Positions 1 to 35,569 of a stretch of 35,569 bases of DNA are shown piece after piece. Position numbers and translations under genes: made by a program. The number at the start of each line of letters is the position of its first letter. The stretch's first letter is position 1. This stretch comes from a virus. Taxonomy: Duplodnaviria; Caudoviricetes. A model generated the notes under the pieces. That model had not been told where the DNA came from and searched no databases. It saw nothing but the letters and a program-made list of their open reading frames with translations. The DNA lies in the IMG/VR virus record IMGVR_UViG_3300040971_000062, positions 1 to 35,569 of that record. One strand, 5' to 3'.

Positions 1-312
1 GTTTTATCCCCGGTAAAACAAAAAGTAATTAGATTATCTCTCCAAAAAAGCCCCTTTTTCATTGATTGTTAATTAATTACGGTACAAATCGACCTGTATG
101 CGTTTAAAACGAAATGTTTATTATGGTTTAATAAACCTTTAAGTTTTGAGGCCATTGGAGAGCCTTTAAAAGCCCTTAGTTTAATTACCCTGCAAATATA
201 GCTGAAAAGCTTTATTTATACGGTTTTTAAGCCTTTTTATTTTACAATTTACAGGGTAATATTGCCGTTATATGTGAGTGCTGTGTGTGTGCTCTTTGAT
301 GACTAAAAACCA

Positions 313-348
313 ATTGGATGGACATTTGGGTGGACAATTGGATGGACA
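313..348. repeat. 3 x 12-bp tandem repeat (W)TTGGRTGGACA near left end
   Basis: attggatggaca-tttgggtggaca-attggatggaca read directly; candidate protein-binding array. Confidence 0.8.
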
Positions 349-598
349 AACATAGGTCATAAGTATAGCGATTCAAAGGGGTATAAGTACATAAAATGCC
401 CCATAATTGCACAAAAAAGGGCGATAAGTACCCCTATAATACACAAATAGAAAAATAATAGCATAGCGTAATAATCGCATTTACAGCGAATTATACAACG
501 GGAGGCCTGCCTTTAAACAAAAAAACGTGTGTGTGTGTAATATTTGCGTGTAATTTACTGTAATTCACTCGCCGAATCAGTACGTCTATATACTAAAA

Positions 599-1000
599 TC
601 ATCCTGTTTGCTTATTATCGCCTCTATTTTCTGAAGTTAAATTTATTTCGCGCTTAAGTGATTTAATAAGTTCATCCTTAGCCATTATTATACGCTCCTT
701 TTCTATACATAGGCTGCACTGAGTTTTATACTTTATTGGAGCTTCTGCAACCATCAATTGACCAGGCTCTAAAGTGCGGATCATTGCGCCATCCCCCAAA
801 ACCAACCACCTTGCCGATAATTGAGGATAAATAGTCAATATTTTAGCTATTTTATCTCCACCAAGCTCACTAAAAGCGCCCTTTCCCTTAAAATTTGATG
901 CTGAAATACCTGAAATTTAATAAAATAATTCCTTCTTAATGTCTTGAATATCAAGAAATTCAAATAATCTACCCTTAATTGGTGAAAAAATTTTGTCCAT
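599..1000 (-). pseudogene. CI-like HTH prophage repressor interrupted by in-frame TAA at 919-917
   Basis: From ATG 1000 it reads MDKIFSPIKGRLFEFLDIQDIKKELFY*ISGISASNFKGKGAFSELGGDKIAKILTIYPQLSARWLVLGDGAM, in frame with ORF 599-838; the WLxxGxGxM motif is typical of phage repressors; divergent from the early operon. Confidence 0.8.
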
Positions 1001-1058
1001 TTTTGTTGGAAAGTCTAAATTTAGACTATATTTGCCTCGTTAAACATTCACAAAGATA
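1001..1058. promoter_or_regulatory. Face-to-face Bacteroidota promoters (early rightward; repressor leftward)
   Basis: TATATTTG (+, 1027-1034) with TTTG upstream, and TATCTTTG (-, 1058-1051), both match the TAnnTTTG -7 consensus. Confidence 0.65.
1012..1027. promoter_or_regulatory. Perfect 16-bp palindrome AGTCTAAATTTAGACT, candidate operator
   Basis: Lies immediately upstream of the -7 box of the early promoter (sharing its first base), in the repressor/Ner intergenic region. Confidence 0.6.
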
Positions 1059-1068
1059 ATGCACAAAT

Positions 1069-1302
1069 ATGGCAAAACAACAGGCAAGTATAAAATTTCC
1101 TGACAACCTTAAAGTAAGAGATAGGTTGGAATATGGTGACGGCGCAACATTAGCAAGTAAAAGCGGCTTTTCAGAGGCCTATATAAGTGATATACTCGCT
1201 GGTCGTCGTAGAATGGTTGATAAGGTGAAGGCTGCAATAGTTGATTTGCTTAATGAGCGTAAAAAGCTTGAAAAAAAGTTTGAAGAAACTATAAATCAAT
1301 AG
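1069..1302 (+). CDS. Cro/Ner-like HTH regulator
   Basis: 77 aa, HTH-like LASKSGFSEAYISDILAGRR; first early gene. Confidence 0.75.
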   Translation: MAKQQASIKFPDNLKVRDRLEYGDGATLASKSGFSEAYISDILAGRRRMVDKVKAAIVDLLNERKKLEKKFEETINQ

Positions 1303-1304
1303 CC

Positions 1305-3335
1305 ATGCCCGAATATCACAATAATACTTTGGTTGTAACATACGACGAGCTTATTCCAGAGCTCATGTCATATGAGGCACTAAAGAAAGCTCTCACCAGA
1401 GCCAAAAAACGCAAATACGGTATTACAACCTTACAGCGCGGAGGCGGTTTAAATCATAAGTCATTAATTCTATTCGACAGCCTCCCGGCTAACATCCGCG
1501 AAAAGCTCGACGATCCTCGCAGGGCAGCGCATCCGCTTGATCAGTTCTTTGCGGTTGACTTTATGGCCATTGATTGGTATAATGATTACCGGCTCGACGA
1601 TGGCTCAAGCCTGAGCGATGAGGCTAAAGATAAGTACATTGCAAATGCTTCACTATTGAACGCCTGCAAAATGCTTAAGGAAGCCCGCGAAAGGCAGCGC
1701 ATAAGCCAGGGCGGAAGTACCCGCGGAGTTTTACAAACCATTTGGGAGGACTCAGTAAGCTTTATTCCTGAAATGCGCAAGCGTTATGCTCTTGAAGCAA
1801 GCCTGCCGGGAGCTTACCCGCGATGGGTTGAAACTTACAACAGATTTCACCAGCAGAGTTATATTAGCCTGGTATCGAAAAAGCACGGCAACGCAAATGC
1901 TTCAAAATCGTCGAATGAGCTTGTTAAATTGCTCAACGATATGTTTGCCGGCCAGTCAAACAAACCAACCTTCGCGGAGATCAGCAGGCAGTATGAAGCT
2001 TTTATTACCGGATACCTTGAAGTGATAAACGGAGAAACCGGAGAAATGTATTCACCGGTTGGATATCCTGCCCTGAGCAGATCAACGATTTACAATTACC
2101 TGAATGAGTATGAAAGCCGGATAGGCACATTTGCAAAGCGCAGCGGCGACCGCCAAAAACTTATGGGCGCTTCTATTCCTTATCACTCTTTACTGCATCC
2201 TGAGTGGGCTGGCTCAATTATATCGATTGACGACAGGCAACCACCATTTGAATATGCAAAAGGGCAGCGCATGTGGTTTTACAACGGCATTGACCTGGGA
2301 TCAGAGGCTTTTACCTGTTGGGTTTACGGCAAAACTAAAGAAGGTATCATTTTAGAGTTTTACCGCCAGATGATCCGCAATTATGCGGAGTGGGGCTTTC
2401 AGCTTCCGGCAGAGTTAGAGTGCGAGAGTTCACTTAACAGCAGTTTTGCAGATACTTTCCTTCGCCCTGGCTACATGTTTCAGCATGTTCGCATTGAGGC
2501 CAATAATGCCCGCGGAAAGCGTATTGAGGCTTATTACAATCCTTTGCGCTATCAATTAGAGAAGAAACACGCTGAGTGGCTTGCACGTCCTTTCGCTTTA
2601 TCAGAATCAAATCAGGCCGGTCCCGAAAAAACAGAATCGATTCCATATGATAAGCTTGCTGATCAGTGTCTGGGCGATATTGAAACATGGAACAACATGC
2701 CGCACAGCATTTATAAGGATAAAACCCGCTGGGAGGTATTTTGTGAGCGCCAAAACCCAAACCTGAAGCCAACCAACTATAAATCATTTTTGAGGCATCT
2801 GGGACACAAAACACAGGCTAAGGTAAAAGCCGGTTTAATGAAATTTCAATACCGTGAGTGGGTTCTTGGTGATGATTCACAGGTATTCACCGGTGAGCGC
2901 CTTATAAACCTGATGAAAATTGTAGAAGGTGAGCAGGTTGATATTTATTACCTCGATGACAACCATGGCGGAATACTGAAAGCCCTCATCTACCTTCAGG
3001 ATACTTACGTATGCGAAGCCATTGCAAAACCTGTTTACCACCGTGCCACTATTGAAATGACCGAAGCCGATTATGAAGCCCGTGAAATCATGAGCAAGTA
3101 TGCGGTTACAATTGAATCGTTTCAGCGCCGCCAGAAAAACGCACTTGAGCCAGTTACCATAATCGATAATCGCCCGATTACCCTGAATAACAAATTTAAA
3201 ATCCCTGGGCGCAAAACACAGCCGCAAGTTACCGATCAAAAAGTTGAGATCATGCCTGAACCGGCAGAGGCTTTTGAAATCGATTCAAATGAGCTTCAAA
3301 GCGGATTTGTAACCAGTTTGAAAGATAGATTTTAA
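1305..3335 (+). CDS. Mu-like DDE transposase (MuA equivalent)
   Basis: 676 aa; acidic core motifs SIDDR, IDLGSE, LECES, GKRIEAYY, WNNMPHS; precedes an AAA ATPase. Confidence 0.85.
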   Translation: MPEYHNNTLVVTYDELIPELMSYEALKKALTRAKKRKYGITTLQRGGGLNHKSLILFDSLPANIREKLDDPRRAAHPLDQFFAVDFMAIDWYNDYRLDDGSSLSDEAKDKYIANASLLNACKMLKEARERQRISQGGSTRGVLQTIWEDSVSFIPEMRKRYALEASLPGAYPRWVETYNRFHQQSYISLVSKKHGNANASKSSNELVKLLNDMFAGQSNKPTFAEISRQYEAFITGYLEVINGETGEMYSPVGYPALSRSTIYNYLNEYESRIGTFAKRSGDRQKLMGASIPYHSLLHPEWAGSIISIDDRQPPFEYAKGQRMWFYNGIDLGSEAFTCWVYGKTKEGIILEFYRQMIRNYAEWGFQLPAELECESSLNSSFADTFLRPGYMFQHVRIEANNARGKRIEAYYNPLRYQLEKKHAEWLARPFALSESNQAGPEKTESIPYDKLADQCLGDIETWNNMPHSIYKDKTRWEVFCERQNPNLKPTNYKSFLRHLGHKTQAKVKAGLMKFQYREWVLGDDSQVFTGERLINLMKIVEGEQVDIYYLDDNHGGILKALIYLQDTYVCEAIAKPVYHRATIEMTEADYEAREIMSKYAVTIESFQRRQKNALEPVTIIDNRPITLNNKFKIPGRKTQPQVTDQKVEIMPEPAEAFEIDSNELQSGFVTSLKDRF

Positions 3336-3358
3336 TTCACCCATAACACACAAAAACA

Positions 3359-4246
3359 ATGGAAATCACAAAAGAATTCAAGGATGCTGTAGTTGAGGCC
3401 CTGATGTCTCAGCGCAACAATTATGACGGAACCGAGGCTTCATTTGCCCGCCAGTGGGGTATTAATGCAACCGTGTATAATGCCATGAAAAACGGCAAGC
3501 GCGATGGAATGCTCAAAAGCTCTCAGTGGCTTAATATGGGACGTGAGCTTCAGGTAGTGCCAGGTCAGCGCAAGTGGGTAACCGCTAAAACTGATGTTTT
3601 CAGAGTTATTGAAGAGGACATCACTTTTTGCAAGGATTATGCAAAAGCAAAGATTTGCGCCGATGAGTGCGGAATTGGCAAAACCCATACAGCTAAGTAT
3701 TTGAGCCGTACCCTTAAGAACTGCTTTTATGTGGATGCCTCACAGGCAAAAACAAAGGTGTTGTTTATGCGCCTGATGGCTCGCACTATTGGCGTTGATC
3801 ACACCGGATCATACGCTGAGATCAAAGAAAACATTAAGTACTACCTTTCATTTCTGCCTAAGCCCATTGTAATTATTGACGAGGCCGGAGACCTTGATTC
3901 ATCTGCCCTGCTCGACCTGAAAGAGCTTTGGAATGCTACCGAAAACGTGTGCGGCTGGTATTTGATGGGAGCTGATGGACTGCGCAAAAAGATTGAGCGC
4001 GGCATTGAAGGTAAAAAGGTAGGTTTTAAAGAACTCTTCAGCCGCTATTCTGAGCGCTTCACTTCAATAGTTCCATCAGGTAAGGATGATAAACAGGCAT
4101 TTTACAGGAAGCTTATAACACAGGTTTTGACTGTAAACATGACTGACACCAGTAACCTTAACAACATAGTGCGCAAGTGCCTCACTACCGATGGCGTAAT
4201 TGGCGGACTCAGGCGCGCGGAGAGCCTTCTTATACTCAATCAATAA
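3359..4246 (+). CDS. MuB-like transposition AAA ATPase
   Basis: Walker A (DECGIGKT), Walker B (IIIDEAG), LMGAD motif; follows the transposase. Confidence 0.85.
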   Translation: MEITKEFKDAVVEALMSQRNNYDGTEASFARQWGINATVYNAMKNGKRDGMLKSSQWLNMGRELQVVPGQRKWVTAKTDVFRVIEEDITFCKDYAKAKICADECGIGKTHTAKYLSRTLKNCFYVDASQAKTKVLFMRLMARTIGVDHTGSYAEIKENIKYYLSFLPKPIVIIDEAGDLDSSALLDLKELWNATENVCGWYLMGADGLRKKIERGIEGKKVGFKELFSRYSERFTSIVPSGKDDKQAFYRKLITQVLTVNMTDTSNLNNIVRKCLTTDGVIGGLRRAESLLILNQ

Positions 4247-4264
4247 ACCCTCTAATACCGAATT

Positions 4265-4948
4265 ATGGCAAGGGTGCTTACAGTTAGGAACATTTATGAC
4301 AAACAGTATGAAACAGTTGAAATTGACGGAGTTTGGAGAGACGTTCTCGGCGAAGTGGAAGCAAATGGCGCCTGGCTAATTTACGGTAAGGAGAAAAACG
4401 GCAAAACATGGGCATCACTGCTGCTTGCGTGGGCCTTAAGCAAAAATTACAGAGTTCTTTACATAAGTGCGGAGGAGGGAGCCGGAAAGGCGCTAAGGGA
4501 TACCCTTCAGCGAATCGGTGTAGATGCCAGGGCAAACATTCATTTTATGGAGTATGAGGAGCTTCATGAAGTCAGAGCCAGGCTCAGCAAAAGGAAATCA
4601 CCCGAAGTTGTGATATTCGACAATTTGACAATCTATAACGACGAGCTGAAGGGGAGCGCCTTACGGCAATTGCTTAATGACTTCGATTCAAAGCTATTGA
4701 TATTCGTAGCGCATGAGGATCGAAATGAACCTTACACCGCGAGCGCAAAGCTTGTGCGAAAGCTCGCAAAGGTGATTATCCACGTGAAAGGCCTTGCGTG
4801 TAACATAAGTGGCCGTGTACCGGGGGGAACCCTGGTAATTGATGAACAAAAAGCAATGCTATATCATGGACAATCAATCAACATCAACAATGGAAAAGAT
4901 CAGCTACCAGTACGATCCGATTCAAAACCAGCTCACAATAAGCGTTAA
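4265..4948 (+). CDS. P-loop ATPase (RecA/Sms-like)
   Basis: GKEKNGKT Walker A, LYISAEEG, VVIFDN Walker B. Confidence 0.75.
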   Translation: MARVLTVRNIYDKQYETVEIDGVWRDVLGEVEANGAWLIYGKEKNGKTWASLLLAWALSKNYRVLYISAEEGAGKALRDTLQRIGVDARANIHFMEYEELHEVRARLSKRKSPEVVIFDNLTIYNDELKGSALRQLLNDFDSKLLIFVAHEDRNEPYTASAKLVRKLAKVIIHVKGLACNISGRVPGGTLVIDEQKAMLYHGQSININNGKDQLPVRSDSKPAHNKR

Positions 4949-5432
4949 CGGATCACCCCGGGGAGGCTTTATTGGAGCATCCGCAGAGCGTGAGCTTCGC
5001 AGGGTTCTTGATAGCGGCGCTGAAATAACAATAACCGATATGACAAACCTTGTAAAATCAGCAAAAGTGCGCCGATTGCGCGCGCTGTGGATCAGGCTGG
5101 GCATTGATGACCACCGTGAGGTAATACTCGACCAGTACAATGTGAGCAGTACAGCAGACCTATCGCTTGAGGAGCTCGAGGAGTTAATTACCAGATTCAG
5201 CGCAGAGGTGAAAAGCGACACATCAGAATCAGTGCGCAAGCTCAGGAGCGACATTCTTAAGCAATTAAACACGTTGGGCATTTACGCTCAGCCCGGCAAC
5301 TGGAAGGCTGTAAATGATTACCTGATGCAGGATAAAATTGCGGGCAAGCTGCTTTTTGAAATGAGCGAGCAGCAATTACTAACGCTCAGGCGCAAGCTGC
5401 ACAGCATTGTAACGAAGGAGGCAAAAAAATGA
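4890..5432 (+). CDS. Hypothetical early protein, possibly GemA/gp16-like
   Basis: Likely start ATG 4890; SSTADLSLEELEELI resembles the GemA family; Mu-like position. Confidence 0.45.
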   Translation: MEKISYQYDPIQNQLTISVNGSPRGGFIGASAERELRRVLDSGAEITITDMTNLVKSAKVRRLRALWIRLGIDDHREVILDQYNVSSTADLSLEELEELITRFSAEVKSDTSESVRKLRSDILKQLNTLGIYAQPGNWKAVNDYLMQDKIAGKLLFEMSEQQLLTLRRKLHSIVTKEAKK

Positions 5433-5677
5433 ACCTACTCGAAGGACCCGAAAGGCTGAAAGCAATTGAGTTTATTGAAAAGTCCACAAAGGATGCTGAT
5501 GCACTGCTCAATACAATTACGGCTGAAAACATTGAAGAGAACTTAAGAAAGCGCAGCCTGCTCATGCACAAAATTCAGAATCAAAAACGATGGTTGCACG
5601 GCGCTTCCCGCGATGAATCGAAGTATGAAAAGCATGACTACCGCATAAAGCTCACACGTGAAATAGTGCTAAACTGA
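5429..5677 (+). CDS. Hypothetical protein
   Basis: ATGA overlap with the previous gene; operon packing. Confidence 0.6.
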   Translation: MNLLEGPERLKAIEFIEKSTKDADALLNTITAENIEENLRKRSLLMHKIQNQKRWLHGASRDESKYEKHDYRIKLTREIVLN

Positions 5678-5682
5678 CCGAT

Positions 5683-5907
5683 ATGGGAATCAAATATGAT
5701 GTTAAAGCCATTGGCGATAAAAAATACCTGTGCAGATACACTGCCAACTGCCGGGGCTGCTATGGAACCGGGGAGCTGCTTGTTGCTACACCCGACGAAC
5801 AAAAGACTCTACCATGCCCTACATGCCAGGGCAGCGGAAAAGTTGACGTAACAAAGCAAATTTCAGTAATTGTACTTCCACATAAACCAAAACAAAAACA
5901 AAAATGA
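5683..5907 (+). CDS. Small DnaJ-type zinc-finger protein
   Basis: Two CxxCxGxG motifs (CRGCYGTG, CPTCQGSG). Confidence 0.7.
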   Translation: MGIKYDVKAIGDKKYLCRYTANCRGCYGTGELLVATPDEQKTLPCPTCQGSGKVDVTKQISVIVLPHKPKQKQK

Positions 5908-6518
5908 TTCAGACAAAAAAAGAAAAATCATGGTATGATGAGTCAGGAACTCTCATCCCTTACAACAGACTTACAAAGCTTGAGTTGATGCGCGAGCGCG
6001 AAATAGGTAGGTTGCTGAAAGATGCAATGTTTATCAACAAAAAGCTCAAAGAATTTAAGGACTCTGTAAGGATTGCTACCGAAGCAATAGTTGATCAGTT
6101 CATGGCCGAAAAAGGAATTGAAACAATAGGCAAAGGCAATGTTACCCTTTTCAACTTCGACCGGAGTGTAAAGGTTGAGGTATCGATCAGCGACCGCATT
6201 GAGTTCGATGACCTTACCATGAAAGCCTGTAAAGAGAAGTTTGATAGCTTCCTGGCTGACAATGTTGAAGAGCGGCAGGAGTTCATAAAAGAAATGGTTA
6301 ATGATGCCTTTTCAACCAGTCGCGGCAAGCTCGACAGCAAAAAGGTTATGGGCTTGCTCAAATACGAAAGCAAGGTGAAAGACGCAAAGTTTCAGGAGGC
6401 AATGAACCTGCTGAAGGAAAGCATAAGGCGGCCAGATTCGCGGGTTTATTACCGTGTATGGCTGAAGGATGAAAGCGGAGAGTATCAGAACATCGATCTC
6501 AATTTCAGCAGCATTTAA
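5904..6518 (+). CDS. DUF3164 family protein
   Basis: KGNVTLFNFD...I.FDD...C...AF...G.LD...A...I...YYR pattern typical of Mu-like phages. Confidence 0.75.
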   Translation: MIQTKKEKSWYDESGTLIPYNRLTKLELMREREIGRLLKDAMFINKKLKEFKDSVRIATEAIVDQFMAEKGIETIGKGNVTLFNFDRSVKVEVSISDRIEFDDLTMKACKEKFDSFLADNVEERQEFIKEMVNDAFSTSRGKLDSKKVMGLLKYESKVKDAKFQEAMNLLKESIRRPDSRVYYRVWLKDESGEYQNIDLNFSSI

Positions 6519-6519
6519 A

Positions 6520-6646
6520 GCCGCTTTCTGACCGCCTGGGGGCTGCGTAAAATGGCAGTTCGGGTAATCCGTAGCGGGTGCAAGTCCCGCCTTCACCAGG
6601 GCACATGTGGCAAAAGTTTCGGGTTCGAGTCCCGGACAGGCGGCAA
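6520..6646 (+). ncRNA. tRNA-like structured element with two T-arm hairpins
   Basis: GCGGG-TGCAAGT-CCCGC (6574-6590) followed by CTTCACCA, and TCGGG-TTCGAGT-CCCGG (6619-6635); no canonical anticodon arm. Confidence 0.4.
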
Positions 6647-6657
6647 ACATCAACAAA

Positions 6658-6750
6658 ATGAAGCAATCAGAAATCAATTTCGGCAGAATATTCCTTGCAT
6701 TATTCGCCGTTGAATTACTAACAATAATCTTAATAGTATGTCTAAACTGA
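6658..6750 (+). CDS. 30-aa single-TM peptide (not in ORF track)
   Basis: MKQSEINFGRIFLALFAVELLTIILIVCLN*, A-rich leader, overlaps the next gene. Confidence 0.45.
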   Translation: MKQSEINFGRIFLALFAVELLTIILIVCLN

Positions 6751-7052
6751 AAATTTACATCATGGGTGCAGTTACCGGCCTCGATCCTGAAGAGGTGCGC
6801 ATCAAGTTCAACAATGCAGCTATGAGGCTTAAAGAAATGGGATTTGTGCCCATCAGCCCGATTGATTATGTGCCTGAAGGAATGGACTGGAACCAGGCGA
6901 TGCGTATTTGCATCAGCAAGCTTATTGAATGCGATGGCGTTTTTAAGCTGCCTGATCATCAGCAATCAAAAGGCGCAATGCTTGAGCTGGTGATAGCCCG
7001 CAACCTTGAACTGAAGGAGTTTACCGAAACCATTAAAAGGAGCAAGGTATGA
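6738..7052 (+). CDS. DUF4406 / nucleoside deoxyribosyltransferase-like protein
   Basis: KIYIxGxxTG...F..AA..L...G...P...CD...LP....SKGA.LE...A motif. Confidence 0.8.
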   Translation: MSKLKIYIMGAVTGLDPEEVRIKFNNAAMRLKEMGFVPISPIDYVPEGMDWNQAMRICISKLIECDGVFKLPDHQQSKGAMLELVIARNLELKEFTETIKRSKV

Positions 7053-7468
7053 AACGATATTCATTAACCAGCGAATCATTTACGGGTGAGGTGATATTTG
7101 TGTTTAATGATTTCAATTTGCTTGAATCGTTTGACACAACCGGCGCCCAGCTAAGCGAGAAACAACAAGTATTCTTACTTAAGAGCCTCCCCAGGGATTT
7201 GGCAGAGCTTCAAAACCTGATCACAAAAAGCATTAGTGCAAAGATTACCGAAATAAACAGCGACATCACCTTTGATCAGTTCTGGAAGCGCTACAACCCG
7301 CCTCCGCTCAGCAAGAAAAAAAAGAATGCACTTCCCCGCTGGAACCGCATGAGCCAAACGGAGCGCAATAAAGCCTACTATTTTATTGCCAAGTACGAAT
7401 TAAAGCGAGGTTTCGAAGGCAAAATGTACGCCGAAACATATTTAAACTCTGAAATCTGGAACGATTAA
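7049..7468 (+). CDS. Hypothetical protein
   Basis: TFDQFWKRY...YAETYLN..W motif; ATGA overlap. Confidence 0.65.
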   Translation: MKRYSLTSESFTGEVIFVFNDFNLLESFDTTGAQLSEKQQVFLLKSLPRDLAELQNLITKSISAKITEINSDITFDQFWKRYNPPPLSKKKKNALPRWNRMSQTERNKAYYFIAKYELKRGFEGKMYAETYLNSEIWND

Positions 7469-7480
7469 ACCCCTCAAAAC

Positions 7481-7768
7481 ATGGCAACCCACTCAATCAC
7501 CTACACAACCGTAAAACATTTGCCTGGCAGGCTTGCGCTGGAAGTTAGAGCAGCCTGCAAAGATGCTTATGTATTGAATGATGAAATCAGCGATATACTG
7601 CGAGGCATCAATTACCGCATGAAGGATATTAAAACAGGCAACAATGCAACGACTGACCAGCATTACAGAGTTGCACTCAACGAAACCGGAAAGCGCATTG
7701 ATGTAATACACCTGAAAGCCAACGGCGACGATGATCAGGTAATGGTAACTATAACTGCTGAGCCATAA
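7481..7768 (+). CDS. Hypothetical protein
   Basis: Same-strand operon packing, A-rich leader. Confidence 0.6.
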   Translation: MATHSITYTTVKHLPGRLALEVRAACKDAYVLNDEISDILRGINYRMKDIKTGNNATTDQHYRVALNETGKRIDVIHLKANGDDDQVMVTITAEP

Positions 7769-7941
7769 TGGAAATACAACTCATCACCCGCATAACCTTG
7801 CAATTGCAGCCAGATGCAACAATCGAATGTGAGATATACACTGATGATATTGAGGCTAAAAAGGCTGAAATTGTAAAGGAGCTTGAGAAATACAACATCA
7901 AGGCTGATGTGAAACTAACTTTTAAAGAATACATTTTTTAA
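7768..7941 (+). CDS. 57-aa hypothetical protein (not in ORF track)
   Basis: TAATG overlap; MEIQLITRITLQLQPDATIECEIYTDDIEAKKAEIVKELEKYNIKADVKLTFKEYIF* fills the gap. Confidence 0.6.
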   Translation: MEIQLITRITLQLQPDATIECEIYTDDIEAKKAEIVKELEKYNIKADVKLTFKEYIF

Positions 7942-7952
7942 AAATCAACAAT

Positions 7953-8528
7953 ATGATAGACTTACACCAAAGCGCTAAACTTCAAAGGCTCATGGAGGAC
8001 ATTTCCGAGTGGTCAGATAAAACCTTTGGAGAGGGGCAGAGAAACCCGGCAATTTTACACCATCTTTCAAAGGAGGTTAAAGAGCTGATTGAGGCAGTTG
8101 AAAAGTTTCAGGCATCCGGAATAAAGACAACCCCTTATACAGATTCAGAATTGCATTGTAGGGCTGCCTTTGAAGAATTTGCGGATTGCTTTATGCTATT
8201 GCTTGACTCCGCTTTCCACTTTGGGCTTAGTGCGGATAACTTGATAGCATTTACCCGTCAAAAACTTGAGATCAACAAAAAACGCAAGTGGGGAAAGCCC
8301 GACTGTAATGGAGTGGTTGAGCATATAGAGAATACCGCCAAAATCAAAGAAATTCTTCGCGCTCAATACAATCAAAGCGGCATATGGCGAATTGTAAAAA
8401 AGACAAATAACGGCGCTGGTGGCTGGCGCATGTTTGGCGGCTCACATGGCTATGCAACCAAAGAGGAGTGCGAAGCTAAGATAGCAAAGCTGGTTGAATC
8501 ATTTCCGGATCAATATCAGGAGGGCTAA
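7953..8528 (+). CDS. dATP/dGTP pyrophosphohydrolase (DUF550, MazG-like) with C-terminal extension
   Basis: WSDKTFG...HLSKEVKE...EEFADCFMLLLD...KLEINKKRKW signature. Confidence 0.75.
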   Translation: MIDLHQSAKLQRLMEDISEWSDKTFGEGQRNPAILHHLSKEVKELIEAVEKFQASGIKTTPYTDSELHCRAAFEEFADCFMLLLDSAFHFGLSADNLIAFTRQKLEINKKRKWGKPDCNGVVEHIENTAKIKEILRAQYNQSGIWRIVKKTNNGAGGWRMFGGSHGYATKEECEAKIAKLVESFPDQYQEG

Positions 8529-8720
8529 ATGACAAAAGAAACTTTCTCACGCGCAAAAGCAATATTGGAAACAAAACAAGCCATTAATGCCAATATCATG
8601 AGAATTGAAAAAATGAATAAAAGGGAAGGCGATGATGATTTCAATTATTTAAGAGAGTCCGCCTATGACCTTTTCCTGACTGAAACAAGAAGGCTTGATA
8701 ATGAATTTGAAAACTTGTAA
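8529..8720 (+). CDS. Hypothetical protein
   Basis: Abuts the previous stop codon. Confidence 0.55.
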   Translation: MTKETFSRAKAILETKQAINANIMRIEKMNKREGDDDFNYLRESAYDLFLTETRRLDNEFENL

Positions 8721-8721
8721 C

Positions 8722-9138
8722 ATGAGCGAAAACACACCAGAATACTCAATACAAAAGGCCTCAAGCGGAGAATTGCTCCCCGCACACATGATGCCGGCAG
8801 ATACTTTGTCAAGCCTTACAGCTGCCCTGCGCAAGGTAAAGCTTAAACTCACCATCAGTCAGCTCCGGAGCCTGGCAGTTATTGTGCAGATGCACGTTAA
8901 CCGGCAAAAGGCAAAGGGCTTGTTTGAGCTTGCCGATCTTTATGAGGCTTACCTTATCAGCGAGAAGCTGCGCAACAAAATGATCAGCGGAGCTACAAAG
9001 GTAAACATCAGCCTTAAAATGAGCGAAGCCCGCGCCCTTTACAACGTGCTCGATAATACCGAGTTTGCCCATTTTGCAGTTTATGAAAGTAACCTGGCAT
9101 TTTACATTATTTCTGAAATAGACAAACAAACCGTGTAA
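8722..9138 (+). CDS. Hypothetical protein
   Basis: Probable start at ATG 8722 (MSENTPEY), directly after the previous stop. Confidence 0.55.
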   Translation: MSENTPEYSIQKASSGELLPAHMMPADTLSSLTAALRKVKLKLTISQLRSLAVIVQMHVNRQKAKGLFELADLYEAYLISEKLRNKMISGATKVNISLKMSEARALYNVLDNTEFAHFAVYESNLAFYIISEIDKQTV

Positions 9139-9139
9139 T

Positions 9140-9367
9140 ATGAACGACTACAACTTAACACCTGAGCAGTACTTCGATTTAATGAGTGCAGGGCTCAAAC
9201 AGATAGCCCACGACGCAACCAAACTGCAAAGCGGCAACATTGCGCACCGGGCGGCTCAAATACGCGCCAATGCCCTGCAAATGCTTGATATTACAAACTC
9301 AATAAACCCCCTCGCGAATGGCGTACAACAGGAGAAACAAGCTGATGCAAATGCAGGACGTGGTTGA
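9140..9367 (+). CDS. Hypothetical protein
   Basis: Operon packing. Confidence 0.5.
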   Translation: MNDYNLTPEQYFDLMSAGLKQIAHDATKLQSGNIAHRAAQIRANALQMLDITNSINPLANGVQQEKQADANAGRG

Positions 9368-9524
9368 TGCCTATCTGGCAGCCAAAACTGAGGATAACTC
9401 AGTGTCTTCGGTTTACCGAAAAGTTATCCGACCCCGCTTTAGAATCAGCCGCACTACGCTCTACGCTTACCTCAATACGCCAATCAAAAAGCAGCTGAAG
9501 GAACTTGAAGGAAATGAAAAGTGA
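9318..9524 (+). CDS. Small HTH DNA-binding protein (possible middle/late regulator)
   Basis: SVSSVYRKVIRPRFRISRTTLYAYL HTH-like segment. Confidence 0.6.
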   Translation: MAYNRRNKLMQMQDVVDAYLAAKTEDNSVSSVYRKVIRPRFRISRTTLYAYLNTPIKKQLKELEGNEK

Positions 9525-9551
9525 AAAGTGAAAATTGAAAAATCTAAAACC

Positions 9552-10064
9552 ATGAAAACGCTAACCCTCATATTTGCCTGCCTCATTCTTGCATCATGTG
9601 TGGATGAGCCTGTTGAGCCGGAACCTCGCAAGGGTACGCCCTTCCAAAGCACACGCGATACCTCAACCTATAAAACTGGCCGCTACTACGGTACAATGCA
9701 CCTGCAAATACCAGGGCAGGTTGATGTTGTTAATGTGGCTTACCGCGAAATATTCCAATACCAGAGCAGCTACGTTATGCGCTGGTGGAGTGCCCCCGAT
9801 ACAACCAGCCTGGCAGCCATAGCCGATACACTGCGCTACACCATGACACATGATGTAACCAACACCTCATGCGGAGTGCAGCGCTTTGTTTATGACTACA
9901 CTGTTACCACTACCCGGCATTACGATAGCATCTTTGAGCATGGCTCTGTGCGCTATCGGTTTTACTTCAACGGCGCACTTTTAAAGGACCTGCCCGGTGA
10001 GTTTACCGCTAAGCTTAAGTTTGTGGATGGGCTTACGCCGCATAGGAATGGATGGCAGCCATAA
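9552..10064 (+). CDS. Lipoprotein
   Basis: MKTLTLIFACLILASC lipobox from ATG 9552, acidic residues after the Cys. Confidence 0.7.
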   Translation: MKTLTLIFACLILASCVDEPVEPEPRKGTPFQSTRDTSTYKTGRYYGTMHLQIPGQVDVVNVAYREIFQYQSSYVMRWWSAPDTTSLAAIADTLRYTMTHDVTNTSCGVQRFVYDYTVTTTRHYDSIFEHGSVRYRFYFNGALLKDLPGEFTAKLKFVDGLTPHRNGWQP

Positions 10065-10172
10065 CGTATAGCCGATGTTAATTGCAGGCTCTTTCGTTTC
10101 AGCTTGCAATTAACGGATAACGGCTATAAGAAGTAAAACAACTACCTCAAAAAACTCAAAAAACATTAGACG

Positions 10173-11030
10173 ATGAAAGTTTTAATATTTTACTCAGGCG
10201 GTAAAGATTCACAGGCTTGTTTGATATGGGCTGTAAAGGAATATGGGGCTCTGAATTGTGAAGCTGTATTTTGTGACACTGGATGGGAAAATCCGGTAAC
10301 ATACGAACATATCAAAACCACTACTCAGCAATTAGGCGTGAAGTTGGTTACAATCAAATCTAAAAAGTACGATGGACTTGTTGATTTGGCAGTCAAAAGA
10401 AAAAGATTCCCCAGTACAAAGGCAAGATTCTGCACAAGTGAATTGAAGTCTATGCCAGCCATTGATTATGTTTTGGAACAAACAGATCATGTAATTGTAA
10501 TTGAAGGAATAAGGGCTCAGGAATCATTTAGTCGGGCGCAAATGGAGGCTCAATGTACTTATTTCAAGTATTACTTTCAGCCCGGAGCGAACGGGAAAAC
10601 ACATACCTATCGAAAAAAAGATATAATTCAATGGTGTAAAACTTACAATGCTGATAAGGTAAGGCCAATTTTTGACTGGTCAGCACAACAAACAATTGAT
10701 TATATCAGAGATAATGAAATGCAGCCAAACCCGCTTTATTTCATGGGATTTCAAAGAGTAGGTTGTTTCCCGTGTATAATGTCAAGACATCAAGCAATCA
10801 GATTAATAATTGAAAATCACCCTGATCAGTGGCAATTATTGAAAGATGCTGAAATAAAAGTAGGACATACATTTTTCCCGCCTGATTACATTCCGAAATA
10901 TGCACAAGCAAATAGAAAGTTTGCAACTGCTGAAGATGTTGAAAAATACCTTGCAGATAGAAATGCAACGATGGATATGTTTGAAGGAACCGAACCAGGC
11001 TGTATGTCAGCCTATAATCTTTGCGAATAG
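10173..11030 (+). CDS. Phosphoadenosine phosphosulfate (PAPS) reductase family protein
   Basis: SGGKDS PP-loop, DTGWE, RFCTSELK, GIRAQES..R, RVGCFPC. Confidence 0.88.
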   Translation: MKVLIFYSGGKDSQACLIWAVKEYGALNCEAVFCDTGWENPVTYEHIKTTTQQLGVKLVTIKSKKYDGLVDLAVKRKRFPSTKARFCTSELKSMPAIDYVLEQTDHVIVIEGIRAQESFSRAQMEAQCTYFKYYFQPGANGKTHTYRKKDIIQWCKTYNADKVRPIFDWSAQQTIDYIRDNEMQPNPLYFMGFQRVGCFPCIMSRHQAIRLIIENHPDQWQLLKDAEIKVGHTFFPPDYIPKYAQANRKFATAEDVEKYLADRNATMDMFEGTEPGCMSAYNLCE

Positions 11031-11168
11031 TGGGAACTCAAAAAACTAAAGTTGTTTTATTTTTTATAGCCGATGTTAATTGCAGGCCGTACTTACTTTT
11101 TAAAGGCTTGCAATTAACGGAGAACGGCTATACGCTGCTTTTTATTAACTCAAAAAACCAAAATAACG

Positions 11169-11474
11169 ATGAAAGTATATGTAATAACCAAAATTTACGG
11201 AGACTACGAAGTTAGAACTGAATTAGATTCTGTATGGGACAATGAAATTGATGCCGAAAAGCACAAAGCAAAACTAATGGCGGATAACCAAATTCTTCGC
11301 ACAAGTCAACCACCTTACGAAGAGAATGATTATATGCTTGGCGAACTTTCTCCTGAGCAGGATACTGAGTTTTTCCTTTGGCAACAATCGAAGTATGAGG
11401 CAGAAGAGTTTCGTGAGCCTATGGTATCAGAATTTGAGTTGATGGGAGCCTCAAACCTCTCAAAAAAAAATTAG
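11169..11474 (+). CDS. Hypothetical acidic protein (cassette 2)
   Basis: MKVYVI start typical of small phage proteins; the stop codon overlaps the right arm. Confidence 0.7.
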   Translation: MKVYVITKIYGDYEVRTELDSVWDNEIDAEKHKAKLMADNQILRTSQPPYEENDYMLGELSPEQDTEFFLWQQSKYEAEEFREPMVSEFELMGASNLSKKN

Positions 11475-11583
11475 CGTATAGCCGATGTTAATTGCAGGCC
11501 GTACTTACTTCTTAAAGGCTTGCAATTAACGTTCCGGCGCTATAATTAGAAAGGCTTTTCTAAAAACTCTCAACCCTCAAAAA

Positions 11584-11820
11584 ATGGAAACAACACGAAT
11601 GAATAAAGTTATAATAGCAACAATCGGACTAAAGGTTAAGGTAAATCAGATGGATGCTGTTATTGATCAAATATTTGAAAACAGATTCATTTATTGCAGA
11701 TACTTGAACCCTGATAAATTTTCCGGTGATGGGTGTGCGACAACCGGAGGCATAACTACCGAAAAAGGTCAAATTGTAAAACACCCAAACTATTTTAAAT
11801 ATCAAACAATGCTTAATTGA
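11584..11820 (+). CDS. Hypothetical protein (cassette 3)
   Basis: Fits between arms 11537-11558 and 11840-11861. Confidence 0.6.
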   Translation: METTRMNKVIIATIGLKVKVNQMDAVIDQIFENRFIYCRYLNPDKFSGDGCATTGGITTEKGQIVKHPNYFKYQTMLN

Positions 11821-12001
11821 TGGTCTCAAAAAACTCAATAAAGCCTTTTTGATTATAGCGCTTGTTAATTGCAGGCCGTACTTACTTCTTAAAGGCTTGC
11901 AATTAACGTGGGGATATACGCAATAAGCGTAAAGCCCTGTTATTGCTGCAAAAGTGAAAACCAAAATGCGCGAAAAAATATGCGCAAGTTCAAATAATTT
12001 A

Positions 12002-12009
12002 TACATTTG
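12002..12009 (+). promoter_or_regulatory. Bacteroidota -7 promoter box TACATTTG
   Basis: Matches TAnnTTTG, ~20 nt upstream of ATG 12032, just after the repeat array. Confidence 0.5.
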
Positions 12010-12031
12010 TCAAAAACCAAATGATCGAAAC

Positions 12032-12277
12032 ATGAAATTTAAGTTATCAACAATCGGAGACTGCTACACAGACCCTGACAAAATAGAAAAGCTGGAGAAA
12101 ATTGGATTTACCTTTAAGCCCTCCACTTTCGCAATGTTTAATACCAAAACTTTTCACATTGAAGGCTCACCAGAGATTGAAATAAATACTTTGGAAGAGT
12201 TAATAGAATTTTCGAATACGTTTGGTGAGCTAATCGTAAGCGATGGCTCAATCGAAATTTACGATGATTATCGTTAA
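12032..12277 (+). CDS. Hypothetical protein
   Basis: Likely start ATG 12032; IEINTLEELIEF...IEIYDDYR motif recalled from small phage proteins. Confidence 0.65.
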   Translation: MKFKLSTIGDCYTDPDKIEKLEKIGFTFKPSTFAMFNTKTFHIEGSPEIEINTLEELIEFSNTFGELIVSDGSIEIYDDYR

Positions 12278-12287
12278 CCTCTCAACA

Positions 12288-12512
12288 ATGGAAAACTTAA
12301 AATACAAACTCTACAGGCGTTACCTTTCGGTTGCTGAAAGGGAGAAATCATTTATACATCCTGATGACCCCGCCGTTCACGTGGTTACAGTCAGGGTGAA
12401 ATATAATGGCGTTTCTATTGACATGACTGATAAAATTGAGGTGGGCAATTTGAGGAGGTGGGTTAACAGCAGCTTGAAGGAAATTAAAGAATTCATCAAC
12501 AAACACAAATAA
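12288..12512 (+). CDS. Hypothetical protein
   Basis: Probable start ATG 12288 (MENLKYK). Confidence 0.5.
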   Translation: MENLKYKLYRRYLSVAEREKSFIHPDDPAVHVVTVRVKYNGVSIDMTDKIEVGNLRRWVNSSLKEIKEFINKHK

Positions 12513-12533
12513 TTAATCTAAAACCTTAAAACT

Positions 12534-12734
12534 ATGTACTGCGGAAACTGTGGAACAAAAATCGAAAACACTCAATATTGCGGTGAGTGGGAACAAAAGC
12601 ACAAGGCTATAAAGCTCCTGAGCAGCAAGTTCAAACGCCTCCTCCAACCGGAGGAGGCAGCATTTCAAACTATATTATTTATAGTTGCAATAATAATGGC
12701 GCTTTACGGGATATCAGCTATTTTTAACAGTTAA
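12534..12734 (+). CDS. Zinc-ribbon-like small membrane protein
   Basis: MYCGNCG N-terminus, C-terminal hydrophobic helix. Confidence 0.55.
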   Translation: MYCGNCGTKIENTQYCGEWEQKHKAIKLLSSKFKRLLQPEEAAFQTILFIVAIIMALYGISAIFNS

Positions 12735-12738
12735 AATT

Positions 12739-13137
12739 ATGGAAAATCAAGAACCATATTTTGAATTGACGGCTTGCCCGGCTAAGATCAAAGAGTTTGT
12801 GGAGGATAAGGAAATCTGGCGCGATTTTCAGCAAACTCTAATAGACAGTCAAATGCAAGAAATATCTAAGCAGTTTGATGAAAAACTAAAGCTTTATGTA
12901 ATGGCTAACCTTGCAAAGCTGGGTTATATTTTCAAATCAGATAGTGAGCTATTTGAATTTGCCTCAAAAAGAATTACCCGGATAAAATTTGAAAGTAAGC
13001 CATTTTACACCGAGCTATATCTCGACTTTGTTGATGAAAATAATCGGGGCAAGCTTATTGGGTTTTACTCTGATAACACGGAGTATAATATTACACATAA
13101 GGACTTTCAGGCCATTCATCATATAAAAATTGGGTAA
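12739..13137 (+). CDS. Hypothetical protein
   Basis: 132-aa ORF ending at a terminator. Confidence 0.6.
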   Translation: MENQEPYFELTACPAKIKEFVEDKEIWRDFQQTLIDSQMQEISKQFDEKLKLYVMANLAKLGYIFKSDSELFEFASKRITRIKFESKPFYTELYLDFVDENNRGKLIGFYSDNTEYNITHKDFQAIHHIKIG

Positions 13138-13138
13138 C

Positions 13139-13174
13139 AAAAAAAGGCGAGCCAAACGGTTCGCCTTTTTTTTT
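13139..13174. terminator. Bidirectional intrinsic terminator
   Basis: A-tract-GGCGAGCC-AAAC-GGTTCGCC-T-tract between convergent operons. Confidence 0.85.
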
Positions 13175-13188
13175 GTGCCTGTTTTTTT

Positions 13189-13626
13189 TTAGCCGTATGA
13201 TTCTTCATGTGTTTCGGTAAATTTAATCACCTTCACGCTCAGGCTGTCATTGCGTATTTCGGGGGTGTACTCAGTAATATAAAGCATACCGAAGGCCTGC
13301 TCACTCTCGAAGCCTTCGAGCGCATCGCGCACAGCATCGGCAACATCCATCTTTGCCAGCGTGCGATCAACTGCCTGCTCATTAGCCATTGCTGAGCGAT
13401 CGGCAAGCCTGTCATACGCTACCCTTACCGTAATGGTTCCCCTTACATCGTATTGCGATCCTCCCAGTGGTGTATGCAGCTGGCTAACTGTTACCAGGGC
13501 GCAGGGAAATTTAACCGCCGGTTGCTGCCCTTCAGGCAGGTCTATTTGTCCAAAATCCTCATCAACCCAGGCAATGCCTGAAGCTGTTTTTATTTGGGTA
13601 AAAAGTGCTTTAAAAGTTGCTTTCAT
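13189..13626 (-). CDS. Putative tail terminator / Mu gp37-like protein
   Basis: WVDEDFGQID...PAVKFPCALV motif; last gene of the head operon. Confidence 0.55.
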   Translation of the reverse strand: MKATFKALFTQIKTASGIAWVDEDFGQIDLPEGQQPAVKFPCALVTVSQLHTPLGGSQYDVRGTITVRVAYDRLADRSAMANEQAVDRTLAKMDVADAVRDALEGFESEQAFGMLYITEYTPEIRNDSLSVKVIKFTETHEESYG

Positions 13627-13639
13627 AAGTGCTTTGAAA

Positions 13640-14215
13640 TTAGTTAAAAAGTATTCGTTTCAGGTCCTTAACCATGCGCTCATAAATGAGCTTCTTAACA
13701 TGCGCCGATTGCCCCATAAATTGCCGCTTTGGCATTATAAAGTTTCGGCTTATAGCTTGCTTTTTGGTAAGTGCAAGCCCTTTCCATTCTCCCCCCTCAT
13801 CGCCTGACTGGCCGCCATTGGCCTCATAGTATTTCGCCCAGGCAAATTTCCTCATTTTAGGAGTTATCTGAATGGTCTGGTTAACAGGCCCGCCTTCATT
13901 GTGTATTCTGCTGTAAGGCTTAGCGCTGCTTACTACAACCTTATTGGTCATAATTTGAAAGCGGATGCTGCCATACAGCTCATTGCGGCTTGATAGCAAA
14001 GTGCCATAAGCTCCGGCAGCGTTTTTGCTTTGGCCTATGCGCTTACTCGGTTTCCAGGGAGTGAGCTGATCATCCATATAACCGCCCCGGTGAAAGTTCT
14101 CGCGGAAGTCATCAACAGCAATTTTGCCGATGTGCCTTGGCAAGTCCTGAGCGGCATATCTTTTAATCTCTTTTAGCCTGCTTTCAAAGAGCTTTTGAAA
14201 CTCGGCGGGTTTCAT
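13640..14215 (-). CDS. Phage virion morphogenesis protein (Mu gpG-like)
   Basis: F.ENF..GG....W......L.....L..SI...PY..IHNEGG...MPKRQFMG.S. Confidence 0.85.
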   Translation of the reverse strand: MKPAEFQKLFESRLKEIKRYAAQDLPRHIGKIAVDDFRENFHRGGYMDDQLTPWKPSKRIGQSKNAAGAYGTLLSSRNELYGSIRFQIMTNKVVVSSAKPYSRIHNEGGPVNQTIQITPKMRKFAWAKYYEANGGQSGDEGGEWKGLALTKKQAISRNFIMPKRQFMGQSAHVKKLIYERMVKDLKRILFN

Positions 14216-15045
14216 TTCAAAAAGCGTTTTACAGCTCCGTCAGCGCCTTTGTATGACTGAGCCCTGTATGGATGCCTTTTTGAGTAGATCGCTCCGCTAA
14301 TGGCCGGGTTTTCTTCAAGGCCTGCCGGAACCGGCTCATTGTATTCATCAATATTGAAGAGCTTGCCGTTTGGTTCATCATCGGTATTGGTGATGCCACA
14401 TTTACAATTCCACAGCGTACCCGGATATTGCTTAGCCCAAAACGGGTGATTGATGGGCAGAATCAGGCCGTAAAGCTTTTCATGTATCTCACGCTTAACA
14501 ACTGATGTGCTTTTTGTCCATTTAAGATTTGGATACAGATCGGCATCCCTTTCAAAATCTTTCATCCTGGCAGCCATGCGCGCACGGATAACCGCCGTGT
14601 CATACTCAGTTTTAAGCCAGTTCATATTATAATCACCAACCAACCCGGCAACATCTTTCTTAAACTGCGCAAAGCTCTTAAGCTTGCCCTCATCGTTTAC
14701 CAGCTGAGCGGCTATGTCGTTTTGCTGCCTGTGGGTTTTAAATGCCGCAAATACCTTGTTATTCTTTAGCAGCTCCTGCACAAAGTCATAGTCAGGATCA
14801 TCGGTTGAGATATCAGGAAAAGCGATGTTAACAGCATCATTCATGGGATTAAGTGTGATGTTAAAGAAGTTGGGCTCAATGCCTTTCTTTACATCAACAG
14901 CCTCATCATAAATGGCCTTCAGGGCTTTATTGATCAGGTCGGTTAAAGTTTCATCGGCATCATTGCCCGATGCAGTAACATAACCCTGATAAGTTGAATC
15001 GATCAGTACTTTAAAGGAGCCCTCCTGCCTGGGAGGGCTTGGGCG
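14212..15045 (-). CDS. Mu gpF-like head morphogenesis protein, frame open up into the portal 3' end
   Basis: WLKTEY..A...PNL.W...R..H...G......HPFW....PG..WNCKC motif; frame has no stop from 15045 to ATG 14844. Confidence 0.8.
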   Translation of the reverse strand, partial: RPSPPRQEGSFKVLIDSTYQGYVTASGNDADETLTDLINKALKAIYDEAVDVKKGIEPNFFNITLNPMNDAVNIAFPDISTDDPDYDFVQELLKNNKVFAAFKTHRQQNDIAAQLVNDEGKLKSFAQFKKDVAGLVGDYNMNWLKTEYDTAVIRARMAARMKDFERDADLYPNLKWTKSTSVVKREIHEKLYGLILPINHPFWAKQYPGTLWNCKCGITNTDDEPNGKLFNIDEYNEPVPAGLEENPAISGAIYSKRHPYRAQSYKGADGAVKRFLK

Positions 15046-16265
15046 AAAAAACTGAAAAACCGATCCAGCCCGTTTGCCCTTGCTTCAGGATCATCGGTTT
15101 GCTCATTAGCGGGTAAAAGGTTAACTGTTGGAGCCTTTTGGCTTACCGTTTCACCAGTGGCAGGCTTGCGCACACCCGAAACCTCATACAGGTATTCATC
15201 GCTTACTGCAATGCCTCCATTGCGCAGGGTCATGGCTATATCAACCTTATCCTTTGTGCTGAGGCTTTCGCCTTGCTCCGGAAACATAAACCATCCATTG
15301 TTAACCGGCAGCCCTGCTATTTGAAACACCGGCAAAAGCATTGTGTTAAGAACCCGGCGTACAAAGCGGCGATCGCTCTTGTTAATGTCCTCTTCAACAT
15401 CTTTGTGGGTTTCTGATTGGCTTTTGCTGCTGCCGTCAACCGTGGTCATTGTTTGACCAAGAACAGTAATAAGAATTTCCTTATCGCATCGATCCAGAAA
15501 CTTATCGTAAAGATCACCATTGGAAGTGCCCGCCATTGGAATGATTTCGACATCGGCCTCTTTTGGAACGGTTGCATATGCTGCGCCTCCCATCATTTGC
15601 AGGCTTTTGTTAAGCTCATCTCTGGTTGTGGGATCATGAGCGCTGTATTTACCCAAGCGGAAAGGCATACCAAACAGCTCCACAAATTGAGCCCAATCGC
15701 CGTAACCTCCTCTTTTGTAAATGACATACTGAGCGGCCTTGTAAATGAATCCAAGCGGGTCAGTACCCTTAACTTCAATAATCCAGGGCACATCTGCATA
15801 CATCAGCCCGCTTTCGCTGAATTCGTCGGGGGTGATGAGCTTTTTAGCAATATTGATATTTCGCCTGGGAACGCTGAAAGCTTTAAAAGGCATGTAGCTC
15901 ATAATATCAATTACCGAAATGCCATAAGCCTGAGCCATCATAATCTCGCGAAGGAAGTGCTCAAACTCTGGTGTATCAATCAGATCATTGATTACATCGT
16001 TATACTTGCCGTTTTTGTCACTGAATACAATATCGGCATTTGTAATGGCTTCAATTCGCTTTTCAACTGAACGTGAAAAAACACCATCAATAAGTATGTT
16101 TTCATACAACCTGTAAAGCTGATTTGGTCTGCCTTGCCTTGCTGAATTCACAGCATTTCGCCAGGCTCCTATATCGGTACTTTCGAGCCTTGCAGCAGTT
16201 GACTGTACAGTTACAATCTGTTGATGTATTTCGGCTGGTCCGCCGCGTTTTGTGGTGATTGCCAT
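15003..16265 (-). CDS. Portal protein (DUF935, Mu gp29-like)
   Basis: W..F.ELFGMP.R.GKY...EI...VLGQT.T...GS....E.H motif. Confidence 0.88.
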   Translation of the reverse strand: MAITTKRGGPAEIHQQIVTVQSTAARLESTDIGAWRNAVNSARQGRPNQLYRLYENILIDGVFSRSVEKRIEAITNADIVFSDKNGKYNDVINDLIDTPEFEHFLREIMMAQAYGISVIDIMSYMPFKAFSVPRRNINIAKKLITPDEFSESGLMYADVPWIIEVKGTDPLGFIYKAAQYVIYKRGGYGDWAQFVELFGMPFRLGKYSAHDPTTRDELNKSLQMMGGAAYATVPKEADVEIIPMAGTSNGDLYDKFLDRCDKEILITVLGQTMTTVDGSSKSQSETHKDVEEDINKSDRRFVRRVLNTMLLPVFQIAGLPVNNGWFMFPEQGESLSTKDKVDIAMTLRNGGIAVSDEYLYEVSGVRKPATGETVSQKAPTVNLLPANEQTDDPEARANGLDRFFSFFAQALPGRRAPLKY

Positions 16266-16276
16266 TTGATTGAAAA

Positions 16277-16687
16277 TTAAATGTGATTATCCCTTTGTGG
16301 ATTACTGCCCCATGAGTAGCCGCCGGCCTGCCCTTCAACGGGTGCGGGCTTTGGCAGATCAGGAACAATTTCGCCTGCCTGCACACCTTTAAGCCATGCA
16401 ACAGCAGCATTATAACGCTTCTCGCGCTTTGCATATTCAATGCCTGCATTAGCCAGGGCAATGTAATGCCATACTGCAATATCCTTTGCAAAGATTACAA
16501 GCAGTGCATTGCGATCGTCGCCTGTGGCCTGAAATATGGCGGTACGGTCATAGTTATGCAGGTAGCCTTTTACTTCAGCTATTGCCCCATCAATGGCGGC
16601 TGTAATGATGGTTTCATCATCTCCGCTAATGGCCTCAATACTTTCATCATTCAGATGAGTATTTAATTCTTCTGCTGCGATGTACAT
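16277..16687 (-). CDS. DUF1320 / Mu gp36-like head-tail adaptor
   Basis: AI..A.AEV.GYL..Y...DIAVW.....RY..AV.WLK.VQ.G motif. Confidence 0.85.
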   Translation of the reverse strand: MYIAAEELNTHLNDESIEAISGDDETIITAAIDGAIAEVKGYLHNYDRTAIFQATGDDRNALLVIFAKDIAVWHYIALANAGIEYAKREKRYNAAVAWLKGVQAGEIVPDLPKPAPVEGQAGGYSWGSNPQRDNHI

Positions 16688-16998
16688 AAGATGTCGTTTG
16701 TATCGTAAAACTTAAGGTGATCCATTTTAGTGCTGTTGATGTACCGGTTAAAAACCCCGGCTTTCCGGTTCTCTTTAATTTCGGCGCGTTGAAATACCCG
16801 GTATTTACCATCCAGGAAAAACACCCGATATCTCTTGCCATTATCCTTATGCAGCTTATCGGCTTTTTTTATAGCCCGGTCTAGCTGAGCCTTACGGCCT
16901 TTGAAACGCAGATATAGCTGTTTAAAAGTTACGTAAAAATAAGCCGCCACAATAAAGGGGGCTCTGATGAGCTTGATTAAGATTGTTGGAAGTGTCAT
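16663..16998 (-). CDS. Basic hypothetical protein
   Basis: Packed between terminase and gp36-like gene. Confidence 0.6.
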   Translation of the reverse strand: MTLPTILIKLIRAPFIVAAYFYVTFKQLYLRFKGRKAQLDRAIKKADKLHKDNGKRYRVFFLDGKYRVFQRAEIKENRKAGVFNRYINSTKMDHLKFYDTNDILCTSQQKN

Positions 16999-18527
16999 AC
17001 TCTTTTTTCGTTTTTGTGTCTTTTACCTACTTCAATTGCTCCTGCTATTAATGAGCTTATTTTGGCCTGAAGTATCCAGTAACCGCCTTCAACACTGTCG
17101 GGCCCATCGGCGGGAGCTGGTAAGCCTGGCTGCACCAATTTAAACTGCTCTTCAAGGCGCTGCATGTGCGGATTATCGCGCTCACGCTCATTCATTATAA
17201 GCCGCCCTGCCCTGTTCAGCGGCTCAAGGTTTCCCTCAATGCGGCTGAACTTGTCGGGCTTCTTACGATCGTCGGGCGATATTGGTATAACTACGCCTTT
17301 TTGTTTGGCCGCATCCACAAACAAAGGGATAAACACCTGCTCATAGAAAGGGTCCTGAAGGCTGTTATTTTCGATGTAATAATACACCTGAGCTCTGCCT
17401 TTGCCGGCATAGTCGTGTATCATGTAATACCAGTCAACATACTGGCTGTTTGTAACCGACTCAAGAAAGCAAGTAATTACATACAGGTTGCCGTCGAGCA
17501 TACCCAGCAGTGTAATGGTTTTGTTTGGCTTAAGTCCTTTTTTGCTTGTTTTGTTTGATGGAGCCGGGTCGCCATAAGCAACCAGAATGCTAAACTTTGA
17601 AAGTGTGGGCACTGGCCCCCAGCGGAGTTCTTTAAAGGTAGTACCCTCTGAAATAGGATTATTGTAATACTCCTGCTGTGAGCTTTTAGTACTGACTGTA
17701 GATAAAACCCTGTCAATTTGCTCCTCAGAGTTTTTCTCAGGCCAGCTTGATACTCCGTTTTTATCGCGGATGTTTACCACATCCCAGTTATCGGCCTTAG
17801 CGCCTGCCCTGGTTATGCAACAATCGCGTGCAATTATGTTTCCGCAAAATACAAGCAGTAAAGGATTACTGATTGATCGGGTTGGAATAAGCGCTTGCTC
17901 AATCCACTCCCAGCGCTTTTGAATAATGTCCGGGTTCAGGCAGTCCTGATCGGTATCAATATCATCAATAAGAATGGAGTCAGGCCTTGCGGCTTCGTTT
18001 CGGCTACCGCGGGGGCTTTGCCCTGCACCCAAAGCCCTGAAGCTTACACTTTTCTTTGTGGTAAAGTCGCCTTCATTCCAACTGCCTGGATTCTTTTGCT
18101 GACCATAGTAATACTCAATGCGCTGATTGTCTTCAAAATTAATCCTGTAAGGTTCAAGCAGCCTGTTAGCATTGTCATATGAATTACTTACAAGAATAAC
18201 ATTCTTTTTCTTGCCTGTCAGAGCAAGGTACATCATAGCCATCATTACAACCGTTGACTTAGCCAACTCGCGTGACCAACTGAGAACTTCATAATTCTCA
18301 GGGTTGTTAATTATGCGATTGATTGCCTTTATATGGAACCTGGCAAATGGAGCTGTGCAATAGTTTGGGAACATTTCGCGCATCCACTCAGCCGGATTGG
18401 CTTCAAGCTCCTGGCGCTTCCGCTCCCTTTCAGCAAACGAAAGAGTCTTATCTACCGTTGTAGAAGCTTTTAGGTTCTTACGGTAGTCATCCCATTGATT
18501 TGCTGCTTTTTTCTCCTCAGCTTTCAT
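16995..18527 (-). CDS. Terminase large subunit
   Basis: WSRELAKS Walker A variant, GQSPRG, RPDSILIDDID, YGDPA nuclease motif, K..RIE..LEP, DGPD. Confidence 0.88.
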   Translation of the reverse strand: MKAEEKKAANQWDDYRKNLKASTTVDKTLSFAERERKRQELEANPAEWMREMFPNYCTAPFARFHIKAINRIINNPENYEVLSWSRELAKSTVVMMAMMYLALTGKKKNVILVSNSYDNANRLLEPYRINFEDNQRIEYYYGQQKNPGSWNEGDFTTKKSVSFRALGAGQSPRGSRNEAARPDSILIDDIDTDQDCLNPDIIQKRWEWIEQALIPTRSISNPLLLVFCGNIIARDCCITRAGAKADNWDVVNIRDKNGVSSWPEKNSEEQIDRVLSTVSTKSSQQEYYNNPISEGTTFKELRWGPVPTLSKFSILVAYGDPAPSNKTSKKGLKPNKTITLLGMLDGNLYVITCFLESVTNSQYVDWYYMIHDYAGKGRAQVYYYIENNSLQDPFYEQVFIPLFVDAAKQKGVVIPISPDDRKKPDKFSRIEGNLEPLNRAGRLIMNERERDNPHMQRLEEQFKLVQPGLPAPADGPDSVEGGYWILQAKISSLIAGAIEVGKRHKNEKRV

Positions 18528-18976
18528 CGTAACTGCTCTTTTATAAAGGCATCAAAGTAATCGCTGATCTCCTGGGCGCGCTTCAGGTCAACCTTGCGAA
18601 GCCATTCCAGAAACTTAACCGATACATCAACGATATCTTTAATGCCGCACTCAACCTCAAGAGAGGCCAAATCGGCAACCAGCTTACGCCTTACATCGGC
18701 ATCGCGGCTTGATGGGTAACGAAAACCCTCTGGCTGGTTTGAAATAGCTTTGTCGAGCTCAGTAAGTTGTATAATAGTTGACATCATACGCTCTTCACGT
18801 GTAACTGAAAGATTAAGCTTTAAGCCCTCCCAGTTATCCTTTTTAGCCCACTTACTTACAGTAACCTCCGAAACACCAACCCTTACGGCTATCTCTTTTT
18901 GAGTGATGCGCTCTTTGGTGTATAGCAGCTTGGCGTAATCGCGCAACTGCTGAAGCTTTGCTTTTGTCTGTCCCAT
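18524..18976 (-). CDS. Terminase small subunit-like HTH protein (DUF1804-like)
   Basis: TQKEIA.RVGVSE.TVSKW....W HTH, upstream of the large subunit. Confidence 0.75.
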   Translation of the reverse strand: MGQTKAKLQQLRDYAKLLYTKERITQKEIAVRVGVSEVTVSKWAKKDNWEGLKLNLSVTREERMMSTIIQLTELDKAISNQPEGFRYPSSRDADVRRKLVADLASLEVECGIKDIVDVSVKFLEWLRKVDLKRAQEISDYFDAFIKEQLR

Positions 18977-19366
18977 TTACTTAAATGTAAAGTAATTCAA
19001 AGGGTCAATCCATACCCCGTTAAACTGCACAGTAAAATGAAGGTGAGGCCCTGTACTTGCGCCGCTGTTACCACTGTTGGCAATATGTTGCCCTGCAAGT
19101 ACTTTATCACCATTCTTTACTAATCTTTTTTGCAAGTGTGCAAACCCAAAGCGCACACCGTTTTCATCAACCATTGCCAGGCAAACACCACCACGCTCAT
19201 GATCCCAGGCGGCATTAACTGTACCGTTTGCAGGTGCAACTATCCTGGTTCCTATAGCAGCTGCTATATCAACCCCGTTATGAAAGCTTGTTACCTTTTT
19301 AACAGGGTGCAGCCTATTGCCGAATTTAGACGTGATTCTTCCGGTAATCGGATTTGTGTAGGTCAT
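18977..19366 (-). CDS. M23 family peptidase (candidate endolysin)
   Basis: FHNGVDIAA, FAHL, GNSGASTGPHLHF. Confidence 0.9.
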   Translation of the reverse strand: MTYTNPITGRITSKFGNRLHPVKKVTSFHNGVDIAAAIGTRIVAPANGTVNAAWDHERGGVCLAMVDENGVRFGFAHLQKRLVKNGDKVLAGQHIANSGNSGASTGPHLHFTVQFNGVWIDPLNYFTFK

Positions 19367-19521
19367 ACAATTTGATTAGAAACATGGCGAAATTAAGTTA
19401 GAATATGCGCTCATAAAAATAACTGTTCAACCCTTGTACACTTATTTGCGTGAAGTTAGAATGTGATTCATCTTTGTTGCCTTGAACCTCGTATTTGATT
19501 AGTTTTTAATCACACCTTTTT

Positions 19522-20607
19522 ATGTTTCGCATTCAGCAGCAACCCGACAAAATGATAATCACCGCTTACGGCAGCGTTGGCGGTTGGATTGATCACTACA
19601 GCATGAGCACAGTGTTTGCCGAGGCAACCCGTGCCGGGCTCAAACGCATTGATTTGCATATGCACACCACGGGAGGCAGTGTGTTTGAAGGTAACTTGCT
19701 TTATAACCTTATCCAGGGATTTGCAGGCGAAGTACACATTTATGTTGACGGAATTGCCGCCAGCATGGGTGCGCTGCTTGCCATTGCCGGATTTCGGCTC
19801 TATATGGCTGAGAATGCTTTTTTAATGCTTCACCCGCCAAAGGGCAATGTCTTTGGAACAGCTAAGGACCTGCTCAACGGTGCAAAGATGCTGCGAAGCA
19901 TGGAAAGCAACTTTGTGGCTAAGGTTGCAGCAAAGCTTAAGAAAACAGAAAAGGCAGTTGCGGCAGAGTATTTCGACGGAGGAGATCACTGGATAGATGC
20001 CGAGGAGGCAGTTACCCTGGGATTGGCCGTTGATAAGTTTACAGCCATCAAAGGTGAGATTAAGTACAGCAAAGACGAGGCCGTTAAAATAGGGCTCGAA
20101 AGCCTTTATTCACAATACACAGCAAATTTGACAACCCAAAAACCATCAGCAAAAATGAAAGAGATTTTGATGAAATTGCAGCTGGGCGAAACCGCTCAGG
20201 AAACCGAGGCAGTTGCAGCAATTCAGGCTATTGAGGCGAGAGCCACAACAGCTGAGCAGCAGCTCAAAGTTTACCAGGATGCCGAAAAGGCAGCCATGAA
20301 GGCAGAGGCAGCCAGCCTTATTGCTACAGCACAAACCGATCAGCGCATCGAAGCTTCAGGAGTTCCCGCATGGGAATCAGCTTTTGAAAAAGATCATGCC
20401 GGCGCAAAAGCTATGCTTGCCGCAATTCCAAAACGCGTTACTGCTGAGCAGGTAATTGGCGCAGGAGCAGCAGCCGATGAACAAACAGCAAAAATGAGCT
20501 GGGATGAGCTTGATAAATCGGGTAAGCTTGCCGATATCAAAACAAAGAACCCTGATCTCTACAAAGAGAAATTCAAAGCAAAATTCGGTAAGGAGCCCAA
20601 AGCCTAA
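19522..20607 (+). CDS. ClpP-like head maturation protease with C-terminal scaffold region
   Basis: GGSVFEG, DGIAASMG (catalytic Ser), LMLHPP, W..AEEA..LGL; Ala-rich C-terminus. Confidence 0.85.
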   Translation: MFRIQQQPDKMIITAYGSVGGWIDHYSMSTVFAEATRAGLKRIDLHMHTTGGSVFEGNLLYNLIQGFAGEVHIYVDGIAASMGALLAIAGFRLYMAENAFLMLHPPKGNVFGTAKDLLNGAKMLRSMESNFVAKVAAKLKKTEKAVAAEYFDGGDHWIDAEEAVTLGLAVDKFTAIKGEIKYSKDEAVKIGLESLYSQYTANLTTQKPSAKMKEILMKLQLGETAQETEAVAAIQAIEARATTAEQQLKVYQDAEKAAMKAEAASLIATAQTDQRIEASGVPAWESAFEKDHAGAKAMLAAIPKRVTAEQVIGAGAAADEQTAKMSWDELDKSGKLADIKTKNPDLYKEKFKAKFGKEPKA

Positions 20608-20669
20608 GCCGTTTTATAATTCAAGTTCAATTTAATTCAAACCAAAGTTCAATTTTCAAAAACACCAAA

Positions 20670-21743
20670 ATGAAACCATTGAAAACCATTGCAATCATGT
20701 TTAACCTGCTGGTCATGTCATTGATCAGTTCGGTTGTGGGGGCTCCTACCCTTGTAGCAGTTGCGCTCGGCCTTGTTATCGGCCTTGTGCCTGGATTACC
20801 AAAGGGAGCATTCGGTATGGCTCTGCAAAAAGAAATCTGGGAGACAGATATTGTTGGCGGCTTATTTGCTGATAATAGTTTCTTGAGTAAAGCTTATAAT
20901 GCAGATCAGTATGTATTGGCCGGTAAAGTCGTACACATTCCACAGGCGGGCTCTCCAAGTTCAGTTACTAAAAACAGGACATCTTTACCTGCAACTGTAA
21001 CAAAAAGAACGGATTCAGAGTTGACTTATTCGCTTGCCGAATTTACCACAGACCCCCGACTTATTCCGGATGCTGATAAAGTGGAGCTTTCATACGATAA
21101 GCGGCAGTCAGTAATTAGTGAGGATAAAGCGGCATTGGTTCAGGCTATTGCTAAAGAATTCGTGTACATGTGGAGTCCTACACTTGCAACATCTATTTTA
21201 CGCACTACAGGCGGATCAGTTGATGCACACCTTGCCGATGCAACCGGATTGCGCAAAGCAATTACTTTGGCTAATGTAAATGCAGCTGCCTCCCTGATGA
21301 ATGCCCGTGATATTCCGCAAGAAGGCCGTTATGCTTTGATTGATTCAATCATGTACGATCAACTTATAGCCGAAATGAGCGGAAACCAACAGCGCGATTT
21401 CCTTGCAGGGCTTGATCCTCTGAGAGGCGTGATTGGTAAATACGGTGGGTTTGACTTCTATATGAGGAGTTCAGCAGCTCGTTATGATAATGCTTCAACT
21501 CCTGTTCCTGTAGCTCCTGAAACGGCAGCAGCAGCAACCGATAATGCAGCTGGATTATTCTGGCAAATAAATTCGGTAGAGCGCGCAATGGGTGAAGTAA
21601 AGGCATTTGACAACCCTGGTGATGCTACCTACTACGGAGATATACTTTCATTCCTTTGCCGTGCAGGCGGAAGGAAACGCAGAGCAGATCAGTTTGGTAT
21701 AGTTGCAGTTGTACAGGCAGCAGCTGAGCCAGTAAGCGAATAA
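20670..21743 (+). CDS. Major capsid protein
   Basis: Follows the protease; EIW...I...LF....FL, VHIPQAG, ELSYDKR.S motifs recalled from Bacteroidota phage capsids; hydrophobic ~45-aa leader. Confidence 0.75.
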   Translation: MKPLKTIAIMFNLLVMSLISSVVGAPTLVAVALGLVIGLVPGLPKGAFGMALQKEIWETDIVGGLFADNSFLSKAYNADQYVLAGKVVHIPQAGSPSSVTKNRTSLPATVTKRTDSELTYSLAEFTTDPRLIPDADKVELSYDKRQSVISEDKAALVQAIAKEFVYMWSPTLATSILRTTGGSVDAHLADATGLRKAITLANVNAAASLMNARDIPQEGRYALIDSIMYDQLIAEMSGNQQRDFLAGLDPLRGVIGKYGGFDFYMRSSAARYDNASTPVPVAPETAAAATDNAAGLFWQINSVERAMGEVKAFDNPGDATYYGDILSFLCRAGGRKRRADQFGIVAVVQAAAEPVSE

Positions 21744-21762
21744 TTAAGATATAGCCAAAAAA

Positions 21763-21802
21763 GGCCGGGGGGGCCGTCAAAGGATAGCGGCTCCCCATTT
21801 TT
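21763..21802 (+). terminator. Intrinsic terminator after capsid gene
   Basis: GGGGGGCCG...CGGCTCCCC stem followed by ATTTTT. Confidence 0.6.
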
Positions 21803-21826
21803 AAAAACCTCTTAATAAGCGCTTAA

Positions 21827-22198
21827 ATGTCTGTACTTGAAATCATTCTTGCAATTACCAACGTAGCTTTTGGCGGCGGGTTCTTCTTTCAACTTGTAAC
21901 TTTACGTCAAATGCGCAATGAGGCTGACACCAGGGTTGATAAAGGCAATGTTGAGCTTGCATCAACATCAGTATCAGAGATGCTCAGATCAGTTAATTCG
22001 CTGATGCAGCAGAATAGAGAGCTGATTGAAATCAAGCTTAAGGCAGATGACGAAAATGAGAATCTCAAAAAGAAAGTTGACGGGCTTATTCGCCGGGTTG
22101 ACAAAATGCAGAGAGCCGTTAAAGAAGTTCTAACGGCACTTGAGAAACTCAATGTTGATGACGAACTTTTGAAACCACTTCGCGAGCAAGTTATATGA
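21827..22198 (+). CDS. Holin-like protein (N-terminal TM plus coiled coil)
   Basis: Hydrophobic N-terminus with GGG, coiled-coil tail; lysis-type position. Confidence 0.5.
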   Translation: MSVLEIILAITNVAFGGGFFFQLVTLRQMRNEADTRVDKGNVELASTSVSEMLRSVNSLMQQNRELIEIKLKADDENENLKKKVDGLIRRVDKMQRAVKEVLTALEKLNVDDELLKPLREQVI

Positions 22199-22683
22199 AA
22201 CACCTGGCATTGATACTTATTACCCTGAGCCTTGCAGCTTGCAAGCCTCAAAGGCTCATTACCGAAGTGCCTGTACGCTCTGCAACAGAGATTACAGCGA
22301 GGCCGGTAAACGTATCAATACCACAGGATCATGCAAGCCTGGGCGCGTTATTTACCTGCGATAGTAACAACCGTGTAATTATGAATGATTACCGGGAGCT
22401 TTACTCAGAATACATGAATCTGCAAACCAGGTTCACCAGCACACCCGATGGGGGCATGAGTGTAGAAGTAAGTGCACGCACAATGCGACCTGACACTGTA
22501 ATTATAGTTAACGATACCACGGTTTTCACTGAGGTCCCGGTTATTACTCCGGTTGAAGTTCCAGTAAAATTACCATTCACCAGGCTTGAAAAGGCCTTAT
22601 TCGGCAGCGGAGTCATATTGTGGCTGCTGTCGCTTTACAAAATATTTACATTTTTCAAATTTAAAAACCCATTTTCAAAATGA
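22195..22683 (+). CDS. Lipoprotein with C-terminal TM, unimolecular-spanin architecture
   Basis: LSLAAC lipobox and C-terminal ALFGSGVILWLLSLY helix. Confidence 0.55.
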   Translation: MKHLALILITLSLAACKPQRLITEVPVRSATEITARPVNVSIPQDHASLGALFTCDSNNRVIMNDYRELYSEYMNLQTRFTSTPDGGMSVEVSARTMRPDTVIIVNDTTVFTEVPVITPVEVPVKLPFTRLEKALFGSGVILWLLSLYKIFTFFKFKNPFSK

Positions 22684-23201
22684 GCGAAATCAGATTAAAA
22701 GGACTTGCCGGAATCGATATGGCTGATATCCCTGTTGGGGGAGGAGTGCCACTTGACGCAGCCTGGACAAGTGTGGGTGTAACCTATCGCGATGAGGCCA
22801 GCCTCACCGAAGAGGACCCCACAGTTACCGAACATTTTTCAAATGAAAACGACGATCCTGAAGAGTCAGACATGGCGTCAGGTAAACGTACCCTTGCCTT
22901 TACCCTTATTGATTTTACACCGGCAACCCTGGTTAAATTTGTAGGTGGTGAAACATCCGGAACAGGCGACACCCTGGCATGGAACGCCCCAGCGCAGAAA
23001 GCAAAAATTGAAAAGGCTTTCCGCCTTCGCAGCAAGAATGGTCATTACATTACCCTGCCCCGCGTATCATTCACATCAAAGCTTGATTACAACCTTGCAC
23101 CTTCGGGAATTGCAAAAGTGCTGATTACCGGCACAGTAATGAGCCCTGGTGATACCGATGTATCAAGCATCATAAAGGGTATTACCCCGGTTGAAGATTA
23201 A
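22680..23201 (+). CDS. Major tail tube protein
   Basis: 173 aa, beta-rich, upstream of chaperone and tape measure. Confidence 0.65.
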   Translation: MSEIRLKGLAGIDMADIPVGGGVPLDAAWTSVGVTYRDEASLTEEDPTVTEHFSNENDDPEESDMASGKRTLAFTLIDFTPATLVKFVGGETSGTGDTLAWNAPAQKAKIEKAFRLRSKNGHYITLPRVSFTSKLDYNLAPSGIAKVLITGTVMSPGDTDVSSIIKGITPVED

Positions 23202-23662
23202 TGACTGAAGAGCTAAGAGCGGCGCAATCACTATTAAAACGGGGCATAAGGTACAATGTGCCCGCCCCGTTTTTTTTAAGCCTTTTGGGCTTTAGGCATG
23301 TGAGCATTACCATTACCCAGCTTTGCGCAGGCACTGAGTTAAAAATGGCCGCTATCATCGCAGAAAAAAGCCTTACTGAAGAAAAAATTAAAACATCCGA
23401 TCCTGGTAAACTCATGCTTGAACACTACACCGACATATTGAAACTCGTTGCAATTGCCAGCCTCAACAGGCGGTATATTTCACGTTTGCGGCTGTGGTTC
23501 AGAATGTATCTGCTCAGGTCAATAAGTGCCTGGCAATTGCTTGAGCTTTACACAATGATCAGGCAGTTTTCGGGTACAACGTCTTTTATCAATATTACCA
23601 GATTAGCGGTAGCGACGAGGATAACAGCTCCGAATCTGGGGCAGATGGCGACGGGGAGTTAA
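23201..23662 (+). CDS. Tail assembly chaperone (gpG-like)
   Basis: Between tube and tape measure, with an overlapping -1 frame extension. Confidence 0.6.
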   Translation: MTEELRAAQSLLKRGIRYNVPAPFFLSLLGFRHVSITITQLCAGTELKMAAIIAEKSLTEEKIKTSDPGKLMLEHYTDILKLVAIASLNRRYISRLRLWFRMYLLRSISAWQLLELYTMIRQFSGTTSFINITRLAVATRITAPNLGQMATGS

Positions 23663-23868
23663 AAGGTTATTTTGATGGCCTTCATAGCCCTTTCGGATTT
23701 ATATGGGCAGTACAAGAGAAAACAGGTTGGACGGATGATTACATACTTTGGGGCATTAGCCTGGCGAGCTTAAGGGTGCGCATGGCCGATGGCTTGAAAT
23801 ACAAAAAAGGCTCAAGGCCTAAAGAGTACGAAAACTGGGATGAAATAACTTTAAGGTGCGACCGATGA
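23581..23868 (+). CDS. gpGT-like -1 frame extension of tail chaperone (not in ORF track)
   Basis: -1 frame reads VFYQYYQISGSDEDNSSESGADGDGELKGYFDGLHSPFGFIWAVQEKTGWTDDYILWGISLASLRVRMADG...CDR*, with no own start near its beginning. Confidence 0.6.
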   Translation, partial: VFYQYYQISGSDEDNSSESGADGDGELKGYFDGLHSPFGFIWAVQEKTGWTDDYILWGISLASLRVRMADGLKYKKGSRPKEYENWDEITLRCDR

Positions 23869-24137
23869 CACAGGATGTTTTAGACAAAGGGCTTGAAATG
23901 CAGCGCGAGATTGCTCAGCGCATGGCTCAGCTTGATAAATGCAAGAAAGCATTTGAGCAGCTTTCAGTATCAAATGAGAACGCACGCACATTCATCACAA
24001 TAAGCAATCCCGGTAATTCAACAAGCAGCATAAAAGTTGACCGCCAACTTTACCCTGAAGCTGAATTCATTCTTGAATACATCAAGCGGCTCGAAACCTA
24101 CATTGCAAACCTTAACGCAGAATTTGAAGCATTATGA
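23865..24137 (+). CDS. Hypothetical protein between chaperone and tape measure
   Basis: ATGA overlaps at both ends (23865 and 24134). Confidence 0.6.
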   Translation: MTQDVLDKGLEMQREIAQRMAQLDKCKKAFEQLSVSNENARTFITISNPGNSTSSIKVDRQLYPEAEFILEYIKRLETYIANLNAEFEAL

Positions 24138-27100
24138 GCGATCGCCTCGGCCCCGTAGAAGTTGAATTTACCATACCTGATTCATTCGGGCGTGAGGCTG
24201 ATGCTGCCGTTAAGTCAATGAGCAGGCTTACCACTGCTGCCACAAAAATGCCACAGGAAGCAAAAGCGGCAGTTCTTGAGCAGCAGAATATAGTTAAGTC
24301 AATTGAAGCCGATATCAAGCAGCTTGAAAAATCGCTTAAAACCATTTCGCCAGGCAAAGCACGTCAGGAAATAGTTCAGGAGCTTTCAGCAGCTAAACGA
24401 GCACTTGAAGAGGAGAAAGTAGGCCTTACACAGCTTGAAGGTGCAGCCGATAAAGCAGCTGCCGGAAATAAGCGCTTATCGTTTCAGCTCCGCGATATGC
24501 AGGAGCAATTAATAAGAATGAGGCAGGCAGGTCAGCAAAGCACAGATGAGTACCGCAAAATGGAACTTGCAGCAGCTGCCCTTGCAGATGAGATTGCCGA
24601 TGTAAAACAAGTTACCCGTCAGCTTGCAAATGACCAGGCAACATTCCAGGGCTTTGCCCAGGGAATTACCGGGCTTACCGGCGCATTCTCGGCGGCAGGC
24701 GGTGCGGTTGCATTGTTCGCCGGCGAAAATGCCAACCTACAAAAGATACAAACAAAGGTTCAGGGCTTGATGGCTATCACCATCGGCCTGCAACAGGTAA
24801 GCACTACCCTTAATAAGGATAGCGCTTTTATGACTGTTACCGTAGCCCGCGCAAAGCAGTTATGGGCGGCAGCTGAAGGAAAGCTTACACTTGCATTATG
24901 GGGCAGTAATGCAGCCGCAAAGGCACTTATGGCAACCATGACCCTGGGCGTTGCAATTGCAATACCGGCGCTCATTGCATTATATAACAGGCTTGTTGAC
25001 AGGCAAGAGGCAGCAGTAAAGGCACAGAAGGAAGCAAAGCGAATTACAACCGAATCAAACATAGAGGCAGGCAAAGCCCGTATTGAAATTGATCAGATGA
25101 TCCGCAAGCTTGAGAACTTCAGGGGCTCAAAGGAGGCTGAAAAAAAATTACTAGGTGAAGTTAATAAAGCCTATGGTGATACTTTCGGTACTTACAAAAC
25201 ATTAGCCCAGTGGCTTGATGTGCTCAAAGAAAAAGCAGCTCAGTATGTGCAGGTAATGTTTCTGCAAAGCAAAGCAACCAGGCTGGTTGACAAAGCAATT
25301 AAATTCGACACACAGGCTCAGGAATTAGCAGCTCAGCCGCTTACCGATTTTGTGGATATGAATGATGTACAGCAGGCAACTAACATGTTTGGTAAAGTTG
25401 ATGAGGTGAAGCTTAAGCAAATAGCTGAGGAGCGCAAAAACTTGCAGCTATCAAATGCAAATTCGCGTAAGGAATTGGCTCTTAAAGAAGCTGAGCTTAT
25501 TCAAACACAGCTTCAGGAGCTGCAAAACACTGCCGGCATCAATGTAAACTTTGACAGCGATCAAAAAGAAACTGAAAAACAAACCTATTCACAAAAGCTT
25601 GCCGAGGTTAAAAAGTTCTTTGAACTCTATAAAAATGCAATTGAAATGGGGCAGAAAGAAGCCGCCGCAATATTTCAAAAGCAATTGCCCAAAGCAGCTT
25701 CCTATGAGGAGTATATTACCCAGGAACTTGCAAAGGCAAATAAGGCCGGAGACCTTGAAAAGGTTTCGGTACTTATTCCTGAAAAGAATGAAGTTTCAAG
25801 CGGTTTTAAAGACCTTTTGAAGCAATATCAAAGCTTCAGCGATCAGCGTGCAGCTATTGAAGAAAAGTACAATGCCGATATCGAAAAGCTTACAAAAGCC
25901 GGTTTTGTCGAAAAAGCACAGATTGCAGCTGAGGCACGCGATATGGAGCTGAAGGCGCTTGATGAGGAGCAGCCACTTTCAAAGCTGCTTGAAAAGTACC
26001 GCGATTACCGGGCTAAGATTCAAAAGATCACAATTGATAGCCAGAAAGAGATTGACACGCTCAGGGCTGCCGGTTACGAAAGCGAAGCCAAAGAGGCAGA
26101 ATTGAAACGTGACCAGGATATTAGTAAGCTTATCATTGAAAATGAATTCAACCAGTACGAGCGCATCAGTGAGATGGGCCGCAAAGAGCTACGCGAGTTT
26201 ATTGAGAAAGTAGGCACAAAGATTCAGCTAATGAAGGCTGAGGGCAAGAATGTTGAAGCGCTTGAAGAGGTTTACAACAAAGCCCAGAAAGCATTAACAG
26301 GCGCCGATAACTCAGGCGATTCATTCAGAACCGTTGCTTTTTTGCTTAATAATATGTCATCGGCAGCCGGTCAGGTAAATAATGAGCTGGGGCGCATGGT
26401 AAACCTTGCCGGTAACCTTGCCGGTGGTTTTGGTGATGCACTTGACGGGCTAAAGGCAGGCGGCAAAGATGCAATTGCCAGCTTTGGCTCAATAGTAAGC
26501 ATTATGGCTACCATTGCCGATGAGCTTGATAAGCAGTTTGGCAGGCAGAAAAGAATTGCCGACATAGAGCAGGAAAGGCAGCAATACAATGATCGTTTAC
26601 GTAACCTTATAGATAATACTACCGAGGCACTTGAACGTCAGATTAAAGCTTTAAATAAGCTCAATACCGATGGTAAGCCAGAGGCTTATCTGAAAACACT
26701 TGAAATGATTGAGGCAAGCATTCAGGTTACCCGCACTCAACTTGAAGGTATGCAATTTGAATTTCTTCCGGGTCCTGATGAGCTCAACCAAAGTATTAAT
26801 CTGGATTTATTAAGATCAGTTACAAACGCCGCCAGTGATGCTGAGGCAATTCGCATTGCAATGGCCGAGGGTTGGATTAGCAGCGATCAGGCCGCTATTG
26901 CTCTTGAATACCTTGCCACACTTGAGCAGCTTGGAGATCAGGCCGACGAGCTCAGTAATGAGCGCATTGAGTTTCTTGTACAAACAAATGCAATCAACCT
27001 ATCAAACGAACTTGCCGATACAATTGTAAACGCATTCAACGAAGGTGAAAGCGCTGCAATGGCATGGGGCAAGGTTACTGATCAGGTGATGGCTAACGCA

Positions 27101-27553
27101 ATCAAAAACGCCCTTAAAATGAAGCTGCTGAGCGAACCAATTAGCCAGGCTGTTGCCGATTTGGCTGATGACATGGTAAACGGGGAGCTTTCACCTGCTC
27201 AACAGGCAGAATTCAGGGCTAAAATTGATGCCGCCGCTCAGAATTTCAACAATGCCCTCACATTGTATCCTGATCTTTTTGGACCCGATGCAGATGCAAA
27301 TTTTGATCAACCAGATCGCAACATGTTCAGCTCAATGACTCAGCAAACAGGATCAGAGCTTTTAGGACAATTTACAGCCTTACGCATGAGTGCAGCTGCA
27401 ATTAATGATCTACTACAAGAGGAAAGGCAATCGCGCACATCAATGAGGCTTGCTCTTGAGGGAATACTCGAAAATACAAGTTATTGCCGCAAGCTTGCCG
27501 ATATCGACACTACTTTGAAATCAATTGAAACCGACGGAGTAAAAATACGATGA
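24134..27553 (+). CDS. Tail tape measure protein
   Basis: 1139 aa, Ala/Glu/Lys-rich coiled coil with hydrophobic segments. Confidence 0.88.
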   Translation: MSDRLGPVEVEFTIPDSFGREADAAVKSMSRLTTAATKMPQEAKAAVLEQQNIVKSIEADIKQLEKSLKTISPGKARQEIVQELSAAKRALEEEKVGLTQLEGAADKAAAGNKRLSFQLRDMQEQLIRMRQAGQQSTDEYRKMELAAAALADEIADVKQVTRQLANDQATFQGFAQGITGLTGAFSAAGGAVALFAGENANLQKIQTKVQGLMAITIGLQQVSTTLNKDSAFMTVTVARAKQLWAAAEGKLTLALWGSNAAAKALMATMTLGVAIAIPALIALYNRLVDRQEAAVKAQKEAKRITTESNIEAGKARIEIDQMIRKLENFRGSKEAEKKLLGEVNKAYGDTFGTYKTLAQWLDVLKEKAAQYVQVMFLQSKATRLVDKAIKFDTQAQELAAQPLTDFVDMNDVQQATNMFGKVDEVKLKQIAEERKNLQLSNANSRKELALKEAELIQTQLQELQNTAGINVNFDSDQKETEKQTYSQKLAEVKKFFELYKNAIEMGQKEAAAIFQKQLPKAASYEEYITQELAKANKAGDLEKVSVLIPEKNEVSSGFKDLLKQYQSFSDQRAAIEEKYNADIEKLTKAGFVEKAQIAAEARDMELKALDEEQPLSKLLEKYRDYRAKIQKITIDSQKEIDTLRAAGYESEAKEAELKRDQDISKLIIENEFNQYERISEMGRKELREFIEKVGTKIQLMKAEGKNVEALEEVYNKAQKALTGADNSGDSFRTVAFLLNNMSSAAGQVNNELGRMVNLAGNLAGGFGDALDGLKAGGKDAIASFGSIVSIMATIADELDKQFGRQKRIADIEQERQQYNDRLRNLIDNTTEALERQIKALNKLNTDGKPEAYLKTLEMIEASIQVTRTQLEGMQFEFLPGPDELNQSINLDLLRSVTNAASDAEAIRIAMAEGWISSDQAAIALEYLATLEQLGDQADELSNERIEFLVQTNAINLSNELADTIVNAFNEGESAAMAWGKVTDQVMANAIKNALKMKLLSEPISQAVADLADDMVNGELSPAQQAEFRAKIDAAAQNFNNALTLYPDLFGPDADANFDQPDRNMFSSMTQQTGSELLGQFTALRMSAAAINDLLQEERQSRTSMRLALEGILENTSYCRKLADIDTTLKSIETDGVKIR

Positions 27554-27972
27554 CAGGTCAAATTTATCTGGATGGATTGGATGTCCATAATACATACAAT
27601 ATGATCGCCATAAGGGGATCGTATTCCGATTTGCTCCGCCTCCCAGATATGAAGGAGCCGAGCTCATACAGCTGGGATACTGAAGATGGAGACGATGTTG
27701 AGTTGACAGGCAGAAAATATGCAGACAGGGATATTAAACTTACGTTTTTGATGTCTGCCTCCGACATGTCAAAGCTCATGCCTAAGCGTGCGGCTCTTTT
27801 CGCCGCATTAAAAGCAGACGGCTATCGCACACTATCAGTTACGAGCCTGGGAAGGTCATGGCAGCTTTACTACAAAAGTTGCGAATCAACAAAATTTATC
27901 AATGCAGGCAAAAAAAGACTTGAGCTTGTTTTAAAATTTCGTTTACACGGGGAAAGCACCGCAATTGTATGA
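27550..27972 (+). CDS. Distal tail protein-like
   Basis: Directly after the tape measure; LL..P..KEP....W..EDG.D motif. Confidence 0.6.
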   Translation: MTGQIYLDGLDVHNTYNMIAIRGSYSDLLRLPDMKEPSSYSWDTEDGDDVELTGRKYADRDIKLTFLMSASDMSKLMPKRAALFAALKADGYRTLSVTSLGRSWQLYYKSCESTKFINAGKKRLELVLKFRLHGESTAIV

Positions 27973-29582
27973 ACTTAACATTCTACAGACCAACACCGCC
28001 AAGCGTAGGCATCTATAACATTGACATAACTGAAAACAGTTACGTCAATCGCAATGTTATGGGCGAGTGCACGGCTTTTATTGAGTTCCTCAGAAGCACA
28101 CCAATTACCATTTTGCCCGGCGATTACGTTGTTATTTTCGGCGAAACATACTTCGTCAAAGATAAACCAATGCCACTTCGCGATATTAACCGCCTGAAGT
28201 ATCAAATAACCGTTTACGGGACTATTAATGAGCTTGAGAAAGCAATATATTTTATCAACGACTCAACCGGCGTTGATAACACGGCATCCACATCCTGGAG
28301 CTGCACACCATTGGAGTTTTTAACTCAGTTGATCGTTAATTTGAACCGCATAAACCCGGGCAGATGGACTGCCGGAAGCTGCATTGAGGTGGGTACAAAA
28401 ACCCTTGCGCTCAACAATAACAACTGCCTTGAGGCGCTCCAATCAGCAGCAGAGCTTTGGGACACTCATTACCGCATTGACAACTTTACAGTCAGCCTGG
28501 ATAAAATTGATAGCGAAACTGTAATTCCCCTGGCCGTTGGAAAAGATCAGGGTCTGCGCGAAATAATCGCAAGCAAAAACAATAATTCAGAGGTAATCAC
28601 AAAGCTTTTTGCATATGGCTCTGACCAGAACAGCCCAACCGGCCAGAAGCTTCAAATACCATCAATCACCTATCCAGGCGCAACGGTATTGATCGAAGGT
28701 ATTAAGGAGTTTGATGATATCTACCCGCAAATAGTTCTTGAAATAACAAGCATGGTAGCAATATCATTGCCGCCTGACAATATTTATCCGTGGGAGCTTG
28801 GAACGGCTGCCCTGGGCTTTGATCTTAACGACTATCTTATTCCCGGCATTACGCCGCGTATCTCTTTCCTAACGGGTGAGCTTGCAGGAATGACATTCAA
28901 TTTCATTCGCCCTCCGATGGAAGTATTCATACTTCAAAAAACTACCCTGGGGGGAATGGTTATACCAGGACCAACAGGATACAATCCGGCGGTTGGAGAT
29001 ACCTTTGAGATTATAGGTATAGAAATGCCTGAGGTATGGATTGAGGAGGCTCAGGAGAGGCTATTGGAAGCCGCCCAAGCTTACCTTCAGGAAGTGCAGC
29101 CTAAACTTAAGCTTAACGTTAAGCCTGATGAGCTATACTTCAGGCGGAATGAAATTGATATCCCGCTAAATGTTAAGCTTAACCTTATAAGCGATATTAT
29201 ACCAGAGCTGGCCGATCCAGGAAAAGAAACCGAGGTTCTTGGTTATAAACGATTTATAACCAAGCCCTGGCAATACGACAATATCATAGTTGGCGATGTT
29301 TCTAATGTTAATCCTTTCGATGGCCGGGTTGGCCGAATTGTTGAAAGTCAGATTTTCAAAACCACAATCATAAACGAGGGCGGCAGTGATTCGCACTATG
29401 AGCACACGCAATTGGAGGCATCGGCAGAGTGGACAGTAAGGCATAACCTTGGCAAAAAGCCCTCAGTTGCAGTCACAGGCCCCACAGGCGAAACAAGGGA
29501 TGCAAAGGTAATCTACCTCACCCCAAACACACTGAAAGTAATATTTTCAATACCCACAACCGGGTCAGCAATTTGTAATTAA
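27969..29582 (+). CDS. Baseplate hub / tail tip (Tal-like) protein
   Basis: ITKLFAYGS..N, IEG.KEFDDIYP, F.TGELAG..F motifs recalled from Bacteroidota tail proteins. Confidence 0.65.
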   Translation: MNLTFYRPTPPSVGIYNIDITENSYVNRNVMGECTAFIEFLRSTPITILPGDYVVIFGETYFVKDKPMPLRDINRLKYQITVYGTINELEKAIYFINDSTGVDNTASTSWSCTPLEFLTQLIVNLNRINPGRWTAGSCIEVGTKTLALNNNNCLEALQSAAELWDTHYRIDNFTVSLDKIDSETVIPLAVGKDQGLREIIASKNNNSEVITKLFAYGSDQNSPTGQKLQIPSITYPGATVLIEGIKEFDDIYPQIVLEITSMVAISLPPDNIYPWELGTAALGFDLNDYLIPGITPRISFLTGELAGMTFNFIRPPMEVFILQKTTLGGMVIPGPTGYNPAVGDTFEIIGIEMPEVWIEEAQERLLEAAQAYLQEVQPKLKLNVKPDELYFRRNEIDIPLNVKLNLISDIIPELADPGKETEVLGYKRFITKPWQYDNIIVGDVSNVNPFDGRVGRIVESQIFKTTIINEGGSDSHYEHTQLEASAEWTVRHNLGKKPSVAVTGPTGETRDAKVIYLTPNTLKVIFSIPTTGSAICN

Positions 29583-29583
29583 C

Positions 29584-30786
29584 ATGGGCAAGCAAATAGA
29601 CATACAACATGATCACGCAATTCAAACGGCGGGCGAAACTGTACCTACAGGCTATGTCGGTTTGCTGGCAAAGGCTGACGGAATGTATGAGAAGCTTCCA
29701 GGGGAGAGCGGAGCTGAACGGAAGTTGTTTAATGAAGGCGGCGGCGGAGGTATTGTAATACCTAAACTTAAGCTTCAGCATGGCCATTTCAGAGCCGCCG
29801 GCGATCCTGTAAAGCGAAGAGATAATCTTTATGCAACTTGGGATGCAGATGATGATTCATTTATGGATCATAATCCTGAGATATGGGTATTCAGGCGCAG
29901 AAACATTGCAAGGAGAAAGCTGGTTGATGAGATACTTGATACTGAGCTTTGTTTAGATCCGGGATGCGATGATCCTGGAGCTTGGACATTAAACGCAGGG
30001 ATATCAGTTGAGGACAGCGTGATTAAATTTAATAATGTTGAGCAAGGCGAATCAGCTTATATGCCTTTACTTAGCTCTTTAGCTTGGCCATACGCATGGT
30101 ATGAAATCACTTTTACCGTTTTGAATTATTTAAGTGGTGGCATAAAAGCTTTTTATGGAGATGGCTTTACCGATGAAATTACGAGTAATGGAACCTATAC
30201 GATTAGAATTAGGAGAAAAACGGCTCCTATCGCTTTTGGTTTTATTGCAGCTTCCGTAACGGACACAAGTCTTAATATCGATAATGTTTCATTCAGATGG
30301 GTGTCCAGGTATTTTGATATCAGCTATAAAAAGAAGTGGGCGCACGAGCCGCATGAAAACGGTGTTAAGTATCCAGGATCAAACATGTGGGCTGGTCAAA
30401 CCATATCTGAAATTGCATCAATACAAGCATCAGGCAGGCAAACGGAATTTGAGTTAACAGCAGGCAGACAGGAAAAGCAGCTTGTAGGCATCGACCCGTA
30501 TGAGTATTACTACGGTTTTGATATTGCAACATCACAATATGTTAAGCTTAGTGACTCAACGGTAGCATCAGAAATGTCAGGCTTTAAGGCTGCTGGAACT
30601 ACTAATTTATCAATTGGTTTCCGTCTGGCTATAGTAATTGATCATCCATCAATTGAGGGTATGAAGTTGATTGGTGACCTTAGTGACCCTGTTTATCTGA
30701 GGTTGCATAAGATATATGATGCCTGGGGCGTTGTGCTTAACGCTTTTAACTTGCGCTACAAGTCAAATCAAATTATATTCAGATGA
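29584..30786 (+). CDS. Putative tail fibre / carbohydrate-binding structural protein
   Basis: Tail module position; central segment ending IDNVSF resembles a beta-sandwich carbohydrate-binding module. Confidence 0.45.
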   Translation: MGKQIDIQHDHAIQTAGETVPTGYVGLLAKADGMYEKLPGESGAERKLFNEGGGGGIVIPKLKLQHGHFRAAGDPVKRRDNLYATWDADDDSFMDHNPEIWVFRRRNIARRKLVDEILDTELCLDPGCDDPGAWTLNAGISVEDSVIKFNNVEQGESAYMPLLSSLAWPYAWYEITFTVLNYLSGGIKAFYGDGFTDEITSNGTYTIRIRRKTAPIAFGFIAASVTDTSLNIDNVSFRWVSRYFDISYKKKWAHEPHENGVKYPGSNMWAGQTISEIASIQASGRQTEFELTAGRQEKQLVGIDPYEYYYGFDIATSQYVKLSDSTVASEMSGFKAAGTTNLSIGFRLAIVIDHPSIEGMKLIGDLSDPVYLRLHKIYDAWGVVLNAFNLRYKSNQIIFR

Positions 30787-30939
30787 CAATATTGGTCGGG
30801 TATTTACGTGGAGTGAGTATAATGCCTTTGTGGCATGAAACACCTCAGCTGATTAGTGATAGCCTTAGCGGTTTAAATCAACAAATGCCTGACCTTTTTT
30901 TTAAAAACGTCAACAAAACAACATAAAACGACAAACACA

Positions 30940-31839
30940 ATGAAAAACACAATCCAGATCAACAGAGGCAAAACCTTGCCAGCGATTTACACAATAGGCT
31001 TTTCAAGCGATTTTGCAAAAAGCATAATCATTGAATCATTTGAAGGAATTGACATTGATTTGCCTATTACTTTCGGCTGGGGCAATACTGATCAAACTGC
31101 TAAAATGATTACATTGCTCGACTCAGCTCAGGAAGCAATAACGCTCACAGTTGACAAAACAACCCGCCGTGCAGGCATCATGCTTAAAGATGTGGTTTGT
31201 CCTTACTTGTTTGTTAAAATCAACCTGCCTGAAGGAGTAATATTGCCAACGGCATCAACCCTTGCATCATCGGCACTTACCGAGATCAGCGCAACATTGT
31301 CGGCAAGCGTAAACCCTCGCGGATCGCTTACAAATGTAATTTTTGAGTATGGTATTGGAAATGCTTTTAACAATAGCGCATCCGCTACAGATGTACCCAT
31401 CGGCTCAGCTGCAACCAGGCAAAAAACCGTTACAGGGCTTACACCAGGCACTGAGTACAATGCGCGGGTTAAGATGATTAGCTCAGCCGGTACAAGTTAC
31501 AGTGATGAATTTACATTTACAACTGTAACACCTTTAGCTCCAACAATTGACGATGAGGCCGTGGTTGAGGCATCAGACAGCGCAGCCATCAGTGCATCAG
31601 TTGATACAAATGGACACGATACAACTGTAACCATTGAGTACGGATTAACAACTGCTTACGGAAGCTCTGTAGCAGCTGAAGAAAGCCCGATAGATGCAGC
31701 AGTTGATCCTGTTGATATATCAGCTGACATTATCGATCTGGAACCTGAAACAACATATCACTGGCGTGTAGTTGCAACCAACTCGGTAGGAACTACCAAC
31801 GGCGACGATCAAAAATTAACCACCGAAGCGGAGGCATAA
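30940..31839 (+). CDS. Fibronectin type III repeat virion protein
   Basis: Two repeats: VNPRG..T...FEYG...TGLTPGTEY and VDTNG..T...IEYG...DLEPETTYHWRVVATNS.GT. Confidence 0.8.
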   Translation: MKNTIQINRGKTLPAIYTIGFSSDFAKSIIIESFEGIDIDLPITFGWGNTDQTAKMITLLDSAQEAITLTVDKTTRRAGIMLKDVVCPYLFVKINLPEGVILPTASTLASSALTEISATLSASVNPRGSLTNVIFEYGIGNAFNNSASATDVPIGSAATRQKTVTGLTPGTEYNARVKMISSAGTSYSDEFTFTTVTPLAPTIDDEAVVEASDSAAISASVDTNGHDTTVTIEYGLTTAYGSSVAAEESPIDAAVDPVDISADIIDLEPETTYHWRVVATNSVGTTNGDDQKLTTEAEA

Positions 31840-31840
31840 T

Positions 31841-33160
31841 ATGTTGAAAGAAATGGCAATCAGCTGCGCGAGGGGAGTCTCGCGCAGCGTTACACTTGGT
31901 TCAAGCTCCTTTGAAAATGAGTGGTACGGTGTTGAGTTTGATCAAACCGCCAGCGCGTCAACAATGACTCGCATTGGCAGGCTCGGGCTTCATGCCTCGC
32001 TTCCAATTCAGAGTAAAATGCAGAGATGCATTTTGAGCGCATCCGGCGTGGTTCAGTATTACCTCAACCCATCAAACTCATTGCTTAAAGCAGATGGCGC
32101 CGCCGCAGTTCTTGATGGCACAGATGGCCAGGTGATGGTTGAAATGCCAGAGTTTTATTATACGGTTGAGGCTGACGGCAATACAAGGCGCATCAAAATA
32201 TCAAAATACCCAATTGCCGGATTTTCCCTTTCGGGAAAAATGTACCTGGGCGCATTTGAGGGTGCAGTTAAGCGCTCAACCTCTCAGCTCATGAGCGTAA
32301 TTAACGCAACTGCTGACTTCCGTGGGGGCAACAATAACGCTGCATGGGACGCTCAGTCAAATAGCCTGCTTGGCAAACCGGCCACGGTAATCAGCCTTAC
32401 AAACTTCCGCGCTTTTGCGCGCAATAACGGGGCAAAATGGTCTGCAAGATCATACCTTTCGCGCGCAAAAATGAACATGCTTTATATGGTTGAATACGCA
32501 AACAGGCATGTGCAGGCATCTTACAATGAGGCATTGACTGCACAGGGGTATAAGCAGGGCGGGCTTGGAGATGGCGTAACAGCCGTCAACAGCACAAACT
32601 GGAATACCTTTTCAGGATACTACCCATTTGTCCCGTGTGGCCGTACTGTCAGCCTTGGCAATAAGTCAGGTTTTGTTAACTATGTGGTAGCAGGCTTTAC
32701 GGGCGGCGATATCACAGTCCCGGTTCCATCCTACCGGGGAGTAGAGCAGCCTTATGGTCACATTTGGGAGTGGGAAGACGGAATTCTTTACAATATACAG
32801 GCCAATGACGCCGGGGCCCAGTCTCGAATATTTATTTGTGATAATCCCGCAAATTATGCCGATATACTCACAAATTACAGGCAGGTTGGCTTGCTTTCAC
32901 GAAACGAAGGTTATATAACCAGGTGCTTATTGGATGAGGGGCTTACAATTCCAACCGAAGCTACTGGCGGCAGCTCAACTACGCGCTACTCAGATTATTT
33001 CTATACATCTATTCCCGCGTCAGGTAGTAGCATCCGTGGGTCTCTGGTGTCTGCGGCTGCGATTGTTGGCGCGGCTGCGGGCCTCTTTTGCCTGAGTACG
33101 TATCGCGTTCCGGCGGATGCGGCTGCGCTCATCGGGTCTCGGCCTTGCTTCATTCCGTAA
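31841..33160 (+). CDS. DGR target protein, putative receptor-binding protein with C-type lectin (FGE-like) C-terminal domain
   Basis: GQVMVE.P.FY, YRGVE..YGHIWEW.DG, C-terminal IGSRPCF; carries the VR. Confidence 0.85.
   Translation: MLKEMAISCARGVSRSVTLGSSSFENEWYGVEFDQTASASTMTRIGRLGLHASLPIQSKMQRCILSASGVVQYYLNPSNSLLKADGAAAVLDGTDGQVMVEMPEFYYTVEADGNTRRIKISKYPIAGFSLSGKMYLGAFEGAVKRSTSQLMSVINATADFRGGNNNAAWDAQSNSLLGKPATVISLTNFRAFARNNGAKWSARSYLSRAKMNMLYMVEYANRHVQASYNEALTAQGYKQGGLGDGVTAVNSTNWNTFSGYYPFVPCGRTVSLGNKSGFVNYVVAGFTGGDITVPVPSYRGVEQPYGHIWEWEDGILYNIQANDAGAQSRIFICDNPANYADILTNYRQVGLLSRNEGYITRCLLDEGLTIPTEATGGSSTTRYSDYFYTSIPASGSSIRGSLVSAAAIVGAAAGLFCLSTYRVPADAAALIGSRPCFIP
33036..33149 (+). repeat. 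DGR variable repeat (VR)
   Basis: 114-bp copy of 33246-33359 with 20 mismatches, all opposite TR adenines. Confidence 0.95.
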
Positions 33161-33245
33161 CACTGCCCGCGCAGCGCGAACCGCCGGAGGCCGGAAAACG
33201 GAGCACGGGGCGATTTTAGTTCTTTGATTAAGGTTGTATGTTGGT

Positions 33246-33359
33246 GTGGGTCTCTGGTGTCTGCGAATGCGAATAATGGCGCGAATGCGGGCCTCTTTTA
33301 CCTGAATACGAATAACGTTCCGGCGAATACGAATGCGAACATCGGGTCTCAGCCATGCT
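33246..33359 (+). ncRNA. DGR template repeat (TR)
   Basis: AAT/AAC-rich copy 210 bp downstream of the VR, followed by CCCTGCCTCTTGGCAAAAA. Confidence 0.93.
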
Positions 33360-33467
33360 ATGAATTTTCCGCCAACATAAACCCTGCCTCTTGGCAAAAA
33401 ATGACAAATTTAAACCGCTTTATGGTAGCCACACGGCGAAGTATAGCGGCTTAACAGAAGCAAAACT

Positions 33468-33580
33468 ATGAAACGAATTACAAATCTGTACGAAACCCTT
33501 TGCATTGCAATTCAAAAAACCTTCTTAAAAAACTTCTCAATGAGAACAAACGCGAAACATCTGCCGCCCAGGCTTCTTGA
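33468..33580 (+). pseudogene. Remnant of DGR reverse transcriptase (N- and C-termini only)
   Basis: MKRITNLYETLC (33468-33503) joined out of frame to HCNSKNLLKKLLNENKRETSAAQAS* (33503-33580); both resemble DGR RT termini as recalled; no YxDD core. Confidence 0.75.
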
Positions 33581-34082
33581 CCTTGGCAACGGCCAATATC
33601 ACTTTAACCACAGCCTGGAAAGCCTTACCGATGAAAACGGCCAGCCAGACTATTATTACGAGTCTGTGCTCGTAAACGGCGAGCCTACTTACAACCTTCT
33701 TGTAACCTCGATGATTGCCGATAAGTATTCAACCGCTCAGGAACTGGCACTGATCAATAACTTTAACGCTGATAAAGACGTTCAGGCTTATGTTGACTAT
33801 CAGCGCTACAGGGAGCTTTGCAAGCTTGTTGCAACATCGCCAGCTTTACTTTTAAAGGCCGAGGTTGACGCGCTGTATTCAGCAACCGGGAAGATCAAAA
33901 TCACGCTGCCAATTGTAAAGGTACTTGCGGGAGGTATCTACGCCGGGCTTGCTGATTTGCTCATGAAAAAGAAGGCAATATTTGCAAGCTCCGATACACA
34001 TGTAACGGTTTGGGTGAGTTATTTGCTTGAGCAGCATCAGGCTCTGCTTGCCGCCGATCCGGAAGTCACAATCGAACTCTAA
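33540..34082 (+). CDS. Hypothetical protein (possible tail fibre-associated)
   Basis: Native start likely ATG 33540 (MRTNAKH); the 33468 start in the ORF track results from the RT deletion. Confidence 0.6.
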   Translation: MRTNAKHLPPRLLDLGNGQYHFNHSLESLTDENGQPDYYYESVLVNGEPTYNLLVTSMIADKYSTAQELALINNFNADKDVQAYVDYQRYRELCKLVATSPALLLKAEVDALYSATGKIKITLPIVKVLAGGIYAGLADLLMKKKAIFASSDTHVTVWVSYLLEQHQALLAADPEVTIEL

Positions 34083-34378
34083 TGAAAAGATTTTCCGACT
34101 TCAACGTCACGGCGCCGGAAAAGACGTTTGACGGCGAGAAGATTAAAATATTTAAGATTCTCAACCGTGAAATAAAGGTTCTGAACTACCGCATGGTAGA
34201 TAGCAAGTTCAAACAAAGCCAGCAGAGGCTTGACCTACACATTGAGCTTGAGAACGTAAAGTATATTGTTTTTACGGGTTCTGTAAACCTTATAAAAATG
34301 ATTACTCAAATAGACAAAGCAGACCTTCCGTTTTTAACGGTTATTGAAAAGGACGGGGAGTCCTTTAAGTTCACATAA
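34082..34378 (+). CDS. Small conserved hypothetical protein, recalled next to Bacteroidota phage DGRs
   Basis: MKRFSDF...F.GEKI.I..ILN.EI.V..Y....SKF...FTGS..L......LPF motif. Confidence 0.6.
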   Translation: MKRFSDFNVTAPEKTFDGEKIKIFKILNREIKVLNYRMVDSKFKQSQQRLDLHIELENVKYIVFTGSVNLIKMITQIDKADLPFLTVIEKDGESFKFT

Positions 34379-34426
34379 AAAAAAGAGGCCTCTGCCTCTT
34401 TGCGGCCTGTCCAGGGCCAACAAAAT

Positions 34427-34486
34427 AAAGGTGCAGTAACACCACGGCAAAGGCCTATAAAGCCTTACTGGTGTTACTGCACCTTT
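34427..34486. promoter_or_regulatory. Perfect 18-bp inverted repeat upstream of methyltransferase
   Basis: AAAGGTGCAGTAACACCA (34427-34444) / TGGTGTTACTGCACCTTT (34469-34486). Confidence 0.8.
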
Positions 34487-34527
34487 TAATTTTTGGACAA
34501 TGCAAAACTAAATAAAAAAAACAACTC

Positions 34528-35345
34528 ATGAAAACAAAGAACTACAGCAGTGCCCCACTGCCTTTCCAGGGGCAAAAAAGAAGATTTGTAAAACAATTCA
34601 TCGAAGTAATAAAAATGCGCCCTGGTCGGGTTTATGTTGATTTGTTCGGTGGTAGTGGATTATTGAGTCATGTTGCCAAGTCAATACATCCTGATGCCCG
34701 CGTAATTTTCAATGATTATGATAACTTCAGTCAGAGGCTTGGAAACATCCCAAAAACAAACGTTTTGCTGTCCGATCTTCGCGAATTGAACAAAGGCATT
34801 AATCCTGATGCAAAGCTAAGCGATAGCCAGCGAGAACGCGTCCTGAGGCGAATAAAACAAGAGACGGCTTTGTTGACTATATTACACTTTCATCCTCATT
34901 GCTGTTTGCTATGCAGTATGTTAAATCATTTGATGATTTGAGTAAGTCAACATTTTATAATAAGGTCAAAATGAGTGATTATAATGCGGAGGGCTACTTG
35001 TCAGGCGTTGAGATTGTAAAGGATGATTATCGTAATGTTTATAGCGCATTCAAAGATCAGCCGGGCGTTGTATTTCTTATTGATCCTCCATATTTATCAA
35101 CTGATTGCAGCTCCTACGAAAACTACTGGCGCCTGAAGGATTACCTTGATGTAATGCTTTGCTTGTATGATAATTCTTATGTTTACTTCACCAGCAATAA
35201 AAGCAATATAGTTGAGCTATGTGAGTGGATTGAAACTAATACTGGCGGAAAGAATCCCTTCAATGGCGCTGTTACTCAAACCATGAGTGTTTCACCAACT
35301 TATAACACTTCGTACACTGATATGATGATTTACAAGTACGTTTAA
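34528..35345 (+). pseudogene. D12-class DNA adenine methyltransferase, frameshifted near 34863
   Basis: APLPFQGQKR and DLFGGSGLLS in ORF1, FLIDPPY in ORF2; a 1-nt insertion at GAGAC/GGC would restore ...GFVDYITLSSSLLFAMQY. Confidence 0.85.
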
Positions 35346-35371
35346 ACACTCTTTAAACCTAATTTAAATAG

Positions 35372-35424
35372 CTTTGCAAAACCATTGTGTGCGGGAAATA
35401 TTTCTCACATTTGGTTTTGCAAAG
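35372..35424. repeat. 13-bp inverted repeat near right prophage end
   Basis: CTTTGCAAAACCA / TGGTTTTGCAAAG. Confidence 0.7.
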
Positions 35425-35569
35425 TGTTACTTTTCGATTTTGCGATTATACTTGCAGCAGCATTATTTGAAATGCGAATTTTATAAGTTCCTGTAATTCC
35501 ATTAATTGAGTTGTTAATAAAACTGGTAACTGCTGTACTGTATGGATGTGACCCAATGCTGGTTATTAC

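What the first reader, a model, noticed from the sequence alone, without database searches (positions are those of the whole stretch)
10065..11920. 'Inside-out' cassette array: each gene is enclosed by its own inverted arms and joined by a conserved GTTAATTGC...GCAATTAAC hairpin
Seen: four copies of GTTAATTGCAGGC-loop-GCTTGCAATTAAC (starts 10077, 11075, 11487, 11864) separate three unrelated genes (units of 998, 412 and 377 bp). Beyond the core, the arm before each gene is complementary to the arm after the same gene: 10121-10143/11050-11072 (21/23), 11125-11136/11473-11484 (12/12), 11537-11558/11840-11861 (20/22). The arms covary: CGGCTATA/TATAGCCG in units 1-2, GCGCTATA/TATAGCGC in unit 3. 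Each has the same geometry, AAC + 6 nt + arm...gene...arm + 2 nt + GTT. Established: integron attC sites are AAC...GTT-bounded imperfect hairpins recombined as folded ssDNA, but there the gene lies outside the hairpin. Inference: these are mobile single-gene units in which the gene forms the loop of an attC-like stem, a gene-capture/shuffling platform in the phage accessory region. No tyrosine recombinase or HUH gene is in the window, so the enzyme would act in trans. I do not know a named system with this layout.
Basis: partly seen in the sequence, partly recalled or inferred. Interest (0 to 1): 0.9.

Follow-up and report, generated by a model that had tools for sequence, protein, structure and literature searches.

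The report
Whole genes inside phage recombination hairpins
In this Mu-like phage three genes each sit inside the loop of an integron-type DNA hairpin while the usual gene slot is an empty mini-hairpin, which likely makes them swappable gene units and may show how such units get loaded with new genes.

Summary
The three AAC…GTT brackets (966, 374, 339 nt) match a family of covarying hairpin sites (mostly ~120 nt) in Bacteroidota arrays: 36/31/35 bits against 13 for the next pairing. The four 38–44-nt hairpins carry the family's cassette-closing helix, including its position-11 G·T, so they are empty cassette bodies. The layout really is inside-out.

New here:
- Phage G004 has unit 3's arms around different cargo, with borders at CTCA on both sides.
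- CTCAAAAAA lies at all six cargo borders and nowhere else in the window.
- The array ends in an attI-like site.
- A sister phage has a small XerA-like recombinase, lacking the IntI insertion, at the syntenic spot.

Recombination is not shown, and the contigs show no joint that skips a unit. Best reading (0.6): mobile units recombined in trans as single-stranded circles. This scan noted the layout before on other DNA; eight literature searches found no description. New variant of a known kind; interest 0.68.

The parts
10055..10076 (+). 5' end of array: core-like AAC followed by an orphan right arm (TATAGCCG, 10067-10074) whose left arm is missing
   Evidence: ranks 1st of 71,094 positions with a right-half matrix from 48 conventional sites; best left partner only 8.3 bits
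10077..10114 (+). empty cassette body 1 (38-nt GTT...AAC hairpin, own loop)
   Evidence: 10097-10114 is identical (18 nt) to the 5' end of the conventional array of phage G004
10112..11077 (+). site 1: attC-like bracket, 966 nt, gene in loop
   Evidence: 36.0 bits
10173..11030 (+). cargo 1: PAPS-reductase-family gene, 285 aa
   Evidence: PF01507 E 1e-26, phrog_424; homologues sit in an ordinary cassette slot in L006 and without arms in L005
11075..11118 (+). empty cassette body 2 (44 nt)
11116..11489 (+). site 2: attC-like bracket, 374 nt, gene in loop
   Evidence: 31.0 bits
11169..11474 (+). cargo 2: 101-aa gene of unknown function; last 7 codons and stop lie in the site's linker and arm
   Evidence: 10 homologues at 33-46% identity, matches ending at residue 90-94
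11487..11530 (+). empty cassette body 3 (44 nt)
11528..11866 (+). site 3: attC-like bracket, 339 nt, gene in loop; same arms hold other cargo in phage G004
   Evidence: 35.4 bits
11584..11820 (+). cargo 3: 78-aa ORF, no relative outside its own cluster
11864..11907 (+). empty cassette body 4 (44 nt)
11904..11927 (+). terminal attI-like site (TAAC + 6 nt + ATATACGC)
   Evidence: 23 of 24 nt identical to the 3' end of G004's conventional array; a like motif lies just upstream of the recombinase in 5 of 5 phage loci (by eye)
10146..10163 (+). CTCAAAAAA twice, left border of cargo 1
11037..11045 (+). CTCAAAAAA, right border of cargo 1
11149..11157 (+). CTCAAAAAA, left border of cargo 2
11459..11467 (+). 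CTCAAAAAA, right border of cargo 2
11576..11584 (+). CTCAAAAAA, left border of cargo 3
11825..11833 (+). CTCAAAAAA, right border of cargo 3

Best explanation
The array is three units of a Bacteroidota integron-like cassette system in which the gene lies in the loop of the hairpin site and the cassette slot is an empty 38-44-base hairpin, and the units are likely moved by a small tyrosine recombinase supplied from outside this record. Shown: site-family membership of arms and hairpins, terminal site, linkage of the family to the recombinase, cargo exchange between identical arms. Inferred: one unit is a site plus the following cassette body. As an excised single-stranded circle its sense strand would fold into a dumbbell: an 11-13-bp closing helix, the AAC/GTT core, a 6-versus-2 bulge and an arm helix of about 17-22 bp, with a conserved T opposite G at the outer end on each side. 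The enzyme would read only this stem, so either loop can hold the gene. Exchange would occur at an AAC core, with insertion at the 3' terminal site, the reverse of the class 1 orientation. Genes would be loaded into or swapped within the loop at the CTCA(AAAAA) borders by a separate, unknown step.
For: Stem-only model trained on 39 conventional sites scores the three brackets 36.0/31.0/35.4 bits; next best 13.0 of 24,919 pairs on + and 4.9 of 24,919 on -; leave-one-out family median 42.1, 10th percentile 25.9, minimum 7.3. Family stem: invariant AAC/GTT, both-side changes at 17 of 21 pairs, G·T at one position in 34 of 39; all three window units keep it in register. Cassette closing helix in 57 of 60 adjacent site pairs, position 11 G·T in 42 of 57 and T on the 3' side in 55 of 57; all four window hairpins have it. 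A site lies within ~1.5 kb of 9 of 30 chromosomal recombinase homologues and in 0 of 45 control loci. Sister phage L021 (72% nt over 10.8 kb) has the recombinase right before the homologue of window gene 12534. G004 shares both array ends and holds unit 3's arms around different cargo, followed by another empty hairpin with a different stem and similar loop. Circular folding predicts arm, core and closure pairs at 0.93-0.99 on the sense strand as DNA (equilibrium prediction only).
Against: No excision, circle or reordering was seen: no skipping joint in four contig sets of one sample, and no near-identical phage to compare. The side of crossover was not resolved (one informative inter-genome pair favours site plus downstream cassette, 10/10 versus 7/10; the G004/window pair differs on both sides). 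In linear context the hairpin's own core outcompetes the site core (site core 0.10-0.19). Long loops lower classical attC recombination by up to 4 logs under replicative conditions (PMC8946536, passages). The recombinase lacks the IntI insertion called essential for integron function. A family-type site of phage P12002L (attC1) did not recombine with IntI1. The training sites were picked by my own hairpin detector, so their covariation leans towards the structure. 21 of 30 recombinase loci had no site within ~1.5 kb. The 5'-most unit is truncated, a sign of decay.
Confidence: 0.6

Rival explanations
1. Stranded relics: ordinary family sites were filled by gene insertion through microhomology at CTCA(AAAAA), their cassettes lost their genes, and the long sites no longer recombine; the arms persist only because they are recent.
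For: No recombinase in the record; truncated first unit; loop-length penalty in classical attC; 0 true long sites among 53 chromosomal calls.
Against: Three different arm pairs each followed by the same empty body, and the same design in unrelated phage G004 with a different stem sequence that still pairs. Both arm differences between window unit 3 and G004 keep pairing on the sense strand (only two positions). Three independent fill-and-empty accidents are not parsimonious.
Confidence: 0.2
2. RNA-level modules: arms and hairpins are transcript helices (RNase III-type processing or stabilisation) that bracket early genes, and units move by homologous or microhomology recombination between the repeats, as proposed for T4 PeSL cassettes (recalled).
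For: G·T/T·G exceeds A·C/C·A on the sense strand (26 versus 9 outside the signature columns); own-arm pairing dominates in folded linear RNA (0.99-1.0); all genes and sites are co-oriented.
Against: At position 11 the T is fixed (55 of 57) while its partner varies (G 42, C 8, T 5), which fits protein recognition better than a wobble. Also invariant AAC/GTT cores, a terminal site beside a recombinase, recombinase linkage, and no Rfam match. Sense-strand folding is also expected for a reversed integron. The two roles are not exclusive.
Confidence: 0.13
3. Plain terminators, chance repeats or an assembly artefact.
For: Repeats break the assembly graph, so the order of units 2 and 3 is not independently bridged.
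Against: None of the hairpins is called as a terminator; 0 of 100 shuffles match; each unit lies whole on one contig; homologous elements occur in G004 and L014.
Confidence: 0.02

Closest known systems
Integrons (IntI, attI, attC cassettes; PMC2727003 and PMC8946536, passages read)
   Same: AAC...GTT-bounded imperfect palindromes with an unpaired spacer and a variable loop; cassette ends complementary; terminal attI-like site; Xer-related tyrosine recombinase.
   Different: Gene in the loop; empty cassette slot; 6-versus-2 spacer; paired G·T signature on both helices instead of single extrahelical G and T; 11-13-bp cassette closure; terminal site and recombinase at the 3' end; recombinase lacks the IntI insertion.
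Phage CALINs, notably Polaribacter phage P12002L (Qi et al. 2023, PMC9892861; section 3.4, passages and two supplement look-ups read)
   Same: Integrase-less array in a phage. The paper's attC1 has this family's geometry and lies at about 30056 in P12002L; my model other family sites there.
   Different: The paper describes conventional short attC sites tested with IntI1 (attC1 failed); no genes in loops or empty bodies in the parts read. P12002L's longest site (403 nt) holds most, not all, of an annotated HNH gene.
Archaeal XerA / XerC-D (PDB 4A8E, 5HXY)
   Same: Best structural-library matches of the linked recombinase, aligned end to end without the IntI insertion.
   Different: Xer enzymes act on double-stranded dif sites (recalled); here the partner appears to be a covarying hairpin family.
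Gene-less cassettes of Vibrionaceae superintegrons (10.1101/2023.11.21.568050, search listing only)
   Same: Cassette bodies without an ORF.
   Different: Here the body is only a 38-44-nt closing helix and the gene has moved into the site; not compared further.

Membership tests
Classical integron | intI gene next to the array | tested here: not met
   No tyrosine recombinase in the record; record estimated 55% complete
Classical integron | Integrase with the IntI-specific insertion | tested here: not met
   Sister-phage enzyme: 19 residues where IntI4 has 62; 164.5 bits against cut-off 265 for TIGR02249
Classical attC | RYYYAAC...GTTRRRY cores around an imperfect palindrome | tested here: inconclusive
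   AAC and GTT with palindromic arms are present, but the flanks are GCAATTAAC and GTTAATTGC, not the full 7-mer consensus
Classical attC | Extrahelical G and T on one arm | tested here: not met
   Arms pair without single-base bulges; a conserved T opposite G instead
Classical attC | Short site with the gene outside it | tested here: not met
   339-966 nt with the gene inside
Classical attC | Recombined as folded ssDNA by an integrase | not testable with these tools
   Needs a recombination assay
CALIN | Two or more attC-type sites without adjacent integrase, as detected by IntegronFinder or HattCI | not testable with these tools
   Programs not available; my own short-site covariance model misses these sites
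Bacteroidota integron-like hairpin family (defined here from 39 sites) | AAC-N6-arm...arm-N2-GTT stem with G·T in fixed register | tested here: met
Bacteroidota integron-like hairpin family (defined here) | Cassette closed by GTT...AAC helix with T at position 11 | tested here: met
Bacteroidota integron-like hairpin family (defined here) | 3' terminal TAAC-N6-WTRTA site | tested here: met
   (motif judged by eye)
Rfam RNA families (including Flavo-1, recalled as a lead) | Match at gathering score | tested here: not met
   Nothing on window 9000-13500 nor on the short sites in five array loci
Intrinsic terminator | Stem followed by a T run | tested here: not met

The most novel reading that the evidence does not exclude
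The site loop is a dedicated gene-loading slot: a reusable frame (arms plus empty body) takes up or swaps whole genes at a short CTCA(AAAAA) motif and is then shuffled by a small XerA-like recombinase that needs no IntI insertion. The array would be a snapshot of how new gene cassettes are made.
Probability: 0.3. Interest if true: 0.87.

Novelty: new variant of a known kind. Interest (0 to 1): 0.68.

Why it matters
How new integron cassettes are created is stated as unknown (PMC4889954, passage). Here the same frame is seen with two different cargoes and exact borders, which makes a loading step testable. If brackets of up to ~1 kb recombine, hairpin sites have no practical size limit when DNA is single-stranded. 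Short-site covariance models would miss such arrays, as mine did. A recombinase without the IntI insertion would be a second route to structure-specific recombination. It would also explain how Bacteroidota phages exchange accessory genes such as PAPS-reductase-like and methyltransferase genes.

Tried and rejected
- Exact-pattern scans for the window's hairpin, junctions or arms in viral contigs gave nothing or chance hits.
- Metagenome and genome scans gave 9 loci. Only L014 has an arm before the hairpin; the other 8 were set aside.
- A pattern for left arm plus CTCAAAAAA matched 0 of 401 Bacteroidota genomes. DNA searches of the junction gave only short weak hits. No empty version of these sites was found.
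- CTCAA occurs in 0 of 90 short-site calls (overlapping loci counted twice), so a plain target-site duplication of a motif usual in loops is not supported.
- My recalled link to the Rfam family Flavo-1 was not borne out.
- Five long pairings (4 chromosomal, 1 in L127) were cross-pairings of short sites and were dropped.
- Covariance model R1 does not find the window's long sites.
- Cargo 2 was not found in cultured phages or in 401 genomes; cargo 3 has no informative look-alike.
- No RNA holder listed. Unit 2 is uncovered in run X4, which proves nothing. One loose contig end before 11916 in X3 was not explained.
- The crossover-side test was inconclusive.
- Literature searches found no report of whole genes inside attC loops; the library lacks most subscription journals, and bioRxiv supplements could not be seen.

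Full report
Context. The window is a whole 35.6-kb virus record, estimated 55% complete. It is a Mu-like phage: transposase and transposition ATPase at 1305-4246, head and tail genes from 13189 (50 of 107 listed ORFs scanned). The array (10055-11927) lies near the end of the early operon. A Bacteroidota host is inferred from the site family and from gene relatives, not shown.

Observation. All coordinates and arm pairings check out. Each left arm pairs best with the right arm of its own gene, and none has a short-range partner. Contigs of the probable source sample carry each unit whole; the order of units 2 and 3 is not independently bridged.

What family the elements belong to. A homologue of cargo 1 (56% aa) in phage locus L006 sits in the ordinary position, GTT...gene...AAC, between short AAC+6...2+GTT hairpins. 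A sister Mu-like phage, L021, is 72% identical over the structural region. It encodes a 278-aa tyrosine recombinase directly before the homologue of window gene 12534. In phage loci L048 and L049 conventional arrays end just upstream of this enzyme, and a TAAC-N6-WTGTA motif precedes it in 5 of 5 loci. Homologues at E<=1e-55 occur in 36 of 401 Bacteroidota genomes. A hairpin site lies within ~1.5 kb of 9 of 30 of them and in 0 of 45 control loci. In 20-kb regions, 8 of the 11 not pre-selected held at least one site.

From 33 loci I collected 48 short sites. I aligned the 39 of 117-127 nt and left out 4 shorter and 5 longer ones. They share invariant AAC/GTT, both-side changes at 17 of 21 pairs and a G·T in 34 of 39. 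They were chosen by a hairpin detector, so this leans towards the structure. No Rfam family matches them.

The window's brackets are members of this family. A stem-only model scores them 36.0, 31.0 and 35.4 bits against a background maximum of 13.0, and all keep the G·T in register. Ordinary cassettes are closed by a GTT...AAC helix in 57 of 60 cases, with a fixed T at position 11, and are 108-1932 nt long. The four window hairpins have exactly this helix but only 38-44 nt. So the gene occupies the site loop and the cassette slot is empty. In my sample this is rare: 0 true long sites among 53 chromosomal calls; among 40 phage calls, three in the window, one in G004 and one with a partial gene in P12002L.

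Evidence on mobility and loading. Phage G004 is not Mu-like by its gene content around these loci and has no recombinase. It carries unit 3's arms around a different 675-nt cargo of two ORFs. Identity to the window ends at CTCA on the left and resumes at CTCAAAAAACTC on the right. It is followed by another empty 43-nt hairpin with a different stem and a similar loop. G004's second, conventional array starts with 18 nt identical to window 10097-10114 and ends with 23 of 24 nt identical to window 11904-11927. In G004 the PAPS-reductase homologue (68% aa) has no arms. Metagenome contig L014 has an arm plus the same hairpin in another phage, but starts 58 nt upstream.

CTCAAAAAA occurs seven times in the window, all at the six cargo borders, with about one expected. 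0 of 20,000 linker shuffles gave it in more than two linkers. Homology of cargo 2 ends at residue 90-94, where this motif region begins, though homologue tails vary. Against a simple duplication, the motif is absent from 90 short-site calls and from six longer P12002L sites, and no empty copy of these arms was found.

Mechanism. Shown: anatomy, family membership, recombinase linkage, cargo exchange. Inferred: the unit is a site plus its cassette body. As a single-stranded circle it is predicted to form one continuous stem with a loop at each end (arm, core and closure 0.93-0.99 on the sense strand as DNA, 0.75-0.99 on the other). A fixed T sits at both outer ends, a pseudo-two-fold that suits a recombinase dimer. 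Either loop can then hold cargo, a wording I took from earlier notes of this scan. Classical long-loop sites recombine well only when delivered as ssDNA, so activity would need single-stranded exposure. Not shown: any recombination, the side of crossover, the source of the enzyme, or the loading step.

Comparison with what is known. It works like an integron cassette array but fails membership: no intI, no IntI insertion in the linked enzyme, no single extrahelical bases, and reversed orientation. The nearest published case is the P12002L CALIN. Its attC1 is of this family and did not recombine with IntI1, whereas attC2, whose listed sequence I did not match to the family, did. IntegronFinder 2.0 reports almost no complete integrons in Bacteroidetes.

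Papers seen: PMC9892861 (section 3.4, passages, supplement list and two supplement look-ups); PMC8946536, PMC2727003, PMC8138268, PMC9024848 and PMC4889954 (passages only); others as search listings. Eight searches found no description of genes in attC loops.

Earlier notes of this scan report the conventional system and the inside-out layout on other DNA, and one reports a different short boundary motif. One of them is marked as partly fallen and two read the layout as not integron-like. They are leads, not support.

Verdict. Real; a new variant of an integron-like system; interest 0.68. The most novel reading, a gene-loading frame, has probability 0.3.

Noticed in passing
window 10055-10065 and 11939-11949: The sequences just outside the array are complementary at 10 of 11 positions, and the terminal site continues as a degenerate right arm to GTT at 11939-11941, unlike the G004 terminal sites.
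   Followed up: partly
window 12002-12009: TAnnTTTG motif (recalled as the Bacteroidota -7 promoter box) just downstream of the array, before genes that occupy the place where the sister phage has its recombinase.
   Followed up: no
window 9528-10064 and L005:3306-3806: A lipoprotein-like gene (42% identity) lies next to the PAPS-reductase gene region in both phages; the window copy has a longer C-terminus that ends in the array's 5' core.
   Followed up: partly
L089:2775-4935, L005:2229-2542, L049:7547-7746: Many ORFs start inside a site loop and read through the arm and GTT into the next cassette body.
   Followed up: no
L126 (P12002L): 12 family sites of 54-403 nt, more than the published CALIN names; several of 187-219 nt hold a start codon and A-rich leader in the loop.
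   Followed up: partly
L091, L100 (G095): Two chromosomal arrays with near-identical 121-nt sites around different cassettes, reminiscent of Vibrio repeats.
   Followed up: no
L092-L110: In chromosomes the arrays mostly converge on the recombinase tail to tail, whereas in phages they lie upstream and co-directional.
   Followed up: no
run X3, window 11916: One contig has 45 unrelated letters before position 11916, inside the terminal site; could be another element sharing that site.
   Followed up: no
window 33036-33149 / 33246-33359: 114-nt direct repeat at 82% identity at the end of a tail gene.
   Followed up: no
window 13125-13186: Strong inverted repeat with A and T runs between the convergent early and late operons, likely a bidirectional terminator.
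   Followed up: no
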